A stretch of DNA of 64,000 bases, from the IMG/VR virus record IMGVR_UViG_2556921039_000001, one strand, 5' to 3'. The notes below the pieces were generated by a model. That model ran no database searches. It worked only from the letters and a program-made list of their open reading frames with translations, and had not been told where the DNA came from. Positions 1 to 64,000 of the stretch are shown here, piece by piece; within the stretch, counting starts at the first letter, position 1, and each line of letters begins with the position of its first letter. Position numbers and translations under genes: made by a program. This stretch comes from a virus.

Positions 1-57
1 ACCGGTAGTTTTAACACAAGAAATCACAATAAAACACTAATGAAAGGATAGGATGAA

Positions 58-438
58 ATGAGAATTTTAATTATTGAACCGAGGAAAGAACCTTATGAAG
101 CAAAAATTAATAACAGCCTATCGGCTATGCAAAAGGTGGTTGGAGGCTTAATTCAACCGGTAGATATTGACGAAAATGCTACTCTTATATGTAATGAAGA
201 AGGAAAGTTACTGGGACTTGAAGGTAATCGACGTGTCGGCAGAGATATAATAGCAGGCACGTTTTTTATTTGCGGTTGTGACCGATGTGAAGGCGAATTT
301 ATATCTCTTACGGACGAACAACTGCAAAAGTTCTATGAGCGGTTTAAAGAACCAGAGGAATATACCAATGAAGAAGTAGAGGAAACAGCAATTGTTGAGG
401 TTTACGGTCTGGACGCAGATTATGAACCGGAGATGTAA
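58..438 (+). CDS. DUF3846-family protein (ICE accessory)
   Basis: EPRKEPY...LSAMQKVVGGLIQ...CNEEGKLLGL.GNR...DIIAGTFFICG pattern, recognised from memory. Confidence 0.75.
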   Translation: MRILIIEPRKEPYEAKINNSLSAMQKVVGGLIQPVDIDENATLICNEEGKLLGLEGNRRVGRDIIAGTFFICGCDRCEGEFISLTDEQLQKFYERFKEPEEYTNEEVEETAIVEVYGLDADYEPEM

Positions 439-446
439 GGAGGATA

Positions 447-1124
447 ATGATGAATCCGATTATACCGATTATTGTGATTGCCATTTGCCTGATAGGCGGT
501 GGCATTTTTTTATTTATGATGAAAGTAAGCTCTGGTAGAAGAGAGCAAACAGTTAGCGTTGAACAGCAAACTGCCAATGATTTCGTAAATGTCAAAGATA
601 TAAAGGATAAATACTTGTATACAAGAGATGGATATATCGTCATGTATATAAAAATTGATCCAATCAGTATTGAGTTGCTTTCTGAGCAAGAGAAAAAGCA
701 GTTGTGCAAGAGTCTGACAGCGGAATTATCAAGTGAGCAGAAACCATTTAAATTCCTTGCCGTATCCCGTCCGGTGGATATATCACCGCTTATTAATGAA
801 TATACCAAAATTATTGGAACGACAAGCGACCGCAAACAAAAAGACCTGCTAAGAAATGAAATGCTTGTTATGAGTAACTATGCCCTTTCGGGAGAAGTGG
901 TGGAAAGGCAATTTTATATCATGCTATGGGAGCAGTATGAGAACAGCGTGGAACGAGATATCTCAAAACGATGCTATGAGTTTGTATCTAAATTTGAGAG
1001 CAGTAACATCCGCTGTGAAATTTTAAAACAAAATGACATTGTAAAGCTTTGCAATCTGATAAATAATCCTGCTTATTCAAACATTGAGGATAGTGAGTTT
1101 GAGGCTACTATTCCTTTAATTTAG
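447..1124 (+). CDS. Conjugation membrane protein (TrsD/VirB3-associated-like)
   Basis: N-terminal TM helix, GGAGG RBS, lies upstream of the VirB4-like ATPase. Confidence 0.55.
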   Translation: MMNPIIPIIVIAICLIGGGIFLFMMKVSSGRREQTVSVEQQTANDFVNVKDIKDKYLYTRDGYIVMYIKIDPISIELLSEQEKKQLCKSLTAELSSEQKPFKFLAVSRPVDISPLINEYTKIIGTTSDRKQKDLLRNEMLVMSNYALSGEVVERQFYIMLWEQYENSVERDISKRCYEFVSKFESSNIRCEILKQNDIVKLCNLINNPAYSNIEDSEFEATIPLI

Positions 1125-1188
1125 GGTTAGCAATATATTAAAAAAGATATAGCATAACTTGTAAAGCTAAAAACGTGGGGGATTTATT

Positions 1189-1410
1189 ATGGCATATATA
1201 GACAATGAAAAAGCCAGTAATTTTTATGGGAAAATTGATTTTTATTCTATGAAAGGCGAGGTTATGGAAACGCTGTATTATAAAGATAAAGAGGAATTTG
1301 ATAGAGAAATACAAGAGAGCTATGAAATAGGAAGACCGATTAATCCTCAAATACTATCAGAGGACAAATATTTAGATAATCATTATGATGAAGAAATGGA
1401 GATGGAATAA
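1189..1410 (+). CDS. Small acidic hypothetical protein
   Basis: GGGGG RBS; its TAA overlaps the ATG of the next gene (TAATG). Confidence 0.6.
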   Translation: MAYIDNEKASNFYGKIDFYSMKGEVMETLYYKDKEEFDREIQESYEIGRPINPQILSEDKYLDNHYDEEMEME

Positions 1411-3248
1411 TGATTAAGAATAAAAAGAATACACAAATAGAAATATCACTAAATAATGCACTTTTAAATATTATTACACCAATGGGATTTGAAATAAAGA
1501 GAAACAGTCTTGTTATAGGTGAAAATACCGGAAAAGTATATGGAATTGTTAAATATCCGCAAAAAGTAGACTTTGGCTGGCTTGCCAAGCTTACAAACAT
1601 TCCCGGCACCATTGTCAGTATATCTTTTACGCCTATCGACAACGGTGCTTTTATTGAAAGCCTTTCGAGAAGCGTTATCCAAAGCCGTGGTACTGCTGAA
1701 AGTGCAAAAGACCCGTTAGTACAGAAAAGAGCTGAAAGAGCAGCAAAAGACGGTGAACGTATCATGGTGCAGATTGACCAAAATGGCGAGACGGTAGGGC
1801 TTATGGGTATTACCATCATGCCTATATCCAGGGATGAAGAACTGTTTAATAAAGTTTGCAGAAAGACCGAGAGTGTTTGTGCAATAGCCAAGTGTAAACC
1901 AAGAGGGCTTGCAAATTTGCAGGAGCAAGCATTTAAAACCCTTTCTCCTTTTTATACAAGGGAAGAGAGTGTTGATCAGATTGTACAGCGAATTATTCCA
2001 TTATCAAGCTTTGTCGGCGGTTTTCCCTTCTCTAGTTCAGGATATAATGACAGAACCGGCTATTACTTTGGACGTGATACAAGCGGTGGTTTAATTGTGG
2101 TTGACCCTTGGAAGCGTGGCAACGATAGAACCAATACCAACTTTACAATTATGGGTGTTGCAGGAGTGGGTAAAAGTACGGCAGTCAAACATATTGCTTT
2201 ATCAGAATATATGAAAGGGACAAAAATAATCTTCATAGATCCTGAAAGAGAATATAAGGAATTATGCAAAGCTCTCAATGGTGACTGGATAAATGCCGGT
2301 GGTGGAAGTAACGGTAGAATTAATCCTTTGCAAATACGCCCTACGCCGGTAGATGATGATGACGAGGTTTATAAAGATGATGGTCATGGTATGGGTGATA
2401 TGGCCATCTATATTAAAAATATAGAGATATTTTTTAGCTTATACCTGCCGTCTCTGACAGATATGCAAAAAGCTGTTTTAAAAGACTGCTTGATAGAGCT
2501 TTACCATATCTTTGATATAACATGGGACACGGATGTATCAAAGCTAAATAATAAAGATTTCCCCATATTTTTAGACCTGTATAAACTCATTGAAAAAAAG
2601 GCACAGGATAAAGAAAAAACACGAAAGGAAAGCGAACCCAATGTTTATGCTGATCTTGCTGTGCTTTTTAAAGATATTGCCAAGGGAAGCGACTCTTTTC
2701 TTTGGAACGGTTACAGTTCTATTCAAACCAATACAAGATGTATCTGCCTTGATACTCACGATTTACAGAATACTTCGGACAATATCAAGAGGACACAGTA
2801 TTTTAATATCCTTACCTGGTGTTGGCAGCAGATGAGCAAAAACAGGAATGAAAGAGTGCTGCTCATAGCTGATGAAGCTTATCTGATGATCGATCCTAAT
2901 GTTCCCCAATCCCTTGTATTCTTAAGAAATGTTGAAAAGCGTTCAAGAAAATATGAAGCAGGCGTAGCAATTATCAGTCATTCCGTTGTTGACTTTCTCG
3001 ATCCTGCTATAAAAATGTATGGACAGGCACTTCTTGACATACCATGCTTTAAAATCCTGATGGGGTGTGATGGGAAGAATTTGCAGGAAACAAAGGAACT
3101 TTACAATCTCACTGATGTAGAGGAAGAACTTTTAGCAAGCAAAAAACGGGGTAGTGCACTTGTGATAATTGGTTCTAAACGACTTCATGTAACATTTGAA
3201 ATACCGGAATATAAATTTGAGTATATGGGCAAAGCAGGCGGAAGATAA
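1410..3248 (+). CDS. virB4: VirB4/TraE-like conjugative ATPase
   Basis: Walker A GVAGVGKS, FIDPEREY, Walker B IADEAY, RSRKY...ISHS motifs; 612 aa. Confidence 0.9.
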   Translation: MIKNKKNTQIEISLNNALLNIITPMGFEIKRNSLVIGENTGKVYGIVKYPQKVDFGWLAKLTNIPGTIVSISFTPIDNGAFIESLSRSVIQSRGTAESAKDPLVQKRAERAAKDGERIMVQIDQNGETVGLMGITIMPISRDEELFNKVCRKTESVCAIAKCKPRGLANLQEQAFKTLSPFYTREESVDQIVQRIIPLSSFVGGFPFSSSGYNDRTGYYFGRDTSGGLIVVDPWKRGNDRTNTNFTIMGVAGVGKSTAVKHIALSEYMKGTKIIFIDPEREYKELCKALNGDWINAGGGSNGRINPLQIRPTPVDDDDEVYKDDGHGMGDMAIYIKNIEIFFSLYLPSLTDMQKAVLKDCLIELYHIFDITWDTDVSKLNNKDFPIFLDLYKLIEKKAQDKEKTRKESEPNVYADLAVLFKDIAKGSDSFLWNGYSSIQTNTRCICLDTHDLQNTSDNIKRTQYFNILTWCWQQMSKNRNERVLLIADEAYLMIDPNVPQSLVFLRNVEKRSRKYEAGVAIISHSVVDFLDPAIKMYGQALLDIPCFKILMGCDGKNLQETKELYNLTDVEEELLASKKRGSALVIIGSKRLHVTFEIPEYKFEYMGKAGGR

Positions 3249-3291
3249 TCTGCCTGCTTTAATAATTCATAAATATGGGGAGGAGAGAGGA

Positions 3292-3459
3292 ATGAAGAAA
3301 AAACTATTAATAGAATTGATTATATACGCTATCTTGGCCATTATCGGAATTATATTGCTGTTTACTTATAAGCCGGAAAAAGAACCTAGAAATATTCCAT
3401 CTGATTTTATTATTACAGTGGAAGGAGTAAAAAACGATGTTGCTATACATGACAAGTAA
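3292..3459 (+). CDS. Small single-TM protein
   Basis: ATG 3292 after GGAGGAGAG; MKKK followed by a hydrophobic helix. Confidence 0.6.
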   Translation: MKKKLLIELIIYAILAIIGIILLFTYKPEKEPRNIPSDFIITVEGVKNDVAIHDK

Positions 3460-4450
3460 TCAGAATGTGGGGCTGTTTGATTTCCTTGTAAAGAAGCAGG
3501 GGATTATCGTCAAAAAGCTTTCCGGCGAGTTTTACCTGAAGAAATTTGTTATCAATGATATGCGAAATTTAAGCCACTATTCTTTTGTTGCAATTGATTT
3601 GTCAGCATTAAAAGATACAGAGGATGAAATCATGGAAGCCGTTATTGCTTTTAAGTCCATGTATTATTCCCGGCTAATTATCTTTGCAGAAGGCATGAAC
3701 TATTCTAATCCTTTTGTATCACGTCTTGTTGAAGAAGGGATTTATAACATCATAACAGCAACAGAAATTGAGGAAATAAAATCTGAAATCGTTATGTGTG
3801 TCAGTGACGAAGGAATGGGTTATCACGATATAATAAAAGGTCCTGCTGCAGGAGAATTAATGCCGGAATATTCGTTTAAAGGGGAAAATATAACAATTGG
3901 TATTGCAGGGGTATTAAGTAGGATTGGCACAACTACAACAGCAATGAATCTAGCAAACTATTTAGCTTCTATCGGAGCCAAGGTTAGTTATATCGAGGCC
4001 AATGCCAATAATCACTTGAATACTTTGCCTAATGTATATAAGGGGATGAAGGCTGAGGATGAGTGTATCAGATACAAAGGCGTAAATTATATGACTATTA
4101 AATCAGGGAACAAAGAAAACAGTGACTTAAGTGTATTTGACTTTGGAGTGCTTAATGATGGGAATTTAAAGGCTCTTAAATATAGTAAGGTAGTTATTGT
4201 ATGCGGTGGTTGTAAACCGTATGAACTCAAAGCCTTGTATAATGCGATTTTGAAGCTTAAGGAATTATCTATCAATATAATACTATCTTTTATTCCGGAA
4301 CGTGGCAGGGTTAGCTTAAAAAATGATTTACAAATTGAAAATAGCATAGTCCATTTTGCCGACTACTCGCCGGATCTATTTGACGGCACCGTCAATAACC
4401 GTATCTGGAAGGATATTTTAAGTGAATATATTTTCGAGAGAATCACCTAA
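3437..4450 (+). CDS. Receiver-like domain plus MinD/CpaE-like P-loop protein
   Basis: Deviant Walker A GVLSRIGTTTTAMNLA; N-terminal receiver-like alpha/beta segment. Confidence 0.65.
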   Translation: MLLYMTSNQNVGLFDFLVKKQGIIVKKLSGEFYLKKFVINDMRNLSHYSFVAIDLSALKDTEDEIMEAVIAFKSMYYSRLIIFAEGMNYSNPFVSRLVEEGIYNIITATEIEEIKSEIVMCVSDEGMGYHDIIKGPAAGELMPEYSFKGENITIGIAGVLSRIGTTTTAMNLANYLASIGAKVSYIEANANNHLNTLPNVYKGMKAEDECIRYKGVNYMTIKSGNKENSDLSVFDFGVLNDGNLKALKYSKVVIVCGGCKPYELKALYNAILKLKELSINIILSFIPERGRVSLKNDLQIENSIVHFADYSPDLFDGTVNNRIWKDILSEYIFERIT

Positions 4451-4472
4451 AGTAGAAAGGAGGCTATCGTTG

Positions 4473-5114
4473 ATGAATAAAGCAGACATAATTAACCAAA
4501 TATACAGTGCTAATTTAACAAAAAGGGCTACCCTTGTTGTATTCTACCTTGTAAACCGTGCCAATAAGGAATTCACCTGCTTTCCAGCGGTCAAAACCAT
4601 TGCAAAAGACTGCAACATGAGTGCAAGGACGGTACAAAGAGCGATAAACGATCTTATTGATGCAGGATATGTAAAGAAAGATTACCGGTTCAGGGAAAAT
4701 GGCGGGCAGAGTTCCAATCTTTATACCCTTGTGCTTAATCCTGATGATGGAAATGAAGATGAGCAAAAACAGCCACCTTCTACACTAGAAAAACCACTAG
4801 AAGAGACAAAAGAAGAAAAACATGAAACGGAAAGCGTAGGTGTTGAGTATGTCAATTTCTCATTCTATGAGAGAAAAAATGACGGTACTTGTGTAAGAGA
4901 AAATGCTAGCACAGAAGCAAAGAAAAATATCAGTAGCTCAAAATCTATTTTCGAGAAAATATTACATGAGGGTGGCGAATGTAATAGCTATTACTTATTT
5001 AATGAAAGTAAAAAATTGGAGAAATATATAGCAGAAAATAATACTGAATTTGTTAATGATGTACTTGCCTTACATAACTGTCGCAGGGAGGGCGACAATT
5101 TTGCAGTACCATAG
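4473..5114 (+). CDS. Helix-turn-helix (HTH_36-type) protein, replication-initiator-like N-terminus
   Basis: CFPAVKTIAKDCNMSARTVQRAINDLIDAGY...GGQSSNLY; AAAGGAGG RBS before ATG 4473. Confidence 0.7.
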   Translation: MNKADIINQIYSANLTKRATLVVFYLVNRANKEFTCFPAVKTIAKDCNMSARTVQRAINDLIDAGYVKKDYRFRENGGQSSNLYTLVLNPDDGNEDEQKQPPSTLEKPLEETKEEKHETESVGVEYVNFSFYERKNDGTCVRENASTEAKKNISSSKSIFEKILHEGGECNSYYLFNESKKLEKYIAENNTEFVNDVLALHNCRREGDNFAVP

Positions 5115-5182
5115 AACTATACAGGGTAACGATCTGGGATATTGAAAAAGAAGTATTATTTTAAACCTCTATAGATACATGA

Positions 5183-5232
5183 ATACAACATAGTGTAAAG
5201 TTGTTGTATGATGCTATAGCATATGCTATAAT
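5183..5232 (+). promoter_or_regulatory. SigA-type promoter with overlapping palindromic operators
   Basis: TTGTAT(5204-09)-17bp-TATAAT(5227-32) with extended TG; perfect palindrome TATAGCATATGCTATA 5215-5230; inverted repeat ATACAACA/TGTTGTAT 5183-90/5202-09. Confidence 0.7.
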
Positions 5233-5259
5233 ATATCATGGATAATTGGAGGTGTATTT

Positions 5260-5469
5260 ATGTCTTTTGGAGATTTAGTAAAGGAAATAAGAAGAGAATT
5301 GAGTATTAGTCAAGAACAACTTGCCCATGATTTGAACATTAGCTTTTCAACCATCAACAGATGGGAAAATGGTAAAACTTCTCCAAGTAAATTAGCAAAA
5401 CATAGACTTCATGAATACTGCATTAGTAAAAATATTACTAAAAATATTACTGAAAAGTTTAATAAATAA
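5260..5469 (+). CDS. XRE-family HTH regulator
   Basis: SQEQLAHDLNISFSTINRWENGKTSP; GGAGGT RBS. Confidence 0.9.
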   Translation: MSFGDLVKEIRRELSISQEQLAHDLNISFSTINRWENGKTSPSKLAKHRLHEYCISKNITKNITEKFNK

Positions 5470-5501
5470 AATTCTACATTTTGTAAGAAAGGAGTAGAAC
5501 A

Positions 5502-5582
5502 ATGGCTAGAGCAGACTTGCTTTTAGAAATTGTAAAGCATGGACTTTCAGGGATTTTAAAATTAAGGATGGAAATGCAATGA
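5502..5582 (+). pseudogene. Truncated gene start (MARADLLLEIVKHGLSG...), resembling the N-terminus of AAA+ ATPases that follow such XRE genes
   Basis: Strong AAAGGAG RBS, then only 26 codons; family resemblance is from recall only. Confidence 0.4.
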
Positions 5583-5923
5583 GTAAGAGCCATTTTAGTA
5601 TTACCAAATTTAATTTTAAAAACCATTTACACAAAATATTCTAAGCTACCGTTTTTTATTATTATCATTATTTAATATTTTTATAGATAGTCCTGATACT
5701 TTTCAATATGTATGAGCTCATTACACAACAAGTTAGCAAGCGTTTATTATTTTATTTGTCATCGCATTAGTAGTTACAATAATAGGACATGCTTTAATAC
5801 TGTTAACAGGGAGAAATTACTTATAGAGAAAAGAATATTGGGCCGAACGAGCGAGAAAAAGAAATGAAAAGGTTAGAAAAGTTGGAGTGAAAGAAAAATA
5901 AAGAGATTGAGTATTATTAATAA

Positions 5924-7348
5924 ATGGGTGATTGTATGGATGTAAAATATCAAGTATTCATTAGTTCAACTTATATAGATTTGAAAGAAGCACGTGAAAA
6001 AATTACGAAGGCTATTTTAAGTTCGTATCATATTCCCATAGGAATGGAAATGTTTAATGCAGGGGATGAGGAACAATGGGAAGTAATCAAGAAAACCATT
6101 GATGTATCGGATTATTATGTGCTAATTATCGGACATAGATACGGCAGCTTAACGAATGAAGGCATCAGTTATACTGAAAAAGAATATAGGTATGCAAAAG
6201 AAAAAGGAATTCCAATACATATATTTATAAGAAATGACAATGTAGCAACAAAGCCTGATGAAAGAGACGAAGAACCTGATTTGATTCAAAAATTAAAGGC
6301 TTTTAAAGAAGAAGCTAAGATAGGCAAGATGGTTGATTTTTGGAATGATATTTCAGACTTGGAGAGTAAAGTTCTGTTATCCTTGTTCAAGGCTATGAAC
6401 TCTAAGAAAGGTATAGGGTGGGTAAGGGCAAATAAAGCGGATATTAATGCAATGTCAGATGAACTTGTTCGACTTAGTAAAGAAAATCATACTCTTAGAG
6501 ATGAAGTTAAACGTCTTGAAAATATGATTAAGGCTCGAAGTCCTAGAATAGATGTTCAAATAGATGGAAGTAATGACTTAAAATTTGTGATCACTAGAAG
6601 AAATGACTATAAATTATACAAGCCGGTTAAACTTGAAGATTTACCCGAAGAAGTTTCCAAATATTTAGAGCTTAATGATATAAATGAATATAATGCTCAA
6701 TTGAGTAAGATTTATGGATTGGATGATTACAATGATGAAATCAGTTCGGACAAATATCTAAAAGACAACCACAATAAACCTGTAATCACTGTTATTAATA
6801 ATGGTACCGGAAAAGCTAACGACATTGATATAGTCATTGAATTTCCTGATGAACTTGTAATTATGAAAGCTGCTAATTTAAATTTAGATGAAATAGAAAA
6901 ACCAGAGGGATTACCTGAGCATCTATATGATTTAGCAAAAGAAAGACGGCAAGAAGAGATGTTGAAGCAGAGTCCAGCATTTAAATCTGTAACAAATCTT
7001 AGCAAAATAGTTAATGCTTTTGGCTCACATTTAATCGCAGGAGAACAGTTTAGCAGTAGATTAGCTCTAAGTGAAATAGCAGGCAGTACACTCGGTAACT
7101 TTAACATTCGTCAGTCATTATCAGTGTCAGAGGAAGATAATACAATTGAAATAAACATTGATGATTTACTTCACACCAATGAGTTAAATTTTGAGGATGA
7201 AGATTATATAATTGTACCGAGGAAAGCAGGTAGTTATGAAATTAAGGTGTCAATTATATGTGAAGAATATGAGACAAGAGATGAAATTATTATACCTGTT
7301 ACTATTGAAGAAACAGTCAAGTATTTTGATGTAGAGAACTATTTGTAG
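5924..7348 (+). CDS. DUF4062 (TIR/NDT-like) domain protein with coiled coil and unknown C-terminal domain
   Basis: KYQVFISSTYIDLKEAR...GMEMF...SDYYVLIIGHRYGS...SYTEKEYRYA. Confidence 0.85.
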   Translation: MGDCMDVKYQVFISSTYIDLKEAREKITKAILSSYHIPIGMEMFNAGDEEQWEVIKKTIDVSDYYVLIIGHRYGSLTNEGISYTEKEYRYAKEKGIPIHIFIRNDNVATKPDERDEEPDLIQKLKAFKEEAKIGKMVDFWNDISDLESKVLLSLFKAMNSKKGIGWVRANKADINAMSDELVRLSKENHTLRDEVKRLENMIKARSPRIDVQIDGSNDLKFVITRRNDYKLYKPVKLEDLPEEVSKYLELNDINEYNAQLSKIYGLDDYNDEISSDKYLKDNHNKPVITVINNGTGKANDIDIVIEFPDELVIMKAANLNLDEIEKPEGLPEHLYDLAKERRQEEMLKQSPAFKSVTNLSKIVNAFGSHLIAGEQFSSRLALSEIAGSTLGNFNIRQSLSVSEEDNTIEINIDDLLHTNELNFEDEDYIIVPRKAGSYEIKVSIICEEYETRDEIIIPVTIEETVKYFDVENYL

Positions 7349-7417
7349 GAAAGCTACTCAAATAGCCAATTACGGAAGAGTAGCGTCATGAGGTTGGATG
7401 AGGGGAGCAGTTCTTGT

Positions 7418-7742
7418 ATGCCGGACACAAACTGGTTTAAGCTGAATAAGTTATAATTGGACAGATATGCAGAATATTATGCAAAGATGGAGTTTTGCAT
7501 CCTATGGATTTAAGGTCTATACATCGGAAGTGGATGATCATGGTATAGATTTTATTGCTAAAGGGAAAAACGGAAAAATTCATGAACTGCAAGTCAAAGC
7601 AGTAAGGCAATCTAACTATGTGTACATGCAGAAAGACAAGTGGAACATCTTTGCCCCGAATATATACCTGCCATTGAAGTCTGTGATGGCTGGGCATGGG
7701 AGTGTAAAATACGCCATTCAGATAATACAGTCAAAAAAGTAA
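7418..7742 (+). pseudogene. Degraded PD-(D/E)xK nuclease-like gene (DUF4365-like)
   Basis: MPDTNWFKLNKL* (TAA 7454-56), then RYAEYYAKMEF, +1 T at 7493-96, then ASYGFKVYTSEVDDHGIDFIAK...ELQVKA. Confidence 0.7.
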
Positions 7743-7844
7743 TAGGTACAGTAGAGCCTCCACCTAGAGGGAAACGACTAAAGAATCAAATTTTCAAATT
7801 GGCTGCCTTTGAGGTCAAGCCTTGGATTTTGTAGGAGGGGTAGT

Positions 7845-8309
7845 ATGGGTAGCAGTTTTCGAATTAGTTGTAGAGAATGTGATTATACAAAAGATTTTAG
7901 AATAGGAATTGGGATGATGTACAGTCCTTATAATCTTAGAGATTTTGACTCAGAGTTCGCTTTGCTTCCCTATCTAATTCGGTCAAAAAAGATGCTTGCA
8001 CATATTAAAGAATTACTGAATGAAAAAAATGCAGAAATCTCAGATGATTATGGTCATGAGATATACCGTTGTCCGAAGTGCGGGGAATTCTTTGGGCAAT
8101 TTTATATCCGTGTAGAATATGACGGGAGTAGTTTTGAAGTGCAATATAAATGCACAAAGTGTAAGACAGCATTAAAAATGATTGATTATGATATCATCGT
8201 GGTTGACGGTTGGCAGGAGAAAGAAATTAACCTTGAAAAGTATCCTTGTCCTAAGTGTGGCAAATATAGTTTGTATGAGGGCGGGACTGAGTCTATCTTA
8301 TGGGATTAA
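7845..8309 (+). CDS. Zinc-ribbon protein with four CxxC motifs
   Basis: CREC, CPKC, CTKC, CPKC; GGAGGGG RBS before ATG 7845. Confidence 0.7.
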   Translation: MGSSFRISCRECDYTKDFRIGIGMMYSPYNLRDFDSEFALLPYLIRSKKMLAHIKELLNEKNAEISDDYGHEIYRCPKCGEFFGQFYIRVEYDGSSFEVQYKCTKCKTALKMIDYDIIVVDGWQEKEINLEKYPCPKCGKYSLYEGGTESILWD

Positions 8310-8399
8310 GGCAAGAATTGTTTCAGGTAGATATATAAAAGAGCTAGAAAAAAAGAAATAAATTATTTGAAACCCAAAATAACGAAAAGGATGTGCAAA

Positions 8400-9959
8400 A
8401 TGGCGAAGAATAATATGAACGGCAAAAAAGAAGAACCAATTGAAAAACAGCTTTGGAAAGCAGCAGACAAGCTTAGAAAAAATATTGATGCTGCCGAATA
8501 TAAACATATTGTTTTAGGTTTAATATTTTTAAAATACATATCTGATGCTTTTGAAGATTTGTACCGGAAATTAGAAAAAGGTGAAGGGGAATATGCTGGT
8601 GCTGACCCTGAAGACAAAGACGAATATAAAGCAGAAAATGTCTTTTTTGTTCCCGAAAAGGCCCGCTGGTCATATCTACAATCAAGAGCAAAACTCCCGG
8701 AGATTGGTAAAGACGTTGATGGAGCGATGGATGCTATTGAAAAGGAGAATCCGTCACTTAAAGATGTTCTGCCAAAAGTTTATGCAAGAGGTAATCTTGA
8801 CCCTACGAATTTAGGCGGATTGATTGACTTAGTAGGAAATATAGCTCTTGGTGATGCAAAAGCCAGAAGTGCCGACATTCTTGGTCATGTTTTTGAATAT
8901 TTTCTAGGCGAGTTTGCATTAGCTGAAGGAAAAAAGGGTGGACAGTTCTATACCCCTAGAAGTGTTGTTGAGTTATTGGTAGAAATGTTAGAGCCATATA
9001 AAGGTAGAGTATTCGACCCTTGCTGTGGCTCAGGTGGTATGTTTGTTCAGTCAGAAAAATTTGTTCAAGACCATCAAGGAAAAGTAAACGATATTTCAAT
9101 TTACGGACAGGAAAGCAACCAGACGACCTGGCGGTTAGCAAAAATGAACCTTGCCATCAGGGGGATAGACAGTTCTCAAGTAAAGTGGAACAACGAAGGT
9201 TCTTTCTTAAACGATAGTCATAAAGATTTGAAAGCCGATTATGTAATTGCTAATCCGCCCTTTAATGACAGCGACTGGAGCGGCGATTTACTTAGAAAAG
9301 ATGGCAGATGGAAATATGGTACACCGCCCGTTGGTAACGCAAACTATGCCTGGATACAGCACTTTATCTATCATCTTAATCCCAGTGGACAAGCCGGTTT
9401 TGTTCTGGCGAAAGGTGCTTTGACTTCTAAAAGTTCCGGTGAAGGTGATATCAGAAAAGAGCTTGTTGAAGCCCGCTTGGTAGATTGTATTGTAAATCTA
9501 CCTGCAAAACTTTTTTTGAATACACAAATTCCCGCCAGCTTGTGGTTTCTGAGCAGGAATAAGGAAAATGGAAAATTTCGTAATAGAACAGATGAAATTT
9601 TGTTTATTGATGCTCGAAATATGGGACACCTAATAAATAGAAGGACGAGAGAACTTTCAAGAGAAGATATCCAAACAATTGCGGAGACTTATCATAATTG
9701 GCGTAATCCTGAAGGAAATTATGAAGATATAAAAGGTTTTTGTAATTCTGCATCTATTGAAAAGGTTAGAGAACTTGATTATGTGCTTACACCGGGTAGA
9801 TATGTCGGTTTGCCTGATGATGAAGATGATTTTGATTTTAATGAACGCTTTACAAAGCTAAGAAAAGAGTTTGAAGAACAACTAAAAGAAGAAGAAAAGT
9901 TAAATGCATTAATTATTGAAAATCTTGCCAAGGTGGTGATAAAGAGTGGCAAAGATTAA
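8400..9959 (+). CDS. hsdM: Type I RM methyltransferase subunit
   Basis: [24 protein letters not shown] (motif I), ANPPF (motif IV). Confidence 0.97.
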
Positions 9960-10764
9960 TGTTCTAGGGACTGAAATCGCCTATTATCAATACGAGGAAA
10001 ACGACTTTATATCTTTAACTGATATGGTTAAGAATATTGAAAACGGATTAGCTCTGATTGAAAAATGGTTAAGAAATAAAAACACTATTGAATTCCTTGG
10101 TATTTGGGAAGAAATATACAACCCGGATTTTAATTCCCCCGAATTCGAGGGAATTAAAAATCAGGCTGGTTTAAATAGATTTGTTTTATCTGTTAAGCAA
10201 TGGGTAGAAAAAACAAACTCAAAGGGCATTATTGCTAAGGCTGGAAGATACGGCGGGACTTATGCACACAAAGACATCGCTTTTGAATTTGCTTCTTGGA
10301 TTTCCCCACAGTTCAAACTATATCTCATAAAAGAATTTCAGCGGCTTAAAGACGAAGAAAGAAAACAGCTTGGTTGGGATATAAGAAGAAATCTAACCAA
10401 AATAAACTATCGTATTCATACCGATGCCATAAAAGAAAACCTCATACCGACAGAGCTGAGTAAATCACAGATTAGCCGAATCTACGCATCTGAGGCGGAC
10501 ATTTTAAACATGGCTCTTTTTGGAATGACAGCTGCACAGTGGCGGGATCAAAACCTTGATAAGAAAGGAAATATAAGAGACTATGCTGATGTTTCACAGT
10601 TGGTCTGCCTTGCTAATCTTGAAAATCTTAATGCTCTTTTTATCAATGAAGGACTGCCACAGGAAACTCGTCTTGAAAGGCTTAATAAGATTGCCATACA
10701 GCAAATGCGAATTTTAACAAATGGATCAAGTATTAAAAGGCTGGAGGGCAATAACAATGAGTGA
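9946..10764 (+). CDS. KilA-N domain DNA-binding protein inside the hsd operon
   Basis: FISLTDM...[15 protein letters not shown]...[22 protein letters not shown]; overlaps the hsdM stop and the hsdS start. Confidence 0.88.
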
Positions 10765-11962
10765 GTGGAAGGAAGTAAAATTGGGGGACGTGGCTGAGCT
10801 TATTAAAGATAAGTATAGCCCGCAAAAAGGTGATGGATTATTTTACATTGGTTTGGAACATATACAGGAGCAATCTTTAAGACTTAATGGTATTGGATGT
10901 TCTGATAATATAACCAGTAATAAATTCTATTTTGAAGAAGGAGACATTCTTTTTGGTAAATTGAGACCGTACTTTAGAAAAGTAATCATACCCAAATTTA
11001 GTGGTGTGTGTTCTACAGATATTTGGGTAGTACGTTCAAAAAATGGAGTAGACCAAAAATATTTATTCTACTTATTTGCCAATAAAGAATTTGTTGATTT
11101 ATCTAATTCTGGTGAAGCAGGAACACGAATGCCCCGGGCCGATTGGAATTTTATGAGCCAGTCATTATGGAATATCCCAAATTCTAAGGAAGAACAAAAA
11201 GTAATAGCTTCCGTTCTAAGCAGTCTAGACGATAAAATAGATCTACTGCATCGTCAAAATGAAACTCTCGAAGCAATGGCAGAAACACTTTTTAGACAGT
11301 GGTTTGTCGAGGAAACAGACGATGGTTGGGAGAAAACGACACTTGATCAACATATTGAAGTTTTTCGTGGGATTAGTTATAAAGGAAGTGGTTTAACTGA
11401 AAGAGATTTCGGGCTACCAATGCATAACTTGAATTCTGTTTGTGAAGGAGGAGGTTATAAATATGAAGGTATTAAATTTTATAAAGGTGAATACAAAGAA
11501 AAACATTTAATTAATTCTAGGGATATAATTGTAACAAATACTGAGCAAGGGCATGAATTTAAATTAATTGGATTTCCAGCGGTAGTACCTGATTTATTTG
11601 GCAACTTAGGTTTATTCAGTCAACACATTTATAAGATTTGTCCAAAGAAACAAACCTATCTTTCAAGAGAATTTATTTATTATTTATTAATGACACCATT
11701 AGTAAGAGAGCAAATTATTTCAGCAACTAATGGATCAACAGTAAATATGCTTGCAATAGATGGGCTTCAAAGGCCAGAATTTCAACTGCCACCGAAAGAA
11801 ACAATAATCAAGTTTACAAGAATCATTGAAGGGTATTGGAAAAAGAAAGATGTAAATAGAAAACAAGTCTACACACTAGAACAACTGCGGGATACGTTAT
11901 TACCAAAACTAATCAGCGGTGAAGTTAGAGTTGATTATAAAGATCAACGAGGCTCTGACTAA
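10757..11962 (+). CDS. hsdS: Type I RM specificity subunit
   Basis: Two TRDs; conserved EEQKVIASVLSSLDDKI and LRDTLLPKLISGEVRV helices. Confidence 0.95.
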   Translation: MSEWKEVKLGDVAELIKDKYSPQKGDGLFYIGLEHIQEQSLRLNGIGCSDNITSNKFYFEEGDILFGKLRPYFRKVIIPKFSGVCSTDIWVVRSKNGVDQKYLFYLFANKEFVDLSNSGEAGTRMPRADWNFMSQSLWNIPNSKEEQKVIASVLSSLDDKIDLLHRQNETLEAMAETLFRQWFVEETDDGWEKTTLDQHIEVFRGISYKGSGLTERDFGLPMHNLNSVCEGGGYKYEGIKFYKGEYKEKHLINSRDIIVTNTEQGHEFKLIGFPAVVPDLFGNLGLFSQHIYKICPKKQTYLSREFIYYLLMTPLVREQIISATNGSTVNMLAIDGLQRPEFQLPPKETIIKFTRIIEGYWKKKDVNRKQVYTLEQLRDTLLPKLISGEVRVDYKDQRGSD

Positions 11963-12011
11963 TTGAAAAGTTAAAAGCATAAAGCATTTATTGAATGGGA
12001 AGAAGGTGAGA

Positions 12012-15000
12012 ATGGTGATGAATAGAATAACTGAAAATGTGATAGAAGAATTTGCCATTGAGTTATTAGAAAAATCAGGCTATCAATACATATATGCCCC
12101 AGATATTGCACCAGATAGTGATGCACCGGAAAGACAATCCTTTGAAGATGTGCTGTTGCTGGAACACCTGAAAACAGCCATTGGCAGAATAAATCCTAAA
12201 ATTCCTACTGATGCCCGGGAAGATGCAATCAAACAAATACAACGTTTAAATTCACCTGAACTGATAACCAATAATGAAGCATTTCACAGGATGCTTACAG
12301 AAGGTATAAAAGTAAGCTATCAGCAAGATGGAAACGACAGAGGAGATTTAGTCTGGCTGATTGATTTTAGTAAACCTGAAAATAATAATTTTATAGTTGC
12401 CAATCAGTTTACTATAATTGAAAACGGAGTAAATAAACGCCCTGATATTATTTTATTTGTAAACGGGATACCTCTGGTTATAATTGAACTGAAAAATCCT
12501 GCCGATGAAAATGCAACAGTAAAAGCAGCTTACCAACAATTACAAACCTACAAGCAAGCTATTCCAAGCCTCTTTACGTTCAATGCTTTTATGATAATAT
12601 CCGACGGTCTGGAAGCCAAAGCAGGTTCCCTTTCCGCAGGTTTAAGTCGCTTTATGACCTGGAAATCATCTGACGGTAAAACAGAAGCATCCCATCTCAT
12701 TGGACAACTGGAAACACTAATTAAAGGTATGCTCAATAAGGGAACATTGTTAGATCTGATTCGCCATTTTATCGTATTTGAAAAATCCAAAAAAGAGGAC
12801 AAAGAAACCGGTATCATCACCATTGAGACTGTCAAGAAATTAGCGGCTTATCATCAATATTATGCAGTAAACAGAGCTGTCGAGTCCACATTAAGAGCTG
12901 CAGGATACCTATCTCTAACGGTGAATGATGGTACAAATATCTTAATGGAAACACCGGAAAGCTATGGTGTGCCTGGTGTAAAACAACAACCGGTTGGAGA
13001 CCGTAAAGGTGGCGTAGTTTGGCATACCCAGGGCAGTGGGAAATCATTATCTATGGTGTTTTATACCGGGAAAATAGTTCTTGCCATGAATAACCCAACA
13101 GTAGTGATCATAACAGACCGGAATGATTTGGACGATCAGTTGTTTGATACGTTTGCATCTTCAAAGCAACTTCTCAGACAAGAGCCCGTGCAGGCAGAAG
13201 ACAGAGAACAATTAAAAGAGCTTCTAAAAGTTGCCTCGGGTGGTGTGGTATTTACAACTATTCAAAAGTTTCAACCGGATGAAGGCAATGTTTATGAGCA
13301 ACTTTCCGACAGGGAAAACATTATTGTTATAGCAGACGAAGCTCATCGCACACAATACGGCTTTAAAGCAAAGACAGTCGATGATAAGGATGAGCAGGGA
13401 AATATCATAGGCAAAAAAATAGTCTATGGTTTTGCGAAATATATGCGTGATGCACTACCTAATGCAACCTACCTTGGGTTTACAGGGACACCTATTGAAA
13501 ACACGGATGTAAATACACCTGCTGTTTTTGGCAATTATGTAGATGTCTACGATATAAGCCAGGCTGTTGATGACGGAGCAACGGTAAGGATTTATTATGA
13601 AAGCAGATTGGCTAAAATAAATCTCAGCGAAGAGGGAAAAAAGCTGGTGGCTGATTTGGATGATGAAATGGAAAAGGACGAGTTGACGGAAACCCAAAAG
13701 TCCAAGACAAAATGGACGCAACTGGAAGCCTTAATCGGTAGTGAAAATCGAATAAATCTGGTTGCTCAGGATATTGTTAATCATTTTGAACAAAGACAGG
13801 AAGTATTTGATGGCAAGGGTATGATAGTGTCCATGTCCAGAAGGATTGCTGCTGACCTATATGATGAAATTGTTAAGATTAAGCCTCAGTGGCACAGCAA
13901 TGACTTGAAAAAAGGCGTTATCAAAGTGGTGATGACTTCTTCATCTTCTGATGGACCCCAAATATCTAAGCATCATACAACAAAAGAGCAGAGAAGATTA
14001 CTGGCAGATAGGATGAAAGATCCAGAAGATGAGTTAAAACTGGTGATTGTTCGGGATATGTGGCTTACCGGTTTTGATGCTCCTTCGATGCATACTTTGT
14101 ATATTGATAAGCCTATGAAAGGTCATAACCTAATGCAGGCAATTGCCAGGGTTAACCGAGTATATAAAGACAAGCCCGGCGGTCTTGTGGTGGATTATCT
14201 TGGAATTGCCTCTGATCTGAAAAAAGCATTAGCTTTTTATTCTGATAGTGGAGGGAAAGGCGACCCTGCCATTGCTCAGGAAAAAGCAGTTCAGTTGATG
14301 TTGGAAAAGCTGGAAGTTGTTTCGCAGATGTACCATGGATTTTCTTATGAGAATTATTTTGATGCGGATACATCGATGAAACTATCTATAATCCTTGCAG
14401 CAGAGGAACATATTCTCGGTCTTGAAAACGGCAAAAAAAGATATATAGACGAAGTAACTGCATTCTCAAAAGCTTTTGCCATTGCTATTCCCCATGAACA
14501 AGCAATGGATGTGAAAGATGAAGTTGCGTTTTTTCAGGCTGTTAAATCCAGATTAGCCAAGTTTGATAGTACCGGCACTAGCAAAACAAATGAAGAAATG
14601 GATACTGCAATTAGGCAAGTTATTGATAAAGCTTTAGTAACAGAGCAAGTAATTGATGTGTTTGATGCTGCAGGGATTAAAAAACCCGATATTTCTATAC
14701 TCTCAGAAGAATTTCTTTTAGAAGTAAAAAATATGGAGCATAAAAATGTTGCTCTTGAGGTCCTTAAGAAATTGCTTAATGATGAAATAAAATCAAGGAC
14801 TAAAAAGAACATGGTACAAAGTAAAGCTTTAATGGAAATGCTAGAAAGTTCAATTAAAAAATATCACAATAAAATAATGACAGCTGCAGAAGTTATTGAA
14901 GAGTTGATTGCACTCAGTAAGGATATTCAAAAAATGGATAAAGAGCCACAAGAAATGGGCTTGTCAGAATATGAATACGCTTTTTATACGGCCATTGCAA

Positions 15001-15251
15001 ATAATAATAGTGCCAAAGAATTAATGCAAAAAGATAAATTGAGAGAGTTGGCTGTTGTATTGTTTGAAAAAGTGAGAGACAATGCATCAATTGACTGGAC
15101 AATAAAAGAAAGCGTAAAAGCAAAATTAAAAGTGATTGTAAAACGGACTTTAAGGCAATTTGGATATCCCCCGGATATGCAGAAACTGGCAACAGAAACA
15201 GTATTAAAACAGGCAGAACTTATTGCAGAGGAATTAACCAATAAAAGATAG
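12012..15251 (+). CDS. hsdR: Type I RM restriction subunit
   Basis: PD...IELK nuclease, WHTQGSGKS, DEAH, MWLTGFD, QAIARVNR. Confidence 0.97.
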   Translation: MVMNRITENVIEEFAIELLEKSGYQYIYAPDIAPDSDAPERQSFEDVLLLEHLKTAIGRINPKIPTDAREDAIKQIQRLNSPELITNNEAFHRMLTEGIKVSYQQDGNDRGDLVWLIDFSKPENNNFIVANQFTIIENGVNKRPDIILFVNGIPLVIIELKNPADENATVKAAYQQLQTYKQAIPSLFTFNAFMIISDGLEAKAGSLSAGLSRFMTWKSSDGKTEASHLIGQLETLIKGMLNKGTLLDLIRHFIVFEKSKKEDKETGIITIETVKKLAAYHQYYAVNRAVESTLRAAGYLSLTVNDGTNILMETPESYGVPGVKQQPVGDRKGGVVWHTQGSGKSLSMVFYTGKIVLAMNNPTVVIITDRNDLDDQLFDTFASSKQLLRQEPVQAEDREQLKELLKVASGGVVFTTIQKFQPDEGNVYEQLSDRENIIVIADEAHRTQYGFKAKTVDDKDEQGNIIGKKIVYGFAKYMRDALPNATYLGFTGTPIENTDVNTPAVFGNYVDVYDISQAVDDGATVRIYYESRLAKINLSEEGKKLVADLDDEMEKDELTETQKSKTKWTQLEALIGSENRINLVAQDIVNHFEQRQEVFDGKGMIVSMSRRIAADLYDEIVKIKPQWHSNDLKKGVIKVVMTSSSSDGPQISKHHTTKEQRRLLADRMKDPEDELKLVIVRDMWLTGFDAPSMHTLYIDKPMKGHNLMQAIARVNRVYKDKPGGLVVDYLGIASDLKKALAFYSDSGGKGDPAIAQEKAVQLMLEKLEVVSQMYHGFSYENYFDADTSMKLSIILAAEEHILGLENGKKRYIDEVTAFSKAFAIAIPHEQAMDVKDEVAFFQAVKSRLAKFDSTGTSKTNEEMDTAIRQVIDKALVTEQVIDVFDAAGIKKPDISILSEEFLLEVKNMEHKNVALEVLKKLLNDEIKSRTKKNMVQSKALMEMLESSIKKYHNKIMTAAEVIEELIALSKDIQKMDKEPQEMGLSEYEYAFYTAIANNNSAKELMQKDKLRELAVVLFEKVRDNASIDWTIKESVKAKLKVIVKRTLRQFGYPPDMQKLATETVLKQAELIAEELTNKR

Positions 15252-15452
15252 AATGTTTCTTAGAGCGAACTTTCTAAAATTATTGGATAGTTCAGATTTA
15301 CATAATACGGCTTAATATTAAGGAGATTTAATAAAAGTACTACTTTAGAAATAAAAACCAAGACGGATATTGAAATTAATATCTGAGCAAGACAATATTA
15401 ATAAACAACTCAAAATGTTATAGAAATAGCTTTTGGGGGTGAGCGAGATATA

Positions 15453-18278
15453 ATGAATATTTATGAGAAATTTGGGAATAGATTTGAAAAGCGGATTCAA
15501 AGATTGCAAAATAAATATGATGACAAAATATTATTAGGATTTATCAAGGTTTCTGATGAGGAATATGATGATCTAAAAATACATTCTCGCTCCCTTTTAC
15601 AGAAGTATCCTGTTGAAATAATTAAAAGCTATTCTGAGTGTTGCCTAATAATTGTTCTGACATTGGTTCAGATTGCTATTAGAGAGGTGTCCGAAGAAGG
15701 CGAACGTGAATTTTGGGTTATTGTTTGTAATATTTTGGACATTGATTATAAAAGTGTTTTAAAAAGCAAAGATATTCTTTTAAAATATTTAAAATTCAAC
15801 GATTATTTCTTTTATATGAACGACAAACAACATGAGTACGTTAGAACTGTTGATTGCCATGCTGTTATACCAAGTATCTCTGCATATAAATTGTATAACT
15901 TCCTGTACGATGCTTATTTAAGGGATTTGGAAGAAGAATATGATGCAAGCTTAATTGATGAGTATATAGACATTATGTTTGAATATTTTAACGCTTACAT
16001 AAATTTTGATGATGAAAGTGATAATATTTTGTCAAGTGGTATCAAAATAAGCAAGCACTATATGTTAACAAAGCCTTTTCGTGTTGCCTGTTTAAATCAT
16101 AGAAAAATAATGAAAGATTTTATTAATAAGACTATTTTTCACATCGATCAAGTATCCTTTAAAGGTATGTTTCCAGAAGATTCAGAACTATTTTCTAAAG
16201 AATTTGTTTCATGGTGGAAAAATAAACAACAAGAAAAATTGGTTAATTATGAAGTCGATTTAAAAGAAATGCGAACTCATAAGGAGGAACAAACTAGACG
16301 TGAAAAAAGATTTATTTCAGCATATTACCAACTAAAAGAAACGGAACTTATACTAAACATTCCACAGCAGCGTCTTACATTAAACCAGATTGAAAATGAA
16401 ATAATTTTGAATTTATATAATGGTGGAGAATTGTTACCTCAGTTCACCAAAAAACTCAAGGTATTTGGACATGTTATGTTTAGGACTGAGGAAGAAATTA
16501 TAAAACTCAATCGTATATATAATGAGCTTCGATATGAAATAATTAGTGGCACCGAAATTGTTTATGATTCAAAGGAAACACTTTTTAGGAGTGGCCTACT
16601 TTTTAGTTCAGACGGTTTGGACGAGATAAATGGAAAAGACCTCTGTGTTGGAGATATTAAAGTTGTTGCCGCATTAGATACAGAATTAGTGCCGGACTGT
16701 AATTTTGATAGAATAACTCAAGATAATTATGTGATTTATGTATTGTTTTTACGTGAGAATTCCAGTTTTCTTTTGGATAATAGGTTTTATTCTCTTGAAC
16801 AGCAAATGTACGAAAGTCGATTAAACTACGAATATAAATATAAAGGGGCTTACATATATCATAAAGGGAAATCTTATAACATTTTTACTGCATTGCCTTC
16901 CTTTGGCATTCGGTGTGAGGGTACTGTCAATGCTAAAAAATATGTTGTAAACATAAATGAAAACCAATTACGCTTGTCAGGCTTTGGTAAAATTAAGTTT
17001 TTTATGGTTGAAGACGGCTCTGGTGACGATTATATTTCATGTATATTGAATGAAAGACAAGTGCAGGATTATAAATTTTATTCATTAACTGTTCGCAAAG
17101 CAGGAGACTCAAAGCTGATAATTAAAGAGGATTTTATAATTATCCCCGACTTTAGATGTAACTTTGAAAAAGAAATATACTATAACGAAAAAACTGTTAA
17201 TATTTCAAGAATAACAGGAGATAATATTTGCTTTCATGATATTCAGTTCCCTTTTTCAGTTCATTGTGGTGCAGAAAACATTGCTAGAATCAAATGCCAA
17301 ATTGACGGGGCTTTATGTGAAATGGTTATTGAATTACCGGTTGTTTCATGGAAGCTAGGTAATTACTCACCTGAAAACAACGAAACAGTTATTTGGCATA
17401 ATAGCATTCATGATTATATTTTTACTCTAAAATGGTACTTTAATACTCCAAACCTGCTAATTAACAAAGAACAAACAGTTAATGGAGATAAAAGATACAC
17501 AGCAATTTATTACGATTTAAAGAGTTTTTTTGAATTAGAAAAAGATTTTGAAGTAGGTGTGGAGATTGCTGGGAAATATATAAAATTTGCAAGCATTACC
17601 TTCACGCCCAAAGTCACAGAAGCGGATTTTGTTTACAATAAGAATCTGCAGGCGGTTTTTGGATTTTGGAAATTTATTGGGGAAGGGAGCTTGCAAATCA
17701 AGATTACCTCAAGGGAAAACGGCTATTTGGTATTTAAGAAACAATTTGATGGTGTTAATAGCTTTGAAGAACCTATAAATTTACCTTACGGCTTTTATAA
17801 CGTTACAATTACTCAAAAGCAAGAAGATGAATTTGGTGAGTCAGGAAATGATGAAGTGCTCTTACACGAAAGCACGCTTATAGTAGGAGATAAATTCTAT
17901 CTTTTGCTAAAAGGTAAAGAAGTGAAGATCGATAACTGCTTTTACTTTGACAAACGGTTTGAAGTGGAGAATTTCTTTTTTGACAGCATTAGAATTGAAC
18001 AGGAAAATTTACTATATACGGCATCTGCTTTCTTTTATAAACGTAAAATGCAAACCGGCGAGTTGTTTAAATGGTATATAAATGAGAACAATCCGGTAAA
18101 AATTGAAATTATCGATGTTGATGAATATCAATTTACTATAGAGATTAGAGAACAAAGTGACGATGGTTTTATTTATGATAAAAAAACTAAACATATTATG
18201 CCGGATGGCGGACAAAAAGATAGGAAACGGTATCAAACCGCAGATTATTATATTGTGAATTTGGGGGGATTGTCATGA
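15453..18278 (+). CDS. Large hypothetical protein (941 aa), positional DruH-like partner of a DUF1998 helicase
   Basis: Helical N-terminal third and beta-rich remainder; ATGA overlap with the helicase; no catalytic motif recognised. Confidence 0.6.
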   Translation: MNIYEKFGNRFEKRIQRLQNKYDDKILLGFIKVSDEEYDDLKIHSRSLLQKYPVEIIKSYSECCLIIVLTLVQIAIREVSEEGEREFWVIVCNILDIDYKSVLKSKDILLKYLKFNDYFFYMNDKQHEYVRTVDCHAVIPSISAYKLYNFLYDAYLRDLEEEYDASLIDEYIDIMFEYFNAYINFDDESDNILSSGIKISKHYMLTKPFRVACLNHRKIMKDFINKTIFHIDQVSFKGMFPEDSELFSKEFVSWWKNKQQEKLVNYEVDLKEMRTHKEEQTRREKRFISAYYQLKETELILNIPQQRLTLNQIENEIILNLYNGGELLPQFTKKLKVFGHVMFRTEEEIIKLNRIYNELRYEIISGTEIVYDSKETLFRSGLLFSSDGLDEINGKDLCVGDIKVVAALDTELVPDCNFDRITQDNYVIYVLFLRENSSFLLDNRFYSLEQQMYESRLNYEYKYKGAYIYHKGKSYNIFTALPSFGIRCEGTVNAKKYVVNINENQLRLSGFGKIKFFMVEDGSGDDYISCILNERQVQDYKFYSLTVRKAGDSKLIIKEDFIIIPDFRCNFEKEIYYNEKTVNISRITGDNICFHDIQFPFSVHCGAENIARIKCQIDGALCEMVIELPVVSWKLGNYSPENNETVIWHNSIHDYIFTLKWYFNTPNLLINKEQTVNGDKRYTAIYYDLKSFFELEKDFEVGVEIAGKYIKFASITFTPKVTEADFVYNKNLQAVFGFWKFIGEGSLQIKITSRENGYLVFKKQFDGVNSFEEPINLPYGFYNVTITQKQEDEFGESGNDEVLLHESTLIVGDKFYLLLKGKEVKIDNCFYFDKRFEVENFFFDSIRIEQENLLYTASAFFYKRKMQTGELFKWYINENNPVKIEIIDVDEYQFTIEIREQSDDGFIYDKKTKHIMPDGGQKDRKRYQTADYYIVNLGGLS

Positions 18279-21200
18279 ATTTTAATCCCATAAAGGCGTC
18301 GAGTGAAATTGTTGATAAATACATACGCTACATAAACACTTCACTTTATATTAAAGATAACAACTATATGAAGCAGCTTAAGGAGATATTAAAGCAAAAA
18401 AATAAAATCGCAAAAGGGCCTTATCTTGATGTATCTGATACCTTTGAAAAGGGGCATACACTAATAGAGTTAATAAACGAGGGGATATTATGTCCTGAGA
18501 TGCTTAATATAAAAAGCCGCAAGTTACCACTGGAAAGACCTTTATATGCACACCAAGAGGAAGCGATTAACAAGGTGATAAAGGGTAAAAATCTAGTGGT
18601 TTCTACGGGTACGGGATCAGGTAAAACGGAATCCTTTTTAATCCCTATTCTTAATCATCTAACAGAACAAAAACAAAATAATATACTCACTCCCGGCGGC
18701 GTTCGGGCGTTGATTATCTATCCTATGAACGCTTTAGCTAACGACCAACTAAAACGGATGAGAGATTTACTTGAGAACTACAAATATATCACCTTTGGTG
18801 CATATACAGGAGAAACAAAACCAAAATATAAAGACGCCTTGGCAAAATATAAAAGTTTAAATAAGCAAGAACCTTTGCCTAACGAGCTTATTTCTCGTGA
18901 GCAAATGAAGAAAACTCCTCCGCATATTTTAATCACAAACTATGCAATGTTAGAGTATTTAATGATTAGACCTGGAGATAAAGTTTTTTTTGGTGGCGAA
19001 AACTCAAATAACTGGAGATTTATTGTCCTTGATGAAGCTCATACATATACAGGAGCAACTGGTATCGAAGTATCGATGCTTTTACGGCGATTGGAAGCTT
19101 CTTTAAGTACAAAAGAAAAACTGCAATATATTCTAACTAGTGCTACGTTGGGTAACAACGAAGAAGACAATGATGATGTTGTCAGTTTTGCAAAGCTACT
19201 ATGTTGTGGAGCTGATTTTGACGCTTCATCCGTTGTTAGAGCGACGAGAAAGCCTGTAGTGCCACAAACTGATGTAAAAAATATTCAATTAAGCTTGTAT
19301 TCTGAAATTAAGGAACTATTAGAGAAAAATGAAACAGTAAATCAGATATATTCGTTTTTGAAAGTAAATAACATAGATATGCCTTATTCTGATAATATAA
19401 ACGAGCTTTTATTTGAGCTTATTAGGCACGATAGTAATTATTATAAGATAAAGAATTACTTGAAAAATAATCCACAGACAGTTTATAAGCTAACGACAGA
19501 TTTACAGCTAAATATTGATGATTTGGTTAATTTTATTACGGTTGCAAGCAAAGCTATAAAGAATAATGAGTCCGTTCTTGAAGCAAGATACCACATGTTT
19601 GTACGGGCAATTGAAGGAGTTTATATTACCTTAAAGCCGCACAAGCAATTGTTTGTTGAGCCAATGGAACTTGTACCGGTTGGGGATGTTAAATACAGGG
19701 CATATGAATTGTCTGTTTGTCAGAATTGCGGTGAATTGTTTATTGTCGGCTATATTGACGAAAATAATGTATTGCGGCAGCTTGCAAGAGGTAAAGAGGT
19801 TGACGATATAAAAAAAGAGTATTTTATGTTGGCAGTTGAAAATTTTCGTGACGAAGAATCTGAAGAAGATGAGTTTGAAGTTGTCGCCGATGATGAATTG
19901 TATTATTTATGCAGCTTATGCGGTGCTATTGACCGTGTTACTTCGCATAATGGTAAACCTTGTAATTGTGGACATATTTACCTTAATAAAGTAAAAAAAA
20001 TAGTGCCAAAAGGGAAAGTTTTGCATAAATGCCCTTCCTGTTCTTTTGTCAACAATAAAATCAGCGTTCTTCGAGATTTCTATATTGGGCAAGAAGCGGC
20101 AGCCAGCGTTATTGGTACTAGCCTTTATGAGGAATTACCGTCCTATGAAGTCAAAAGAGAAATAATAGAAATAAAAGATGACGATGAGTTTGGAACAAGT
20201 AGGGGTATTACCAAGGTTAATAAATGGAAAAACCATCTATCCAAGCAATATCTTGTTTTTTCGGATAGTAGGCAGGAAGCTGCTTATTTTGCGAGCTATT
20301 TTGACTTTTCGTATAATAATATTTTAAGAAAGCGACTTATCGTAGAGGCTCTCAAAAGGAATGTTGATGCTATTCCTCCAGATGGATGGAGTATTGAAAG
20401 ATTTGTGCATGAATTGGTGCTTCTATTTAATGAATATAAAATATTTAATGATGAGGACGAACGTGAGAGAGAAGCATGGAAAACTATCCTATACGAGGTA
20501 TGTAATAATGATGGACGATTTGGACTTGAAGGGTTAGGTGTACTTTCATTTGAATTTGCTCCAGTAAAAGATGCATTGCATGATTTTACGACAGAGGAAA
20601 CCGAAGCCTTGCAAAAAATCCTTGCTAATAGCTTTAGAAACAATGGTAAACTGTGGTATAACTATAATAAATTGACTGAACGAGATAAGGAGTATTTTCT
20701 ATATAAAGCACATGATAGCTATATGACGTTGCTTTCTGATAAAAAATTGACGTATGTACAAAGCTGGTGTTCAAAAGGTAATAAAGGTAATGGACGGACA
20801 AGCTATATTGAAAAAATTACCGGTTGGGATAGAGAAAAAGCGAATAGGTTTTTGAAACGTATGTGGGAAAAGGTTTTTAGCCAAGGTGATATTTTGATAG
20901 TTTGTGATGGTGATAAATATAAATTGAATTTATCGAAGTTTAAGGTAAAAAATGGGCTTAGTTCAGGAATTAAATGGTATGAATGCGATAAATGTAACAG
21001 AATTACGCCATACAATATAAGAAATGTTTGCCCAGAGTATATGTGTGATGGAAAATTAGATGAGTGCAATATTGATCAGGAATTAAACGATAATCATTAC
21101 AGACAGCTATTCTTGAATCTTGATATTTCACCACTAACTATTAAAGAGCATACCGCACAATTAAGTTCTGAAACGGCAAGAGTTTATCAGGAGAAGTTTG

Positions 21201-23002
21201 TTCGTAAAGAAATTAACATACTTAGCTGTTCTACCACTTTTGAAATGGGTGTAGATGTTGGTGAGCTTGAAACGGTATTTATGAAAAATATGCCGCCAAG
21301 TCCTTCTAACTATGCTCAAAGGGCTGGACGAGCTGGTAGACGTACTGAATCGGCTGCATATTCCCTTACTTTTTGTCGCCTGAGTTCTCATGATTTAAAC
21401 TTTTTTAGAGAACCTGTTAACATGATTAAAGGAAAGATATATCCCCCAAAGTTTAAGGTCGAGAATGAAAAAATCATTAAAAGACATATTTTTGCTTCTG
21501 CATTGGCATTTTTCTGGAAGAAAGAACCAAAGTATTTTAAAAATGTCGAAGATTTCTTTTTAAATGATGGATTTGATAGGTTTGATTCATATTTAAATAG
21601 TGAGCCAATAGAATTGATGACTTTTATAGATGACTTTGTTCCTAAAGGTATCTTCAAAAGTAATAAAGAGTGGATAAATGATTTAATCGGTGGAAACGGT
21701 GTTTTGATAAAGGCAAAGGATGATTTTTTTTCAGACATTAATTCCTTAGAAGAAAGACAACAGCGCCTTATAAACGAACAATTAAATGGCAAGAATGTTG
21801 GTTCTGCAATTGGTAAGGTAGGATATATAATTGGCAAGCTTAAAAAGGATAACATTTTGACATTTATGTCAAGAAAAAATGTTATCCCGAAATATGGCTT
21901 CCCTGTAGATACCGTTGAACTATTACCATCAGTAGATTATAACAATAAAAATGAGAACTATCATATCGAATTGCAACGAGATTTGTTAATTGCTATCTCT
22001 GAATATGCGCCGGATTCTGAGGTGATTGCCGATGGAGAAATCTATACGAGCAGATACATAAGAAAAATCTATGGTGGGTCAAAGGATTGGACTAAGTTTA
22101 ACTATGGACAATGCCCTAATAAAGAATGTGGTTATATGAATGTTTGTCTATATGATTATGATGATGAAGAAATGTTTATGGGTAAATGTCCAGTATGTGG
22201 TGATATTGTGCCCAAAGAAGGAATTTTCATTTGGCCTGAATATGGATTTGTTATTGAACCTAAAACAGAAGTGGCAACTACTCGTAAACCCCAGAAAACT
22301 TATAAAGGAGAGATACATTATATTGGAGATAAAAAGGAAAAGCGAGAAATCAATAAAATAACTCATATTATTGGCAAAAATGAAATAAATATTTGTTCTA
22401 CTTCAAACGATGAATTAACTGTTCTCAATAATTCGGAGTTTTATGTTTGTGAGGAGTGCGGTTATACAAAAATATATAAAAGCAGAGGAAATACATTTGA
22501 AGATTTAAAACCACATAAAAATCCATATGGTAAAGAATGTTCTAATACAATACTTAAGCGCCATGCTCTAGGACACACATTTAAAACGGATGTTGTTCAA
22601 ATTTCTGTTACAGATTTCTATATCCCGAGAAAAGAAGCATACTCTGTTTTATATGCATTGTTAGAAGGTATTAGCTCATATTTGGGTATAGAAAGGAATG
22701 ATATCTCAGGTTGCTTGCATTATCGTAAAGGGATAAATGGGAAATTTGAATCTGGCTTTATTATATTTGATAATGTTCCCGGTGGAGCTGGTCATGTTAG
22801 AAGATTAGGGTCAGAAGACCTAAGCGTGATAACGGGTGTTCTAAGAGAATCTTTAAAAATAGTTGAAAGCTGTACTTGTGGTGGGGATGAAAAGGATACC
22901 GCTTGTTATAGTTGCCTTTGTAATTATTATAATCAAAAATATCACGAGGATTTAAAAAGATATAATGCAATCTATTGGTTGAGTGAGATGCTGTCTAATT
23001 AA
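18275..23002 (+). CDS. DEAD/DEAH-box SF2 helicase with DUF1998 (YprA/DruE-like)
   Basis: LYAHQ, TGTGSGKT, YPMNALANDQ, DEAH, SAT, FSDSRQ, EHTAQL, QRAGRAGR, several Zn CxxC, DNVPGGAG...CTC...CYSC. Confidence 0.9.
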   Translation: MNFNPIKASSEIVDKYIRYINTSLYIKDNNYMKQLKEILKQKNKIAKGPYLDVSDTFEKGHTLIELINEGILCPEMLNIKSRKLPLERPLYAHQEEAINKVIKGKNLVVSTGTGSGKTESFLIPILNHLTEQKQNNILTPGGVRALIIYPMNALANDQLKRMRDLLENYKYITFGAYTGETKPKYKDALAKYKSLNKQEPLPNELISREQMKKTPPHILITNYAMLEYLMIRPGDKVFFGGENSNNWRFIVLDEAHTYTGATGIEVSMLLRRLEASLSTKEKLQYILTSATLGNNEEDNDDVVSFAKLLCCGADFDASSVVRATRKPVVPQTDVKNIQLSLYSEIKELLEKNETVNQIYSFLKVNNIDMPYSDNINELLFELIRHDSNYYKIKNYLKNNPQTVYKLTTDLQLNIDDLVNFITVASKAIKNNESVLEARYHMFVRAIEGVYITLKPHKQLFVEPMELVPVGDVKYRAYELSVCQNCGELFIVGYIDENNVLRQLARGKEVDDIKKEYFMLAVENFRDEESEEDEFEVVADDELYYLCSLCGAIDRVTSHNGKPCNCGHIYLNKVKKIVPKGKVLHKCPSCSFVNNKISVLRDFYIGQEAAASVIGTSLYEELPSYEVKREIIEIKDDDEFGTSRGITKVNKWKNHLSKQYLVFSDSRQEAAYFASYFDFSYNNILRKRLIVEALKRNVDAIPPDGWSIERFVHELVLLFNEYKIFNDEDEREREAWKTILYEVCNNDGRFGLEGLGVLSFEFAPVKDALHDFTTEETEALQKILANSFRNNGKLWYNYNKLTERDKEYFLYKAHDSYMTLLSDKKLTYVQSWCSKGNKGNGRTSYIEKITGWDREKANRFLKRMWEKVFSQGDILIVCDGDKYKLNLSKFKVKNGLSSGIKWYECDKCNRITPYNIRNVCPEYMCDGKLDECNIDQELNDNHYRQLFLNLDISPLTIKEHTAQLSSETARVYQEKFVRKEINILSCSTTFEMGVDVGELETVFMKNMPPSPSNYAQRAGRAGRRTESAAYSLTFCRLSSHDLNFFREPVNMIKGKIYPPKFKVENEKIIKRHIFASALAFFWKKEPKYFKNVEDFFLNDGFDRFDSYLNSEPIELMTFIDDFVPKGIFKSNKEWINDLIGGNGVLIKAKDDFFSDINSLEERQQRLINEQLNGKNVGSAIGKVGYIIGKLKKDNILTFMSRKNVIPKYGFPVDTVELLPSVDYNNKNENYHIELQRDLLIAISEYAPDSEVIADGEIYTSRYIRKIYGGSKDWTKFNYGQCPNKECGYMNVCLYDYDDEEMFMGKCPVCGDIVPKEGIFIWPEYGFVIEPKTEVATTRKPQKTYKGEIHYIGDKKEKREINKITHIIGKNEINICSTSNDELTVLNNSEFYVCEECGYTKIYKSRGNTFEDLKPHKNPYGKECSNTILKRHALGHTFKTDVVQISVTDFYIPRKEAYSVLYALLEGISSYLGIERNDISGCLHYRKGINGKFESGFIIFDNVPGGAGHVRRLGSEDLSVITGVLRESLKIVESCTCGGDEKDTACYSCLCNYYNQKYHEDLKRYNAIYWLSEMLSN

Positions 23003-23231
23003 TCTAAATAATAATGATAATGCATCAACGTACTGGACAGAAAAAGAAGTAAAAACAATATAATTGCAAAACTCTATAGGCAATAGGGTATTCTCCAGAC
23101 ATTAAGGAATTTCATTATTAAATGCTTGAACTGATTGTAAAGGAATTAGCTCATAAAATAAATTTCTTAGAGCATTGCATTAGAAAATTTGAGGCTACTA
23201 TTTTAGGATAATATTAAAGGGGAATAAAAAA

Positions 23232-25508
23232 ATGCAAAAAAGTAATTTTTTAATAGCAAACATTTTAAATAAAACCTTTGACTTATATATTGATGATTAT
23301 ACTGAAGAAAAACTTAAAGATTATAGGAATAGATATCAAGAGACACATGCTTTCTTTAGGTATTCTATAAAAGGACAAGAAAAGATTATAATATTTCCAC
23401 TGACTGACGATTCTGTTGTAACACCCGAAAAATATACTGTAAATCCAATAAAGGATACGATATTAGTTAAAAAGTTTGTCCATGAGCTTGTTTTCAGAGA
23501 AATATATCAAATAGGAAGAAAGATTGAAAAGTATACTACCATCACTTTTATATCTGAGAAAAATGAAGATGACTTAATAAGTCAGGTAGTTCCACCTGAA
23601 TATAGAACAATATTTGGGTATAAAAAAGGCATAAAAATTGATAGTAGAGTTTTTTATCCAGATAAGGACTCAGCCCTTATTGGGGTTATAATTAATTCCT
23701 TTTACAGGTGGGACAATAAACTGAACTGCAAATTTTTACATGACAAGGGAATTGAACTTAAAAACAGATTTGTTTGTGAGTTTTCAGATCCAACAATCTC
23801 AATTTTGTCCAAATCAAGAGTGTTATTAGGAGTTATTATTGATATAGATGGAGATGAAGCTGTTATTGAAAAGAGTGGACATATAAGCAAGAAACTACTT
23901 AGTGATATTTATGTTGAAAACAACTTTAAGAATAGAAATGAAATAATGAGAGAGCTGTTGGGAGATAAAAAATTTGAAGAAATAATTAAAATTATTAAGA
24001 ATTCTTCTGGTTCAAGAAAAAGTGCTGATTCTCAATTTAGTTCTGCTAATAGAATTGCTGAATGGTTAATCAAGACAAATTTCAACAGTAAATCAGGATT
24101 TTCATTTAGATTTACAAATATTTTTTCCTCGGACAATAGCCAATGGAAGTCAATAAATGCACAAAATCCTACTTATATATTTAGTTTACGTGAAGATAAA
24201 ATAGATACATATGCTGATAGGGGATTGAAAAAGTATGGGCCTTATGACAGTATTACATATACACCTAAAACACCTAATATTGCAGTAATATGTAAAAAAA
24301 CAGATAGAGGAATTGTAACTGAATTTTTAAAAAAATTTGAGCAAGGATTGCCTTCAATTAAATCAGGACATTTTGAACCTTATGGTCAAGGTTTTGTTAG
24401 AAAGTTCAAACTATCTTCAATAAATTGGTCTGTTTACGAGTTTAATAGTGACTGTAAAGATGATTATGAAAAGGCGATAAGATCATGCTTACAAAACACT
24501 ATAAAGTGGGATTTGGCAATTATTCAAACATCTGAAAAACATAAACTGTTACCAGCGTCAGAAAGCCCTTATTATTTAGCAAAGGCCAAATTTATGGCGA
24601 ATGACATACCTGTCCAGGGAATCAATATAGAAACAATGAAAAAAAGAGATGAACAAATTGTCTACATTCTAAATAATATATCGTTGGCTTGTTATGCGAA
24701 AATGGGAGGAACTCCTTGGGTTATTCCGTCAAATAAAAGTATTGACAGAGAATTGGTGATAGGATTAGGGAATGCAATAATAAAAAAAGATAGATTTAAA
24801 TATGAAAAAAGAATTGTTGGCATAACTACCGTTTTTAATAGTGATGGGCGATATATGCTAAGCAGTAAATCTGCAGAAGTTGATTTTAAAGATTATTTTG
24901 AAGCATTACTTTATAATCTGCGGTCAGTATTTAACGATATCAAAAAAAATGAGGGATGGCGGAGTGGTGATAATGTACGACTTGTGTTTCACTGTTTTAA
25001 GCCTTTCAAAAACAGTGAGGCTAATGCTATAAAAAAACTTATGTTAGAATTAAGCAGGGATTTGAATATTATTTATGCCTTTTTACATATTGCAAAGGAA
25101 CCACCATTGTTTTTAATTGATGATGAACAAGCAGGTATTCCTTCTTATAATGGTTCTTTAAAAGGAAAATGGATGCTGAAGAAAGGAACTGGTGTAAAGT
25201 TTGATGATAACGAATGTCTTATCCAACTTACAGATGCAAAAGATATTAAAATGGCAAGTCATGGAATGGCTAAGCCTATCATGTTGAAATTACACAGAGA
25301 GTCTACTTTTCTTGATTTAGACTATTTATCACAACAAGTATTTAATTTTGCTGCAATGTCATATCGAAGCTTTTCAAGTGCACCATTACCTGTTACTATT
25401 TGGTATTCACAGATGATAGCAAAAATATTAGGTAATATGCGAGATATTAAAGGATGGGATTCGGACTTCTTATTGAATAAGTTGAAATATAATAGGTGGT
25501 TTTTATGA
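23232..25508 (+). CDS. Prokaryotic Argonaute, long-B (RsAgo-like), catalytically inactive
   Basis: 758 aa; MID Y-K-Q-K (YYLAK, PVQ, YAKMGGTPW); PIWI ELVIGLG, IVGITTVF, RLVFH, PVTIWYS, C-terminal RWFL; DEDX tetrad absent. Confidence 0.92.
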   Translation: MQKSNFLIANILNKTFDLYIDDYTEEKLKDYRNRYQETHAFFRYSIKGQEKIIIFPLTDDSVVTPEKYTVNPIKDTILVKKFVHELVFREIYQIGRKIEKYTTITFISEKNEDDLISQVVPPEYRTIFGYKKGIKIDSRVFYPDKDSALIGVIINSFYRWDNKLNCKFLHDKGIELKNRFVCEFSDPTISILSKSRVLLGVIIDIDGDEAVIEKSGHISKKLLSDIYVENNFKNRNEIMRELLGDKKFEEIIKIIKNSSGSRKSADSQFSSANRIAEWLIKTNFNSKSGFSFRFTNIFSSDNSQWKSINAQNPTYIFSLREDKIDTYADRGLKKYGPYDSITYTPKTPNIAVICKKTDRGIVTEFLKKFEQGLPSIKSGHFEPYGQGFVRKFKLSSINWSVYEFNSDCKDDYEKAIRSCLQNTIKWDLAIIQTSEKHKLLPASESPYYLAKAKFMANDIPVQGINIETMKKRDEQIVYILNNISLACYAKMGGTPWVIPSNKSIDRELVIGLGNAIIKKDRFKYEKRIVGITTVFNSDGRYMLSSKSAEVDFKDYFEALLYNLRSVFNDIKKNEGWRSGDNVRLVFHCFKPFKNSEANAIKKLMLELSRDLNIIYAFLHIAKEPPLFLIDDEQAGIPSYNGSLKGKWMLKKGTGVKFDDNECLIQLTDAKDIKMASHGMAKPIMLKLHRESTFLDLDYLSQQVFNFAAMSYRSFSSAPLPVTIWYSQMIAKILGNMRDIKGWDSDFLLNKLKYNRWFL

Positions 25509-26482
25509 ATGATAATGCTATTGAAAACAAAAGTTGGGACTTTTTATTTAATGAGGATGAAACGTTTTTTAGGAAATGTTTTAAGCTATATACATTAGGA
25601 GAAGGTTACGTAAATTTGTCAGATGAAGAAATCGAAAAGAGTATTGTTGACTTGAATGACTATAAAAATGTAGCTTCTATTTGTTATCTTATTCTTGCAG
25701 GATATAGGTCTATTAAACTCAATCTTTTACAATCTTTAGAAGAAGGATTGGATAGAATATCACAGAAAACGATATCCCCTACTTATAATCTAGTATATGA
25801 TGAAATGGCTTTAATGGGATTGGTAATTGCCGTAAAGAATTTAAAACTGCAACAGCATTACGAATGGCTTAAAAAGTTGCTTTTTGAGTATAAAAAATCT
25901 GCAACACTTCGAGAGACTGACTATGGCTTTGCAGAACTGATGGAAGAATATATTAATGATTCAAATATTATTGTTGGAATTCAATCAGATAAAAGTAATT
26001 TAATTAAATCCTGGTTGTCATATGAAAAAAAACAAAAGAATTCTTGCTTAACTCAGCAATGTGAACTCAGTAAAAAAATTTGGAAAATGGGAGTCCCATA
26101 TTTTAATGATGATTTTTTTGATTGCTTAGCTTGTGGCGTTATTGATAAACTGATAGCTCAAAAATTTGAATTTGGTGTAATAAGCGTCGAAAACAATTAT
26201 AGAAAGGCTATAAACAAAGCTGAAAAGCTTGGTAAAATTTATGCTTTCATTTTGATTTCTGTGATATTAATAACAGTTGCTGTACTTTATATTTTTATAG
26301 TATACAAAATATCTGTTTATGAATATATAAAGGATGAAAATTTATGGTATATTCCTGCAGGGATTGGTGTAATTGGAGTAATCGGCTTACCAATAGCTAT
26401 ACTAAAGAATACCAAAAAGATTTTTTTGTGGCTATCTCAATATTTTTCTAAATTGATAAAAAAAGTAAGGGGATTAATATAG
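25505..26482 (+). CDS. pAgo-associated protein with two C-terminal TM helices (putative membrane effector)
   Basis: ATGA overlap with the pAgo stop; hydrophobic IYAFILISVILITVAVLYIFIV and WYIPAGIGVIGVIGLPIAIL; basic amphipathic tail. Confidence 0.75.
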   Translation: MNDNAIENKSWDFLFNEDETFFRKCFKLYTLGEGYVNLSDEEIEKSIVDLNDYKNVASICYLILAGYRSIKLNLLQSLEEGLDRISQKTISPTYNLVYDEMALMGLVIAVKNLKLQQHYEWLKKLLFEYKKSATLRETDYGFAELMEEYINDSNIIVGIQSDKSNLIKSWLSYEKKQKNSCLTQQCELSKKIWKMGVPYFNDDFFDCLACGVIDKLIAQKFEFGVISVENNYRKAINKAEKLGKIYAFILISVILITVAVLYIFIVYKISVYEYIKDENLWYIPAGIGVIGVIGLPIAILKNTKKIFLWLSQYFSKLIKKVRGLI

Positions 26483-26536
26483 AAAATATAGGTTATATTG
26501 GGTTGATAGTCTTATGAGAAAGTATCTAGCGATACA

Positions 26537-26782
26537 ATGGAATTAGCAGATAAAATAGAAAATGGCGGATTAAACGGCGGATTAAATAGCGGATTAAAAT
26601 CCTTATTTGACACAATAAAAGATAACCCAGGAATTAAAGCAAAAGATGCTTCAATATTATTAGATAATCGTGCTATTAGTACTATAGAAAAACAGATAAA
26701 AGAATTATCTAATAAGGGTTTAATTGAAAGACGTGGAAGTAAAAAAGCCGGAGGTTATTATGCTGTAAAAAATGAGGAATAA
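26537..26782 (+). CDS. Winged-helix protein, probably the orphan C-terminal wHTH of a larger gene
   Basis: NGGL repeats, IKDNPGI...STIEKQIKEL...GLIERRGSKKAGGYY; no clear RBS. Confidence 0.5.
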   Translation: MELADKIENGGLNGGLNSGLKSLFDTIKDNPGIKAKDASILLDNRAISTIEKQIKELSNKGLIERRGSKKAGGYYAVKNEE

Positions 26783-26810
26783 AAAAAGAAAATAATTTTC
26801 CCCGAGAAAA

Positions 26811-27317
26811 CTATTTTCTAAGAAATTCACTATTAGCTATTTGAATTGGATTTATATCATATCCTTTGTTTTTTAAAATTTGGCTCTTAAAATCAACAAG
26901 TTCAACGGGTATGTCCAGTTTTGCTGCAATGAATTCATATGTATATTCCTGCTTTGCAAAATCCATAATCGTATTATCCGGGATAAGCAATTCGGTTGCG
27001 AATAGATTCGCTTCCCGTTCCGGCTTTGATGACATGTCAAAAAGAGAGAATTCCCGGATGGCAGTATTTCTCGCAAAATGCTGATGAAGTCTATCATGCC
27101 CTAATTCATGGGCACATATAATACTCTTAAATTTATCATTTATTTTTTGGTTAATAACTATATAGCGAAAGCGTGACTGGTAAAAATAATACCCCTTCAA
27201 ATTTCCTAAGTTTTCAAAGACAATATTAATATTCATTCCACTGGCAATCTCAAATGGATTGCGAGTTCTATATTTTTTTATTAATCTCTCAACTTCAGTT
27301 GAAATGATATTAATCAT
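26811..27317 (-). CDS. ImmA/IrrE-family metallopeptidase (anti-repressor)
   Basis: CAHELGH (HExxH), EREANLFATELL; directly downstream of an XRE repressor. Confidence 0.9.
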   Translation of the reverse strand: MINIISTEVERLIKKYRTRNPFEIASGMNINIVFENLGNLKGYYFYQSRFRYIVINQKINDKFKSIICAHELGHDRLHQHFARNTAIREFSLFDMSSKPEREANLFATELLIPDNTIMDFAKQEYTYEFIAAKLDIPVELVDFKSQILKNKGYDINPIQIANSEFLRK

Positions 27318-27380
27318 TACTTCACCTACCTTCACCCATAAGTATTCCGGTTAATGCCGTATACTTCTTACTCTTCAGAT

Positions 27381-27809
27381 TTATTTTTTCGTACCATATT
27401 TTTCTCTTGCTTTAGCTTTGGCATCAAAATATATTTTAGTTATTGATTGAAAAAATGCATCCTGGTCTTCTTCTGACAATGAACCACCTGCCATCATTGC
27501 TGCTGTTTTTTCTACGAGTGCTTCGGCTTCTTTCTTACCTTTATACCCAAAGTCTTCTTTAGCAGACGATATAAAATTATCTTCTGTTTTGGAAAGAGCA
27601 TTTCTATTATCAGTATCCGTTATTAAATAATCTACTGATACATTAAATATTTCGGCAAGTTTTCGAATAACCTTTTTATCTTTTGGAAATAAGTTATCTG
27701 TTTCATAATTATATATTGATTTTGTAGATACTCCAATATTTGAAGCCAATTCCTTTTGTGAGTATCCTAGTTCTTTGCGCAGTTTTTTGACTTTTTCTCC
27801 AAAATTCAT
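27381..27809 (-). CDS. ImmR-like XRE repressor
   Basis: SQKELASNIGVSTKSIYNYE...LAEIFNVSVDYL. Confidence 0.9.
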   Translation of the reverse strand: MNFGEKVKKLRKELGYSQKELASNIGVSTKSIYNYETDNLFPKDKKVIRKLAEIFNVSVDYLITDTDNRNALSKTEDNFISSAKEDFGYKGKKEAEALVEKTAAMMAGGSLSEEDQDAFFQSITKIYFDAKAKAREKYGTKK

Positions 27810-27875
27810 TGTATCATCCTCCTGTTGTAATAAGTAAGTTGTTTCTGCATATCAGAAATAAATTTCCGGTTTTTA

Positions 27876-27958
27876 TTGACACTATTTTACTTCTTGTGTA
27901 TACTGATAAGTAACTACTTACTGATTTATATGATATATCAGTAAGTAACTTCTGTCAA
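27876..27958. promoter_or_regulatory. Face-to-face SigA promoters with operator
   Basis: + strand TTGACA(27876-81)-17-TATACT(27899-904); - strand TTGACA(27958-53)-17-TATCAT(27935-30); 11-bp inverted repeat TACTTACTGAT/ATCAGTAAGTA 27915-25/27937-47. Confidence 0.75.
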
Positions 27959-27989
27959 GGGAAGATACAGCGAAGGGAGGAAGTAAATT

Positions 27990-28541
27990 ATGGAAATGGA
28001 AAGTGGTTTATATAAGGAAATGGATATTCATAGGACATCCTGCATTAATAACAGTAAAATCAGTCCTAATGTGTATCACAATACCAAGCTGCTGCTTACT
28101 TTGTATAATAAAGTACTATGGAGAATAAACCAATCATTAGATGTGGTTAGAGAAGATTGTTTATACTCTACACAAAAACATCTGGATGAATTGATTAACA
28201 GCTTGGTTGATGTTGATTTATATTTGTCAAAAACCAGATTTGAAAGCCGGTTACAAAGTATTGAGGAAAGCAGGAGTATTATCAATCTGGTTGACAAGGC
28301 ATTAATTATGTTGAAATCACATCCTGATAATGGTGAGAGGTATTATTCTCTGCTTTATAAAGCTTATATTAGTCCATATAAATATAGTGAAGAAGAAATG
28401 CTTGAATACTTATGTGTTTCAAGATCTACATATTTTAGAGAAAAAAAAAGAGCAATCAGACTACTTGGAACTATACTGTGGGGATTTTTAATTCCTAAGT
28501 TAGCTAAAGAACTAAAGCAGGTCTATGTGCTGGAATATTGA
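27990..28541 (+). CDS. Putative RinA/ArpU-like transcriptional activator
   Basis: C-terminal HTH EEMLEYLCVSRSTYFREKKRAI; followed by a repeat-containing promoter. Confidence 0.6.
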   Translation: MEMESGLYKEMDIHRTSCINNSKISPNVYHNTKLLLTLYNKVLWRINQSLDVVREDCLYSTQKHLDELINSLVDVDLYLSKTRFESRLQSIEESRSIINLVDKALIMLKSHPDNGERYYSLLYKAYISPYKYSEEEMLEYLCVSRSTYFREKKRAIRLLGTILWGFLIPKLAKELKQVYVLEY

Positions 28542-28594
28542 GACTAAAATGAAACCTGGTTGCTACTGACACCATACTTTGACACTGTTATAAT
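28539..28594 (+). promoter_or_regulatory. Activator-dependent promoter with TGAGACT-like repeats and extended -10
   Basis: TGAGACT 28539, TGAAACC 28550, TGCTACT 28561 (11-bp period), TGACACC 28567, TGACACT 28580; TGtTATAAT 28586-94. Confidence 0.55.
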
Positions 28595-28707
28595 TGCTAT
28601 ACTGGAATAAAAAGGCGTTAATTTATGCTCTGAAACGTTTATAACGTGACAGGGCTATTTTTATGCCCTTTTTTAAAAAGGAAAATTATAACAATGACTC
28701 GATTAGA

Positions 28708-28739
28708 GGAGTCGCACAATTTTGTGCGGCTCCTTTTTT
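28708..28739 (+). terminator. Intrinsic terminator/attenuator in the leader of the sigma70-r4-like gene
   Basis: GGAGTCGCACA-ATTT-TGTGCGGCTCC followed by T6. Confidence 0.75.
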
Positions 28740-28856
28740 CGTTTTGGGACAAAGGGGTTGTCAATATGCTGTACGAGGTCAACCAGCACTGCCGTTCTCC
28801 ATAAATTCCTCTGTTTTTCAATTCCCTAAAAATTTGAAAAACGGAGGAAATGAATA

Positions 28857-29273
28857 ATGGAAGTAAAGATCAATTATGAAGGTAAGGAAATATGGGTTGA
28901 TGAGCAGGTGAAAGAATGCTTGGACGAATTAAAAAGAGAAGAAAGCGTGCAAAGCAGGAAGAGTAGAAGGCATGAGTTGCTGTGGGATTCAATGCTGATT
29001 GATGGAATTGAAAATGACCAGGGTACATTACCGGAAATAGTGCCTATTGAAGAAGACGTGATTTGGGCTATGTATCTTCAAGCGTTGGACAAGCTTATCA
29101 ATGGACTGGAATCTACGGACAAGCAAATAATTACTGACCGCTTTTTTAATAAAATGAAGTACCGTGAAATGGCTGAAAAATATGCTATGCCGGTTACATC
29201 CATTCAGTACAGAATAGAAAAATCAATCAAGGAAATGAGCCGGAAATTTAATGATGTTCTGAATAAGTTATAG
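28857..29273 (+). CDS. Sigma70 region-4-like (Tn916 Orf7-like) regulator
   Basis: RKSRRHE, C-terminal IITDRFFNKMKYREMAEKYAMPVTSIQYRI HTH; GGAGG RBS. Confidence 0.7.
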   Translation: MEVKINYEGKEIWVDEQVKECLDELKREESVQSRKSRRHELLWDSMLIDGIENDQGTLPEIVPIEEDVIWAMYLQALDKLINGLESTDKQIITDRFFNKMKYREMAEKYAMPVTSIQYRIEKSIKEMSRKFNDVLNKL

Positions 29274-29369
29274 GCAAAGAAAAAAAATTTAAAAGTTTTT
29301 CCGTAAAAACACTCTCTGACTGACCTAAAGGGTGAGGGGATATTTTTATTCCTTCTATGCTCTTTGAAA

Positions 29370-29760
29370 AACGGCAGAGAGTGTTTTTCTTTTCTGCCTA
29401 TATACAATATTTCAGGTACGTTACTCTTGTGGCTGTGATTAGCGGAAAGCGACGTAAGCGAAAACGCCATGAAGGGATTTTTATAATTCCTAAGCGACTT
29501 TTTTTGGCTTTAAATTATCAGTGGTTCTGATAAATCGCCATGATCCACAAGAGGGATAATGATACTTCCGTCAAGTCCTAACTTCTCGTATGGATGACGG
29601 CTCGCTCGGTGAGGGAGAGGTTTAGATACCTATGTTGTCTGCAAACCGCAGATAGCCTGAAATATTCCCGTATTGGGGTGCGTGGCAAATACAATACCAA
29701 ATAAATTAAGAAGCAATAAAGGCAGGAGCTAAGCTATACTCTTGCCTTTAATTTTTATTT
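29370..29760 (+). ncRNA. Candidate large structured non-coding RNA ending in an intrinsic terminator
   Basis: ORF-free; perfect 11-bp long-range helix 29406-16/29656-66, nested 9-bp helix 29424-32/29545-53, several local hairpins, 12-bp terminator stem 29717-28/29739-50 plus T-rich tail. Confidence 0.6.
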
Positions 29761-29813
29761 TAAAAGCAGAGCCAATAACCAATGTGCTGCATTGATTATT
29801 GGTTCTGCTTTTA
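29761..29813. repeat. Long inverted repeat/hairpin upstream of the recombinase operon
   Basis: TAAAAGCAGAGCCAATAA / TTATTGGTTCTGCTTTTA (18 bp, one G-U) plus inner CAATG/CATTG. Confidence 0.8.
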
Positions 29814-29836
29814 AGCAATATTAAGGGGGTCAGGTA

Positions 29837-29971
29837 ATGGATAATAATATGAAGTATTGTATACAGATAGCATATCTAAATCAGCTTATCAGTAAAAAGC
29901 TCATAACAGAAGTTGAATACAAGAAAATTAAAAATTACATAAAAGAAAAATATGGAGCTAAGGCAAGTTAA
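29837..29971 (+). CDS. 44-aa SHOCT-like protein preceding the serine recombinase (absent from the ORF track)
   Basis: MDNNMKYCIQIAYLNQLISKKLITEVEYKKIKNYIKEKYGAKAS*; GGGGGT RBS; L..L...KLITE.EY pattern. Confidence 0.6.
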   Translation: MDNNMKYCIQIAYLNQLISKKLITEVEYKKIKNYIKEKYGAKAS

Positions 29972-30039
29972 ACTGGAAATTGTACGTATTATATACTATA
30001 ATGAACATACAGTTGAATAAGAACACGTTTGAAAGGAGT

Positions 30040-31839
30040 ATGGGTATGGGGGATGTAAAAGTTATTCAAGCAGATAGTAATCTGTTAAATAGAAGAAGAA
30101 AAAGTGCAAATATTGCAGAACAGATACGAGTTGCTCCATATTGCAGGGTAAGTACAGATTCTGAAGAACAGCTATTGAGTTATAATTCACAGGTTATGCA
30201 CTATAAACAGTTGATAGAATCAAATCCGACCTGGGAACTTGTAGAAGTGTATGCAGATGAAGGAATAAGTGGAACACAAATAACTAAACGAATTGCTTTT
30301 CAAAAAATGATTAATGATGCACTTGAAGGAAAAATAGATTTAATTATTACAAAGTCTATTTCGAGATTTGCAAGAAATACATTGGACACATTAAAGTATG
30401 TCAGGCTGTTGAAGGAACATAATGTCGCAATTCTGTTCGAAAAAGAAAACATTAATACATTAACAATGAATGGCGAGATGCTGTTGGTAATATTAAGTTC
30501 ATTAGCCCAGCAGGAGAGTGAGTCAATCTCTTCTAATGTAAAAATGGGTTTAAAGATGAAAATGAAACGTGGAGAAATGATTGGATTTCAAGGCTGTTTA
30601 GGATATGATTATAATCCTATTGATAAAACACTCGTTATCAATGAAGAAGAGGCTGAAACAGTACGTTACATATTCCGTAGATATGTTGAAGGGGCTGGAG
30701 CTTTCGTTATTGCAAAAGAGTTAACTAATATGAAATGTAAAACTAAAAAGGGAAATGAACGTTGGCATGAAAGTACCGTAAGGGGAATTATTAAAAACGA
30801 AAAATACAAAGGCGATTTATTAATGGGAAAAACTTTTACTGTAGATCCTATAACTCATAGAAGATTAGAGAATATGGGTGAAGAAGAAAAGTATTATGTT
30901 AGTAATCACCATGAACCGATAATATCAGAAGAACTGTTTGAGGAAGCACAGAAAATTTTAAGAAAAAGAAGTTCATGTTTTAATAATAAAGGCAGGACTG
31001 AAAAATATAGCAGGAAACATGCTTTCAGTAGTATGATTGAATGCGGTTTTTGTGGCGGTACTGCTATTAGAAGAAAATGGCATAGTGGAACAAATCATGA
31101 AAATTATAACTGGCAATGTAGTACAAGTATTAAACATGGAAGAAAAGCCTGTGCACACAGCAAAGGTGTTAAAGAAGAATATCTGCAAGAAGCATTTGTA
31201 CAGGCATTTAATAGGATTAATAAAGATAACCGGGATATGATTGAGGAATTCCTGACTAATATTGAAGAAGCTCTTGACACTAATGCTCACAAGAAAGACC
31301 TGGAAAAAATAAAGAAGGAAATATCATCAATAGAGAAGAAAGCAAAAAATCTAGTTGATTTAAGAATAAACGGAACAATTGATATAGATGATTATGAGGA
31401 CAAATATCAGGAGCTATCAGAAAAGTTAACAGAATTAAAAGAAGAGAAGATGAATGTAGAAATAACTCTTGATAATGAAAAATCAATGGAAAAGAGAATA
31501 AAAGCCTTCCGTAAAGTTTTCAATACACAAACTCCCCTTGAGAGATTTGCTAGAGAAATATTTGAGAGCTTAGTTGAAAAAGTTATATTGGGTGACATTG
31601 ATGAAGATGGAAATAAGAATCCCTATGTTGTGATTTTTGTTCTTAAAACCGGGATAAAACTTGATGGGAATTGTAAAGGTGATAAAAAATCGGATGAGGG
31701 GTCAACAAACGAAAAAACGTGTTCTTTATCATCAGACGACAGTAACAATTCGTATTCTTATACCACAAACCAGCCATGTGGAGTGCGTCACATTGATGTC
31801 AAGGGTTTAGAAATAAAGAACAGAAAAGCTTGTAAATAA
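30040..31839 (+). CDS. Large serine recombinase (integrase)
   Basis: YCRVST catalytic Ser, YADEGISG, TKSISRFARN, recombinase domain GYDY, Zn ribbon CGFC...CSTS...C, coiled coil. Confidence 0.95.
   Translation: MGMGDVKVIQADSNLLNRRRKSANIAEQIRVAPYCRVSTDSEEQLLSYNSQVMHYKQLIESNPTWELVEVYADEGISGTQITKRIAFQKMINDALEGKIDLIITKSISRFARNTLDTLKYVRLLKEHNVAILFEKENINTLTMNGEMLLVILSSLAQQESESISSNVKMGLKMKMKRGEMIGFQGCLGYDYNPIDKTLVINEEEAETVRYIFRRYVEGAGAFVIAKELTNMKCKTKKGNERWHESTVRGIIKNEKYKGDLLMGKTFTVDPITHRRLENMGEEEKYYVSNHHEPIISEELFEEAQKILRKRSSCFNNKGRTEKYSRKHAFSSMIECGFCGGTAIRRKWHSGTNHENYNWQCSTSIKHGRKACAHSKGVKEEYLQEAFVQAFNRINKDNRDMIEEFLTNIEEALDTNAHKKDLEKIKKEISSIEKKAKNLVDLRINGTIDIDDYEDKYQELSEKLTELKEEKMNVEITLDNEKSMEKRIKAFRKVFNTQTPLERFAREIFESLVEKVILGDIDEDGNKNPYVVIFVLKTGIKLDGNCKGDKKSDEGSTNEKTCSLSSDDSNNSYSYTTNQPCGVRHIDVKGLEIKNRKACK
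31775..31810 (+). other. rlmD: 3' end of 23S rRNA m5U methyltransferase gene (att junction between ICE and prophage)
   Basis: Alternative frame reads HVECVTLMSRV*, matching the conserved HVE(T/C)V.L C-terminus of RlmD/RumA. Confidence 0.75.
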
Positions 31840-31910
31840 AGGGTTTCCAGACATTTAGTTTTTCCCGAGGCCGATCTGCCGGATGTGGCAATGTCAGGAA
31901 ACCCTTATTT
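31834..31910. repeat. Imperfect inverted repeat next to the att junction
   Basis: AAATAAAGGGTTTCCAGACATT (31834-55) vs reverse complement of AATGTCAGGAAACCCTTATTT (31890-910): one mismatch, one gap. Confidence 0.7.
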
Positions 31911-32019
31911 TGGTTGCTTGAGGGAACATATCAACCGTCCAGAAAATTAATAGTTGAGTTACCAGATTAGATAACCCCCTTTTTTACAGGGGGTTGAGGG
32001 TGCAGGATGGATGTATAAT

Positions 32020-34527
32020 TTAATCTTCTCGCTCAGCATCCGTATCAAAAATTCTATCAAGTTCCTCGTTTGATGTAATGCCACGAACTTTATTTCTAAC
32101 AGCTACTTTTGCCATATCAAGTCTATAGAAATGTTCACGACCGTCTAATCCTTTCTTTTGCCGGATAAGTTGAATTCTTCCAAATTTATCCCAATGTTTC
32201 TCTGCGAATTTTGCTAGGCCAACTGCCTTGGGATAATTGTCCTTACGGCTGGGGTCGTGTGGTTCTAGAATATCAAAAATGTAACCTTGTACATCAGCTC
32301 TCACTACCACTAAATCAGGAAACATAGAAGTGATAACACCGCCGACCTCATATGGGATTTCAAGTGACCACTTTTTACGATCAAGATTACGTAACCAGCA
32401 AACGGCACCGTTTTTTAGTTCTTCTTCAATAACTCCCTTTTCCCATGGGTTTAGTGATGCTTGGAATGTTCCATCCTCAGAACAATAGAGGTGTCGATCA
32501 ATTTTTATACTGTTATCTGAAACTGAAAAATCGATTGAATCTGGCAATACCCAAGGAATAGCTATTGGTTGAGCGGAAGCATTTATTAATCTTTCATAGA
32601 TGTTTTTTCGAGCCTCATTTAATCTTGCAATAGAGCGTTTATTATTCTCATATAGACTAATAAATTTCTCTTCTGCAAAGGCGTTTATTCGCTCCATAGC
32701 AGCAGTATCACTTGTAAGCACAATGACTTCAATCTTTACTTCAATATGGTCTCGGGTACTGTGGCGAATCCAATACTCCTTATGTAAGCCTTCTCCCAAT
32801 ATCCTTCCAGCTTGTTCAAAATGTCGAGAAATGTCAAATTCGGTAACAGTCATGGTTTGTGTAGCTTCATCAAATGAATAAGCATTTTCTCCATAGTCAA
32901 ATGTTAGCGTATTAAGAGCAAATCCAGTGATTGAAGCAACTCGACCATCAAAGTCACCACTTTCTTTTATGCGAGCAATTTCTTCGTCCATTTTTGATAA
33001 AACTGCATTTTTAACGGCTTTTTGTGCTTCCAAATCAATACCATCCATTGTTAATGCTCTAGAAAGCTGTATTAATAACTTAAGCGGTGCTTGCTTGCGG
33101 GATGAATCCAGGCGGTATGTAATGAGCTTATCCATTGAATCAAACACATCAGAATAAGCGAGGTTGCGCCCGAGTGTTATAAGCTCTTTATTTGTACCAG
33201 TTTCAGTGGGCATAACCGATTCACTATCATGTAGAGCATTAACAACATTTTTTACTGTATCTTTATCAAAGTATGGAAGAAACAGACTTACATTATTAAG
33301 TTCAGCATCGGAGGCAATTCTTCTTGCCAAAGGAGTGCGAATCATACGCCCCAAAAGCTGTGCTATGTAGGTATAGTCCTGCGCGCTACGAAATGACATC
33401 ATTGTTTCAGCACGAGGACAGTCCCAACCTGTGGAAAGGTTCATTTTGAAGAACACAACCTTCACATTTTCTTCGTCTTCGATTCTAGAAGCTTCAATTT
33501 GATGAATTTCAACGTCACGCACTTTGATCGTACCATAATCATTAAAGGTATGTACCACTTCACCGGGCAATAACTTGCGTACCATTGCCTCTTCCAGCAA
33601 ATCGATACAAATCCCTAAATCGGTACGGGTTATTTCTCGTTCATTACCATCTTCGACTTGGACGACAAGGATAGGGTTTACCATTTTCTCATTTTCACGT
33701 TCACAGTAAGCTTTCCAGTGAGCACATTTATTAAGCCAATTTTCGACTGCACCTTTGAACATTGTCATATCGGCACCAAGTTGGATATCTGGGTAATGAA
33801 TAATGATTCTGTCCTTTAAAAGCCCCGATTCACGTACTTGTTCAGGTGGAACAATAACTTTTTGTACTGTCGAAGTAGTCCCAGCAATTAAGTTATCAAA
33901 TCTCTGGGGTGTTGCGGTCACGCCGATAACTAAAGGCATAATACAAAGTCCGTCTTCTTCGCTACCTTTGATGAATTTTTGCATGATGGATTGTGCTTTA
34001 TTTTCTGCTTGAGCAGATGTATAAGTCCCTCTATGTGCTTCATCAATGACCACATAGAACTGTTTGGGAATGCGTTTAGCTGTATTTGTGAGTGTTTCCC
34101 AAATTGTATATTGCCTTGTATCGGACTTAGTTGTTAATAACTTGTCAGAACCGAGTTTTTGTGTGTTAATAAAATAAATACGTCCACCCTCCAAATACTC
34201 GGCATCAAAGTTTGAATCTACAGTTACTAAGTCCCGTACACGAATTTTGTCTGATTTGCTTTCAATTTTTAATCGCGTTTGCTCGTTAAGTTCCGGCGAA
34301 TCGGAAAGCCAAACAAACACTGAATTCGGATCGCCGATATTATCTGAACCTCCATATAGGATTTCTTCAAAAAGTGCAGTCATAATTATAGTTTTTCCAG
34401 AACCCGTAGGTGCGGAAAACGATATTACCTGAGGGTCTTTTTCGCTCCACATTAAATGAGCTTTATTAATTTTCTCATGCAATTCTGCAAGAGCCGTTTC
34501 CTGAAATGGAAATAAAGTAACTCTCAT
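32020..34527 (-). CDS. res: Type III-like RM restriction subunit (SF2 helicase plus C-terminal nuclease)
   Basis: LFPFQ, APTGSGKT, DEAH, LSTGWDCPRA, QLLGRMIR; C-terminal FPDLVVV...ILEPH. Confidence 0.85.
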   Translation of the reverse strand: MRVTLFPFQETALAELHEKINKAHLMWSEKDPQVISFSAPTGSGKTIIMTALFEEILYGGSDNIGDPNSVFVWLSDSPELNEQTRLKIESKSDKIRVRDLVTVDSNFDAEYLEGGRIYFINTQKLGSDKLLTTKSDTRQYTIWETLTNTAKRIPKQFYVVIDEAHRGTYTSAQAENKAQSIMQKFIKGSEEDGLCIMPLVIGVTATPQRFDNLIAGTTSTVQKVIVPPEQVRESGLLKDRIIIHYPDIQLGADMTMFKGAVENWLNKCAHWKAYCERENEKMVNPILVVQVEDGNEREITRTDLGICIDLLEEAMVRKLLPGEVVHTFNDYGTIKVRDVEIHQIEASRIEDEENVKVVFFKMNLSTGWDCPRAETMMSFRSAQDYTYIAQLLGRMIRTPLARRIASDAELNNVSLFLPYFDKDTVKNVVNALHDSESVMPTETGTNKELITLGRNLAYSDVFDSMDKLITYRLDSSRKQAPLKLLIQLSRALTMDGIDLEAQKAVKNAVLSKMDEEIARIKESGDFDGRVASITGFALNTLTFDYGENAYSFDEATQTMTVTEFDISRHFEQAGRILGEGLHKEYWIRHSTRDHIEVKIEVIVLTSDTAAMERINAFAEEKFISLYENNKRSIARLNEARKNIYERLINASAQPIAIPWVLPDSIDFSVSDNSIKIDRHLYCSEDGTFQASLNPWEKGVIEEELKNGAVCWLRNLDRKKWSLEIPYEVGGVITSMFPDLVVVRADVQGYIFDILEPHDPSRKDNYPKAVGLAKFAEKHWDKFGRIQLIRQKKGLDGREHFYRLDMAKVAVRNKVRGITSNEELDRIFDTDAERED

Positions 34528-34827
34528 TTATGAATCCCTCCTACTTCCCAACACAAAGTTATCAATGTAATCTCGGTATAGTTGGTATGTATTTTTTATT
34601 TTTATGCCATCAGTCATTTCGCGGAAAGCTTCCTCCGAGTTTGTTACAAAATATACCACTTTAATATTATTTACTTCTGAAATCTTTTTTGCAAACTCGG
34701 CATATTTTGCTTCATCAACCAGAACTGCAAAGCCGTTTTGAGGAAGAATTAACATTAGACTGTAGAGAGTTTGCCGGACACGCAGAAAGGATCTATAATA
34801 AAAGATAAGAAAGGGCGTGTTAAGGCA

Positions 34828-35112
34828 ATGAGTAAATTTACAGAAGAATATAAAAAAGATATAGTAAAGCTTGTTACAGAATTAGGTAAAAAGCCAGTAG
34901 ATGTAGCCAAAGATATAGGAGTAAGTGCTACAGCAGTTAGAAGATGGGTCAAGCAATATAGTGAACATGGAGAAGACGCCTTTCCCGGCAAAGGAAATCT
35001 TCGGCCAGCTGATGCCGATCAAAAAGCATTAGAAAAAAAGATTAAAGACTTAGAGGTTGAAAATGCAATATTAAAAAAAGCCATGGCCATCTTCAGCAGA
35101 GACGTGAAATAA
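34828..35112 (+). CDS. IS3 transposase OrfA
   Basis: HTH VAKDIGVSATAVRRWVKQY, leucine zipper, LKKA over an A7G slippery run at 35073-80. Confidence 0.9.
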   Translation: MSKFTEEYKKDIVKLVTELGKKPVDVAKDIGVSATAVRRWVKQYSEHGEDAFPGKGNLRPADADQKALEKKIKDLEVENAILKKAMAIFSRDVK

Positions 35113-35159
35113 AGTATTTAATAATAAAAGAACTTAGCTCCGAATTTCCCGTCAAGAAG

Positions 35160-35987
35160 ATGTGCCAAATCTTAGAAATAGGTAGGAGCACATACTATGA
35201 GTGGCTTAATAGGCCTATAAGTCATCGTGAATTAAACGACAGAGATCTGATTACTCACATAAAAGAAATATTTGATGAGTCAGATAGCACCTATGGTCAC
35301 AGAAGAATAAAAAGACAATTAAGAAAAAAAGGCATAAAAACAAGCAACCAGCGAGTAAGACGACTTATGAAGGAATATGGGTTAATTAGTGTTCTAAGAT
35401 CTAGATACAAAGCTACTACCAATTCAAATCACAACTATCCAGTAGCTCCTAACTTATTAAACAAAGATTTTAAAGCTGAAAAAATTAACCAAAAGTGGGT
35501 TGGAGATATTACCTTTATAGCAACTCAAGAAGGCTGGCTCTACTTAGCTGCAATTGAAGACCTATACCACAAAAAAATAGTTGGTTGGGCATTAGATAGC
35601 AGAATGACAAAACAGCTAACAATTAGTGCACTAGAGATGGCAATAAAAAGAGAGAAGCCTCAAAAAGGACTTATATTTCATTCAGATCGCGGCTCACAGT
35701 ATGCAGCCTATGATTATCAGGACAAGCTTAGAGAAAATGGCATAAGACAAAGCATGAGTGCAAAAGGAGACTGCTATGATAATGCCTGTATGGAATCCTT
35801 TTTTGCCACATTAAAGAAAGACCTGGTTCATAGAAGGCGTTTTAAGACCCGAGAAGAAGCAAGATTAGCAATAATTAACTATATAGAGACTTGGTATAAT
35901 TCAAAAAGGTCTCACAGCAGCTTAGACTACATGTCACCCATGGAATATGAAAGATATCACAGAGAGACCCAGTCACTAGTAGCTTAA
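35160..35987 (+). CDS. IS3 transposase OrfB (DDE), -1 frame relative to orfA
   Basis: YGHRRI, WVGDIT, FHSDRGSQY, CMESFF; the -1 frame is open from the A7G run to ATG 35160. Confidence 0.92.
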   Translation: MCQILEIGRSTYYEWLNRPISHRELNDRDLITHIKEIFDESDSTYGHRRIKRQLRKKGIKTSNQRVRRLMKEYGLISVLRSRYKATTNSNHNYPVAPNLLNKDFKAEKINQKWVGDITFIATQEGWLYLAAIEDLYHKKIVGWALDSRMTKQLTISALEMAIKREKPQKGLIFHSDRGSQYAAYDYQDKLRENGIRQSMSAKGDCYDNACMESFFATLKKDLVHRRRFKTREEARLAIINYIETWYNSKRSHSSLDYMSPMEYERYHRETQSLVA

Positions 35988-38331
35988 AGAGCCACAGACA
36001 TTGCAGGCAGTCAAGGGCCGGCTTTAGCCGGGCGAAGCTTTACCCTTTACTGCCACGAAGCCAATACCCTATTGTTAGGTGGTCTTGCAAAGCATGACCA
36101 CCTGCCTACCGGCGAGGGCGGGTGTGGGCAGAGCCCACAAAATAGATAAAAAGAGAAACAGAGCATTTGTATGAAATAAAGAGAAAAGGGAACTTTATGC
36201 GTGTCCAGCTAGGCCTGAGCACTCCACATATCTGGTTCTTCATCGCTGTTTATTTCTGGCCTCCGGCCGATAGCACCGGATTTTAGCCAAAGCAATGGTA
36301 ATATTTCGCGGAATTGTTGACCTAGTGATACGCTGTTTTTATCTAAAAAACCTAGTTTAAAATACTCAACATTTGCAGGAAAACCATCGCTCATGGGACG
36401 TTTAACTTGCAATGTTACATTCATTGGACCGAGCAAGTTTGATACCTGTGCTTTAATTTCCTTGAAAGTGGCAGCAGATTTTACCACTATATAAAAGTCT
36501 GTGATGTGGTCTTGATCTTCTAAAGCTTCCAGCCATTCATTAACAGCATTTACATCAAACAAGATAGTCGCCGAATGTTTATCCGAAACAATAAATTTAC
36601 TATCTGCTTTGACTAATGATTGTGGTAATTGCGACTTTCCATCCTTACCGCGTAGCAAAGAAACAAGCTGCTTTTTTGCATTAGTTGTTAGTTCCGTAGG
36701 ATTATCAATAAAGCCAAGCTGATAGAATGAACGCTCTACCTCTTTTGATACTGTTTGGTTTGTGTAATACTCTCCTGATAGGATAGTGCCATCATCACGT
36801 TTTCCAAGGATACTATATTTTATCCTAGGCCAAGTAACCGAGCGACATATACCATGTTTTTCCCATTCTGGGTCGCCAGGTTGATATCCTTGTTCGCGTA
36901 AAGCTTTTGATTCTGCGTCTGATACTTCGTTATTTGTTACTAAAATACAACGACGGTTACCATTATCCTCTACGTTTAGTAAATTTACCGCATGGAGCGT
37001 TGTTCCACTACCAGCAAAAAAGTCGACAATTAAAGCATTTTTCTTTCCTGATACAGCGAATAACAATGCATCATGGACAGCATAGAGTGATTTTGGGTAA
37101 GAAAAACCGCCACCAATTATGGTTTTAAGCATATCTGTACCATGGGCTTCTGCATTATATAAAGGATCAGTCCAAACCGTTTTTGGAGGTTCGCTTTCTC
37201 TACGTAAAATAATTTCTATTCGATTTCCTCTTTTTTCAATAAACATTCTATCTTTTACTGATTCTACGGTATCACGTCCATATCGCCATTTCTTTTCAAT
37301 GCCATTCTTATCAATTGGCCAAACATAAATTGTACCATCTGCATTATATTCTACTTGAGCTGTAGGGTGTAACTCTTCATCGAGTAAATCACCAAAACCG
37401 ATGATGTTATAGTTAGAGTCTAGAATTACTGGATAAAAACATGTTGCACCTTCGTAGCGACCTGAAGTGCTTCCCCAACGTCTTAAATTATATACATCTC
37501 CACCAGTATGTTGCTTGCGAAAAATAGTACTTTCTGATGAATATGAAAATATTGCATATTCATGAGTCACAGAAAATTTTTTGCCCTGAGTTCCGCCGGG
37601 ATTATGCTGAATGGTTATGCAGGTATGAGTTAGGTTTGGAAAAATTTCGTGAAGGAGAATCCATAGATGAGCATATTCATTGTCATCTATTGTAGTAATC
37701 AAAACACCATCATCAGCAAGTATTCTTTTTGCTATCTTTAAACGTTTCTGCATCATGGATAGCCATTTACTATGACGCCAATTATCAGTGGAATCAACAT
37801 AATCATTATTATATTTCCAATCCCGAGCACCGGTATTGTATGGTGGATCTATATAAATGCAGTCTACTTTCTTTGGATATAAATATTCTAATAACTGGAG
37901 AGCGTGGTAATTATCTGCTTCAATAATAGTGTGCCATAAATTACTGTCAGGTGCATTCTCTACAGCAGCAATTGGCTGAAGCATGGGGAAAATAGGTTCT
38001 CCAAATTGAGCAACTGAAACCAACTCCGAAACTGGGATATTTCTAGTATCACCTGTTGTTTTGTTGCGGCAAAGGGCAATATCCTCTTCTATTTTTAACA
38101 CCGTATACAAATCGTTAATATGACCTGTTTTGAGTGCAACCGTCGAGCCACGTTTTACAGGAACATCATAAAGAGGAGTACATTCAGGAATGTGCTCTTC
38201 AAATACAAGACCAAATTTTTTATTTTTTGATAAGCGGGCAAATTCCTGTTCTAATCGATCACGCAAAGAAGTGTCAGGAATTTGACGCAGTAAATCATTG
38301 ATTGCAGCCATATTTTTCATCCTCCTAATAT

Positions 38332-39969
38332 TTAATCATTCGATTCGTATTTACTCCACGAACGACCAAATAGTTCATTACCATCTGATAATCGCAAGAT
38401 TGCTGTTTCTTCTAAAATCTTGTGCGCTTTCTCAGTTGTAGAATCAGCTTTATCAAACGCAATGAAAACCTGGCGATTACTGGATTGATAACGTTCCAAT
38501 ATATGTTCTAAGTGTATATCCTCAATACGTTTAAGGATATTGGAGTCGTGGATAAGTGCAGGGATTGGACGTAGTTCAAGTATAGTTAAATCGTATATAA
38601 CTAGGCTCTTGAAAGCGGTTCCCTCACTTGTGTTTCCGGGTGTTTCAAATATAATTTCCTTTTGAGGAGTTATCTGCAAAAGTGGGGCGATTTCCTGCTG
38701 TTCAGTTACTACGTCGTTAATCATTTTCATTCGTAGGTTAATGTTATCTTGTATTTCATGTATTATTTCGGTTTGTTGCAGCAGCAAATCTTTTAATTTC
38801 CTCTCCGCTTCAATGCGAGCTTCTTGAAGCTCTTTCTGACGAATTAAATCCGCCGTTTCTTCTTCAAGTCTATCAATTGTTTTAGACACATTAACACACT
38901 GTGATAGTATTCTCTCTGACATTTCCTTAGCTAAGCCAGTTTCTTTAATTTTTCTATTAAGGCGATTTATTTCTTTATCATATTGATCAATTATTTGCTG
39001 CAAACGCTCAATTTCCTGATTCATCTCTTCGCCTAAAATTTCTCTAATTTTCTCATGAAAATATTCAATCTTTTCAAATGCTGCTATATTAGCATTTGGG
39101 AAAAAGTGTAACAATGAATCAAATTCACTTGCGATTTCGGCCTTACTATCAGCTATATTGCTCGTAATAGCATTAAGCTGCGATTGCAAGCGATTACGTT
39201 TGCGAATAAAACTATTCAATTCTTTTTGAATTGCAGTTATTTGTTCGAATGTATGTGTATCAAACCCAAAAACTGCTAATTGCGCTTCTTCGTTGTTTTT
39301 CATTAATTTTTGAAGCCTTTTCTTTAAAGACTCGATCATTTTTTGATTGGTTTCGATTTTTTCTATATCCACTCTCTGATGTTGGCGGTATTTGAGCTGC
39401 GAAAATTTAATCCCAAGTTCTTCTTCCATGCTCTTAATCGCAGATAGAATTTCATAATGCCCAAAAAGTTTTAATAAAAAATCGACTGCCTTTTCATCTT
39501 GTTCACGAGGTTTTACAAGTAATGGATACTTTTCAAGCGTATTTTCGCGCCCATAAATGCGGAAAAAACGCTCAGTTATATCTGAAAATGTAAGAGAGGG
39601 GATACCAACTTTATATTCTTGAAATAGAAAGCTACGAAATTCATCAAGTGTCAATTTTGTAATAAAATGTCCGTCCTTATCACTTCGATATACATTTTTA
39701 GTATCTTCAGTACTTCTATAAAAATAGTACGGTTGTCCTTCAAACTCGTAAGTGAAATGGATGGTATGTGGGCCTATTTCCTTTTTTATATCATCCGACA
39801 TGGAGTAGTATCTGTCACCGCCGAATGCATAATCTATAACCCACAGAAATGTTGATTTTCCTATTGCATTAGTACCGCTGGAACTGCCCAAAACCGTGTT
39901 TAATCCTTCATTAAGTTTTATCACTTGATGATTTGGAGCAAATTTATCGCATCGTATCTCTTTTAACAT
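38332..39969 (-). CDS. lmuB: Lamassu LmuB-like / ABC-three-component SMC-like ATPase (DUF2326)
   Basis: Walker A NAIGKST, long coiled coil, SEGT signature, LIHDS Walker B, QVFIAFDK. Confidence 0.8.
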   Translation of the reverse strand: MLKEIRCDKFAPNHQVIKLNEGLNTVLGSSSGTNAIGKSTFLWVIDYAFGGDRYYSMSDDIKKEIGPHTIHFTYEFEGQPYYFYRSTEDTKNVYRSDKDGHFITKLTLDEFRSFLFQEYKVGIPSLTFSDITERFFRIYGRENTLEKYPLLVKPREQDEKAVDFLLKLFGHYEILSAIKSMEEELGIKFSQLKYRQHQRVDIEKIETNQKMIESLKKRLQKLMKNNEEAQLAVFGFDTHTFEQITAIQKELNSFIRKRNRLQSQLNAITSNIADSKAEIASEFDSLLHFFPNANIAAFEKIEYFHEKIREILGEEMNQEIERLQQIIDQYDKEINRLNRKIKETGLAKEMSERILSQCVNVSKTIDRLEEETADLIRQKELQEARIEAERKLKDLLLQQTEIIHEIQDNINLRMKMINDVVTEQQEIAPLLQITPQKEIIFETPGNTSEGTAFKSLVIYDLTILELRPIPALIHDSNILKRIEDIHLEHILERYQSSNRQVFIAFDKADSTTEKAHKILEETAILRLSDGNELFGRSWSKYESND

Positions 39970-40186
39970 AGCGCAGTACCCTCTTTTCCTCAATTAGTTT
40001 AATTCTGCCTAATGCAAACAAGCAGTCTAAAGCACTTAGAAAATCAGCCATGTTTTTTTGGCGTGGCATGGTTCGTTCAAATAATTCTTTTGGGGACATA
40101 TCTTGCTGTGACAATGCTTCTAAAATACCTGGAAAAAGCGCAATAATACTGTTTGAATATGATGTTACTTTATTTGGTAATCTCAT
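39944..40186 (-). CDS. lmuC: Lamassu LmuC-like / ABC-3C middle component
   Basis: MRLPNKVTSYSNS...FLSALDCLFALGRI; small wHTH-like gene between effector and ATPase; GAGGTG RBS. Confidence 0.7.
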   Translation of the reverse strand: MRLPNKVTSYSNSIIALFPGILEALSQQDMSPKELFERTMPRQKNMADFLSALDCLFALGRIKLIEEKRVLRYVKRDTMR

Positions 40187-41408
40187 CGAACACCTCACAC
40201 CTTTGCACGAAGTAGGAGATTATTATCTCACAAGCCTCTCTGTATTTACGACCGGTCTTTTCAAATAATGTCTCAACAAGGAGGTTGTAAATAGCACTTT
40301 GTGAAATCTGTGATTCACTAGCATCTTCATACATCCGTTTAATACTTTTAGCAAATCTATCCACATTTAATTTATTTTCTCCGGCTAACCGATCTAATGT
40401 ATCATTTACTCCTTCATAAAACCGTCTAACATCAAAAAGCACTCTTTCTTTCAGGCGTTTTTCAGTAATTTTATTTTCAACCTTAATAGGTTCCATTTTG
40501 AGTTGTGTATCGGCTGTAACATCCATTAGATCAACTTCTCGAAGTACTTGTTCAATTTGCTTTTCTATTTCATGTCTTGATGTAGCATCTCTTGCCTTAA
40601 CAAGTATTTCTAAGTCATGCTTGTCGGATAATAAAGCCAATTTATCTTCTTCAGATAAATTTCGAATTTCGCGTTCACAGTCAACACATAGAATAATATC
40701 GTCAGTTTCTGAAAGGCGAACGATCTTAGCGTAGTTAATATCGTTGCCTTCTTTTTTTATACCAAGAATTCTACCGCACTTTTGGCATCTGCCGCCCGTT
40801 TCAGCTAGTAGCACCAAAGCTCGAGCATCGATCGCAACTTCATTAGCGGCTTCCATAGAAAAATTATTGTAAGTTGTAATAAATTTAATGCTTTTCTTTT
40901 GAGTTTCAAAGGATTGTATGTACTCATCGGTTATCTCTCTTACACTATTTTCACAATTCCTGTTTTCGACATTAAGTACTGTATAAAGAAATATTCCGGC
41001 AAGAAAGTCTTCCAGAACAAATGAATTACAGCTAACAATATCCTCCTTTGTCATGTTATTTACTTTCTCAACAATTGTTTCAGGTTCGATTGTGTCATCA
41101 GAAGCAATGATGTCCTTCAATGCAAGAACTATTAGGCTATTTTTATTACTATCCAACATGGGGAGGACTTTCTCCTTAAAGAAAACCGAAATATCACGAG
41201 CATCTACATCCGGAGCAGCATCGGTTACAACAGGTGAAAGATTTTTTTTACCTAATATCAAATCTGAAACGGTGCCATCATCGCTGCGAATATCATAAGT
41301 AGGCGCAATAGAAAGCAGCATGGTACCGCACAATTGCTTTTGTGTTACTCTTTTTGCCATGCAAATCTTTAAAATTGTTGCAAAAGTGCCAAAACATAGC
41401 TTCTTCAT
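40170..41408 (-). CDS. lmuA: Lamassu LmuA-like / ABC-3C effector with degenerate HNH-like Zn motif and C-terminal domain
   Basis: CQKC...LCVDC; C-terminal IIISYFVQRCEVF; GGAGG RBS before ATG 41408. Confidence 0.7.
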   Translation of the reverse strand: MKKLCFGTFATILKICMAKRVTQKQLCGTMLLSIAPTYDIRSDDGTVSDLILGKKNLSPVVTDAAPDVDARDISVFFKEKVLPMLDSNKNSLIVLALKDIIASDDTIEPETIVEKVNNMTKEDIVSCNSFVLEDFLAGIFLYTVLNVENRNCENSVREITDEYIQSFETQKKSIKFITTYNNFSMEAANEVAIDARALVLLAETGGRCQKCGRILGIKKEGNDINYAKIVRLSETDDIILCVDCEREIRNLSEEDKLALLSDKHDLEILVKARDATSRHEIEKQIEQVLREVDLMDVTADTQLKMEPIKVENKITEKRLKERVLFDVRRFYEGVNDTLDRLAGENKLNVDRFAKSIKRMYEDASESQISQSAIYNLLVETLFEKTGRKYREACEIIISYFVQRCEVFDEITK

Positions 41409-41424
41409 GTATTGCGCCCTCCTG

Positions 41425-41652
41425 TTATTTTGTTTTATTGGTTGGAATATCGTCGTCAACATAGTCGACAATATCGCCTATGTTGACATCAAGAGCTTTA
41501 CAGATTCTTCCTAACACATCCATGCTTACCGGCAAATCTTTACTCAACTTCGCTATTGTTGTCGATGTTAAATTCGTCATCGCCATCAGATCTTTTTTCA
41601 TCATCTTTTTATCAATTAATAGTTTCCAAAGTTTATTATAACTAAATGCCAT
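41425..41652 (-). CDS. Cro/C1-type HTH (HTH_26) regulator heading the leftward operon
   Basis: SYNKLWKLLIDKKMMKKDL...TTIAKLSKDLPVSMDVLGRICKALDVNIGDI. Confidence 0.85.
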   Translation of the reverse strand: MAFSYNKLWKLLIDKKMMKKDLMAMTNLTSTTIAKLSKDLPVSMDVLGRICKALDVNIGDIVDYVDDDIPTNKTK

Positions 41653-41807
41653 TTTAATCGCCTCCAAGCACTATTGGATGGTATTCCCAACAGGTTATTT
41701 ATTATTATAGCAATTAACTATACAAATTACAATTAGTTATTTATATATACAAACTTCGGCTTTACAAACGCTTATGTTAGTTTTGTTCCAAAAATAAATG
41801 GAGATTT

Positions 41808-41847
41808 GCGGAGTTTCAGCGGAGTAACAGCGGAGTCATAGCCGAGG
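41808..41847 (+). repeat. Direct repeats at 11-bp period (candidate regulator sites)
   Basis: GCGGAGT at 41808, 41819, 41830; GCCGAGG at 41841. Confidence 0.7.
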
Positions 41848-41924
41848 ACTTCAGGTGCTCGAATTAATAAAATTTAGATAGACGGCGGAACAAAGCTGTA
41901 ATTTAAGAAAAAGGAGGGTAACTC

Positions 41925-42134
41925 ATGAAAGATATTCGCGATTTCAATGGTCGCTTAGTCTGTAAAGCTGACGCAGCCACAGGTCTTGTAGAAGTTGCAT
42001 ATAAACGATGTAAAACCAGTACACAGATACCTATCGGAGGAAGATTGAAGATTGAACGTGATGGGGTTGTCACAATAATCAAACGAATAAATGATGCTGC
42101 TTTTCATGTAGAAAGCTATGTCTGCGCAGCATAA
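41925..42134 (+). CDS. Small phage hypothetical protein
   Basis: AAGGAGGG RBS; first rightward gene. Confidence 0.7.
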   Translation: MKDIRDFNGRLVCKADAATGLVEVAYKRCKTSTQIPIGGRLKIERDGVVTIIKRINDAAFHVESYVCAA

Positions 42135-42171
42135 GACGTTAATCAACTAAATAGAAAATCCGCGGAGCTGC

Positions 42172-42225
42172 ATGACGGCCAGGATTAATTCTCATACCAG
42201 AGAATTATCCCGGCCGTCATTTTTT
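42172..42225 (+). terminator. Long hairpin terminator/attenuator before the sigma70-r4-like gene
   Basis: ATGACGGCC/GGCCGTCAT outer stem plus inner GGATTAATTCTC/GAGAATTATCC, then a T-run. Confidence 0.7.
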
Positions 42226-42286
42226 GTTCTACGGATTTTCGGCTCCTGCGGATTTCAAAAATCTGAAATTCAAGGAGCTGAGAAAA

Positions 42287-42676
42287 ATGAAAATCAAATA
42301 TCACTTCAACACTGAAACCATTGAAATTGAAGTATCTGAAGAGTGGGGAGAAATTCTGGTCGAACTTGACCGTCAGGAATACAACATTAACCATAAAGAG
42401 ACTCGCCGACATACATCACTTGATGCAATGAAATATGAGGGAGAGATTTTCGCAAGCAATACCGACATTGCCGCAGAGTACATAAGAACTCAAGAAAATG
42501 AGACATTGCTAAAAGCCATCGATAGTCTTCTCCCACAGCAAAAAGAACTGGTACGAAGGGTGTACTTCAATAATGAATCCCTTGCTTCAATAGCACGAGA
42601 AGAAGGGGTCAGTAAGATGGCTATTACAAACCGCATGAAAAAGATCCATGAAAAACTAAAAAAAATTTTGAGTTAG
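42287..42676 (+). CDS. Sigma70 region-4-like (Orf7-like) regulator
   Basis: ETRRHTSLD, LLPQQKELVRRVYFNNESLASIAREEGVSKMAITNRM. Confidence 0.8.
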   Translation: MKIKYHFNTETIEIEVSEEWGEILVELDRQEYNINHKETRRHTSLDAMKYEGEIFASNTDIAAEYIRTQENETLLKAIDSLLPQQKELVRRVYFNNESLASIAREEGVSKMAITNRMKKIHEKLKKILS

Positions 42677-42757
42677 GGGATTTACTTTTACTGTTTTCGT
42701 GGCCTAACAGTGAGGGCCAAAACATCAGTCCTAAGAAAGATGAGGTGAAAAGAGCAT

Positions 42758-42961
42758 ATGAAACACAAACTCAAAATCAATATCTCGGATAATGACAGAG
42801 ATTTAGGTATTGTGAAATGTCGCAATGTCACTCTACGAGAAAGGTTTTTGCAATATCTGCTGGGGAGAAAACAGAGAGTAACGATTATTGTTCCTGGTAA
42901 CAGTGTAAAGTCTGTCGATATCCGCGAAGTTTCGGAGGTAGATGATCTTGATGCATTCTAA
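42758..42961 (+). CDS. Small phage hypothetical protein
   Basis: GAGGTG RBS; VTLRERFLQYLLG...VTIIVPG. Confidence 0.7.
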   Translation: MKHKLKINISDNDRDLGIVKCRNVTLRERFLQYLLGRKQRVTIIVPGNSVKSVDIREVSEVDDLDAF

Positions 42962-44443
42962 ACGCGAAGAAATTATTCCAATGCCCATAAAGGGCAGACC
43001 ATATAAGCATCAGATTCGTGCTTTCAATTTCATCTGCAGTCTATTTGGGCTTTTGAAGGGTGGTGGTGTTTCTGCCATTTCCGGATGGGGTGCAGCGCTC
43101 CTGATGGAAATGGGCTGAAAAGCACCGGGAAAACTCTTGTCTCAATCGCCATTATAGGAGCATTGCTTGCTGCAGGAAGAATAAAACGTGTGCTGATTGT
43201 TGCGCCACTTTCCATTCTGGGAGTGTGGGAAGACGAATTTAAACGGTTCGCAGATTTTCCATATCAGCTTGTAGTCCTTAATGGCACGATTCAGAAGAAA
43301 ATCCAACAGCTAAGATTTTTAACTGGCGAAGGTATCCATGTGGTGGTAGTCAACTATGAATCAGCGTGGCGAATGGAAAAGGAACTGGCAAACTGGCATC
43401 CTGACCTTATCATTGCCGATGAAGGACACAAAATTAAAACTCATAATACAGCGGTTTCAAAAGCAATGCACCGGTTGGGCTTGCTTGCCCGGTGTCGGCT
43501 CTTGCTGACAGGAACGGTTATAACCAACAAAGCCATAGATGTATTCAGCCAGTACAAGTTTCTTGATCCTCGTATCTTTGGAAATAGCTTCTATGCATTC
43601 CGAAACCGGTATTTCAACATGGTTGGCTATGGCAACCATACGCCAGTGCTGAAAAAATCAATGGAACAGGATTTGATGAAAAGGATCCACAGCATCGCCT
43701 TCCGGGCGACCAAAGCGGAGTGCCTGGATTTGCCGGAAACCACCGATATTATTCGCCATATTGAGCTTGAGCCTGTCACTTTAAAGAAATATAAAGAGCT
43801 TGTCAAACAAAGCTATACTGAGCTGTCAGCAGGAGAAGTAACAGCTACAAACATACTGACACGCTTGCTTCGTCTTTCGCAATTAACCGGCGGCTTCATC
43901 GGAAGCGATGACGGTGGGAAAATCGAGCAAGTCAGTGATGCCAAGTTGAAAGCTCTTGAAGATATCCTTGAAAGCAGTATTCAAGAAGGACATAAGCTGG
44001 TTGTCATAGCAAGGTTTATCCCTGAAATTCATGCTATATGCAGGTTGCTGGAGAAAAAGAACATCGGCTATGCGTGTATTTATGGTGCGACTAAGGATCG
44101 CCAAGAGCAAGTAAACCGGTTTCAATGTGATCCCGACTGCATGGTGTTTGTAGGCCAGATTGCAACCGCTGGACTCGGTATTACGCTGACTGCTGCAAGC
44201 ACAATGGTATTTTACTCCCTTGATTATTCCATGTCGAATTTCGAGCAGACAAAGGCCCGCATCCATAGAGTTGGACAGAAGAATGGCTGCACATATATCT
44301 ACCTTATTGCCAAGGGTACTGTGGATTCAAAAATCCTGACTGCCCTACGCAATAAGGCAGATCTTGCAAAAATGCTTATAGACGACTACCGCAAAGGAGC
44401 AAATCCTTTTGCCCCAGAGGGAGGTGAAAGCTATGAGCGATAA
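42951..44443 (+). pseudogene. SNF2-family helicase disrupted by an 8-bp insertion in Walker A
   Basis: ATG 42951...PYKHQ...LLMEMG, then TGAAAAGC (43116-23), then TGKT; removal gives a 494-aa frame; DEGH, LLLTGT, ARIHRVGQ downstream. Confidence 0.85.
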
Positions 44444-44849
44444 TGCGATGTTTGAACTTGCTGACCGTCTTAAGGAGCTTCGCGATGCAAAAAAGGCCGC
44501 GGAAGAGGAACTAAAAAGCATTAATGCAGAGATTGACGATGTTGAATACCGCCTGTCTGAGCTGATGATCAGCAGTGAGACGCAAAACTTCACAAGAGCA
44601 GGAACAATGTTCTGCCTTTCAACGACAACAAGAGCCAGTGCTGCCGCAGGCATGAAGGAAGAACTGTTTGACGCTCTGCGCAGTAAAGGCTTTGGAGAAC
44701 TCATCTATGAAACAGTCAATGCAAATTCCCTGTCAGCATTTGTTAAAGAACAGATTGCGGAGAATGGGGACGAGCTTCCGGACTGGCTGAAAGGCCTTGT
44801 GAATGTCTTCGAAAAGACAACAGTAACTGTGCGGAAAGCAGCAAGATAA
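44433..44849 (+). CDS. Phage replication-module hypothetical protein
   Basis: GGAGGTG RBS; N-terminal coiled coil; sits between helicase and SSB-like gene. Confidence 0.75.
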   Translation: MSDNAMFELADRLKELRDAKKAAEEELKSINAEIDDVEYRLSELMISSETQNFTRAGTMFCLSTTTRASAAAGMKEELFDALRSKGFGELIYETVNANSLSAFVKEQIAENGDELPDWLKGLVNVFEKTTVTVRKAAR

Positions 44850-44981
44850 ATAGCTTCAGAAAGCAATGCTCCAATATCAATGTTCAAGGAATAACTGTTC
44901 GAAGAACAATGCTTCAAAGAACAATGATATAGATTACATTTCAAATTCATATCAAATTCATATTTACGGAGGTATAAAAGC

Positions 44982-45734
44982 ATGAAAAACAATGAACTCG
45001 TAACTATTAGCGAAAATACAGGTTTTCTTCAGCTCGCTGATTTCAATCTTGACGAGGCAATGGCATCAGAACTTGACGGTCTTGACATGACTTTTGAACG
45101 CATAAAAATCCCGTCCGCAGGCAGCACAGTATTTGAAGTGCCTGGTGAGAATCCCGGAGAACCTGATACTGTCAAGGAATTCTCAGCGGTAATTCTTTAT
45201 CATCATCCACTTTATGCATACTACAAGGACAAGTATACCGGAGGCAGTAACCCACCGGATTGCGGAAGCTTTGATGGTATAACCGGCGAAGGAGACCCCG
45301 GAGGAAGCTGTTCTAAATGCCCATATAATCAGTTCGGTTCGGGGGAAAACGGCAGCAAAGCTTGCAAGAACCGCCGCAGGATATATGTACTGCGTGAAGG
45401 GGAGATTTTTCCGTTGATACTCTCATTGCCAACAGGATCGTTGAAAGAGTTTTCCCGCTACATCAAAAGGCTGCTTTCTAAAGGTAAAAAATCGAACAGC
45501 GTAGTTACCCGCTTTTCATTGAAAAAGGCGACTAACTCAAGCGGTATCACCTATTCCCAAGCTCAGTTTGCTGTAGATCGGGATCTGACCGCTGACGAAT
45601 ATGCGTTGATATCCAAGCTTTCCGAGCAGGTCAAAGCATTCAGTACCCGAGTCGGCCATGACACTGAACCTGCCGGTGAAGAGGTAATAAATGTAGACCC
45701 TGAATCAGGTGAAATTACTGAGCCGCTTAAGTGA
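44982..45734 (+). CDS. Putative phage ssDNA-binding protein
   Basis: Position before the polymerase, Cys cluster (C...CSKC...CKN), acidic tail; function inferred. Confidence 0.55.
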   Translation: MKNNELVTISENTGFLQLADFNLDEAMASELDGLDMTFERIKIPSAGSTVFEVPGENPGEPDTVKEFSAVILYHHPLYAYYKDKYTGGSNPPDCGSFDGITGEGDPGGSCSKCPYNQFGSGENGSKACKNRRRIYVLREGEIFPLILSLPTGSLKEFSRYIKRLLSKGKKSNSVVTRFSLKKATNSSGITYSQAQFAVDRDLTADEYALISKLSEQVKAFSTRVGHDTEPAGEEVINVDPESGEITEPLK

Positions 45735-45790
45735 TCAAAGGCCCTATCGGAGGAACTTTCTATCTCCGATAGGGCGGAAAGGAGAACCGC

Positions 45791-47713
45791 ATGGGATACA
45801 AATGTGTTTATATGCTATCTGAAATACAAGAGTATCTGAAAAACACTGTCCTATTTGCTTTCGATTTTGAAACCTCGCCTTGCGATAAATGGAGGAACGA
45901 TAAAAGTGCAGCTCTGGATGCTCATAAAGCAGATATTACAGGAATCAGTTTTTCAGTATCAGAAGGGACTGCTATATATGTCCCACTTAAACATCGTAGC
46001 GGGCGAAATGCAGAGAATCAGGCGGCAATATGGGATTATCTGAAATTACTATTCGAATCAAAAGATGTAATAAAAGTTGCTCATAATCTGGCTTTTGAGT
46101 CTATGTTCCTTTACGCAAGATGTATCGTCCTTCAAAAGCCTTGCTATGACACGATTGCAGCATCACAACTTACATTAAAAAGCAAGTGGGAGTTCAGAAG
46201 TCTTGCTGACAGCGGACTTAAAACGCTTGCACCTGCACTCTGCAAAGCAGAAATGACAGAATTCTCAACGGTTACTGAAGGTCGGTTTTTCGATGAATTG
46301 AACCCTCAGGATGAGAAGACTGTCCGCTACGCTTGTGCTGACAGCGACTACACTCTTCGCTTGTATCATGTTTTCAATCAGTGGTTTGATAGATTTTTAC
46401 CCAAACACAGAACTATTGTGGAAGAGGTAGAATCGCCTACATCAGTATATGTCGGGATAATGAAGTATAACGGCATATTGGTGGATAAGTCAGCCATGCT
46501 GAAGAAACAAGCGGAAGCCGCAGAAAAGATTGTCAGTATCAGAAAAGAGATTGCCGGAATTATCGGCAATGTAGAGATTGGGGCAAATGCTTCAACTTCA
46601 GCATTTAAAAAATATCTTTTTGTGGATCTCGGTCTTCCGGTAATGAAAACGACCGCAAAACATCAGGAAGCTGCCGATGATGAAACCATGATCCTATTAA
46701 AAGGATGGTGTGAATCCAACAGGCCTGAACTTGCTCGCTTATTTGAACTGGTGCAGGAATACCGCAAGTGGGGAAAACTCAAATCCACCTATATAGACGG
46801 GTATCTTCGATTTATCGATGAAAATACCGGCAGGATTCATCCGGATCTTATGCCACTGGGTACAGAGACAGGGCGGTTTGCTTCAAGAAATCCGAATATG
46901 CAGAATTGTCCGCAGAAAGACAATGACCCAATAGGCGTACGAAAATTTATCATTGCACCGGAAGGAAAGGTTCTTTTATCCCTTGACTTTTCACAGATAG
47001 AACTGCGCGTCGGAGCGTTTTATTGCAGGGACAAACGTATGCTGGAAACCTATCGTACTGGCGGTGATATCCATGCTCAGACCACTTCTGTTATTTACCG
47101 CATTCCTTTTGAAGAGGCAGCAGACAAAAATGCTCCGCATTATAAAGAGCGCAGGACCATTGCAAAGAACTGCAATTTCGGTGTGTTCTATGGCCTGTTT
47201 CCTACTGGCTTACAGAGAACACTTAAATTTAAAGCTGGGCTGAACCCAACTTTGTCCGAATGTGAGACCATCATTCAAAACTTGAAATCCGGATACCCCG
47301 GTCTTGCCAAATGGCAGGATGAGGTAAAAAAGCGGGCTGCTGTAAGCTGCTATTCAGAAACATGGCTGGGCAGGCGAAGATACTTGCTGGGAATTCGGTC
47401 ATCAGATTGGGGCAAGAAGTCGTTTGCCGAGCGGTGCGCATTAAATACACCTATTCAAGGTACAGCGGCAGATATTCTAAAGCTTGCCTGTGGGCGCATC
47501 ATCAGTGGACTTCCCGAAAGGCTTTGGCTGAAACCTATGCTGCAGATACATGACGAGCTGGTTTTTGAATTACCGGAAGACAAGGTGGACGAAGCAGTTG
47601 TTTTTATAAAAGAGTGTATGGAAACACAACCCTTCCCTGAATTTGATGTACCTATTGTGGCAGAGGCTTCGGTAGGAAGAAATTTTGGAGAAATGAAAGA
47701 AATGGAGGATTGA
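45791..47713 (+). CDS. Phage family A DNA polymerase (3'-5' exonuclease plus polymerase)
   Basis: FDFET, AHNLAFE, YACAD, LDFSQIELR, AKNCNFGVFYG, QIHDEL; no 5'-3' exonuclease domain. Confidence 0.93.
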   Translation: MGYKCVYMLSEIQEYLKNTVLFAFDFETSPCDKWRNDKSAALDAHKADITGISFSVSEGTAIYVPLKHRSGRNAENQAAIWDYLKLLFESKDVIKVAHNLAFESMFLYARCIVLQKPCYDTIAASQLTLKSKWEFRSLADSGLKTLAPALCKAEMTEFSTVTEGRFFDELNPQDEKTVRYACADSDYTLRLYHVFNQWFDRFLPKHRTIVEEVESPTSVYVGIMKYNGILVDKSAMLKKQAEAAEKIVSIRKEIAGIIGNVEIGANASTSAFKKYLFVDLGLPVMKTTAKHQEAADDETMILLKGWCESNRPELARLFELVQEYRKWGKLKSTYIDGYLRFIDENTGRIHPDLMPLGTETGRFASRNPNMQNCPQKDNDPIGVRKFIIAPEGKVLLSLDFSQIELRVGAFYCRDKRMLETYRTGGDIHAQTTSVIYRIPFEEAADKNAPHYKERRTIAKNCNFGVFYGLFPTGLQRTLKFKAGLNPTLSECETIIQNLKSGYPGLAKWQDEVKKRAAVSCYSETWLGRRRYLLGIRSSDWGKKSFAERCALNTPIQGTAADILKLACGRIISGLPERLWLKPMLQIHDELVFELPEDKVDEAVVFIKECMETQPFPEFDVPIVAEASVGRNFGEMKEMED

Positions 47714-47717
47714 TATT

Positions 47718-48539
47718 ATGACTAATTTACAGGTTTTTAAGAATACAGAATTTGGAGAACTTAAAGTACTCGTTATTGATGGAAAGGAATACTTTCCTGC
47801 AACGGATTGTGCAAGGATGCTAGGATATAGTAACCCTCGTGATGCGATACAACGCCATTGCAAACCAGACGGGGTCGTGAAACACGACGGGGTCACCTTA
47901 ACTACAAATCAATATGGTGTCTCGACTGAACAGCATGTTGAACGGACTTATATTACAGAGGGAAATCTATATCGTCTCATTATACGTAGCAAACTTCCTG
48001 CTGCTGAACGCTTTGAAAGATGGGTCTTTGATGAAGTGCTGCCCACGATCAGAAAATATGGAGTTTATGCTACAGATAAAGTTATCGAAGAGATGATTTC
48101 TAATCCGGAGTATGGCATCAGGATTTTCTCTGAACTAAAGGCAGAACGCGACAGGCGGAAAGCTTTAGAAATAGAAAATGCAAAGAATAAACAGATTATC
48201 AGTGAGCTAAAGCCCAAGGCGAGCTATTATGATCTCATATTGCAAAATAAAAGCCTTGTGCCGATCAGCAAGATTGCCAAGGATTACGGAATGTCTGGCC
48301 GCGCTTTCAATAAGCTGCTTCATGAGCTTGGAGTACAGTACAAAATGGGAAACTGCTGGCTTTTATATCAGGAGTACGCCGATCAAGGATACACGCAGTC
48401 CAAGACCCACGCTATTGATGCAGAAAGAAGCGTAATGCACACATATTGGACACAAAAAGGAAGGCTATTTATCTATGACCTTCTTAAAAACAAGAAAGGT
48501 ATATTGCCTGTAATCGAACGTGAACAAAAAAGCGCATAG
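47718..48539 (+). CDS. BRO-N/KilAC (ANT) antirepressor
   Basis: FKNTEFGEL...LGYSNPRDAI...WVFDEVLPTIRKYG; C-terminal TYWTQKGRLF. Confidence 0.9.
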   Translation: MTNLQVFKNTEFGELKVLVIDGKEYFPATDCARMLGYSNPRDAIQRHCKPDGVVKHDGVTLTTNQYGVSTEQHVERTYITEGNLYRLIIRSKLPAAERFERWVFDEVLPTIRKYGVYATDKVIEEMISNPEYGIRIFSELKAERDRRKALEIENAKNKQIISELKPKASYYDLILQNKSLVPISKIAKDYGMSGRAFNKLLHELGVQYKMGNCWLLYQEYADQGYTQSKTHAIDAERSVMHTYWTQKGRLFIYDLLKNKKGILPVIEREQKSA

Positions 48540-48554
48540 GCAGGGGGTAATACC

Positions 48555-48980
48555 ATGAGTATCAGCAAGTTTAACGCGGAAGGATATTACGACCCCACAC
48601 CCTATGAAGCACTGCTTAGGATTGAGCGAGAGGCCAGGAAAGCGCCTTACAGACCGATGGTATTTATCTGCAGCCCATATGCTGGTGATATAGAACGTAA
48701 TATCCGTAAGGCTCAGGGGTACTGCCGCTTTGCAGTGAGCAGGAATTGCATACCTATTGCTCCGCACCTCTTGTTTCCGCAGTTTATGGACGACGATGAT
48801 GAACAAATGCGAAATCTGGGCTTGTACTTTGGCATGGTATTGATGTCAAAGTGCTCAGAAGTGTGGGTATTTGGCAGAAAAATTACTAAAGGGATGTCCA
48901 TTGAGATTGAAAAGGCAAAGCAGCGCAGCATTCCGATTCGGTATTTTAATGAACGATGCGAGGAGGTGCGGTGTAAATGA
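48555..48980 (+). CDS. DUF4406-like (NDT-fold) phage protein
   Basis: VFICSPYAGD...PIAPHLLFPQF...CSEVWVFG...GMSIEI. Confidence 0.75.
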   Translation: MSISKFNAEGYYDPTPYEALLRIEREARKAPYRPMVFICSPYAGDIERNIRKAQGYCRFAVSRNCIPIAPHLLFPQFMDDDDEQMRNLGLYFGMVLMSKCSEVWVFGRKITKGMSIEIEKAKQRSIPIRYFNERCEEVRCK

Positions 48981-51532
48981 GCATCTCATTCCCTAAAGAA
49001 TTAGCAAACCGGAAGCAATGGATCTGCTGGCGTCTGGAACCAAACACAAAGGACGGAAGAGACAGTAAAATCCCTTATAATCCCTTAACTGGTAGAAAAG
49101 CCTCAAGCACTAACCCAAACGACTGGTCGACGCTTGACGATGCGATTGCGGCAAAAGAACAATACCTCTATACCGGATTAGGTTTTGTATTCGCAAAAAG
49201 CGGAGGTTTAGTGGGGATAGACATAGATCACTGCCGCGACAAAAACACTGGGGAATTAAGCGATACCGCCAAGGATATCCTTGAGCGGTTTCCGTCCTAT
49301 ACGGAAATCAGCCCTTCAGGAACTGGGCTTCATATTTTCTATAAAGGGGAGATGCCTGCTAAGGGCAATAAAAACACTAAAACCGGCGTTGAAATGTATG
49401 CCCACAGCAGATACTTCACAATGACTGGCGAGCGACTGCCAGGGACTCCTGATTACATTGCTGAAGATAATGGAGCTCTAGCCTGGATACATGAGAATTA
49501 TATCAAAAGTAAAAAGCGGAGAGGAAAAAGCAAGAAAGACAGTAAGGTGGTTAAGCTAGAGCCGCTTACAGATGAAGAAATTCTGGAGAAAGCCCGGACA
49601 GCCGAAAACCATAAGGAATTTAATCTGCTATGGGAAGGAAAATGGCAGGAAGCAGGGTATCCGAGCCATTCCGAAGCCGACCTTGCCCTTTGCTGTATGC
49701 TAGCTTTCTGGTCAGGCAAAAACAAAGAGCAGATGGACAGGCTGTTTAGAAATTCCGGGTTATTCCGGGAAAAGTGGGATACGGTACATCATGCAAGTGG
49801 AGCAACATATGGGCAGGAGACACTGGATAAGGCCATTGAAGTCACAGAGAACGTATACAGCCGCGAAAGCGAGTCAGTTATCTTTGAACATGAGGGCAGG
49901 TATTACCGCACCAGAGGCGAAAGTGTGTATCCTATAACAAACTTTATCATTCAACCGGTGGAGATGATTGTATCAGAAGATGAAACGCAGATGACTGCTG
50001 ACCTTATTACAATTCGTGATGAAATATACCGCCAGACATTTATGACTACCGACTTCAATAACATCCAAAAATTTAAAAATATCTTGAACCGCCGGACGAT
50101 ATCCTTAGGCTATTTTGGCTCAGAAGGAGATTTGGAACTGCTGAAAGGTTATATATCTGAAATGGAGTGGGTAAGGAAAACAGGGGTCAAGGCTCTTGGG
50201 ATTTATGAGCATGGCGGGCGGATGGTATATGTTTCAACGGATGGTGCCATTGAAGCCGGAAGCAACATTGTTGAAGATATCGTGCAGCTTGATAAGTATA
50301 AAAGCATAACAACCGATATCCTAATCTTTGAGCCATTGACAAAGGAACAGCTTATTATACTTGGTGAATGGCTCCTCAGCTATAACGAACCCATAAAAAC
50401 GGTATCAGTAATGGCCTGGGTGGCCGGATGCTTTATTAAACCGCATCTTAAAAAATCAGGCATCAAGTTTCCTCATTTATTGCTTGTCGGAGAACAAGGC
50501 AGCGGAAAAAGTAATACATTGGAGCGGGTTATTCTGCCGGTATTTTCGTGCAGTAAAATCCGCGCGGCTACACAGGTTACTGCATTTACACTGATGAAGG
50601 AATCTGCATCATCGAATCTGATACCGCAGTTGATGGATGAGTTCAAGCCTTCAAAGATAGATAAGTTAAGGCTAAATGCCTTATACAACCATCTTCGAGA
50701 TGCATATGATGGCCATGAAGGTGTCCGCGGTAGGGCGGATCAAAGTGCTGTTACTTATGAACTGTTGGCACCTATTATTGTAGCTGGTGAGGAATCGCCG
50801 GATGAAGCGGCCATCAGAGAACGGAGCATAGAATTGCTATTCAGCAAGAAGGACTTAAAACCAGCCAGCCATAGACAAGCATTTTATAAGCTGTGTGCAA
50901 AAGCGGATCTGCTTGGCAGCTTCGGTCGGAGCCTGCTGGATATAGCACTCAGAGTATCGGTTGCTGAGGCAGAGAAGTGGTATGAGGAAGCAAAGTCAGA
51001 GATATCTGATGAGTTTCCATCTCGTATCGTCAATAATCTCGCCTGTTGCTATGCCGGACTGAGCCTAGTAAACAAACTGTGTGAATTCCTTAATGTAACG
51101 TGGGCTGAAGTATTTCCCATTAACAAAGGGGCATGTATTCGATATCTTCAAAACGGTGTGCAGGAGTACTTGCTGGATGGCGGCAGCAATAACAAGACCA
51201 TTGTAGAACAGACCCTGGAAATCATGGCCCGGATGAAACTGGCTCCGAATCAAGACTACACTTTTGATAAAGATGGCAAGGTTATCGGGATTCGTTTCTG
51301 TGATGTATATGACCGCTATACCAAGTACAGACGCGATTATGCAATCACTGGTGAATGTCTTCCATATAACCAGTTTTTGAAGCAATTGAGGCAAAGTGAC
51401 TTTTTTATAGAGAGCAATAAAACGATGCGTTTCGGGAATGAAACAAAAAAAGCGTGGGCTCTTGATTTCTCGATACTGAAAGAGCGATGCGATGTGAGCG
51501 GCTTTGAAATCACAGATATTGAGCCTCTTTAG
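48977..51532 (+). CDS. Primase-polymerase (NrS-1-like AEP) fused to a helicase/ATPase
   Basis: KIPYNP, GIDIDHC, SPSGTGLH, SEADLAL...RLFRNSGL helix bundle, GEQGSGKS, DEFK. Confidence 0.85.
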   Translation: MSISFPKELANRKQWICWRLEPNTKDGRDSKIPYNPLTGRKASSTNPNDWSTLDDAIAAKEQYLYTGLGFVFAKSGGLVGIDIDHCRDKNTGELSDTAKDILERFPSYTEISPSGTGLHIFYKGEMPAKGNKNTKTGVEMYAHSRYFTMTGERLPGTPDYIAEDNGALAWIHENYIKSKKRRGKSKKDSKVVKLEPLTDEEILEKARTAENHKEFNLLWEGKWQEAGYPSHSEADLALCCMLAFWSGKNKEQMDRLFRNSGLFREKWDTVHHASGATYGQETLDKAIEVTENVYSRESESVIFEHEGRYYRTRGESVYPITNFIIQPVEMIVSEDETQMTADLITIRDEIYRQTFMTTDFNNIQKFKNILNRRTISLGYFGSEGDLELLKGYISEMEWVRKTGVKALGIYEHGGRMVYVSTDGAIEAGSNIVEDIVQLDKYKSITTDILIFEPLTKEQLIILGEWLLSYNEPIKTVSVMAWVAGCFIKPHLKKSGIKFPHLLLVGEQGSGKSNTLERVILPVFSCSKIRAATQVTAFTLMKESASSNLIPQLMDEFKPSKIDKLRLNALYNHLRDAYDGHEGVRGRADQSAVTYELLAPIIVAGEESPDEAAIRERSIELLFSKKDLKPASHRQAFYKLCAKADLLGSFGRSLLDIALRVSVAEAEKWYEEAKSEISDEFPSRIVNNLACCYAGLSLVNKLCEFLNVTWAEVFPINKGACIRYLQNGVQEYLLDGGSNNKTIVEQTLEIMARMKLAPNQDYTFDKDGKVIGIRFCDVYDRYTKYRRDYAITGECLPYNQFLKQLRQSDFFIESNKTMRFGNETKKAWALDFSILKERCDVSGFEITDIEPL

Positions 51533-51542
51533 TATTGAAAAA

Positions 51543-51811
51543 GGTAACAAGGTAACAAAAAGGTAACGCCCGAAACGCTAATGAATAGCCACTTGTTACC
51601 GATGTTACCTTTGTTACCTCAACTTTATATATACGCGCGAAAGTACCATTGCTTTTTTTAAGACTAAAAAATATAAAAATAAAAATATTTGTGTATACAC
51701 CTACCCCAAAAAGAGGTAACAAGGTAACAAAATCCTGAAAAGCGCTTGGGAAGCTGATTTATGAGATGCCTTATTTGGATGTTACGAGGTTATAAGAGGG
51801 AAAAAGGTAAC
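51543..51811. repeat. GGTAAC/GTTACC iteron cluster, putative phage origin
   Basis: GGTAAC at 51543, 51551, 51562, 51715, 51723, 51806; GTTACC at 51595, 51604, 51613; AT-rich centre. Confidence 0.7.
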
Positions 51812-51832
51812 ATTTTTGGAGGATGAGCGGTT

Positions 51833-52135
51833 ATGTCTGAAAGAAGTATTGTGACTAAAGTACTGCGGTACTTAAAGACAGTACCGGGGTGTTTCTGTTG
51901 GAAGGAACATGGTGGTATGTACGGGACAGCGGGGATACCAGATATTATTGCCTGTGTAAATGGGCGGTTTATAGCTTTTGAAGTAAAAACCCCATCGGGA
52001 AAGACAACAAAACTGCAGGAAGCAACTATAAGGAAAATCCTCAGTGCCGGAGGTGTGGCAGCGATTGTTCATTCGGTAGATGAGGTGAAGGTTATTCTGG
52101 AAAAGCATGGCCTTCTGCAAAGAACGAAGACATAA
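51833..52135 (+). CDS. VRR-NUC domain nuclease (resolvase-like)
   Basis: GIPDIIAC..GRFIAFEVK...LQ. Confidence 0.9.
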   Translation: MSERSIVTKVLRYLKTVPGCFCWKEHGGMYGTAGIPDIIACVNGRFIAFEVKTPSGKTTKLQEATIRKILSAGGVAAIVHSVDEVKVILEKHGLLQRTKT

Positions 52136-52226
52136 CGAACAAGGGAACAAGCACTGCAAAGCAACGAAAAAAAGCATACTGCTTCAAAGATCAAGGTTTT
52201 TTATCTTGATTTTTTGGAGGTGCGAT

Positions 52227-52682
52227 ATGCTGATTGCATGGCAGTATTTAGATAAAAAAGCGGCTGCTGTTGAAGCTTTGAAAGATTACAGCAGCATGCA
52301 GTACATTATCGAACACAGTGATGAGGATATATATGAAATTGAAACCCGTATGACAAGCCCTCATAGTGCAAAGATTACCGGAGTTCCGGGCAAACACAAT
52401 CCCAAAAGCGGCGAAGAACGCCTTGCTGCTTGCCTTGACGAGATTGATGTGTTGAAAGAACGTTACAGACGGGCATTGGAATATATGGAATGGTTCAAGC
52501 CTGCTTGGGAAGCCCTGTCGGAGGAAGAACAGTTTATACTGACAGAATTTTTTGTTAATGATGTGAGCAAGACAGAAGCTGTAGCAAACATCGGAGAGAA
52601 GCTGTTTCTTGAAAGAGCACAGGTGTACCGCAGGAAGGACAAGGCACTTAATCATCTGGCACTGCTTTTATACGGGAAGTAG
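52227..52682 (+). CDS. ArpU/DUF1492-like late transcriptional activator
   Basis: GGAGG RBS; LSEEEQFILTEFF...ERAQVYRRKDKALNHL. Confidence 0.75.
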   Translation: MLIAWQYLDKKAAAVEALKDYSSMQYIIEHSDEDIYEIETRMTSPHSAKITGVPGKHNPKSGEERLAACLDEIDVLKERYRRALEYMEWFKPAWEALSEEEQFILTEFFVNDVSKTEAVANIGEKLFLERAQVYRRKDKALNHLALLLYGK

Positions 52683-52684
52683 TA

Positions 52685-52780
52685 ATGAGATTTCTATGAG
52701 ATGTAAAACACAGGTATCCAATATATAATGATATCGTGAAAAAATGACATTAAAACGCATAAGCCCTTCGGGGCTTTTTC
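52685..52780 (+). promoter_or_regulatory. Late promoter copy 1 plus leader terminator
   Basis: ATGAGATTTCTATGAGATG 52685, TATAAT 52724, hairpin AAGCCC-TTCG-GGGCTT plus T-run. Confidence 0.6.
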
Positions 52781-52808
52781 TTATGACATAAAACGGGAGT
52801 GAAGAAAG

Positions 52809-53039
52809 ATGTACGATAATTGTTTTGGCAGTAACGGAAGGAATGGCTGCAATATCCTGACTGTACACAAGTGCTTGCAAGATAAATGTTCCTTCTATAA
52901 AAGCACCCAGGAGTTAGAGGAAGATAGAAAAAAGGCTTATCTTTTGCTTGCAGCTTTACCACCCGATATGCAGAGATATATTTCAGATAAGTATTATAAC
53001 GGCAGGATGCCATGGGCAAAAAGTAAATGTTCTGTTTAG
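52809..53039 (+). CDS. Small Cys-containing hypothetical protein
   Basis: GGGAG RBS; 76 aa with four N-terminal Cys. Confidence 0.65.
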   Translation: MYDNCFGSNGRNGCNILTVHKCLQDKCSFYKSTQELEEDRKKAYLLLAALPPDMQRYISDKYYNGRMPWAKSKCSV

Positions 53040-53047
53040 TATTCCAG

Positions 53048-53149
53048 ATGAGATTTTTATGAGATGAAATTCAGTAAAAAACCAAATATAATGGTATTGT
53101 GAAAAGTTATGGATAAGCCTTCATGGGATGAACCTGTGAGGGCTTTTTT
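53048..53149 (+). promoter_or_regulatory. Late promoter copy 2 plus leader terminator
   Basis: ATGAGATTTTTATGAGATG 53048, TATAAT 53087 (same 39-bp offset), 13-bp hairpin 53115-45 plus T-run. Confidence 0.6.
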
Positions 53150-53172
53150 ATACGCGTAAAGGAGGTGGCCAG

Positions 53173-53532
53173 ATGCCAAGAAAACCAAAAAGGCCTTGCT
53201 CCTTTCCTGGCTGTCCTGAACTGACGGACGGAAGGTACTGTGACATGCATCAAAGGCAAATGGATGCTTATTACAGCAAATACGAACGAGATCCCCAAAC
53301 AAGAAAATGCTATGGCCGGAGATGGAAACGCATCAGGGACAGATATATCTCAGAGCATCCGCTTTGCGAGGAGTGCCAAAAGTACGGAAGGCTTACACCA
53401 GCCGAAGAGGTACATCATATTATCCCTTTATCCAAAGGCGGAACCAATGCAGACAATAACCTTATGAGCCTGTGCAAACAATGTCACTCATCGATCACTG
53501 CTCGCGAAGGAGAACGATGGGCAAGACGGTAG
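53173..53532 (+). CDS. Packaging-associated HNH endonuclease
   Basis: CEEC...EVHHIIPLSKGG...NLMSLCKQCH. Confidence 0.92.
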   Translation: MPRKPKRPCSFPGCPELTDGRYCDMHQRQMDAYYSKYERDPQTRKCYGRRWKRIRDRYISEHPLCEECQKYGRLTPAEEVHHIIPLSKGGTNADNNLMSLCKQCHSSITAREGERWARR

Positions 53533-53610
53533 GGGGGTCAAAATCTCTGGTGAAGCAGTTTTGTGCAACGGGCGGGGGGTCACGCGCGAAAAATCGCAGT
53601 TTCAAACGGG
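53529..53610 (+). other. Probable cos region
   Basis: GGGGGGTCAAAATCTCT...GGGCGGGGGGTCACGCG between HNH and small terminase, the usual position in HNH-cos phages; cut site not determinable. Confidence 0.5.
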
Positions 53611-53652
53611 GTATATCCCCTGTTTATTTTTACATGAATCGAGGTGATGTGT

Positions 53653-54204
53653 ATGGCAAAGGACGGTACCAACCGCGGCGGGGCACGTATCGGTGCAGGA
53701 CAGAAGAAAAAACCTCTGGCGGATAAGATTTTGGAAGGAAATCCCGGCAGACGAAAGCTCATGGTAATGGAGTTTACGGATGCTGCGGAACTGGAAGGAG
53801 AGAGCATGCCGCCACCGAGGGATTATCTTGCTGCAAAGCAGAAGAACGGAAAAACAACACTGGCGGTGGAAATATACGAAAAAACATGGCAGTGGCTTAA
53901 GGAACGCAGGTGTGTTCACCTTATCCCTGCGCAGCTTATAGAGCAATATGCCCAGAGTGTGGCGCGGTGGATCCAGTGCGAGGAATGTATCACTGAATTT
54001 GGCTTTCTTGCTAAGCATCCGACGACTGGCAATGCCATCCCGTCACCTTATGTGGCTATGAGTCAAAGCTTCATGAAACAGGCCAATAACCTGTGGTATC
54101 AAATTTATCAAGTCGTGCGGGAAAACTGTGCTACCGAATACAAGGGGGCCACTCCCCACGATGATGTGATGGAAAAACTCCTGACAGCCAGGAGGGGTGG
54201 CTGA
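53653..54204 (+). CDS. Terminase small subunit (P27-like)
   Basis: GTNRGGAR.GAG...GNPG...HPTTG..IPSPYV. Confidence 0.85.
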   Translation: MAKDGTNRGGARIGAGQKKKPLADKILEGNPGRRKLMVMEFTDAAELEGESMPPPRDYLAAKQKNGKTTLAVEIYEKTWQWLKERRCVHLIPAQLIEQYAQSVARWIQCEECITEFGFLAKHPTTGNAIPSPYVAMSQSFMKQANNLWYQIYQVVRENCATEYKGATPHDDVMEKLLTARRGG

Positions 54205-54386
54205 TGCATAAAACAAATTCAATCTTTCTTAGGGAACTAAGAAAATATAAAGACCATTTAACGAAGCAGCAGTTTAAGACTCTGCGGGGACAAGTAATAA
54301 ACGGAGATTGTGAGGGCGCAAAAAAGGGTCTTAAGAAAATATTGAACAGGAGAATGCAGCATGAACATACAAAAAATATCTGTTGA
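54204..54386 (+). CDS. Small phage hypothetical protein
   Basis: TGATG overlap with terS; LTKQQFKTLRGQ. Confidence 0.6.
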   Translation: MHKTNSIFLRELRKYKDHLTKQQFKTLRGQVINGDCEGAKKGLKKILNRRMQHEHTKNIC

Positions 54387-55659
54387 AAAACTTAATCCAG
54401 CAGCATACAACCCGCGCAAGGATTTAAAACCCGGCGATAAGGAATATGAAAAGCTAAAACGGTCAATAGAGGAATTTGGCTATGTGGAGCCTGTTATCTG
54501 GAACCAAAAAACAGGTAATGTGGTAGGCGGGCATCAACGCTTAAAGGTTTTGCTGGACTTGGGACAGACTGAGATAGATTGCGTCGTTGTAGATCTTGAC
54601 CTGCAGAGAGAAAAAGCGCTTAATCTTGCTCTTAATAAGATTCAGGGAGAGTGGGACGAGAATAAACTGGCTGAACTGATGGCCGAGCTTGACGCAGGCG
54701 CGTTTGATGTGTCGCTCACAGGATTTGACGCTTCTGAAATAGACGAACTGCTCAACCGATGGTATGCCAAGGAAGCGGTGCAGGACAGCTTTGACATAGA
54801 TAAAGCGCATGAGGAAATTGTGCAGTGCGAGCCTGTAACGAAGCGGGGCGATATCTGGCTTCTCGGGAATCATCGCTTGATGTGCGGTGACTCTACTAAG
54901 GATGAGGATTTTGAGAAGTTGATGGAAGGGTGTCACGCACAGATGGCAGTGACTTCCCCTCCATATGGGGTAGGCAAAGAATATGAAAAGGCTGGGATTG
55001 AACCATGGTTCGAGACAGTACGCCCAGTGATTAGAAACCTGTGCAAGTATGCAGATATTGTCTGCTGGAACTTAGGTGATCTCTATGCCACCGGCTCTCA
55101 GTTTATTGAACCCACCAGTGTTTACAGTGTGAATATGTTTTTGGCCAATGGTTACCGCCCTATCTGGATCCGCATTTGGAAGAAACAAGGGCAAAATTTC
55201 GGCGTAGGACCTTATCATCTTGTTTCAAACAAGCCGGTTCAGCAATATGAGTATATTTCAGCCTTCAGCAATAAAGGAGAGACTGAGGAATATAACGATC
55301 AGGAATATGTATGGCTTTCAGCCTTTGCGGGACACAGTTATAAATTTGTGAAACGGCTTACAAAGGAAGAACGCAAGAAATGGGGCTATGCTGGGATATG
55401 GGAGATGACCACTGTACGGGCAAACAAGGAGCATCCTGCAATGTTCCCTGTGGAGCTTCCATGGCGGTGCATCAAAATGCACAGCGACAAAGGCGGTATT
55501 GTGCTTGAGCCGTTCTCTGGTAGCGGAACTACTATAATTGCGGCTGAACAGACCGAGCGTAAATGCTACGCAATGGAGTTATCCCCTGTTTACTGTGATT
55601 TAGCTGTTAAGCGCTGGGAGGAATTCACCGGTGAAAAAGCCATCAAACTGGAGGGTTAA
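54361..55659 (+). CDS. ParB-N plus DNA methyltransferase (SPPY, likely m4C)
   Basis: YNPRK...VGGHQR ParB; TSPPY; HPAMFP; EPFSGSGTT. Confidence 0.88.
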   Translation: MNIQKISVEKLNPAAYNPRKDLKPGDKEYEKLKRSIEEFGYVEPVIWNQKTGNVVGGHQRLKVLLDLGQTEIDCVVVDLDLQREKALNLALNKIQGEWDENKLAELMAELDAGAFDVSLTGFDASEIDELLNRWYAKEAVQDSFDIDKAHEEIVQCEPVTKRGDIWLLGNHRLMCGDSTKDEDFEKLMEGCHAQMAVTSPPYGVGKEYEKAGIEPWFETVRPVIRNLCKYADIVCWNLGDLYATGSQFIEPTSVYSVNMFLANGYRPIWIRIWKKQGQNFGVGPYHLVSNKPVQQYEYISAFSNKGETEEYNDQEYVWLSAFAGHSYKFVKRLTKEERKKWGYAGIWEMTTVRANKEHPAMFPVELPWRCIKMHSDKGGIVLEPFSGSGTTIIAAEQTERKCYAMELSPVYCDLAVKRWEEFTGEKAIKLEG

Positions 55660-55664
55660 GATTT

Positions 55665-56918
55665 ATGGATATACTGAAAATACCAACAGAAAAACTAAAA
55701 CCATCTAAATATAATCCGCGGAAAGATTTAAAGCCTGGTGACCCTGAATATGAAAAATTACGTCGGTCTATTGAAGAGTTTGGATATGTAGAGCCGGTTA
55801 TATGGAATAAACGCACCGGGAATATTGTCGGCGGACATCAGCGTTATAAAGTACTTACAGCTTTGGGGTATAAGGAGATCGACTGTGTTGTAGTTGATTT
55901 GGATGAACAGCGGGAAAAGGCGCTCAATGTTGCACTGAATAAAATCAGTGGCGAGTTTGATATTCCGCTTTTGACCGATCTGCTTATGGATTTAAATGAA
56001 GATGGTTTTGACGTTTCTCTTACCGGGTTTGATGCTTCGGAAATTGATGAGTTGTTCCGTGATAAAACAACCGCTAATGTCAAAGAAGATAATTTCGATA
56101 CAGAAAAGGCAATTGCAGAGATTAAAACTCCGGTTACCAAAAAAGGCGACATATGGGTACTTGGCAGCCACCGTCTGATGTGCGGTGATAGCACCATGCT
56201 TTCAGATGTGCAAAAGCTGATGAACGGACAAAAGGCGAGATTTGTTTTCACTGACCCACCCTGGAATGTTGATTACGGTTCAGATACCAGGCATCCAAGC
56301 TGGAAGCCAAGACAAATTCTAAATGACAATATGAGCACCGAAGAATTCGGCGCTTTTTTATTGCGCGCTTTTAAATGCATGAAAGAGGTTTCTGAAGCCG
56401 GATGCATGACCTATGTGGTAATGAGTGCTCAGGAATGGGGCAGTTTGATGAACGTCATGCGGGAGGCAGGGTATCACTGGTCGAGCACAATTATATGGAA
56501 AAAAGACAGCTTGGTACTATCAAGAAAGGACTATCATACCCAGTACGAGCCGATCTGGTACGGTTGGCTTGAAGGAACACGCCTTTGCCCGCTTAAAGAC
56601 CGTAAACAGTCAGATGTTTGGGAGATACCCCGTCCTAAAGTATCGGAGGAGCACCCTACCATGAAGCCGGTATCGCTTGTAGCAAAGGCAATGCTCAATA
56701 GTTCCCATATTGGAGATTTAACTCTTGACCTGTTCGGTGGTTCTGGTACGACAATGATTGCAGCGCAGCAGACCGGGCGGGTTTGTTTTATGATGGAGCT
56801 TGACTCGAAATACTGCGATGTGATTGTAAAGCGCTATGTTTCACAATTTGGCGCAGATTCAGTATTCTTGGTAACAGGTAGTAGAAAAATACCTTACGCG
56901 GAAACACAGATTGATTAA
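55665..56918 (+). CDS. ParB-N plus DNA methyltransferase (DPPW, likely m6A)
   Basis: ParB N-terminus; TDPPW; HPTMKP; DLFGGSGTT. Confidence 0.9.
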   Translation: MDILKIPTEKLKPSKYNPRKDLKPGDPEYEKLRRSIEEFGYVEPVIWNKRTGNIVGGHQRYKVLTALGYKEIDCVVVDLDEQREKALNVALNKISGEFDIPLLTDLLMDLNEDGFDVSLTGFDASEIDELFRDKTTANVKEDNFDTEKAIAEIKTPVTKKGDIWVLGSHRLMCGDSTMLSDVQKLMNGQKARFVFTDPPWNVDYGSDTRHPSWKPRQILNDNMSTEEFGAFLLRAFKCMKEVSEAGCMTYVVMSAQEWGSLMNVMREAGYHWSSTIIWKKDSLVLSRKDYHTQYEPIWYGWLEGTRLCPLKDRKQSDVWEIPRPKVSEEHPTMKPVSLVAKAMLNSSHIGDLTLDLFGGSGTTMIAAQQTGRVCFMMELDSKYCDVIVKRYVSQFGADSVFLVTGSRKIPYAETQID

Positions 56919-56924
56919 AAATGT

Positions 56925-56959
56925 CCTTGCTTTCCCCTCAAAACAGAGCGTTAATGTAC
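56925..56959 (+). promoter_or_regulatory. Module promoter A
   Basis: CCTTGCT-N20-TAATGTAC, repeated with identical spacing at 58327-58361. Confidence 0.55.
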
Positions 56960-57034
56960 CCCGCCAATAAAGAAAGGTGGGATTTTTTATGATCATCAGA
57001 GCAATTTCAGCTTTTCCGGAGGGAGGTGTACGGA

Positions 57035-57709
57035 ATGAGAAATAACAGCTTCCGCTTTTCACAGAAGGTTGCCGGCCAGGAGAGGAAAGTCATTGCCGCA
57101 ATAATCGCCGAGGCCCTCGGAGGCCAGGTGCGCTATGCCGGAGCGCCGGGCTTTACCTACGAAGCTGATGGCTGGACGGTTGACAGGGACAGCGTGGTGC
57201 ATTCGCCGGAAATCGGCCTTGACAAAATCAAAAGCGTCAGGCCGGTGATCGACGCGATGAATATCGCCGGGCTGTCAGCGGAGGAAAACATGACGATTGC
57301 GCTTGCTTTGCACGGCTTTGGCGAGGCGAGCCTTGAAAACCTTAAAAACCTGCTGGCAAGCAAGGAAACGCTGCTCAAGAAAGCGCTGTCTGTCAAGCGC
57401 AATATTGAAGTTTCGGCTGAAAACGGCGAAATCACATTCCCTTTTTGGAATGCGACTTTAAATGCCGACGAGGTGCAGACATATATCACGCTTGCAAGGC
57501 AGATGGCGGAACAGGCCGGGACACAAAAGCGCGTGCTGGCTGCCGAAAAACCGGCGGACAATGAAAAGTATGCCTTCCGCTGCTTCCTGCTTAGGCTGGG
57601 GTTTATCGGGGATGAATTCAGAACTGAGCGCAAGGTGCTGCTTTCAAGGCTGTCCGGCAACGGGGCGTACCGGAAAGGCAGAGCAAAGGCGGCGGATGGA
57701 GATGACTGA
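57035..57709 (+). CDS. Catalytically inactive paralog of the downstream amidoligase (family often labelled 'virulence-related protein')
   Basis: 34/83 ungapped identities to the C-terminus of 58408..59307; HxH and ExR motifs replaced. Confidence 0.75.
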   Translation: MRNNSFRFSQKVAGQERKVIAAIIAEALGGQVRYAGAPGFTYEADGWTVDRDSVVHSPEIGLDKIKSVRPVIDAMNIAGLSAEENMTIALALHGFGEASLENLKNLLASKETLLKKALSVKRNIEVSAENGEITFPFWNATLNADEVQTYITLARQMAEQAGTQKRVLAAEKPADNEKYAFRCFLLRLGFIGDEFRTERKVLLSRLSGNGAYRKGRAKAADGDD

Positions 57710-58031
57710 TTTTCAAAACACCGCCTTCTTTGTGCGGCGTCCGTTTGCGATCGAGGATTTGAGAAAACCGCATCCGCATAAGGAGGAAAAGCCTTTTGCG
57801 GTTGTGAAAACTATCGGGCTTTCAAAGATTGACTATGAGAACTTTATTGCCGATCTGTGCGTCGGCCGCCGGTTTATCGAGGAAAATAAGGAACTCTGCC
57901 GCATTGACGAAGACGGGGTATGGCAATGCCTGCTGGTACAGCGGCGCGGGCGGCCGGACGGAGTCCTGGTGATGCCGGACGACACGGATTATCCCAAATA
58001 CGCCGCATATTATCCGGGAGGAGAGGATTGA
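57702..58031 (+). CDS. Hypothetical protein of the amidoligase module
   Basis: ATG 57702 overlapping the upstream stop; DYENFIADL...CLLV...GVLVMPD..YPKYAAY. Confidence 0.7.
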   Translation: MTDFQNTAFFVRRPFAIEDLRKPHPHKEEKPFAVVKTIGLSKIDYENFIADLCVGRRFIEENKELCRIDEDGVWQCLLVQRRGRPDGVLVMPDDTDYPKYAAYYPGGED

Positions 58032-58034
58032 AAG

Positions 58035-58265
58035 ATGAGCGCAGGAGGCTTTCCTTCAAAAGAAACTGTTCAAAGGCTGAGAGAGGAATATCCGCCCGGA
58101 ACGCGCGTGGAGCTCATCCGCATGGATGATCCGTACGCCGCGCTGAAACCGGGAGATCAAGGCACTGTTTCATTTGTGGATGATATAGGGACTATTTTTG
58201 TGGATTGGGACTGCGGTTCAACCCTCGGCGCGGCCTATGGCGCGGACATGATCAGAAAGCTGTAA
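58035..58265 (+). CDS. DUF4314 protein
   Basis: LREEYPPGTRVELIRMDDPY...GTVSFVDDIGTIFVDWDCGS.LG. Confidence 0.85.
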   Translation: MSAGGFPSKETVQRLREEYPPGTRVELIRMDDPYAALKPGDQGTVSFVDDIGTIFVDWDCGSTLGAAYGADMIRKL

Positions 58266-58326
58266 ATGTACACAAATTAAGACGCGAAAAATTGCTCAAA
58301 ATCCTGCGGAAACTCATGCAGAATTG

Positions 58327-58361
58327 CCTTGCTATCCTGTGTTTTCAATGGCCTAATGTAC
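58327..58361 (+). promoter_or_regulatory. Module promoter B
   Basis: CCTTGCT-N20-TAATGTAC. Confidence 0.55.
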
Positions 58362-58407
58362 ACTGCCGAAGGGCAGAAAACACAGAGAAAGCGAGGAGAA
58401 TGGCGCA

Positions 58408-59307
58408 ATGCTTGAAACGAGATTCGGGATCGAGGTAGAATTTACAGGTATTACAAGGGCGCAGGCGGCAAAGGTCGCCGCGGAGTTTTTGGGCGGGAGG
58501 GTCGAAAGCGGCAGCGACTACTACAACACGCAGAAAGTTATCGCGCCGGACGGACGGGTTTGGAAATTCATGAGCGACGGGAGCATCCGGACGCAGAAAA
58601 AGGAACGCGGCCGGATTGTGGAGGCGGGCTGGGAATACAGCGTGGAGCTGGTAAGCCCCATACTCACCTACCGGGAGGACATTGAAACCCTGCAGGAGCT
58701 GATCAGGAGGTTCCGCAAGGCGGGCGGCTTCAGCAACAGCAGTGCAGGAATTCATGTCCATCTTGACAGCGCAAACCACACGCCAAGAAGCATCCGCAAC
58801 TTCATCAACATCATTGCCAGCAAGAACGACCTGCTCTACAAGGCGCTGCAGATTGAGCCGGAAAGGATGCGTTTTTGCAAGAAGATGGACGCGGCGCTGG
58901 TGGAGAAGATAAACCGCCGCAAGCCGAAGACCATGGCGGCCATTGAGAGCATCTGGTATGAGGGTTACAGCGAAAGCCGCAGCCAGCGATATCATGGAAG
59001 TCGGTACTATTTTCTCAATCTGCACAGCTTTTTCAACGGCAACGGTACGATCGAGCTTCGCGGCTTCAACAGCGAACTCCACGCCGGGATAATAAGGAGC
59101 TACATCGTCCTTGCCTTGGCGCTCAACCATCAGGCGCTGACGCAAAAATGCGCTTCCAGCAAAAAGCCGCAGGTCGAGAACGAGAAGTTTGCCATGCGGA
59201 CATATCTCAACCGCATAGGACTTATTGGTGATGAGTTCAAAAATTGTCGGGAGCACCTTTGCAAACACTTGGGCGGCAACGCGGCATGGCGGTTTCGGGC
59301 GGCATAG
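58408..59307 (+). CDS. Amidoligase (COOH-NH2 ligase type 2, glutamine-synthetase-like fold)
   Basis: FGIEVEF, SDGSI, VELVSP, GIHVHL, TIELR. Confidence 0.88.
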   Translation: MLETRFGIEVEFTGITRAQAAKVAAEFLGGRVESGSDYYNTQKVIAPDGRVWKFMSDGSIRTQKKERGRIVEAGWEYSVELVSPILTYREDIETLQELIRRFRKAGGFSNSSAGIHVHLDSANHTPRSIRNFINIIASKNDLLYKALQIEPERMRFCKKMDAALVEKINRRKPKTMAAIESIWYEGYSESRSQRYHGSRYYFLNLHSFFNGNGTIELRGFNSELHAGIIRSYIVLALALNHQALTQKCASSKKPQVENEKFAMRTYLNRIGLIGDEFKNCREHLCKHLGGNAAWRFRAA

Positions 59308-59368
59308 ATAGACAAGCGCAGGGGCGGATCTCCGCCCCTGCCTTGGTAAATACAAGGAGGATGATACG

Positions 59369-59863
59369 ATGAGCAAAGAAAAAGGAACCATATATTTAGC
59401 ATACGGAAGCAATCTGAACTTAAGGCAGATGGCATACCGCTGCCCGACGGCAAAAGTGCTGGGGAGTGCAAAACTCACAGGCTACCGGCTGTTATTCCGG
59501 GGCGGCAATGGAGGCGCGGTGGCGACGATAGAAAGGCAAAAAGGCGGAAGCGTGCCGGTACTGCTCTGGAGAATCACGCCTTATGACGAGGAAGCGCTGG
59601 ACCGCTATGAAGGCTATCCGCATCTATACCGGAAAGAAACGGTTAAGGTGCGTTTCAAAGGACAGTGGTTGTCCGCAATGGTGTATATCATGGATGAAGG
59701 TAGACATTTGGGAGCACCGGGTCGTTACTATTACGAGGTAATCCGGCAGGGATATATGGACGCGGGCTTTGATATTTCCGTTCTCAATAAAGCGGTGCGG
59801 GATTCGGCGGCGCAGGAGACGGGAGATATAGGGAAAGACGCCGCCGGCATAGAAATTTCATAG
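59369..59863 (+). CDS. Gamma-glutamylcyclotransferase (AIG2-like)
   Basis: YLAYGSNLN...QMAYRCP...LDRYEGYP...Y. Confidence 0.9.
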   Translation: MSKEKGTIYLAYGSNLNLRQMAYRCPTAKVLGSAKLTGYRLLFRGGNGGAVATIERQKGGSVPVLLWRITPYDEEALDRYEGYPHLYRKETVKVRFKGQWLSAMVYIMDEGRHLGAPGRYYYEVIRQGYMDAGFDISVLNKAVRDSAAQETGDIGKDAAGIEIS

Positions 59864-59879
59864 AAATCCACTTGATGAG

Positions 59880-59907
59880 AGGAACTTCGTAAGGAGGTTC
59901 CTTTTTT
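59880..59907 (+). terminator. Intrinsic terminator closing the amidoligase module
   Basis: AGGAACTTC-GTAAG-GAGGTTCCT followed by a T-run. Confidence 0.7.
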
Positions 59908-59939
59908 CTTGTTCACTTTCAGGAAGGGAGGCGGCAAAG

Positions 59940-61544
59940 CTGCGGAAGTTAAAGCGATATAAGCCAACCAAGTTTATGGCGGAAGGTTCCCGATACGACA
60001 AGGAAGCGGCGGACGCCGCCGTTGCCTTTATAAACTGCCTGAAGCATACCAAGGGCGAATGGTACGGGATGCCCTTTGAGCTTATTGACTGGCAGGAGCA
60101 GATTGTCCGGGATATATTCGGCGTCTTGAAACCGAACGGATACCGGCAGTTCAACACTGCCTATATAGAAATCCCAAAAAAACAGGGGAAGAGCGAGCTT
60201 GCGGCGGCCATCGCCTTATACCTTACCTGCGGTGATTTCGAGCATGGCGGCGAGGTTTACGGATGTGCATCTGACCGTCAGCAGGCATCCATTGTTTTCG
60301 ATGTTGCAGTAGATATGGTGGAACAGTGTCCGGCATTAAAGTCTCGAATTAAACCAATGCTGTCGCAGAAGCGGCTGGTATATAAACCGTTAGGCAGTTT
60401 TTATCAGGTGCTTTCAGCGGAGGCATATACGAAACATGGGCTAAACGTCCATGGTGTGGTATTTGACGAACTTCATGCCCAGCCAAACAGGGATCTTTAT
60501 GATGTAATGCTTCACGGATCTGGCGATGCAAGAAAACAGCCGCTGTTTTTCCTGATTACAACTGCTGGCACAGACCGCAATTCCATCTGCTGGGAAGTAC
60601 ATCAAAAGGCTGAGGATATTCTTCAAGGGCGTAAGATAGATCCGACTTTCTACCCTGTTATCTACAGCGCAGCCGATACCGATGACTGGACAAGTGAAAA
60701 GGTATGGAGAAAGGTTAACCCGTCACTGGGCATTACAGTCGACATCGAAAAATTGAGGGTGGCTTGTGAAAATGCCAAGCAAAATCCTGCAGAGGAAAAT
60801 TTATTCCGTCAGCTCCGCTTAAATCAGTGGGTGAAACAATCGGTGCGCTGGATGCCAATGGATAAATGGGATAAGTGTGCGTTTCCTGTTGATGCAGAAA
60901 AATTGCGCGGCAGAACCTGTTACGGAGGACTTGACCTGTCATCTACTACCGATATTACCGCCTTTGTGCTGGTGTTTCCACCGCTTGATGAATCTGATAA
61001 ATATCAGATTCTACCTTTTTTCTGGATACCGGAGGAGAATATTGATCAGCGTGTGCGGAGAGATCATGTGCCTTATGATGTCTGGGAGAGGCAAGGCTTT
61101 TTATATACCACTGAGGGTAACGTCGTGCATTATGGCTTTATCGAAACCTTTATTGAGGAACTCGGAATGAAATATAACATTAAGGAAATAGCCTTTGACC
61201 GCTGGGGCGCAATTCAGATGACGCAAAACCTCGAGGCTTTGGGGTTTACGGTTGTTCCATTCGGTCAGGGTTTCAAGGATATGTCGCCGCCTACAAAAGA
61301 GTTGATGAAGCTGACATTGGAAGAACGCATCGCCCATGGTGGTAATCCAGTACTGCGGTGGATGATGGACAATATCTATGTCAAAACCGATCCCGCCGGA
61401 AACATTAAGCCGGATAAAGAAAAATCCACCGAGAGAATAGATGGTGCGGTAGCGTTAATTATGGCGCTTGACCGCGCGTTAAGGCATGACGGGGATGAAC
61501 GCAACGGATCAATTTATGATGAAAGGGGGCTGTTGATTATATGA
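59940..61544 (+). CDS. Terminase large subunit
   Basis: IPKKQGKSEL, VVFDELH, TTAG, GGLDLS, DRWG, ERIDGAVALIMA; start may be CTG 59940 or ATG 59976. Confidence 0.95.
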   Translation: MRKLKRYKPTKFMAEGSRYDKEAADAAVAFINCLKHTKGEWYGMPFELIDWQEQIVRDIFGVLKPNGYRQFNTAYIEIPKKQGKSELAAAIALYLTCGDFEHGGEVYGCASDRQQASIVFDVAVDMVEQCPALKSRIKPMLSQKRLVYKPLGSFYQVLSAEAYTKHGLNVHGVVFDELHAQPNRDLYDVMLHGSGDARKQPLFFLITTAGTDRNSICWEVHQKAEDILQGRKIDPTFYPVIYSAADTDDWTSEKVWRKVNPSLGITVDIEKLRVACENAKQNPAEENLFRQLRLNQWVKQSVRWMPMDKWDKCAFPVDAEKLRGRTCYGGLDLSSTTDITAFVLVFPPLDESDKYQILPFFWIPEENIDQRVRRDHVPYDVWERQGFLYTTEGNVVHYGFIETFIEELGMKYNIKEIAFDRWGAIQMTQNLEALGFTVVPFGQGFKDMSPPTKELMKLTLEERIAHGGNPVLRWMMDNIYVKTDPAGNIKPDKEKSTERIDGAVALIMALDRALRHDGDERNGSIYDERGLLII

Positions 61545-62812
61545 GTGTATTTTCCCGTTTGTTCAAAGCAAGGGATAAGCCGAAAAACAGCCTGTTCGGT
61601 AATGCATATAGCTTTTTCTTCGGCGGCACATCCAGCGGAAAAGCTGTCAATGAGCGGACTGCTATGCAGACAACTGCAGTGTATGCCTGTGTAAGGATAC
61701 TTGCAGAAGCCATCGCCGGGCTTCCGCTTCATGTGTACCGCTATAAAGAAGACGGTGGCAAAGAAAAAGCGCTGACCCACCCGCTCTATTATTTACTCCA
61801 TGACGAACCAAACCCTGAGATGACTTCATTCGTGTTCCGAGAAACACTGATGAGTCATCTTCTTTTATGGGGAAATGCTTACGCTCAAATTATTAGGGAC
61901 GGTTCCGGACGAGTGCTGGCGCTTTATCCACTTTTGCCAAACAAAATGACGGTAGACAGGGCTCCAAACGGAGAACTGTTTTACACTTATCGGCGCGACA
62001 GCGATGAGAGCAGGGTTAATCCAAAAGCAGGCCTTATATACCTACGAAGTGATGAGGTTCTTCACATCCCGGGACTCGGTTTTGACGGACTGATCGGATA
62101 CTCCCCTATTGCTATGGCCAAGAACGCCATAGGCATGGCTATTGCCTGTGAGGAGTATGGTGCATCCTTTTTTGCCAATGGTGCAAATCCGGGTGGCGTT
62201 CTGGAACATCCCGGCGTATTAAAGGATCCGGCAAAGGTGCGAGAAAGCTGGAACGCTGTTTATCAAGGCAGTGCCAACGCCCACCGCATTGCCGTTCTGG
62301 AAGAGGGCATGAAATTCCAGCAGATCGGCATCCCGCCGGAGCAGGCACAGTTTTTGGAGACAAGAAAGTTCCAGATAAACGAAATTGCCCGGATATTCCG
62401 CGTGCCTCCCCATATGGTTGGAGACCTTGAGAAGTCGAGCTTTTCAAACATCGAGCAGCAGTCGCTGGAGTTTGTCAAATATACACTTGATCCATGGGTG
62501 GTGCGATGGGAGCAGGCCATCCAAAAGGCGCTGCTTTTGCCGTCGGAGAAGCGGACATACTTTGTCAAGTTCAACGTGGACGGCCTTCTGCGCGGGGATT
62601 ATGCCAGCCGCATGAACGGCTATGCCGTGGCGCGCCAGAACGGCTGGATGTCGGCCAACGATATCCGTGAGCTTGAGAACATGAACCGCATTCCCGCGGA
62701 ACTGGGCGGCGACCTGTATCTCATCAACGGCAATATGCTTCCGCTGTCGCAAGCAGGCAATTTTTATGATAAGGAGGCAGATAAGAATGCAAGCAAAAAT
62801 GCGGGCAGATAA
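61541..62812 (+). CDS. HK97-family portal protein
   Basis: VYACVRIL, LLWGNAY, GYSPI, IARIFRVPPHMVG. Confidence 0.95.
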   Translation: MSVFSRLFKARDKPKNSLFGNAYSFFFGGTSSGKAVNERTAMQTTAVYACVRILAEAIAGLPLHVYRYKEDGGKEKALTHPLYYLLHDEPNPEMTSFVFRETLMSHLLLWGNAYAQIIRDGSGRVLALYPLLPNKMTVDRAPNGELFYTYRRDSDESRVNPKAGLIYLRSDEVLHIPGLGFDGLIGYSPIAMAKNAIGMAIACEEYGASFFANGANPGGVLEHPGVLKDPAKVRESWNAVYQGSANAHRIAVLEEGMKFQQIGIPPEQAQFLETRKFQINEIARIFRVPPHMVGDLEKSSFSNIEQQSLEFVKYTLDPWVVRWEQAIQKALLLPSEKRTYFVKFNVDGLLRGDYASRMNGYAVARQNGWMSANDIRELENMNRIPAELGGDLYLINGNMLPLSQAGNFYDKEADKNASKNAGR

Positions 62813-63551
62813 GCCCCAAAACCCGCAAAACCCGGAGCGCGGATTGGGTCCAGCGTCACGCTGGTGGAACTGGGTGCAAAACGATGACGGCAGCCGGACT
62901 CTGTACCTTGACGGGCCCATAGCCGAGGAAAGCTGGCTTGGAGACGAAGTAACTCCCAAGCAGTTCAAATCGGAGCTGTTGTCCGGAGAGGGAGACATAA
63001 CGATCTGGATCAACAGCCCGGGCGGCGATGTATTTGCGGCCAATCAGATTTACAACATGCTGATGGATTACAAAGGCAAGGTCACCGTAAAGATTGACGG
63101 TATTGCGGCCAGCGCCGCGTCGGTCATTGCCATGGCCGGAGGCGACGTCTTCATGTCGCCGGTATCCATGATGATGATCCACAACCCGATGACCATAGCC
63201 ATCGGCGATACGGAGGAGATGGAGAAAGCCATCGCGATGCTGGAGGAGATCAAGGAATCCATCATCAACGCCTATGAGCTGAAAACCGGGCTATCCAGGG
63301 CGAAAATATCGCACCTTATGGATGCCGAAAGCTGGTTTAATGCAAGGAAAGCGGTGGAACTGGGCTTTGCCGACGGCATCCTGTTTATGGAGGACGAATC
63401 GTCCCCTTCCGAGTTTGAAATATCTGAGGGGATGATCTTTAGTCGGCAGGCTGTTACTAATTCCATCCTGCAAAAGCTTGCATATAAAGAAAAACCAAAA
63501 GGAACCCCGGTTGAGTCGCTTGAAAAGCGGCTTTATTTATTAAAACCATAA
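62787..63551 (+). CDS. ClpP-type head maturation protease
   Basis: WINSPGGDV, GIAASAAS, MMIHNP, WFNARKAVELGFAD. Confidence 0.93.
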   Translation: MQAKMRADKPQNPQNPERGLGPASRWWNWVQNDDGSRTLYLDGPIAEESWLGDEVTPKQFKSELLSGEGDITIWINSPGGDVFAANQIYNMLMDYKGKVTVKIDGIAASAASVIAMAGGDVFMSPVSMMMIHNPMTIAIGDTEEMEKAIAMLEEIKESIINAYELKTGLSRAKISHLMDAESWFNARKAVELGFADGILFMEDESSPSEFEISEGMIFSRQAVTNSILQKLAYKEKPKGTPVESLEKRLYLLKP

Positions 63552-63565
63552 GGAGGAATTCGACC

Positions 63566-64000
63566 ATGAGCAAAATACTGGAACTGCGCGAAAAACGCGC
63601 GAAAGCCTGGGAAGCGGCCAAGACTTTCCTCGACGGCAAACGCGGAAGCGACGGGCTGCTTTCACCTGAGGACACCGCAACTTATGAGAGAATGGAAGCC
63701 GACGTTATTGCGCTGGGCAAGGAAATCGAACGGCTGGAGCGCCAGGCCGCCATTGACCTGGAACTGTCAAAGCCGGTCAGCAATCCCATCACCAACAAAC
63801 CCGCTCCTCAAGGCGAAACCAAAACCGGCAGGGCAACTGACGAGTATAGGAACGCGTTTTGGAAGGCCATGCGCAACAAGCTCAGTTTTGACGTACAGAA
63901 CGCCTTGCAGGTAGGAACTGAAAGCGAAGGCGGGTATCTTGTGCCCGACGAATTTGAGCGTACTCTTGTGGAGGCGCTGGAAGAGGAGAATATCTTCCGC
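63566..64000 (+). CDS. HK97-type major capsid protein (5' part, runs off the window)
   Basis: AGGAGG RBS; MSKILELREKRAKAWE...delta coiled coil...SEGGYLVPDEFE. Confidence 0.9.
   Translation, partial: MSKILELREKRAKAWEAAKTFLDGKRGSDGLLSPEDTATYERMEADVIALGKEIERLERQAAIDLELSKPVSNPITNKPAPQGETKTGRATDEYRNAFWKAMRNKLSFDVQNALQVGTESEGGYLVPDEFERTLVEALEEENIFR

Follow-up and report, generated by a model that had tools for sequence, protein, structure and literature searches.

What is encoded by an intergenic gap that is full of base pairing but holds hardly any open reading frame? The window analysed here, by which we mean the whole stretch of 64,000 nt taken from the IMG/VR record IMGVR_UViG_2556921039_000001, contains such a gap of 563 bp (29274-29836) between a sigma-like gene and a 44-aa ORF. 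The ORFs inside it are short and without support (57, 36 and 88 aa). The portion studied, within 29370-29813 on the plus strand, folds at -149.9 kcal/mol compared with -109.6 +/- 6.0 kcal/mol for dinucleotide shuffles (z -6.7), none of 100 shuffles being as good, which bears out the remark in a first-pass annotation of the sequence that this gap, given there as about 560 bp without an ORF, is full of pairing. That annotation proposed a large, nested structured RNA, either an uncharacterised non-coding RNA or a cis-switch gating excision genes. Is the structure maintained in relatives? Does it belong to a known kind of RNA? What would it do for the element that carries it?

The layout of this element is like that of Tn916, with transfer genes and cargo at the left and a regulatory module and a recombinase at the right end. 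The transfer genes, on the plus strand, encode a TraG-like P-loop protein, to the left of which come NlpC/P60, a Tad-type ATPase and TrbL_4. Argonaute, a type I restriction-modification system and a pair of helicases make up the cargo. Upstream of the sigma-like gene lie an ArpU-like gene and, at 26811-27809 on the minus strand, an ImmA/ImmR-like pair. The contig starts within a trio of tyrosine recombinases that has been inserted there, and the left end of the element lies beyond it. NCBIfam ECF-sigma models match the 138-aa sigma-like protein in its C-terminal half only. On the far side of the gap lies a SHOCT-domain ORF, whose product might, speculatively, be a recombination directionality factor, followed by a large serine recombinase that likely starts with ATG at 30046 and is the final plus-strand gene of the element, with convergent minus-strand genes beyond. 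An Rfam search has revealed three copies of one RNA motif, pemK, in the genome, and all three show the same order of sigma-like gene (138-160 aa), RNA, small ORF and large serine recombinase. The features of the region are as follows, all on the plus strand.

28857-29273 (+): sigma-like gene, 138 aa, sigma-70 region 4 only (Pfam Sigma70_r4_2, E 1.6e-6)
29305-29397 (+): long terminator-like hairpin, closing helix 29307-18/29375-86, then a U-rich run (fold, terminator scan)
29358-29372 (+): boxA-like sequence TGCTCTTTGAAAAAC, 5' module of the family (consensus aaCCTTGAAAAyTGAATA)
29373-29398 (+): P0 hairpin GGCAGA/TCTGCC, a subfamily-specific insert (covarying hairpins at the same position in relatives L002, L012, L111 and L126)
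29406-29417 (+): outer long-range helix, 5' strand (sequence, RNAalifold pair table, duplex energies)
29418-29423 (+): linker ACGUUA joining the outer and inner helices (near-invariant ACGTT/ACATT in alignments)
29424-29432 (+): inner long-range helix, 5' strand (helix position in relatives, duplex energies)
29433-29544 (+): interior domain (conserved blocks and covarying hairpins in alignments)
29545-29553 (+): inner long-range helix, 3' strand, stopping 2 nt ahead of the pemK consensus (helix position, duplex energies)
29556-29635 (+): pemK core, single-stranded AUAAUGAUACUU and then three hairpins (RF02913, 56.2 bits)
29636-29654 (+): post-core hairpin UGUCUGC/GCAGAUA, one G-U, 29636-42/29648-54 (6 of 6 pairs with compensatory changes in relatives)
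29655-29666 (+): outer long-range helix, 3' strand (sequence, duplex energies, pair table)
29670-29697 (+): accessory 3' hairpin GUAUU/AAUAC, loop GGGGUGCGUGGCAAAUAC (loop consensus GGGGnGnnGAGGACAAAUA in relatives)
29718-29761 (+): terminator-like hairpin, 12 bp, 10-nt loop, U-run, stem 29718-28/29739-49 (-16.1 kcal/mol, z -3.4; terminator scan)
29762-29812 (+): near-perfect 23-bp hairpin, 29762-84/29790-812 (-31.6 kcal/mol, z -8.4)
29837-29971 (+): SHOCT-domain ORF, 44 aa, good ribosome-binding site (Pfam SHOCT_2, E 1.1e-6)
29980-31839 (+): large serine recombinase (Pfam Resolvase, Recombinase and Zn_ribbon_recom; NCBIfam CcrB-like)

Both long-range helices of the first-pass annotation are present, the outer one pairing AATATTTCAGG (29406-29416) with CCTGAAATATT (29656-29666), with U29417-G29655 as a twelfth pair, and the inner one, nested within it, pairing CTCTTGTGG (29424-29432) with CCACAAGAG (29545-29553). 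The same is true of its four local stems. Two of them are hairpins of the interior domain, AGGGATT/AATTCCT (29473-79/29485-91, one G-U) and TTATCAG/CTGATAA (29515-21/29527-33, UGG loop); TGTCTGC/GCAGATA is the post-core hairpin; and CCGTCA/TGACGG (29568-73/29595-600) is the first stem of the core, which is followed there by stems at 29601-07/29611-17 and 29618-20/29629-31, all of which form in the model alignment. The interior domain also contains AAGCGA motifs at 29447-52 and 29456-61 and GCCAUGAU at 29537-44, and its first hairpin is flanked by CGCCAUGA (29465-72) and another AAGCGA (29492-97), a module resembling a K-turn that may be read as one. A short interior helix, GCGA/UCGC, is tentative (3.25 vs 2.63 contiguous pairs). 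The closed domain, 29403-29668, has a folding z of -4.2. The reverse strand of 29370-29813 also folds well (z -6.25), so that the strand cannot be chosen by folding energy alone; the plus strand is favoured by the conserved U-G wobble at the base of the outer helix, and in 24 of 29 homologs it is also the strand with the better fold.

The domain lies between terminator-like hairpins. Downstream, the 12-bp terminator and the 18+5-bp hairpin of the first-pass annotation were found at 29718-29761 and 29762-29812, respectively, the latter being terminator-like on the minus strand too (minus-strand terminator match). Upstream, the segment 29300-29402 folds at -38.7 kcal/mol (z -6.0) with the boxA-like sequence sequestered; the terminator scan also flags 29357-29384, the upstream terminator-like helix and the P0 hairpin are mutually exclusive, and an upstream terminator occurs in about 9 of 32 relatives. 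The candidate promoter that had been placed upstream was not recovered, a sigma-70 scan of the plus strand from 29131 to 29974 giving no promoter site.

Relatives were collected by an exact 14-mer scan of contigs with one genome per species, which gave 120 loci with some 30 true copies, chiefly from Clostridia and some from Lactobacillales; because the scan is exact, the set is biased to copies with a perfect ATAATGATACTTCC. Most of 31 relatives have, at the place of the inner helix, 7-10 bp of differing sequence that connect the bases some 2 nt ahead of AUAAUGAUAC with a position 110-185 nt upstream. As a control, each 5' window was paired either with its own 3' window or with that of another sequence. 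The inner helix duplex has an energy of -11.8 kcal/mol with its own partner and -5.2 +/- 3.1 kcal/mol with foreign ones, the corresponding values for the outer helix being -14.9 and -7.9 +/- 3.3 kcal/mol, and the own partner ranks 1-3 of 29 in nearly every case. With a 16-sequence MAFFT alignment, RNAalifold recovered the outer helix and the post-core hairpin, with changes on both sides in 16 of 18 predicted pairs (8 of 9 in the outer helix). From the plain MAFFT alignment it predicted nothing for the inner domain, and the inner helix was missed in alignment A1; thus, the support for the inner helix consists of the anchored duplex energies with their foreign-partner controls, not of the pair table.

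The other two copies in the genome tell the same. The outer helix is AATATTTCAGG/CCTGAAATATT, CAACAGCTCAAA/TTTGAGCTGTTG and TTTATCCGG/CCGGATAAA in the three-way alignment, and the inner helix is CTCTTGTGG/CCACAAGAG, CTGTTCAG/CTGAACAG and CCGTATGT/ACATACGG, both helices being retained with differing sequences. Across alignments, the interior keeps the blocks ACGCCAnGAy, GAGCGA and GCnAnGAy together with covarying hairpins, and the accessory 3' hairpin, which roughly half of the relatives share, presents the loop GGGGnGnnGAGGACAAAUA on covarying stems (-7.8 with the own partner vs -2.8 with foreign partners). The proposal of a large, nested and conserved structured RNA therefore holds, both helices covarying across some 30 relatives (duplex energies for both; RNAalifold for the outer helix). 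The gene surroundings are recurrent as well. The ORF upstream of the RNA encodes Sigma70_r4 in 15 of 28 relatives, and the first large ORF downstream, at 22 loci, encodes a serine recombinase (9), a tyrosine integrase (5), ParA (3) or a PemK toxin (3), with the RNA on the same strand as these genes.

To which kind of RNA does it belong? The only Rfam match above threshold in the window is the pemK RNA, RF02913, at 29556-29635 on the plus strand (56.2 bits, the gathering score being 34.8; E 2.7e-9), over the full model, positions 1-61. The core has the architecture of pemK, an unpaired AUAAUGAUACUU and, after it, three hairpins with a closing U-A pair. The pemK motif is, at least as presented in the screen of Weinberg et al. 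(2017), a candidate cis-regulatory RNA. The name can be explained by the loci at which the RNA precedes PemK genes, although these are just 3 of the 22 sampled here. The Rfam model spans the core only, covering 80 of about 300 nt, whereas the covarying structure, as judged by comparison of sequences, is roughly four times as large as the model. The first-pass annotation mentioned, as similar in other Clostridial elements, blocks of the form ATAATGATACTTCCG...GTGGCAAATAC; the former is the 5' consensus of pemK and the latter is the conserved loop of the accessory 3' hairpin.

A function is suggested by Tn916. Its region between orf8 and xis, canT, is required for conjugation and for transcription past terminator T1, and also past T2, T3 and foreign terminators; it acts in cis, processively, in one orientation and without other element genes (PMC11658703). 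In the Tn916-like copy of pCF10, RF02913 matches inside canT at 41922-41822 (55.0 bits). A profile built from 22 relatives, from which Tn916, the window copy and its subfamily had been excluded, gave only two matches in 114 kb, Tn916 at 42084-41801 (E 3e-22) and the window at 29400-29691 (E 1e-18), which puts the length of the homology at about 290 nt. The homology is visible only by covariance model or profile; among PLSDB plasmids, 29300-29720 had no match by blastn ('distant'). Tn916 has both nested helices, AATCGAA/TTCGATT and CGATAAGAA/TTCTTATCG, at equivalent positions. Published mutations were mapped onto this copy. The inactivating canT(S3) change, ATA to TGC, lies at nt 283 after the orf8 stop, i.e. 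at 42205-283 = 41922 in the pCF10 copy, where the pemK consensus AUAAUGAUAC has its first three bases; this ATA is kept at 29556-29558 in the window and is invariant in 16 aligned sequences save for one C at the second base. An inactivating 162-bp deletion in Tn916 (41976-41815) takes away the last interior hairpin, the 3' strand of the inner helix and the whole core. A 400-bp Tn916 fragment is active despite S3, and activity did not track predicted structures (PMC11658703), so the link between structure and function is not simple. Rfam and pemK are not mentioned by Wirachman and Grossman (2024), and structural analysis was not pursued there (PMC11658703).

Taken with the homology to canT, 29358-29700 on the plus strand very probably encodes a leader RNA of the canT family, which would act in cis as a processive antiterminator for an integrative conjugative element. 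The suggestion of an uncharacterised RNA is then to be withdrawn, because the core passes the pemK threshold and the whole domain is homologous to the dissected canT of Tn916; a full match to a characterised Rfam family or an oriT had been named at first pass as telling against the proposal, and this applies only in part, the Rfam model covering 80 of about 300 nt. Points that count against the antiterminator are the very stable hairpin at 29305-29388, which with its U-run precedes the domain with no sigma-70 promoter found after it, the activity of the 400-bp fragment of Tn916 despite S3, and three features considered below, namely the promoter-like site of the recombinase, the frequency of terminator-like sites in the transfer region and the type of transfer module.

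Other explanations should be weighed against it. A large domain with conserved unpaired nucleotides resembles an aptamer, and two terminator-like hairpins directly follow it in this copy, as would be expected of a local cis-switch (a riboswitch or a protein-binding attenuator) in which a ligand-dependent fold sets the terminators at 29718-29812, so that control is limited to the SHOCT and recombinase genes and hence to excision. We consider this improbable. Of 28 relatives, just 5 show a terminator in the 300 nt downstream, which is not what a riboswitch-like aptamer with its expression platform would give, and no pairing between the domain and a terminator strand is seen as an alternative fold. 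The genes downstream vary, from serine and tyrosine recombinases to ParA and PemK, and the Tn916 homolog acts on distant and foreign terminators, with mutants that excise normally but do not express the conjugation genes beyond T1 (PMC11658703). What most likely survives of the cis-switch gating excision that was proposed at first pass is action in cis on downstream transcription; the control of excision agrees poorly with those mutants.

Could the RNA work in trans, as a stable non-coding RNA that, for instance, serves the neighbouring recombinase as a guide or regulator or titrates a host factor? It directly precedes recombinase genes in 14 of 22 relatives, and in one metatranscriptome (X20), two identical 151-nt assembled Logan contigs fall on 29485-29624 and 29646-29796, with none elsewhere in 28600-30100, flanking genes included. 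These contigs, the only ones on this 1.5-kb stretch, are at most a hint of transcription and give neither strand, ends nor level; DNA carry-over is a possible source of them, and the matches in another data set (X19) are probably DNA. A role in trans is highly improbable given that the RNA also precedes ParA and PemK genes, that its helices covary and it has no conserved guide-like loops matching the flanking DNA, and that canT supplied in trans failed to complement in Tn916 (PMC11658703). Still less can be said for a structure in the single-stranded DNA of the transferred strand, such as a single-strand origin or an oriT. In its favour, the DNA is ORF-free, hairpin-rich and strand-biased and belongs to a conjugative element, and the G-T wobbles fit single-stranded DNA of the plus strand as well as RNA; yet oriT916 and sso916 have been mapped apart from canT in Tn916, canT works in a chromosomal promoter-terminator reporter in the absence of transfer or rolling-circle replication (PMC11658703), and no relaxase gene adjoins the RNA here. 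We regard this explanation as hardly probable at all.

How would a canT-family antiterminator work in this element? Transcription would enter from upstream, through the sigma-like gene or from a promoter beside it. The nascent RNA would fold into a compact domain, in which the nested helices enclose the interior domain together with the pemK core, whose unpaired AUAAUGAUACUU is invariant, and, riding with the elongating polymerase, would make it resistant to intrinsic terminators. The modified polymerase would pass the hairpins at 29718-29812 into the SHOCT and serine recombinase genes and, after excision and circularisation of the element, would cross the joint and continue into the transfer genes, which lie in the same orientation at the left. 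We infer the antitermination activity, its targets and the contact with polymerase by analogy with Tn916. As two terminator-like hairpins separate the RNA from the SHOCT and recombinase genes, expression of the recombinase may depend to some extent on the RNA, whereas a promoter-like site at 29974-30002 (score 10/12), near the start of the recombinase gene, means that its expression need not do so. The transfer cluster includes at least one clean intergenic terminator on the plus strand (L130, 15416-15441); overall, terminator-like sites are not enriched in the transfer region, 13 being found and 10.9 expected in shuffled sequence.

The 5' module raises a question of its own. All 31 homologs start with a boxA-like sequence, (a)aCCTTGAAAAyTGAATA or TGyTCTTTGAAAA. 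The genome's own rRNA operons have TGATCTTTGAGAATTGAACA in the leader and TGTTCTTTGAAAACTACACA in the 16S-23S spacer, Tn916 has TGTTCTTTGAAAACTGAATA, and a direct comparison shows that TGCTCTTTGAAAA of this copy resembles TGTTCTTTGAAAA of the genome's own spacer and TGATCTTTGAGAA of its leader. In E. coli rrn operons and at lambda nut sites, boxA loads NusB-NusE, which makes recruitment of Nus factors by the boxA-like module an attractive idea. Caution is advisable, as the boxA-like sequence is base-paired in the minimum-energy fold of this copy and the active 452-nt fragment of Tn916 begins inside the motif, at TTGAAAACT, both of which speak against Nus-factor dependence. A more far-reaching form of this idea is that canT RNAs are mobile mimics of the rRNA antitermination leader, in which the boxA-like sequence loads NusB-S10, and the folded domain with its K-turn-like CGCCAnGA/GAGCG module completes an rrn-like terminator-resistant complex. 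In this copy, where the boxA-like sequence is paired within a terminator hairpin and two terminators stand before the SHOCT and recombinase genes, unmasking of the boxA-like sequence would then, unlike in Tn916, license both excision and transfer; we think this form of the idea rather unlikely. Such a mimic would contrast with protein-free polymerase-binding RNAs like put.

If the canT reading is correct, a 'dark' gap of 560 bp can be assigned to a device coupling the excision of an element to the expression of its transfer genes. The orphan pemK motif of Rfam gains a probable function as the core of canT, canT in turn gains a secondary structure backed by covariation, and the family is extended past Tn916-like elements to those with serine recombinases and transfer modules of the Tad/TrbL type.

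Among the known antitermination systems, several are comparable in action. The conAn system of pLS20 consists of the conAn2 RNA and the ConAn1 protein (Miguel-Arribas et al., 2021; PMC8191782). Like canT, conAn2 is a large leader RNA situated early in a long conjugation transcript, and it confers processive antitermination at any terminator; it differs in having a GC-rich stretch and the stem-loops SL1 and SL2 and in needing ConAn1 for long range (PMC8191782), and it has no Rfam match in common with the gap RNA, of which it is an analogue rather than a relative. EAR of the Bacillus subtilis eps operon and put of phage HK022 are, at least as described in the Tn916 study (PMC11658703), cis-acting RNAs that make polymerase terminator-resistant without an element-encoded protein. 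They are much smaller than the gap RNA and differ from it in architecture and context, and neither gave a match, whether at Rfam gathering thresholds in the whole window or at E <= 10 across 29200-30050; they are analogous and not related to it. As for the boxA sites of rrn and nut, nothing in rRNA corresponds to the 290-nt folded domain that follows the boxA-like module here.

The nearest system is canT of Tn916 itself. The parts come in the same order in both, from the boxA-like sequence, outer helix, ACGUU linker, inner helix and interior domain to the AUAAUGAUAC core with its three hairpins, the post-core hairpin and the 3' strand of the outer helix, and the interior blocks CGCCAnGAC, GAGCGA and GCnAnGAC are common to both. 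The two RNAs lie on the same strand and in the same place, with the sigma gene(s) on one side and the recombination genes of the right end on the other. According to a 2026 preprint, Orf7 and Orf8 of Tn916 form a split sigma factor that drives a Tn916 promoter; the 138-aa sigma-like gene is the counterpart of orf7/sig7, and here this region-4 partner stands alone beside the RNA with no orf8/sig8-like ORF after it. A conserved AAGTGAGGGG motif was also observed, and the preprint on Sig7-8 states no promoter consensus with which the motif could be compared. Downstream, the SHOCT ORF takes the place of xis, and the large serine recombinase is found instead of int. This copy has in addition the hairpin after the boxA-like sequence, the terminator-like hairpins on either side of the domain and the accessory 3' hairpin, which is absent from Tn916. 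Its transfer module, of the Tad/TrbL type, is not that of Tn916, and the function is therefore carried over from the RNA and the regulatory module alone. On this comparison of sequence and predicted structure, the gap RNA is a further member of the recently described canT kind and not a new system.

The canT-family leader RNA with its pemK core is not confined to the window: the genome carries three such RNAs, the one in the window and two more.

C2:59088-59440: second canT/pemK RNA (locus L002)
C3:299281-299600, minus strand: third canT/pemK RNA (locus L001)

At each of the three loci the order is the same, a sigma-like gene, the RNA, a small ORF and a large serine recombinase, which implies three separate integrative elements in which the helices of the RNA have diverged. 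How far the RNA can be reduced is illustrated by a minimal variant from a Faecalibacterium MAG (L063, 4150-4330), where only 36 nt lead from the boxA-like sequence and the 5′ strand of the outer helix to the pemK core. In this variant the outer helix persists as CATCTGG/CCAGATG, as does the 3′ hairpin, but the entire inner helix and interior domain are absent; thus, the interior domain is a dispensable module. Within this domain, the pattern CGC-CAn-GA-[hairpin]-GA-GCG, found at 29465-29497 and in relatives, would fit the K-turn consensus (a C-stem, a 3-nt bulge and tandem G-A pairs), and the window copy has AA where the second GA is expected.

A transcript is weakly hinted at by a public sediment metatranscriptome (run X20), which contains two identical-sequence contigs of 151 nt, at 29485-29624 and 29646-29796. 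They span the 3′ two-thirds of the RNA as far as the second hairpin, and no other contig of this run lies on the 1.5 kb from 28600 to 30100, so that neither flanking gene is covered; this points faintly to a stable RNA species.

Several signals surround the RNA and its neighboring genes.

28651-28680 and 28705-28736 (approximate): two intrinsic terminators, 3′ of the 183-aa ArpU-like gene and 5′ of the sigma-like gene
29305-29397: very stable hairpin with a U-run, separating the sigma-like gene from the folded domain (-38.7 kcal/mol, z -6)
29326-29341: conserved motif A(A/G)GTGA(G/A)GGG
29974-30002: promoter-like site just 5′ of the serine recombinase (TGGAAA, 17 nt, TATAAT; 10 of 12)

Because both terminators (window 28640-28740) fall inside it, the mechanical 64-aa ORF at 28663-28857 is probably no gene. 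In the predicted fold of the 29305-29397 hairpin the boxA-like sequence is base-paired, and this hairpin and the subfamily hairpin at 29373-98 are mutually exclusive; this may constitute a choice between terminator and anti-terminator placed upstream of the antiterminator itself.

BoxA-like sequences (TTGCTCTTTGAAAACTGG, TGTTCTTTGAAAAGTGAATAATC) also occur elsewhere in the genome.

C3:112080, minus strand: boxA-like sequence
C5:135780, minus strand: boxA-like sequence
C10:92654, plus strand: boxA-like sequence

All three lie immediately 3′ of TATAAT-like promoter boxes and head long GC-rich non-coding leaders, which are likely to be transposase-associated non-coding RNAs. The C3 leader is followed by an ORF beginning MTNLFIGIDVS, whose start, judged by eye, looks like that of an IS110-family transposase.

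The part of the element left of the window (G000:C11:1-23000; L130, L131) has the following genes.

G000:C11:1-23000, plus strand: TrbL_4, NlpC/P60 and DUF6550
G000:C11:1-23000, plus strand: Tad/Flp-type set of RcpC/CpaB, ParA-like ATPase, T2SSE ATPase and prepilin peptidase

The contig begins with two tyrosine recombinases and DUF6262, apparently an insertion.

The conserved motif lies 20-40 nt 5′ of the boxA-like sequence, is shared by relatives L002, L012, L018, L020, L032, L048, L063, L103, L105 and L111, and often has CGT/CGG about 10 nt on its 5′ side. A sigma-dependent promoter and a leader element are both possible readings, and at some loci the motif supplies the 3′ arm of a hairpin, CCCCTCAC...GTGAGGGG. 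The likely start of the serine recombinase is the ATG at 30046, preceded by GAAAGGAG. Pint of Tn916 is comparable to the promoter-like site, and a hairpin similar to that of the motif (CCTTTCAC...GTGAAAGG) is present in Tn916 but is sited upstream of sig7.

Follow-up and report, generated by a model that had tools for sequence, protein, structure and literature searches.

Five co-oriented genes within positions 56925–59907 of the window (the 64,000-nucleotide stretch of viral DNA analyzed here) encode a "virulence-related protein" (VRP), a 109-residue DUF6329-like protein, a DUF4314 protein, an Amidoligase_2 ligase, and a γ-glutamyl cyclotransferase (GGCT/AIG2). The reading that we tentatively favor, giving it close to an even chance, is that of an exchangeable accessory cassette, in which the enzyme pair would add a γ-glutamyl group to an amine of the envelope or peptidoglycan and remove it again, with VRP and DUF4314 as a non-catalytic binder. 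This cassette of a Ca. Heliusvirales-type temperate siphophage would consist of two separable sub-modules headed by the same cis element: the first comprising VRP, the DUF6329-like protein and DUF4314, translationally coupled, and the second the ligase and GGCT.

Organization of the Gene Block

The cassette sits at the end of a DNA-methyltransferase island between terS and terL, flanked by two ParB-N6/N4 methyltransferases on one side and TerL on the other. The same island encodes a SAM synthetase, PAPS-reductase-like and SLOG genes, and a C5 methyltransferase. A sequence-only reading of this DNA had described the block as a self-contained, GC-rich module with its own terminator, and each of these points was borne out. 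The GC content is 0.51–0.56 within the block, compared to 0.42–0.49 upstream and 0.45–0.48 downstream, though it climbs back to 0.55 from 62.2 kb onward. The block ends in an intrinsic-terminator-like hairpin of 12 pairs with a loop of 5, followed by a T run (59877–59905, plus strand), and a mosaic boundary coincides with this terminator. The block also behaves as an exchangeable unit, with 73–88% nucleotide identity between phages whose flanks are 95–99% identical. No NCBIfam model matched any of the five proteins, and no Rfam family was found within 56.5–60.2 kb.

Both sub-modules carry a module-specific cis element, which had been noted earlier as a promoter-like motif ahead of each paralog. 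The motif CCTTGCT-N20-TAATGTAC occurs exactly twice in the window against an expectation of zero, both times on the plus strand: at 56925–56959, approximately 75–110 nt upstream of the VRP start, and at 58327–58361, approximately 47–80 nt upstream of the ligase start. The first copy is followed by a small hairpin and a T run (about 56960–56992), the second by a CTGCC-GAAG-GGCAG hairpin. Among relatives the element is conserved with a variable spacer, and a relaxed version of the motif was found upstream of VRP in 93 of 199 cases, upstream of the ligase in 86 of 186, and upstream of eight other genes in none of 1176. The intergenic region 58266–58407 is 90–94% identical in relatives whose adjoining coding sequence is 77–82% identical. 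The element is not a canonical sigma-A promoter, as it was not called in a sigma-70 consensus scan, and the leaders 3' of both motifs fold no better than shuffled sequence.

VRP as an Inactive Paralog of the Ligase

VRP (57035–57709, plus strand, 224 residues; phrog_2443, 6.8e-50) was previously proposed to be a homolog of the amidoligase encoded at 58408. BLASTP confirms this relation with 35 identities over 84 ungapped C-terminal positions (E = 4e-18) and 11 of 23 identities in a helix (SLENLKNLLASK / SIRNFINIIASK), and the two family profiles align over their full length (HHalign 99.95%, E = 5e-38). Against Pfam Amidoligase_2 (PF12224), VRP scores 18.3 bits over a partial stretch, below the cut-off of 22. 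The catalytic residues E9, E11, H116, H118, E216 and R218 of the ligase are replaced in VRP by S, K, T, A, T and P, respectively, and VRP also lacks two segments of about 20 and 52 residues that are conserved in the ligase. All six residues are invariant across the ligase family and missing throughout the VRP family, which comprises more than 4500 clusters at 50% identity. The loss of the HxH and ExR motifs, first read from this one protein, is a family-wide trait, although the earlier IHVHL/IALAL register was off by 1–2 residues. Judged by its sequence, VRP is a pseudo-enzyme, a trimmed but full-length homolog of the ligase. The residues it has kept are non-catalytic: R17, an ASKxxLxKAL helix, and a C-terminal NxK[YF]AxRxxLxRxGxIG helical hairpin.

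An AF2 model of VRP (pLDDT 90.4, pTM 0.86) found Dop, PafA, GS, GmaS and YbdK as its best PDB matches (Foldseek probability 1.0), with TM scores by query of 0.44–0.48 at 7–12% sequence identity, and amidoligase-type AFDB clusters with a TM score of 0.86. The model lets us assign a carboxylate–amine ligase (GS/Dop-like) fold to VRP with confidence, and together with the profile alignment it points to one fold for both paralogs instead of two unrelated ones. Searching solved structures by sequence gave no genuine match, and no solved member of the Amidoligase_2 family was detected in this way; the TALE matches to VRP that appeared in this search were rejected as repeat-summed noise. The family does go by the names "virulence-related" or "hypothetical", as had been stated, yet PHROGs groups both paralogs in phrog_2443, and Pharokka/PHROGs labels both "amidoligase enzyme", a label that is misleading for VRP.

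We also considered the C-terminal module shared by VRP and the ligase as a site for mutual docking. The identity between the two modules is 0.556 within the same phage and 0.550 between phages, in a comparison that is confounded by relatedness. Since this co-evolution effect is negligible as well as confounded, we dropped the idea.

The Two Small Proteins

The gene for the 109-residue protein (57702–58031, plus strand) starts with an 8-nt overlap with the VRP stop. Its product appears to be a divergent DUF6329 member: it matches phrog_21303 (6.5e-15) and the DUF6329 protein of a conjugative element (BLASTP, 5e-13), and scores 20.3–21.8 bits against DUF6329 (PF19854), short of the cut-off of 26.8. 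Homologs of this protein are encoded directly 3' of an M23 peptidase in 50 conjugative-element loci.

The DUF4314 protein (PF14192; 58035–58265, plus strand; 110 bits against a cut-off of 27) is the sole copy in the genome and is predicted to form a small SH3/Tudor/KOW-like barrel. Its model (pLDDT 89.6) matches generic small barrels (Z ≤ 7.1), among which are those of helicases and of one restriction enzyme, and a protein atlas search returned unnamed clusters alone, all scoring below 0.9. DUF4314 follows VRP in 71 of 74 loci, the two genes overlap or abut, and one natural VRP::DUF4314 fusion was found (P0124). Gene adjacency and this fusion suggest that the two proteins may bind each other. 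We rejected the idea that DUF4314 could be a tag resembling Pup or ubiquitin, because its C-terminus is not conserved; a conserved C-terminus as in Pup is absent from every small protein of the block.

The Ligase and the Cyclotransferase

The Amidoligase_2 protein (58408–59307, plus strand, 299 residues; Pfam 3.7e-75) resembles GS-like carboxylate–amine ligases and ends in the helical module common to VRP. It scores 253.4 bits against PF12224 (cut-off 22), covering domain positions 2–244 of 245, and is about 77% identical across many Bacillota. The six catalytic residues (E9 to R218), a GS-like set of two Glu on strand 1, HxH and ExR, show no variation among 81 phage sequences or in a set of 20 to which conjugative elements contribute. 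From this intact catalytic set we predict an active ATP-dependent carboxylate–amine ligase.

The GGCT/GGACT protein (59369–59863, plus strand, 164 residues), an AIG2-like γ-glutamyl cyclotransferase, is recognized by Pfam GGACT (PF06094; 2.6e-14, 54.2 bits, cut-off 22.8), AIG2_2 (PF13772; 6.7e-07, 30.1 bits, cut-off 27) and phrog_2520 (8.6e-46). Its motifs YGSNLN and LDRYEGYP (LDxYEGYP) do not vary among 75 sequences, and the Glu conserved within xEG is presumably catalytic, as in GGACT structures. GGCT follows the ligase at every locus seen, in phages and in conjugative elements. A GC-rich hairpin separates the two genes (59313–59345, plus strand; MFE −28.7 kcal/mol, z −4.26). Its 7-bp core is kept in 23 relatives, with one-sided, G–U-compatible changes and no compensatory pairs, and it has no Rfam match.

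GS, GCS2 and PafA use the γ-carboxylate of glutamate, and GGACT cleaves ε-(γ-glutamyl)-lysine. By what is known of these families, the ligase would activate a glutamate-type carboxylate with ATP and join it to an amine, which GGCT would free again as 5-oxoproline, resulting in reversible γ-glutamyl capping. Co-expression of a writer with its eraser looks futile unless the two are separated in time or place.

Distribution among Phages

VRP and DUF4314 are a near-universal unit of a Ca. Heliusvirales-type lineage, to which the ligase and GGCT are an optional add-on in phages. Among the 74 phage loci counted, which are those with TerL downstream, 37 contain VRP and DUF4314 without the enzyme pair, which is thus missing from half of the VRP loci. 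Phage ligase and GGCT always occur together, and VRP lies upstream of them in all class-1 loci that have upstream sequence and in 64 of 67 class-2 loci. VRP is present in at least 52 of the best 60 TerL records, and very few phages of the TerL clade (at least 73% identity) are without it. The window TerL is 74–82% identical to that of deposited NatCom/IMGVR heliusvirus genomes. The order is marked by its TerL clade, portal, protease, capsid, DNA polymerase, helicase, nuclease and SSB (PMC11283538); family-A DNA polymerase, SNF2 helicase and portal are present here, and further markers fall beyond the window. The VRP-bearing TerL lineage is probably that of the "NatCom" heliusviruses of PMC11283538.

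The fixed place of VRP just upstream of terL and its near-universal presence across this TerL clade are what one would expect if VRP and DUF4314 assisted the terminase in packaging or head assembly as an accessory specific to the lineage, with the ligase and GGCT as an unrelated moron beside it. We regard this possibility as very improbable. In phages whose TerL and portal share 75% identity, VRP is just 35–40% identical, and phages that are otherwise nearly the same exchange divergent alleles of VRP. Moreover, VRP has its own cis element in common with the ligase gene, and its descent from the neighboring ligase argues for a related function. Together, VRP and DUF4314 make up the constant but rapidly evolving part of the lineage. 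A role of VRP as an anti-restriction gene of plasmids or conjugative elements was also rejected, as 5 of 72,556 plasmid records hold VRP and none of these is mobilizable.

The Enzyme Pair in Conjugative Elements

Ligase and GGCT also occur without VRP or DUF4314 in the T4SS operons of about 80 Clostridial conjugative elements (ICEs). The gene order TrbL..VirB4-ligase-GGCT-M23-DUF6329 recurs in about 80 genomes, with VirB4 ahead of the pair and an M23 cell-wall hydrolase behind it. An ICE of this kind resides in the same genome as the block and carries a true DUF6329 gene. Its ligase shares 52% identity with the window ligase, and it has the C-terminal module in the absence of any VRP.

The separate occurrence of both pairs indicates that the ligase does not depend on VRP and that VRP is no dedicated ligase subunit. 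The sequence-only reading had treated the block as one integrated system, and this claim survives in part: the shared fold, the cis element, the exchange as a unit and the family chemistry all speak for it, but the five genes are not obligate partners, as VRP and DUF4314 stand alone in half of the phage loci and the enzyme pair in the ICE operons.

In that original version, the ligase would write a peptide tag, GGCT would erase it, and VRP with the small partners would regulate or present the substrate, all driven by the block's own promoters in the lysogen for defense or counter-defense. The phage ligase is almost never seen without VRP upstream, both genes are headed by the module-specific element, the block moves as a unit with its own terminator, and the nearest solved folds are those of a writer/eraser pair, Pup ligase and depupylase. 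We nevertheless consider this integrated tagging system unlikely, given the independent occurrence of both pairs and the unconserved C-terminus of DUF4314. In addition, a search of PADLOC-DB 2.0 found no defense-system match for four of the block proteins and one chance-level hit for DUF4314 (E = 0.0036). As to expression, contigs of several strains in two anaerobic-digester metatranscriptomes cover the whole of 44–64 kb, with DNA carry-over possible, and because of this coverage lysogenic and late expression are inseparable. The isolate transcriptome X13 contained no contig on the block, and run X4 (type not known) gave a single 1022-nt contig spanning 58490–59511 only.

Possible Targets of the Enzyme Pair

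The most likely target would be an amine of the cell envelope, such as the amine through which peptidoglycan stem peptides are cross-linked, or that of a cytoplasmic precursor, because the same enzyme pair and DUF6329 are fixed in T4SS operons beside an M23 peptidoglycan hydrolase. Since neither enzyme has a signal peptide, any envelope target would have to be a cytoplasmic precursor. The location of the phage block, which adjoins methyltransferases and terminase and not lysis genes, counts against this interpretation.

The same location invites the alternative of a DNA-modification or anti-restriction island, in which ligase and GGCT would build or trim an adduct of amino-acid type on DNA or a nucleotide, and VRP–DUF4314 would be DNA-associated or anti-restriction. 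ParB-N6/N4 and C5 methyltransferase genes always precede the block, which shares the terS–terL island with the SAM synthetase, PAPS-reductase-like and SLOG genes. Furthermore, amidoligase-domain genes have been found alongside thymidine hypermodification clusters in viral contigs (PMC8989533), DUF4314 resembles the barrels of helicases and a restriction enzyme, and VRP diverges rapidly, with its alleles exchanged between phages. However, the prophage arm seen here contains no 5-hmdU kinase, dUMP hydroxymethylase or aGPT-Pplase, which would belong to thymidine hypermodification, and in ICEs the pair goes with VirB4 and a wall hydrolase, not with methyltransferases. GGCT requires a γ-glutamyl amide with a free α-amine, which is not known in DNA, and VRP is nearly missing from plasmids. 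Taken with these objections, a DNA-directed role seems quite unlikely.

In the envelope reading that we favor, VRP descends from the ligase, having lost the metal, ATP and phosphate ligands together with the two segments but kept conserved non-catalytic surfaces. With its SH3-like and occasionally fused partner DUF4314, VRP would most likely bind the ligand or target of the ligase without modifying it. The link between VRP–DUF4314 and the envelope is indirect, because the ICE version does without these two proteins. A more specific scenario, which we judge decidedly improbable, is that the dead amidoligase and its SH3-like partner form a hallmark, rapidly diversifying host-interaction factor of an order that ranks among the most prevalent phages of the human gut: ligase and GGCT would reversibly cap the cross-linking amine of peptidoglycan for phages and ICEs alike, locally softening or re-marking the Gram-positive wall during DNA passage, and VRP would have turned from this enzyme into a binder that blocks or senses the same precursor.

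Relation to Known Systems

The ligase–GGCT pair became known in 2009 and has appeared in annotations from 2012 onward. Iyer, Abhiman, Burroughs and Aravind (Mol Biosyst, 2009) reportedly described an "Amidoligase_2 + Aig2-family cyclotransferase" neighborhood in Firmicutes phages and prophages, the same two adjacent enzyme families as in the block, and are said to have predicted that the pair makes or modifies a peptide- or cell-wall-type amide. This work is presumably the basis of Pfam PF12224. To our knowledge, and going by its citation in later work, it did not set apart the dead paralog, the DUF4314 partner, the core-plus-optional rule or the cis element.

The fold of VRP is shared by PafA/Dop, glutamine synthetase, GmaS and YbdK/GCS2. 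In the PafA/Dop family paralogs write and erase a glutamyl isopeptide, whereas the block would assign erasure to the unrelated GGCT fold. VRP is half the size of these enzymes and is devoid of the nucleotide and metal ligands retained by Dop. Pupylation (PafA/Dop/Pup) also calls for a small tag with a conserved C-terminal Glu/Gln and for a ligase whose nucleotide site is intact; the block contains no Pup-like tag, and its likeness does not go beyond the fold.

The pairing of a writer with an eraser has a working model in butirosin biosynthesis, where γ-glutamyl serves as a transient protecting group: the ATP-dependent ligase BtrJ adds it to an amine and the GGCT-fold enzyme BtrG later removes it as 5-oxoproline. 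Unlike the GS-like block ligase, BtrJ belongs to the ATP-grasp enzymes and acts on a carrier-protein-bound metabolite, and the block gives no hint of a biosynthetic cluster. Immunity to lysostaphin, an M23 hydrolase, is provided by Lif/Epr through editing of the cross-bridges in peptidoglycan; Lif is one of the tRNA-dependent transferases of FemABX type. This analogy applies to the ICE version only, in which the gene for a secreted M23 hydrolase adjoins those for cytoplasmic enzymes that may edit a peptidoglycan precursor. In contrast to both, the phage cassette has no adjoining hydrolase.

Copies of the cassette are present in public records. Module B of Tn6164 from C. difficile encodes a virulence-related protein (Orf21), an amidoligase (Orf22), AIG2/GGCT (Orf23) and a terminase (Orf24; PMC3485107), and prophages of C. 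clostridioforme LM41 contain two "amidoligase" ORFs and GGCT (PMC11318856). Terrisporobacter phage TPDSL_ph1 carries an annotated copy, and Streptococcus Javan and Erysipelothrix phi1605 phages have VRP only. The gene order between methyltransferase and terminase in these records is that of the block. These records list the genes, but none marks one copy as inactive, as VRP appears to be here.

Significance

In Firmicutes of the gut and of digesters, few phages are as widespread as heliusvirus-type prophages (PMC11283538). VRP–DUF4314 is present in almost all of these and the enzyme pair in about half, while databases call VRP an "amidoligase enzyme" or a "virulence factor". The constant, non-catalytic pair can now be told apart from the optional enzyme pair, which is also a fixed part of conjugation operons, next to a wall hydrolase, and is therefore found in two genetic systems, phage and ICE. 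Peptidoglycan precursors and the amines of lysine or diaminopimelate are candidate substrates, and the specific cis element offers a further handle. If the envelope reading is wrong, the annotation of the pseudo-enzyme still needs correcting; if it is true, the enzyme pair would represent a new way for mobile elements to edit the Gram-positive wall.

Results and Discussion

The block at 56925-59907 consists of five plus-strand genes, bordered upstream by two ParB-N/N6-N4 DNA methyltransferase genes (54361-55659 and 55665-56918) and downstream by the gene for the large terminase TerL (59976-61544). The first gene (57035-57709, ATG with GGAGG 8 nt upstream) codes for a 224-aa virulence-related protein (VRP), and its stop is overlapped by the gene for a 109-aa protein (57702-58031), a divergent DUF6329 member. 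These are followed by DUF4314 (58035-58265), an Amidoligase_2 enzyme (58408-59307) and a GGACT/AIG2 cyclotransferase (GGCT, 59369-59863). The prophage around this block contains a sigma-like gene, SNF2 helicase, family-A DNA polymerase, Bro/ANT antirepressor, primase-polymerase and HNH genes, and also encodes a P27-type TerS, TerL and portal; its early arm starts with a small sigma-70 region-4 protein of 150 aa (42224-42676). The TerL is 74-82% identical to that of genomes deposited as 'NatCom/IMGVR', which belong to Ca. Heliusvirales (PMC11283538). In some relatives the terL open frame reaches 860-890 aa (L004:3586-6168, L085:9576-12158, L114, L115 and L137) versus 522 aa in the window, which suggests an intein or other insertion; the record of phage phi1605 also mentions a TerL with an intein. 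A 377-aa antisense frame across the ligase gene (58345-59478, minus strand) matches no family; GC-rich codon usage most likely accounts for it.

The sequence-only reading described VRP as a paralogue of the amidoligase that is usually labelled virulence-related, and as a pseudo-enzyme. Both statements were borne out. By BLASTP the two C-termini share 35/84 ungapped identities (E 4e-18) and the ASK helix region gives another match; the two family profiles align over their full length (HHalign 99.95%, E 5e-38). In this alignment the invariant ligase residues E9, E11, H116, H118, E216 and R218 are replaced by S, K, T, A, T and P, so that all six catalytic residues are lost, and VRP is missing two ligase segments (~61-80 and ~155-206) that are both rich in invariant residues. 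The losses are common to all VRP alignments examined (39 and 120 sequences). A confident AlphaFold model of VRP (pLDDT 90.4, pTM 0.86) finds its best solved-structure matches in the depupylase Dop, the Pup ligase PafA, glutamine synthetases, GmaS and YbdK (probability 1.0), and superposes on amidoligase-type clusters in the AlphaFold DB with a TM of 0.86; the predicted fold is that of the carboxylate-amine ligases, not an unrelated one. Judged by profile alignment, lost catalytic residues and model matches together, VRP is a trimmed and catalytically dead member of this fold. Other records name it 'virulence-related protein' or 'virulence factor', PHROGs places both VRP and the ligase in phrog_2443 'amidoligase enzyme', and the VRP family comprises 4575 clusters at 50% identity.

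The most conserved stretch of VRP is its C-terminal NEKYAFRCFLLRLGFIG..(E/D)(Y/F)K..RK.LL..L.G..AF, with ~20 invariant positions; R17 and the SKETLIKKAL helix are likewise kept, and all three are conserved in the ligases too. The C-terminal module lies outside the Pfam domain, yet is intrinsic to this ligase subfamily. We rejected the idea that it is a mutual docking tag, because a ligase in a conjugative element (ICE) of the same genome contains the module without a VRP partner, and because the VRP and ligase copies of one phage are no more alike than copies from different phages. The module is best read as an inherited structural or substrate-side element.

For gene order we used IMG/VR loci anchored on VRP (80), on the window-type ligase (class 1, 80) and on a second phage ligase class with 45% identity (class 2, 80), with ORFs typed by BLASTP against the window proteins. 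Among the 74 VRP-anchored loci having TerL downstream, 35 show VRP-DUF4314-TerL and 27 show VRP-DUF4314-ligase-GGCT-TerL; seven have the latter order plus the 109-aa gene, two read VRP-109-aa gene-DUF4314-TerL without ligase-GGCT, and three have other orders without DUF4314 (one with ligase-GGCT). DUF4314 thus follows VRP in 71/74 loci, mostly abutting or overlapping it, and a natural VRP::DUF4314 fusion exists (P0124). Ligase and GGCT occur in 35/74 of these loci and never one without the other; in the ligase-anchored set GGCT follows the ligase in 73/73. VRP is present in all class-1 loci whose upstream sequence is available and in 64/67 class-2 loci. Among cultured phages, Streptococcus Javan105 and Erysipelothrix phi1605 carry VRP-DUF4314 without the enzyme pair, and Terrisporobacter TPDSL_ph1 carries the full block. 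VRP is almost missing from plasmids (5/72,556 records, 0 mobilizable).

The same genome contains a second Amidoligase_2 (340 aa), located in the type IV secretion (T4SS) operon of the ICE on contig C2 (G000:C2:17143-30245, equivalent to L241:3144-16246). The operon runs TrbL, small genes, VirB4-type ATPase, ligase, GGCT, M23 peptidase, Fic, a true DUF6329 protein and MobL relaxase. The ligase starts 13 nt past the VirB4 stop and the M23 gene overlaps the GGCT stop; in the ICE the enzyme pair is translationally tied to a wall hydrolase. The order VirB4-ligase-GGCT-M23 recurs, wherever sequence extends, in 80 loci of other Bacillota genomes with ligases 66-96% identical, and in 50/80 a homologue of the window 109-aa protein directly follows M23. 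Neither VRP nor DUF4314 was found in these 80 loci. In a quick tree the ligases split cleanly into three clades, one for phage class 1, one for the ICEs and one for phage class 2. Since the pair occurs with a DUF6329-type protein in both ICEs and phages, and in three clades, we conclude that it is an old unit common to two kinds of element that move DNA through the Gram-positive wall. Among the papers covered by a literature search, none mentioned ligase-GGCT with VirB4 or M23.

These gene orders bear on the proposal that all five genes form one reversible system of writer, eraser and regulatory pseudo-enzyme. The linkage of enzyme pair and VRP in phages stands, but the idea of a single system is weakened because the two sub-modules are independent of each other: 35/74 loci hold VRP-DUF4314-TerL only, and the ICE pair lacks VRP. 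A role of the block in DNA modification is suggested by the adjoining methyltransferase island and by the amidoligases found in thymidine-hypermodification clusters (PMC8989533), but does not fit the ICE context, and the pathway genes were not found in this prophage arm.

The shared promoter-like motif (CCTTGCT-N20) proposed for the two paralogues is present in two exact copies, at 56925-56959 before VRP and 58327-58361 before the ligase, where 0 are expected. Relatives keep the ends CTTGCT[AT] ... [AT]ATGTAC with a variable spacer. A relaxed pattern (225 plus-strand matches in 2.7 Mb) lies ≤200 nt upstream of VRP in 93/199 loci and of the ligase in 86/186, as opposed to 0/1176 starts of eight other genes, and the region upstream of the ligase is 90-94% conserved, above the coding sequence on both sides. 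It follows that the element is real, is specific to the VRP and ligase genes and was probably duplicated together with the gene; no copy precedes any other late gene in the window. A sigma-70 scan of the window made no call there. In more distant phages its form is TTGCTAT..TTYAGAGYGATATATGTAC, which resembles a promoter of the extended -10 type.

A terminator scan called a hairpin at 59877-59905, in agreement with the claim that the module has a terminator of its own. A strong GC hairpin (59313-59345, z -4.26) between the ligase and GGCT genes is conserved with G-U-compatible changes only; it shows no compensatory pairs, and Rfam gave no match. The spacer was compared with that of relatives (L003, L020, L023, L056, L059 and L071). 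In class 2 its make-up differs: a hairpin precedes a conserved CTTWWGGTGGTAGAAG box, and the GGCT Shine-Dalgarno can pair with a short segment upstream. This may be translational control of GGCT, the eraser.

Six relatives share TerS, both methyltransferases and TerL with the window at 95-99% DNA identity, and are only 73-88% identical to it over the whole stretch between the first intergenic region and GGCT, both included. Locus L084 shows the reverse: the block is 93-100% identical, and TerS, a 60-aa gene and the first methyltransferase are divergent. The mosaic boundaries, at ~56.9 and ~59.9 kb, coincide with the ends of the block; its GC excess, also confirmed, fits a mosaic origin, and the description as a self-contained GC-rich module holds. 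Another mosaic joint lies just after terS (54204-54386), where L084, L014, L090, L094 and L088, otherwise close relatives, carry unrelated sequence (~11% aligned identity) in place of the 60-aa gene that precedes the first methyltransferase. The terS-terL island of L025, L045, L028 and L051 holds, besides methyltransferases, a PAPS-reductase-like gene, a SLOG/YAcAr protein and DUF7698 proteins, and the DUF4314-to-terL interval is a further variable slot.

Position and prevalence of VRP-DUF4314 (VRP is carried by at least 52/60 GenBank phage records with the most similar TerL) would agree with a packaging role, which fits only in part: its divergence disagrees, VRP being 35-40% identical across the lineage versus ~75% for TerL or portal. 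In two digester metatranscriptomes, summed contig depth falls 10- to 50-fold over 57341-58007 (VRP C-terminal half plus 109-aa gene) versus both flanks. This is consistent with a part that differs most between strains present together, and has no bearing on expression. One 1022-nt contig with 2 differences matches 58490-59511 (small run X4, library type unclear, 'organism A'); it spans the ligase and GGCT start only, and no other part of the 20 kb compared.

Conclusion

The genes already appear in published prophage tables, either as 'two amidoligases plus GGCT' (PMC11318856) or, for Tn6164, as 'virulence-related protein, amidoligase, AIG2/GGCT, terminase' (PMC3485107). This analysis adds the co-occurrence rules, the VRP::DUF4314 fusion, the limits of the cassette, the cis element's restriction to the two paralogues and the conserved T4SS/M23 context. 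The block is real and clearly bounded: an accessory cassette whose enzymes belong to known families and whose pseudo-enzyme core had gone unrecognised.

Based on the chemistry of the GS/GCS2/PafA superfamily and of GGACT, the ligase would make a gamma-glutamyl-type amide at ATP expense and GGCT would release the amine again as 5-oxoproline. Because of the ICE context, the leading candidate for the target is an envelope amine, which could be the cross-linking amine of the stem peptide while still part of a cytoplasmic precursor; a reported older prediction of cell-wall modification is in agreement. We infer that VRP-DUF4314 may be a non-catalytic derivative that retains ligand or target binding, with DUF4314, an SH3/Tudor/KOW-like barrel in its predicted model, as a possible adaptor. 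The fast change and allele swapping of VRP-DUF4314 suggest that it would serve as a host-interaction surface.
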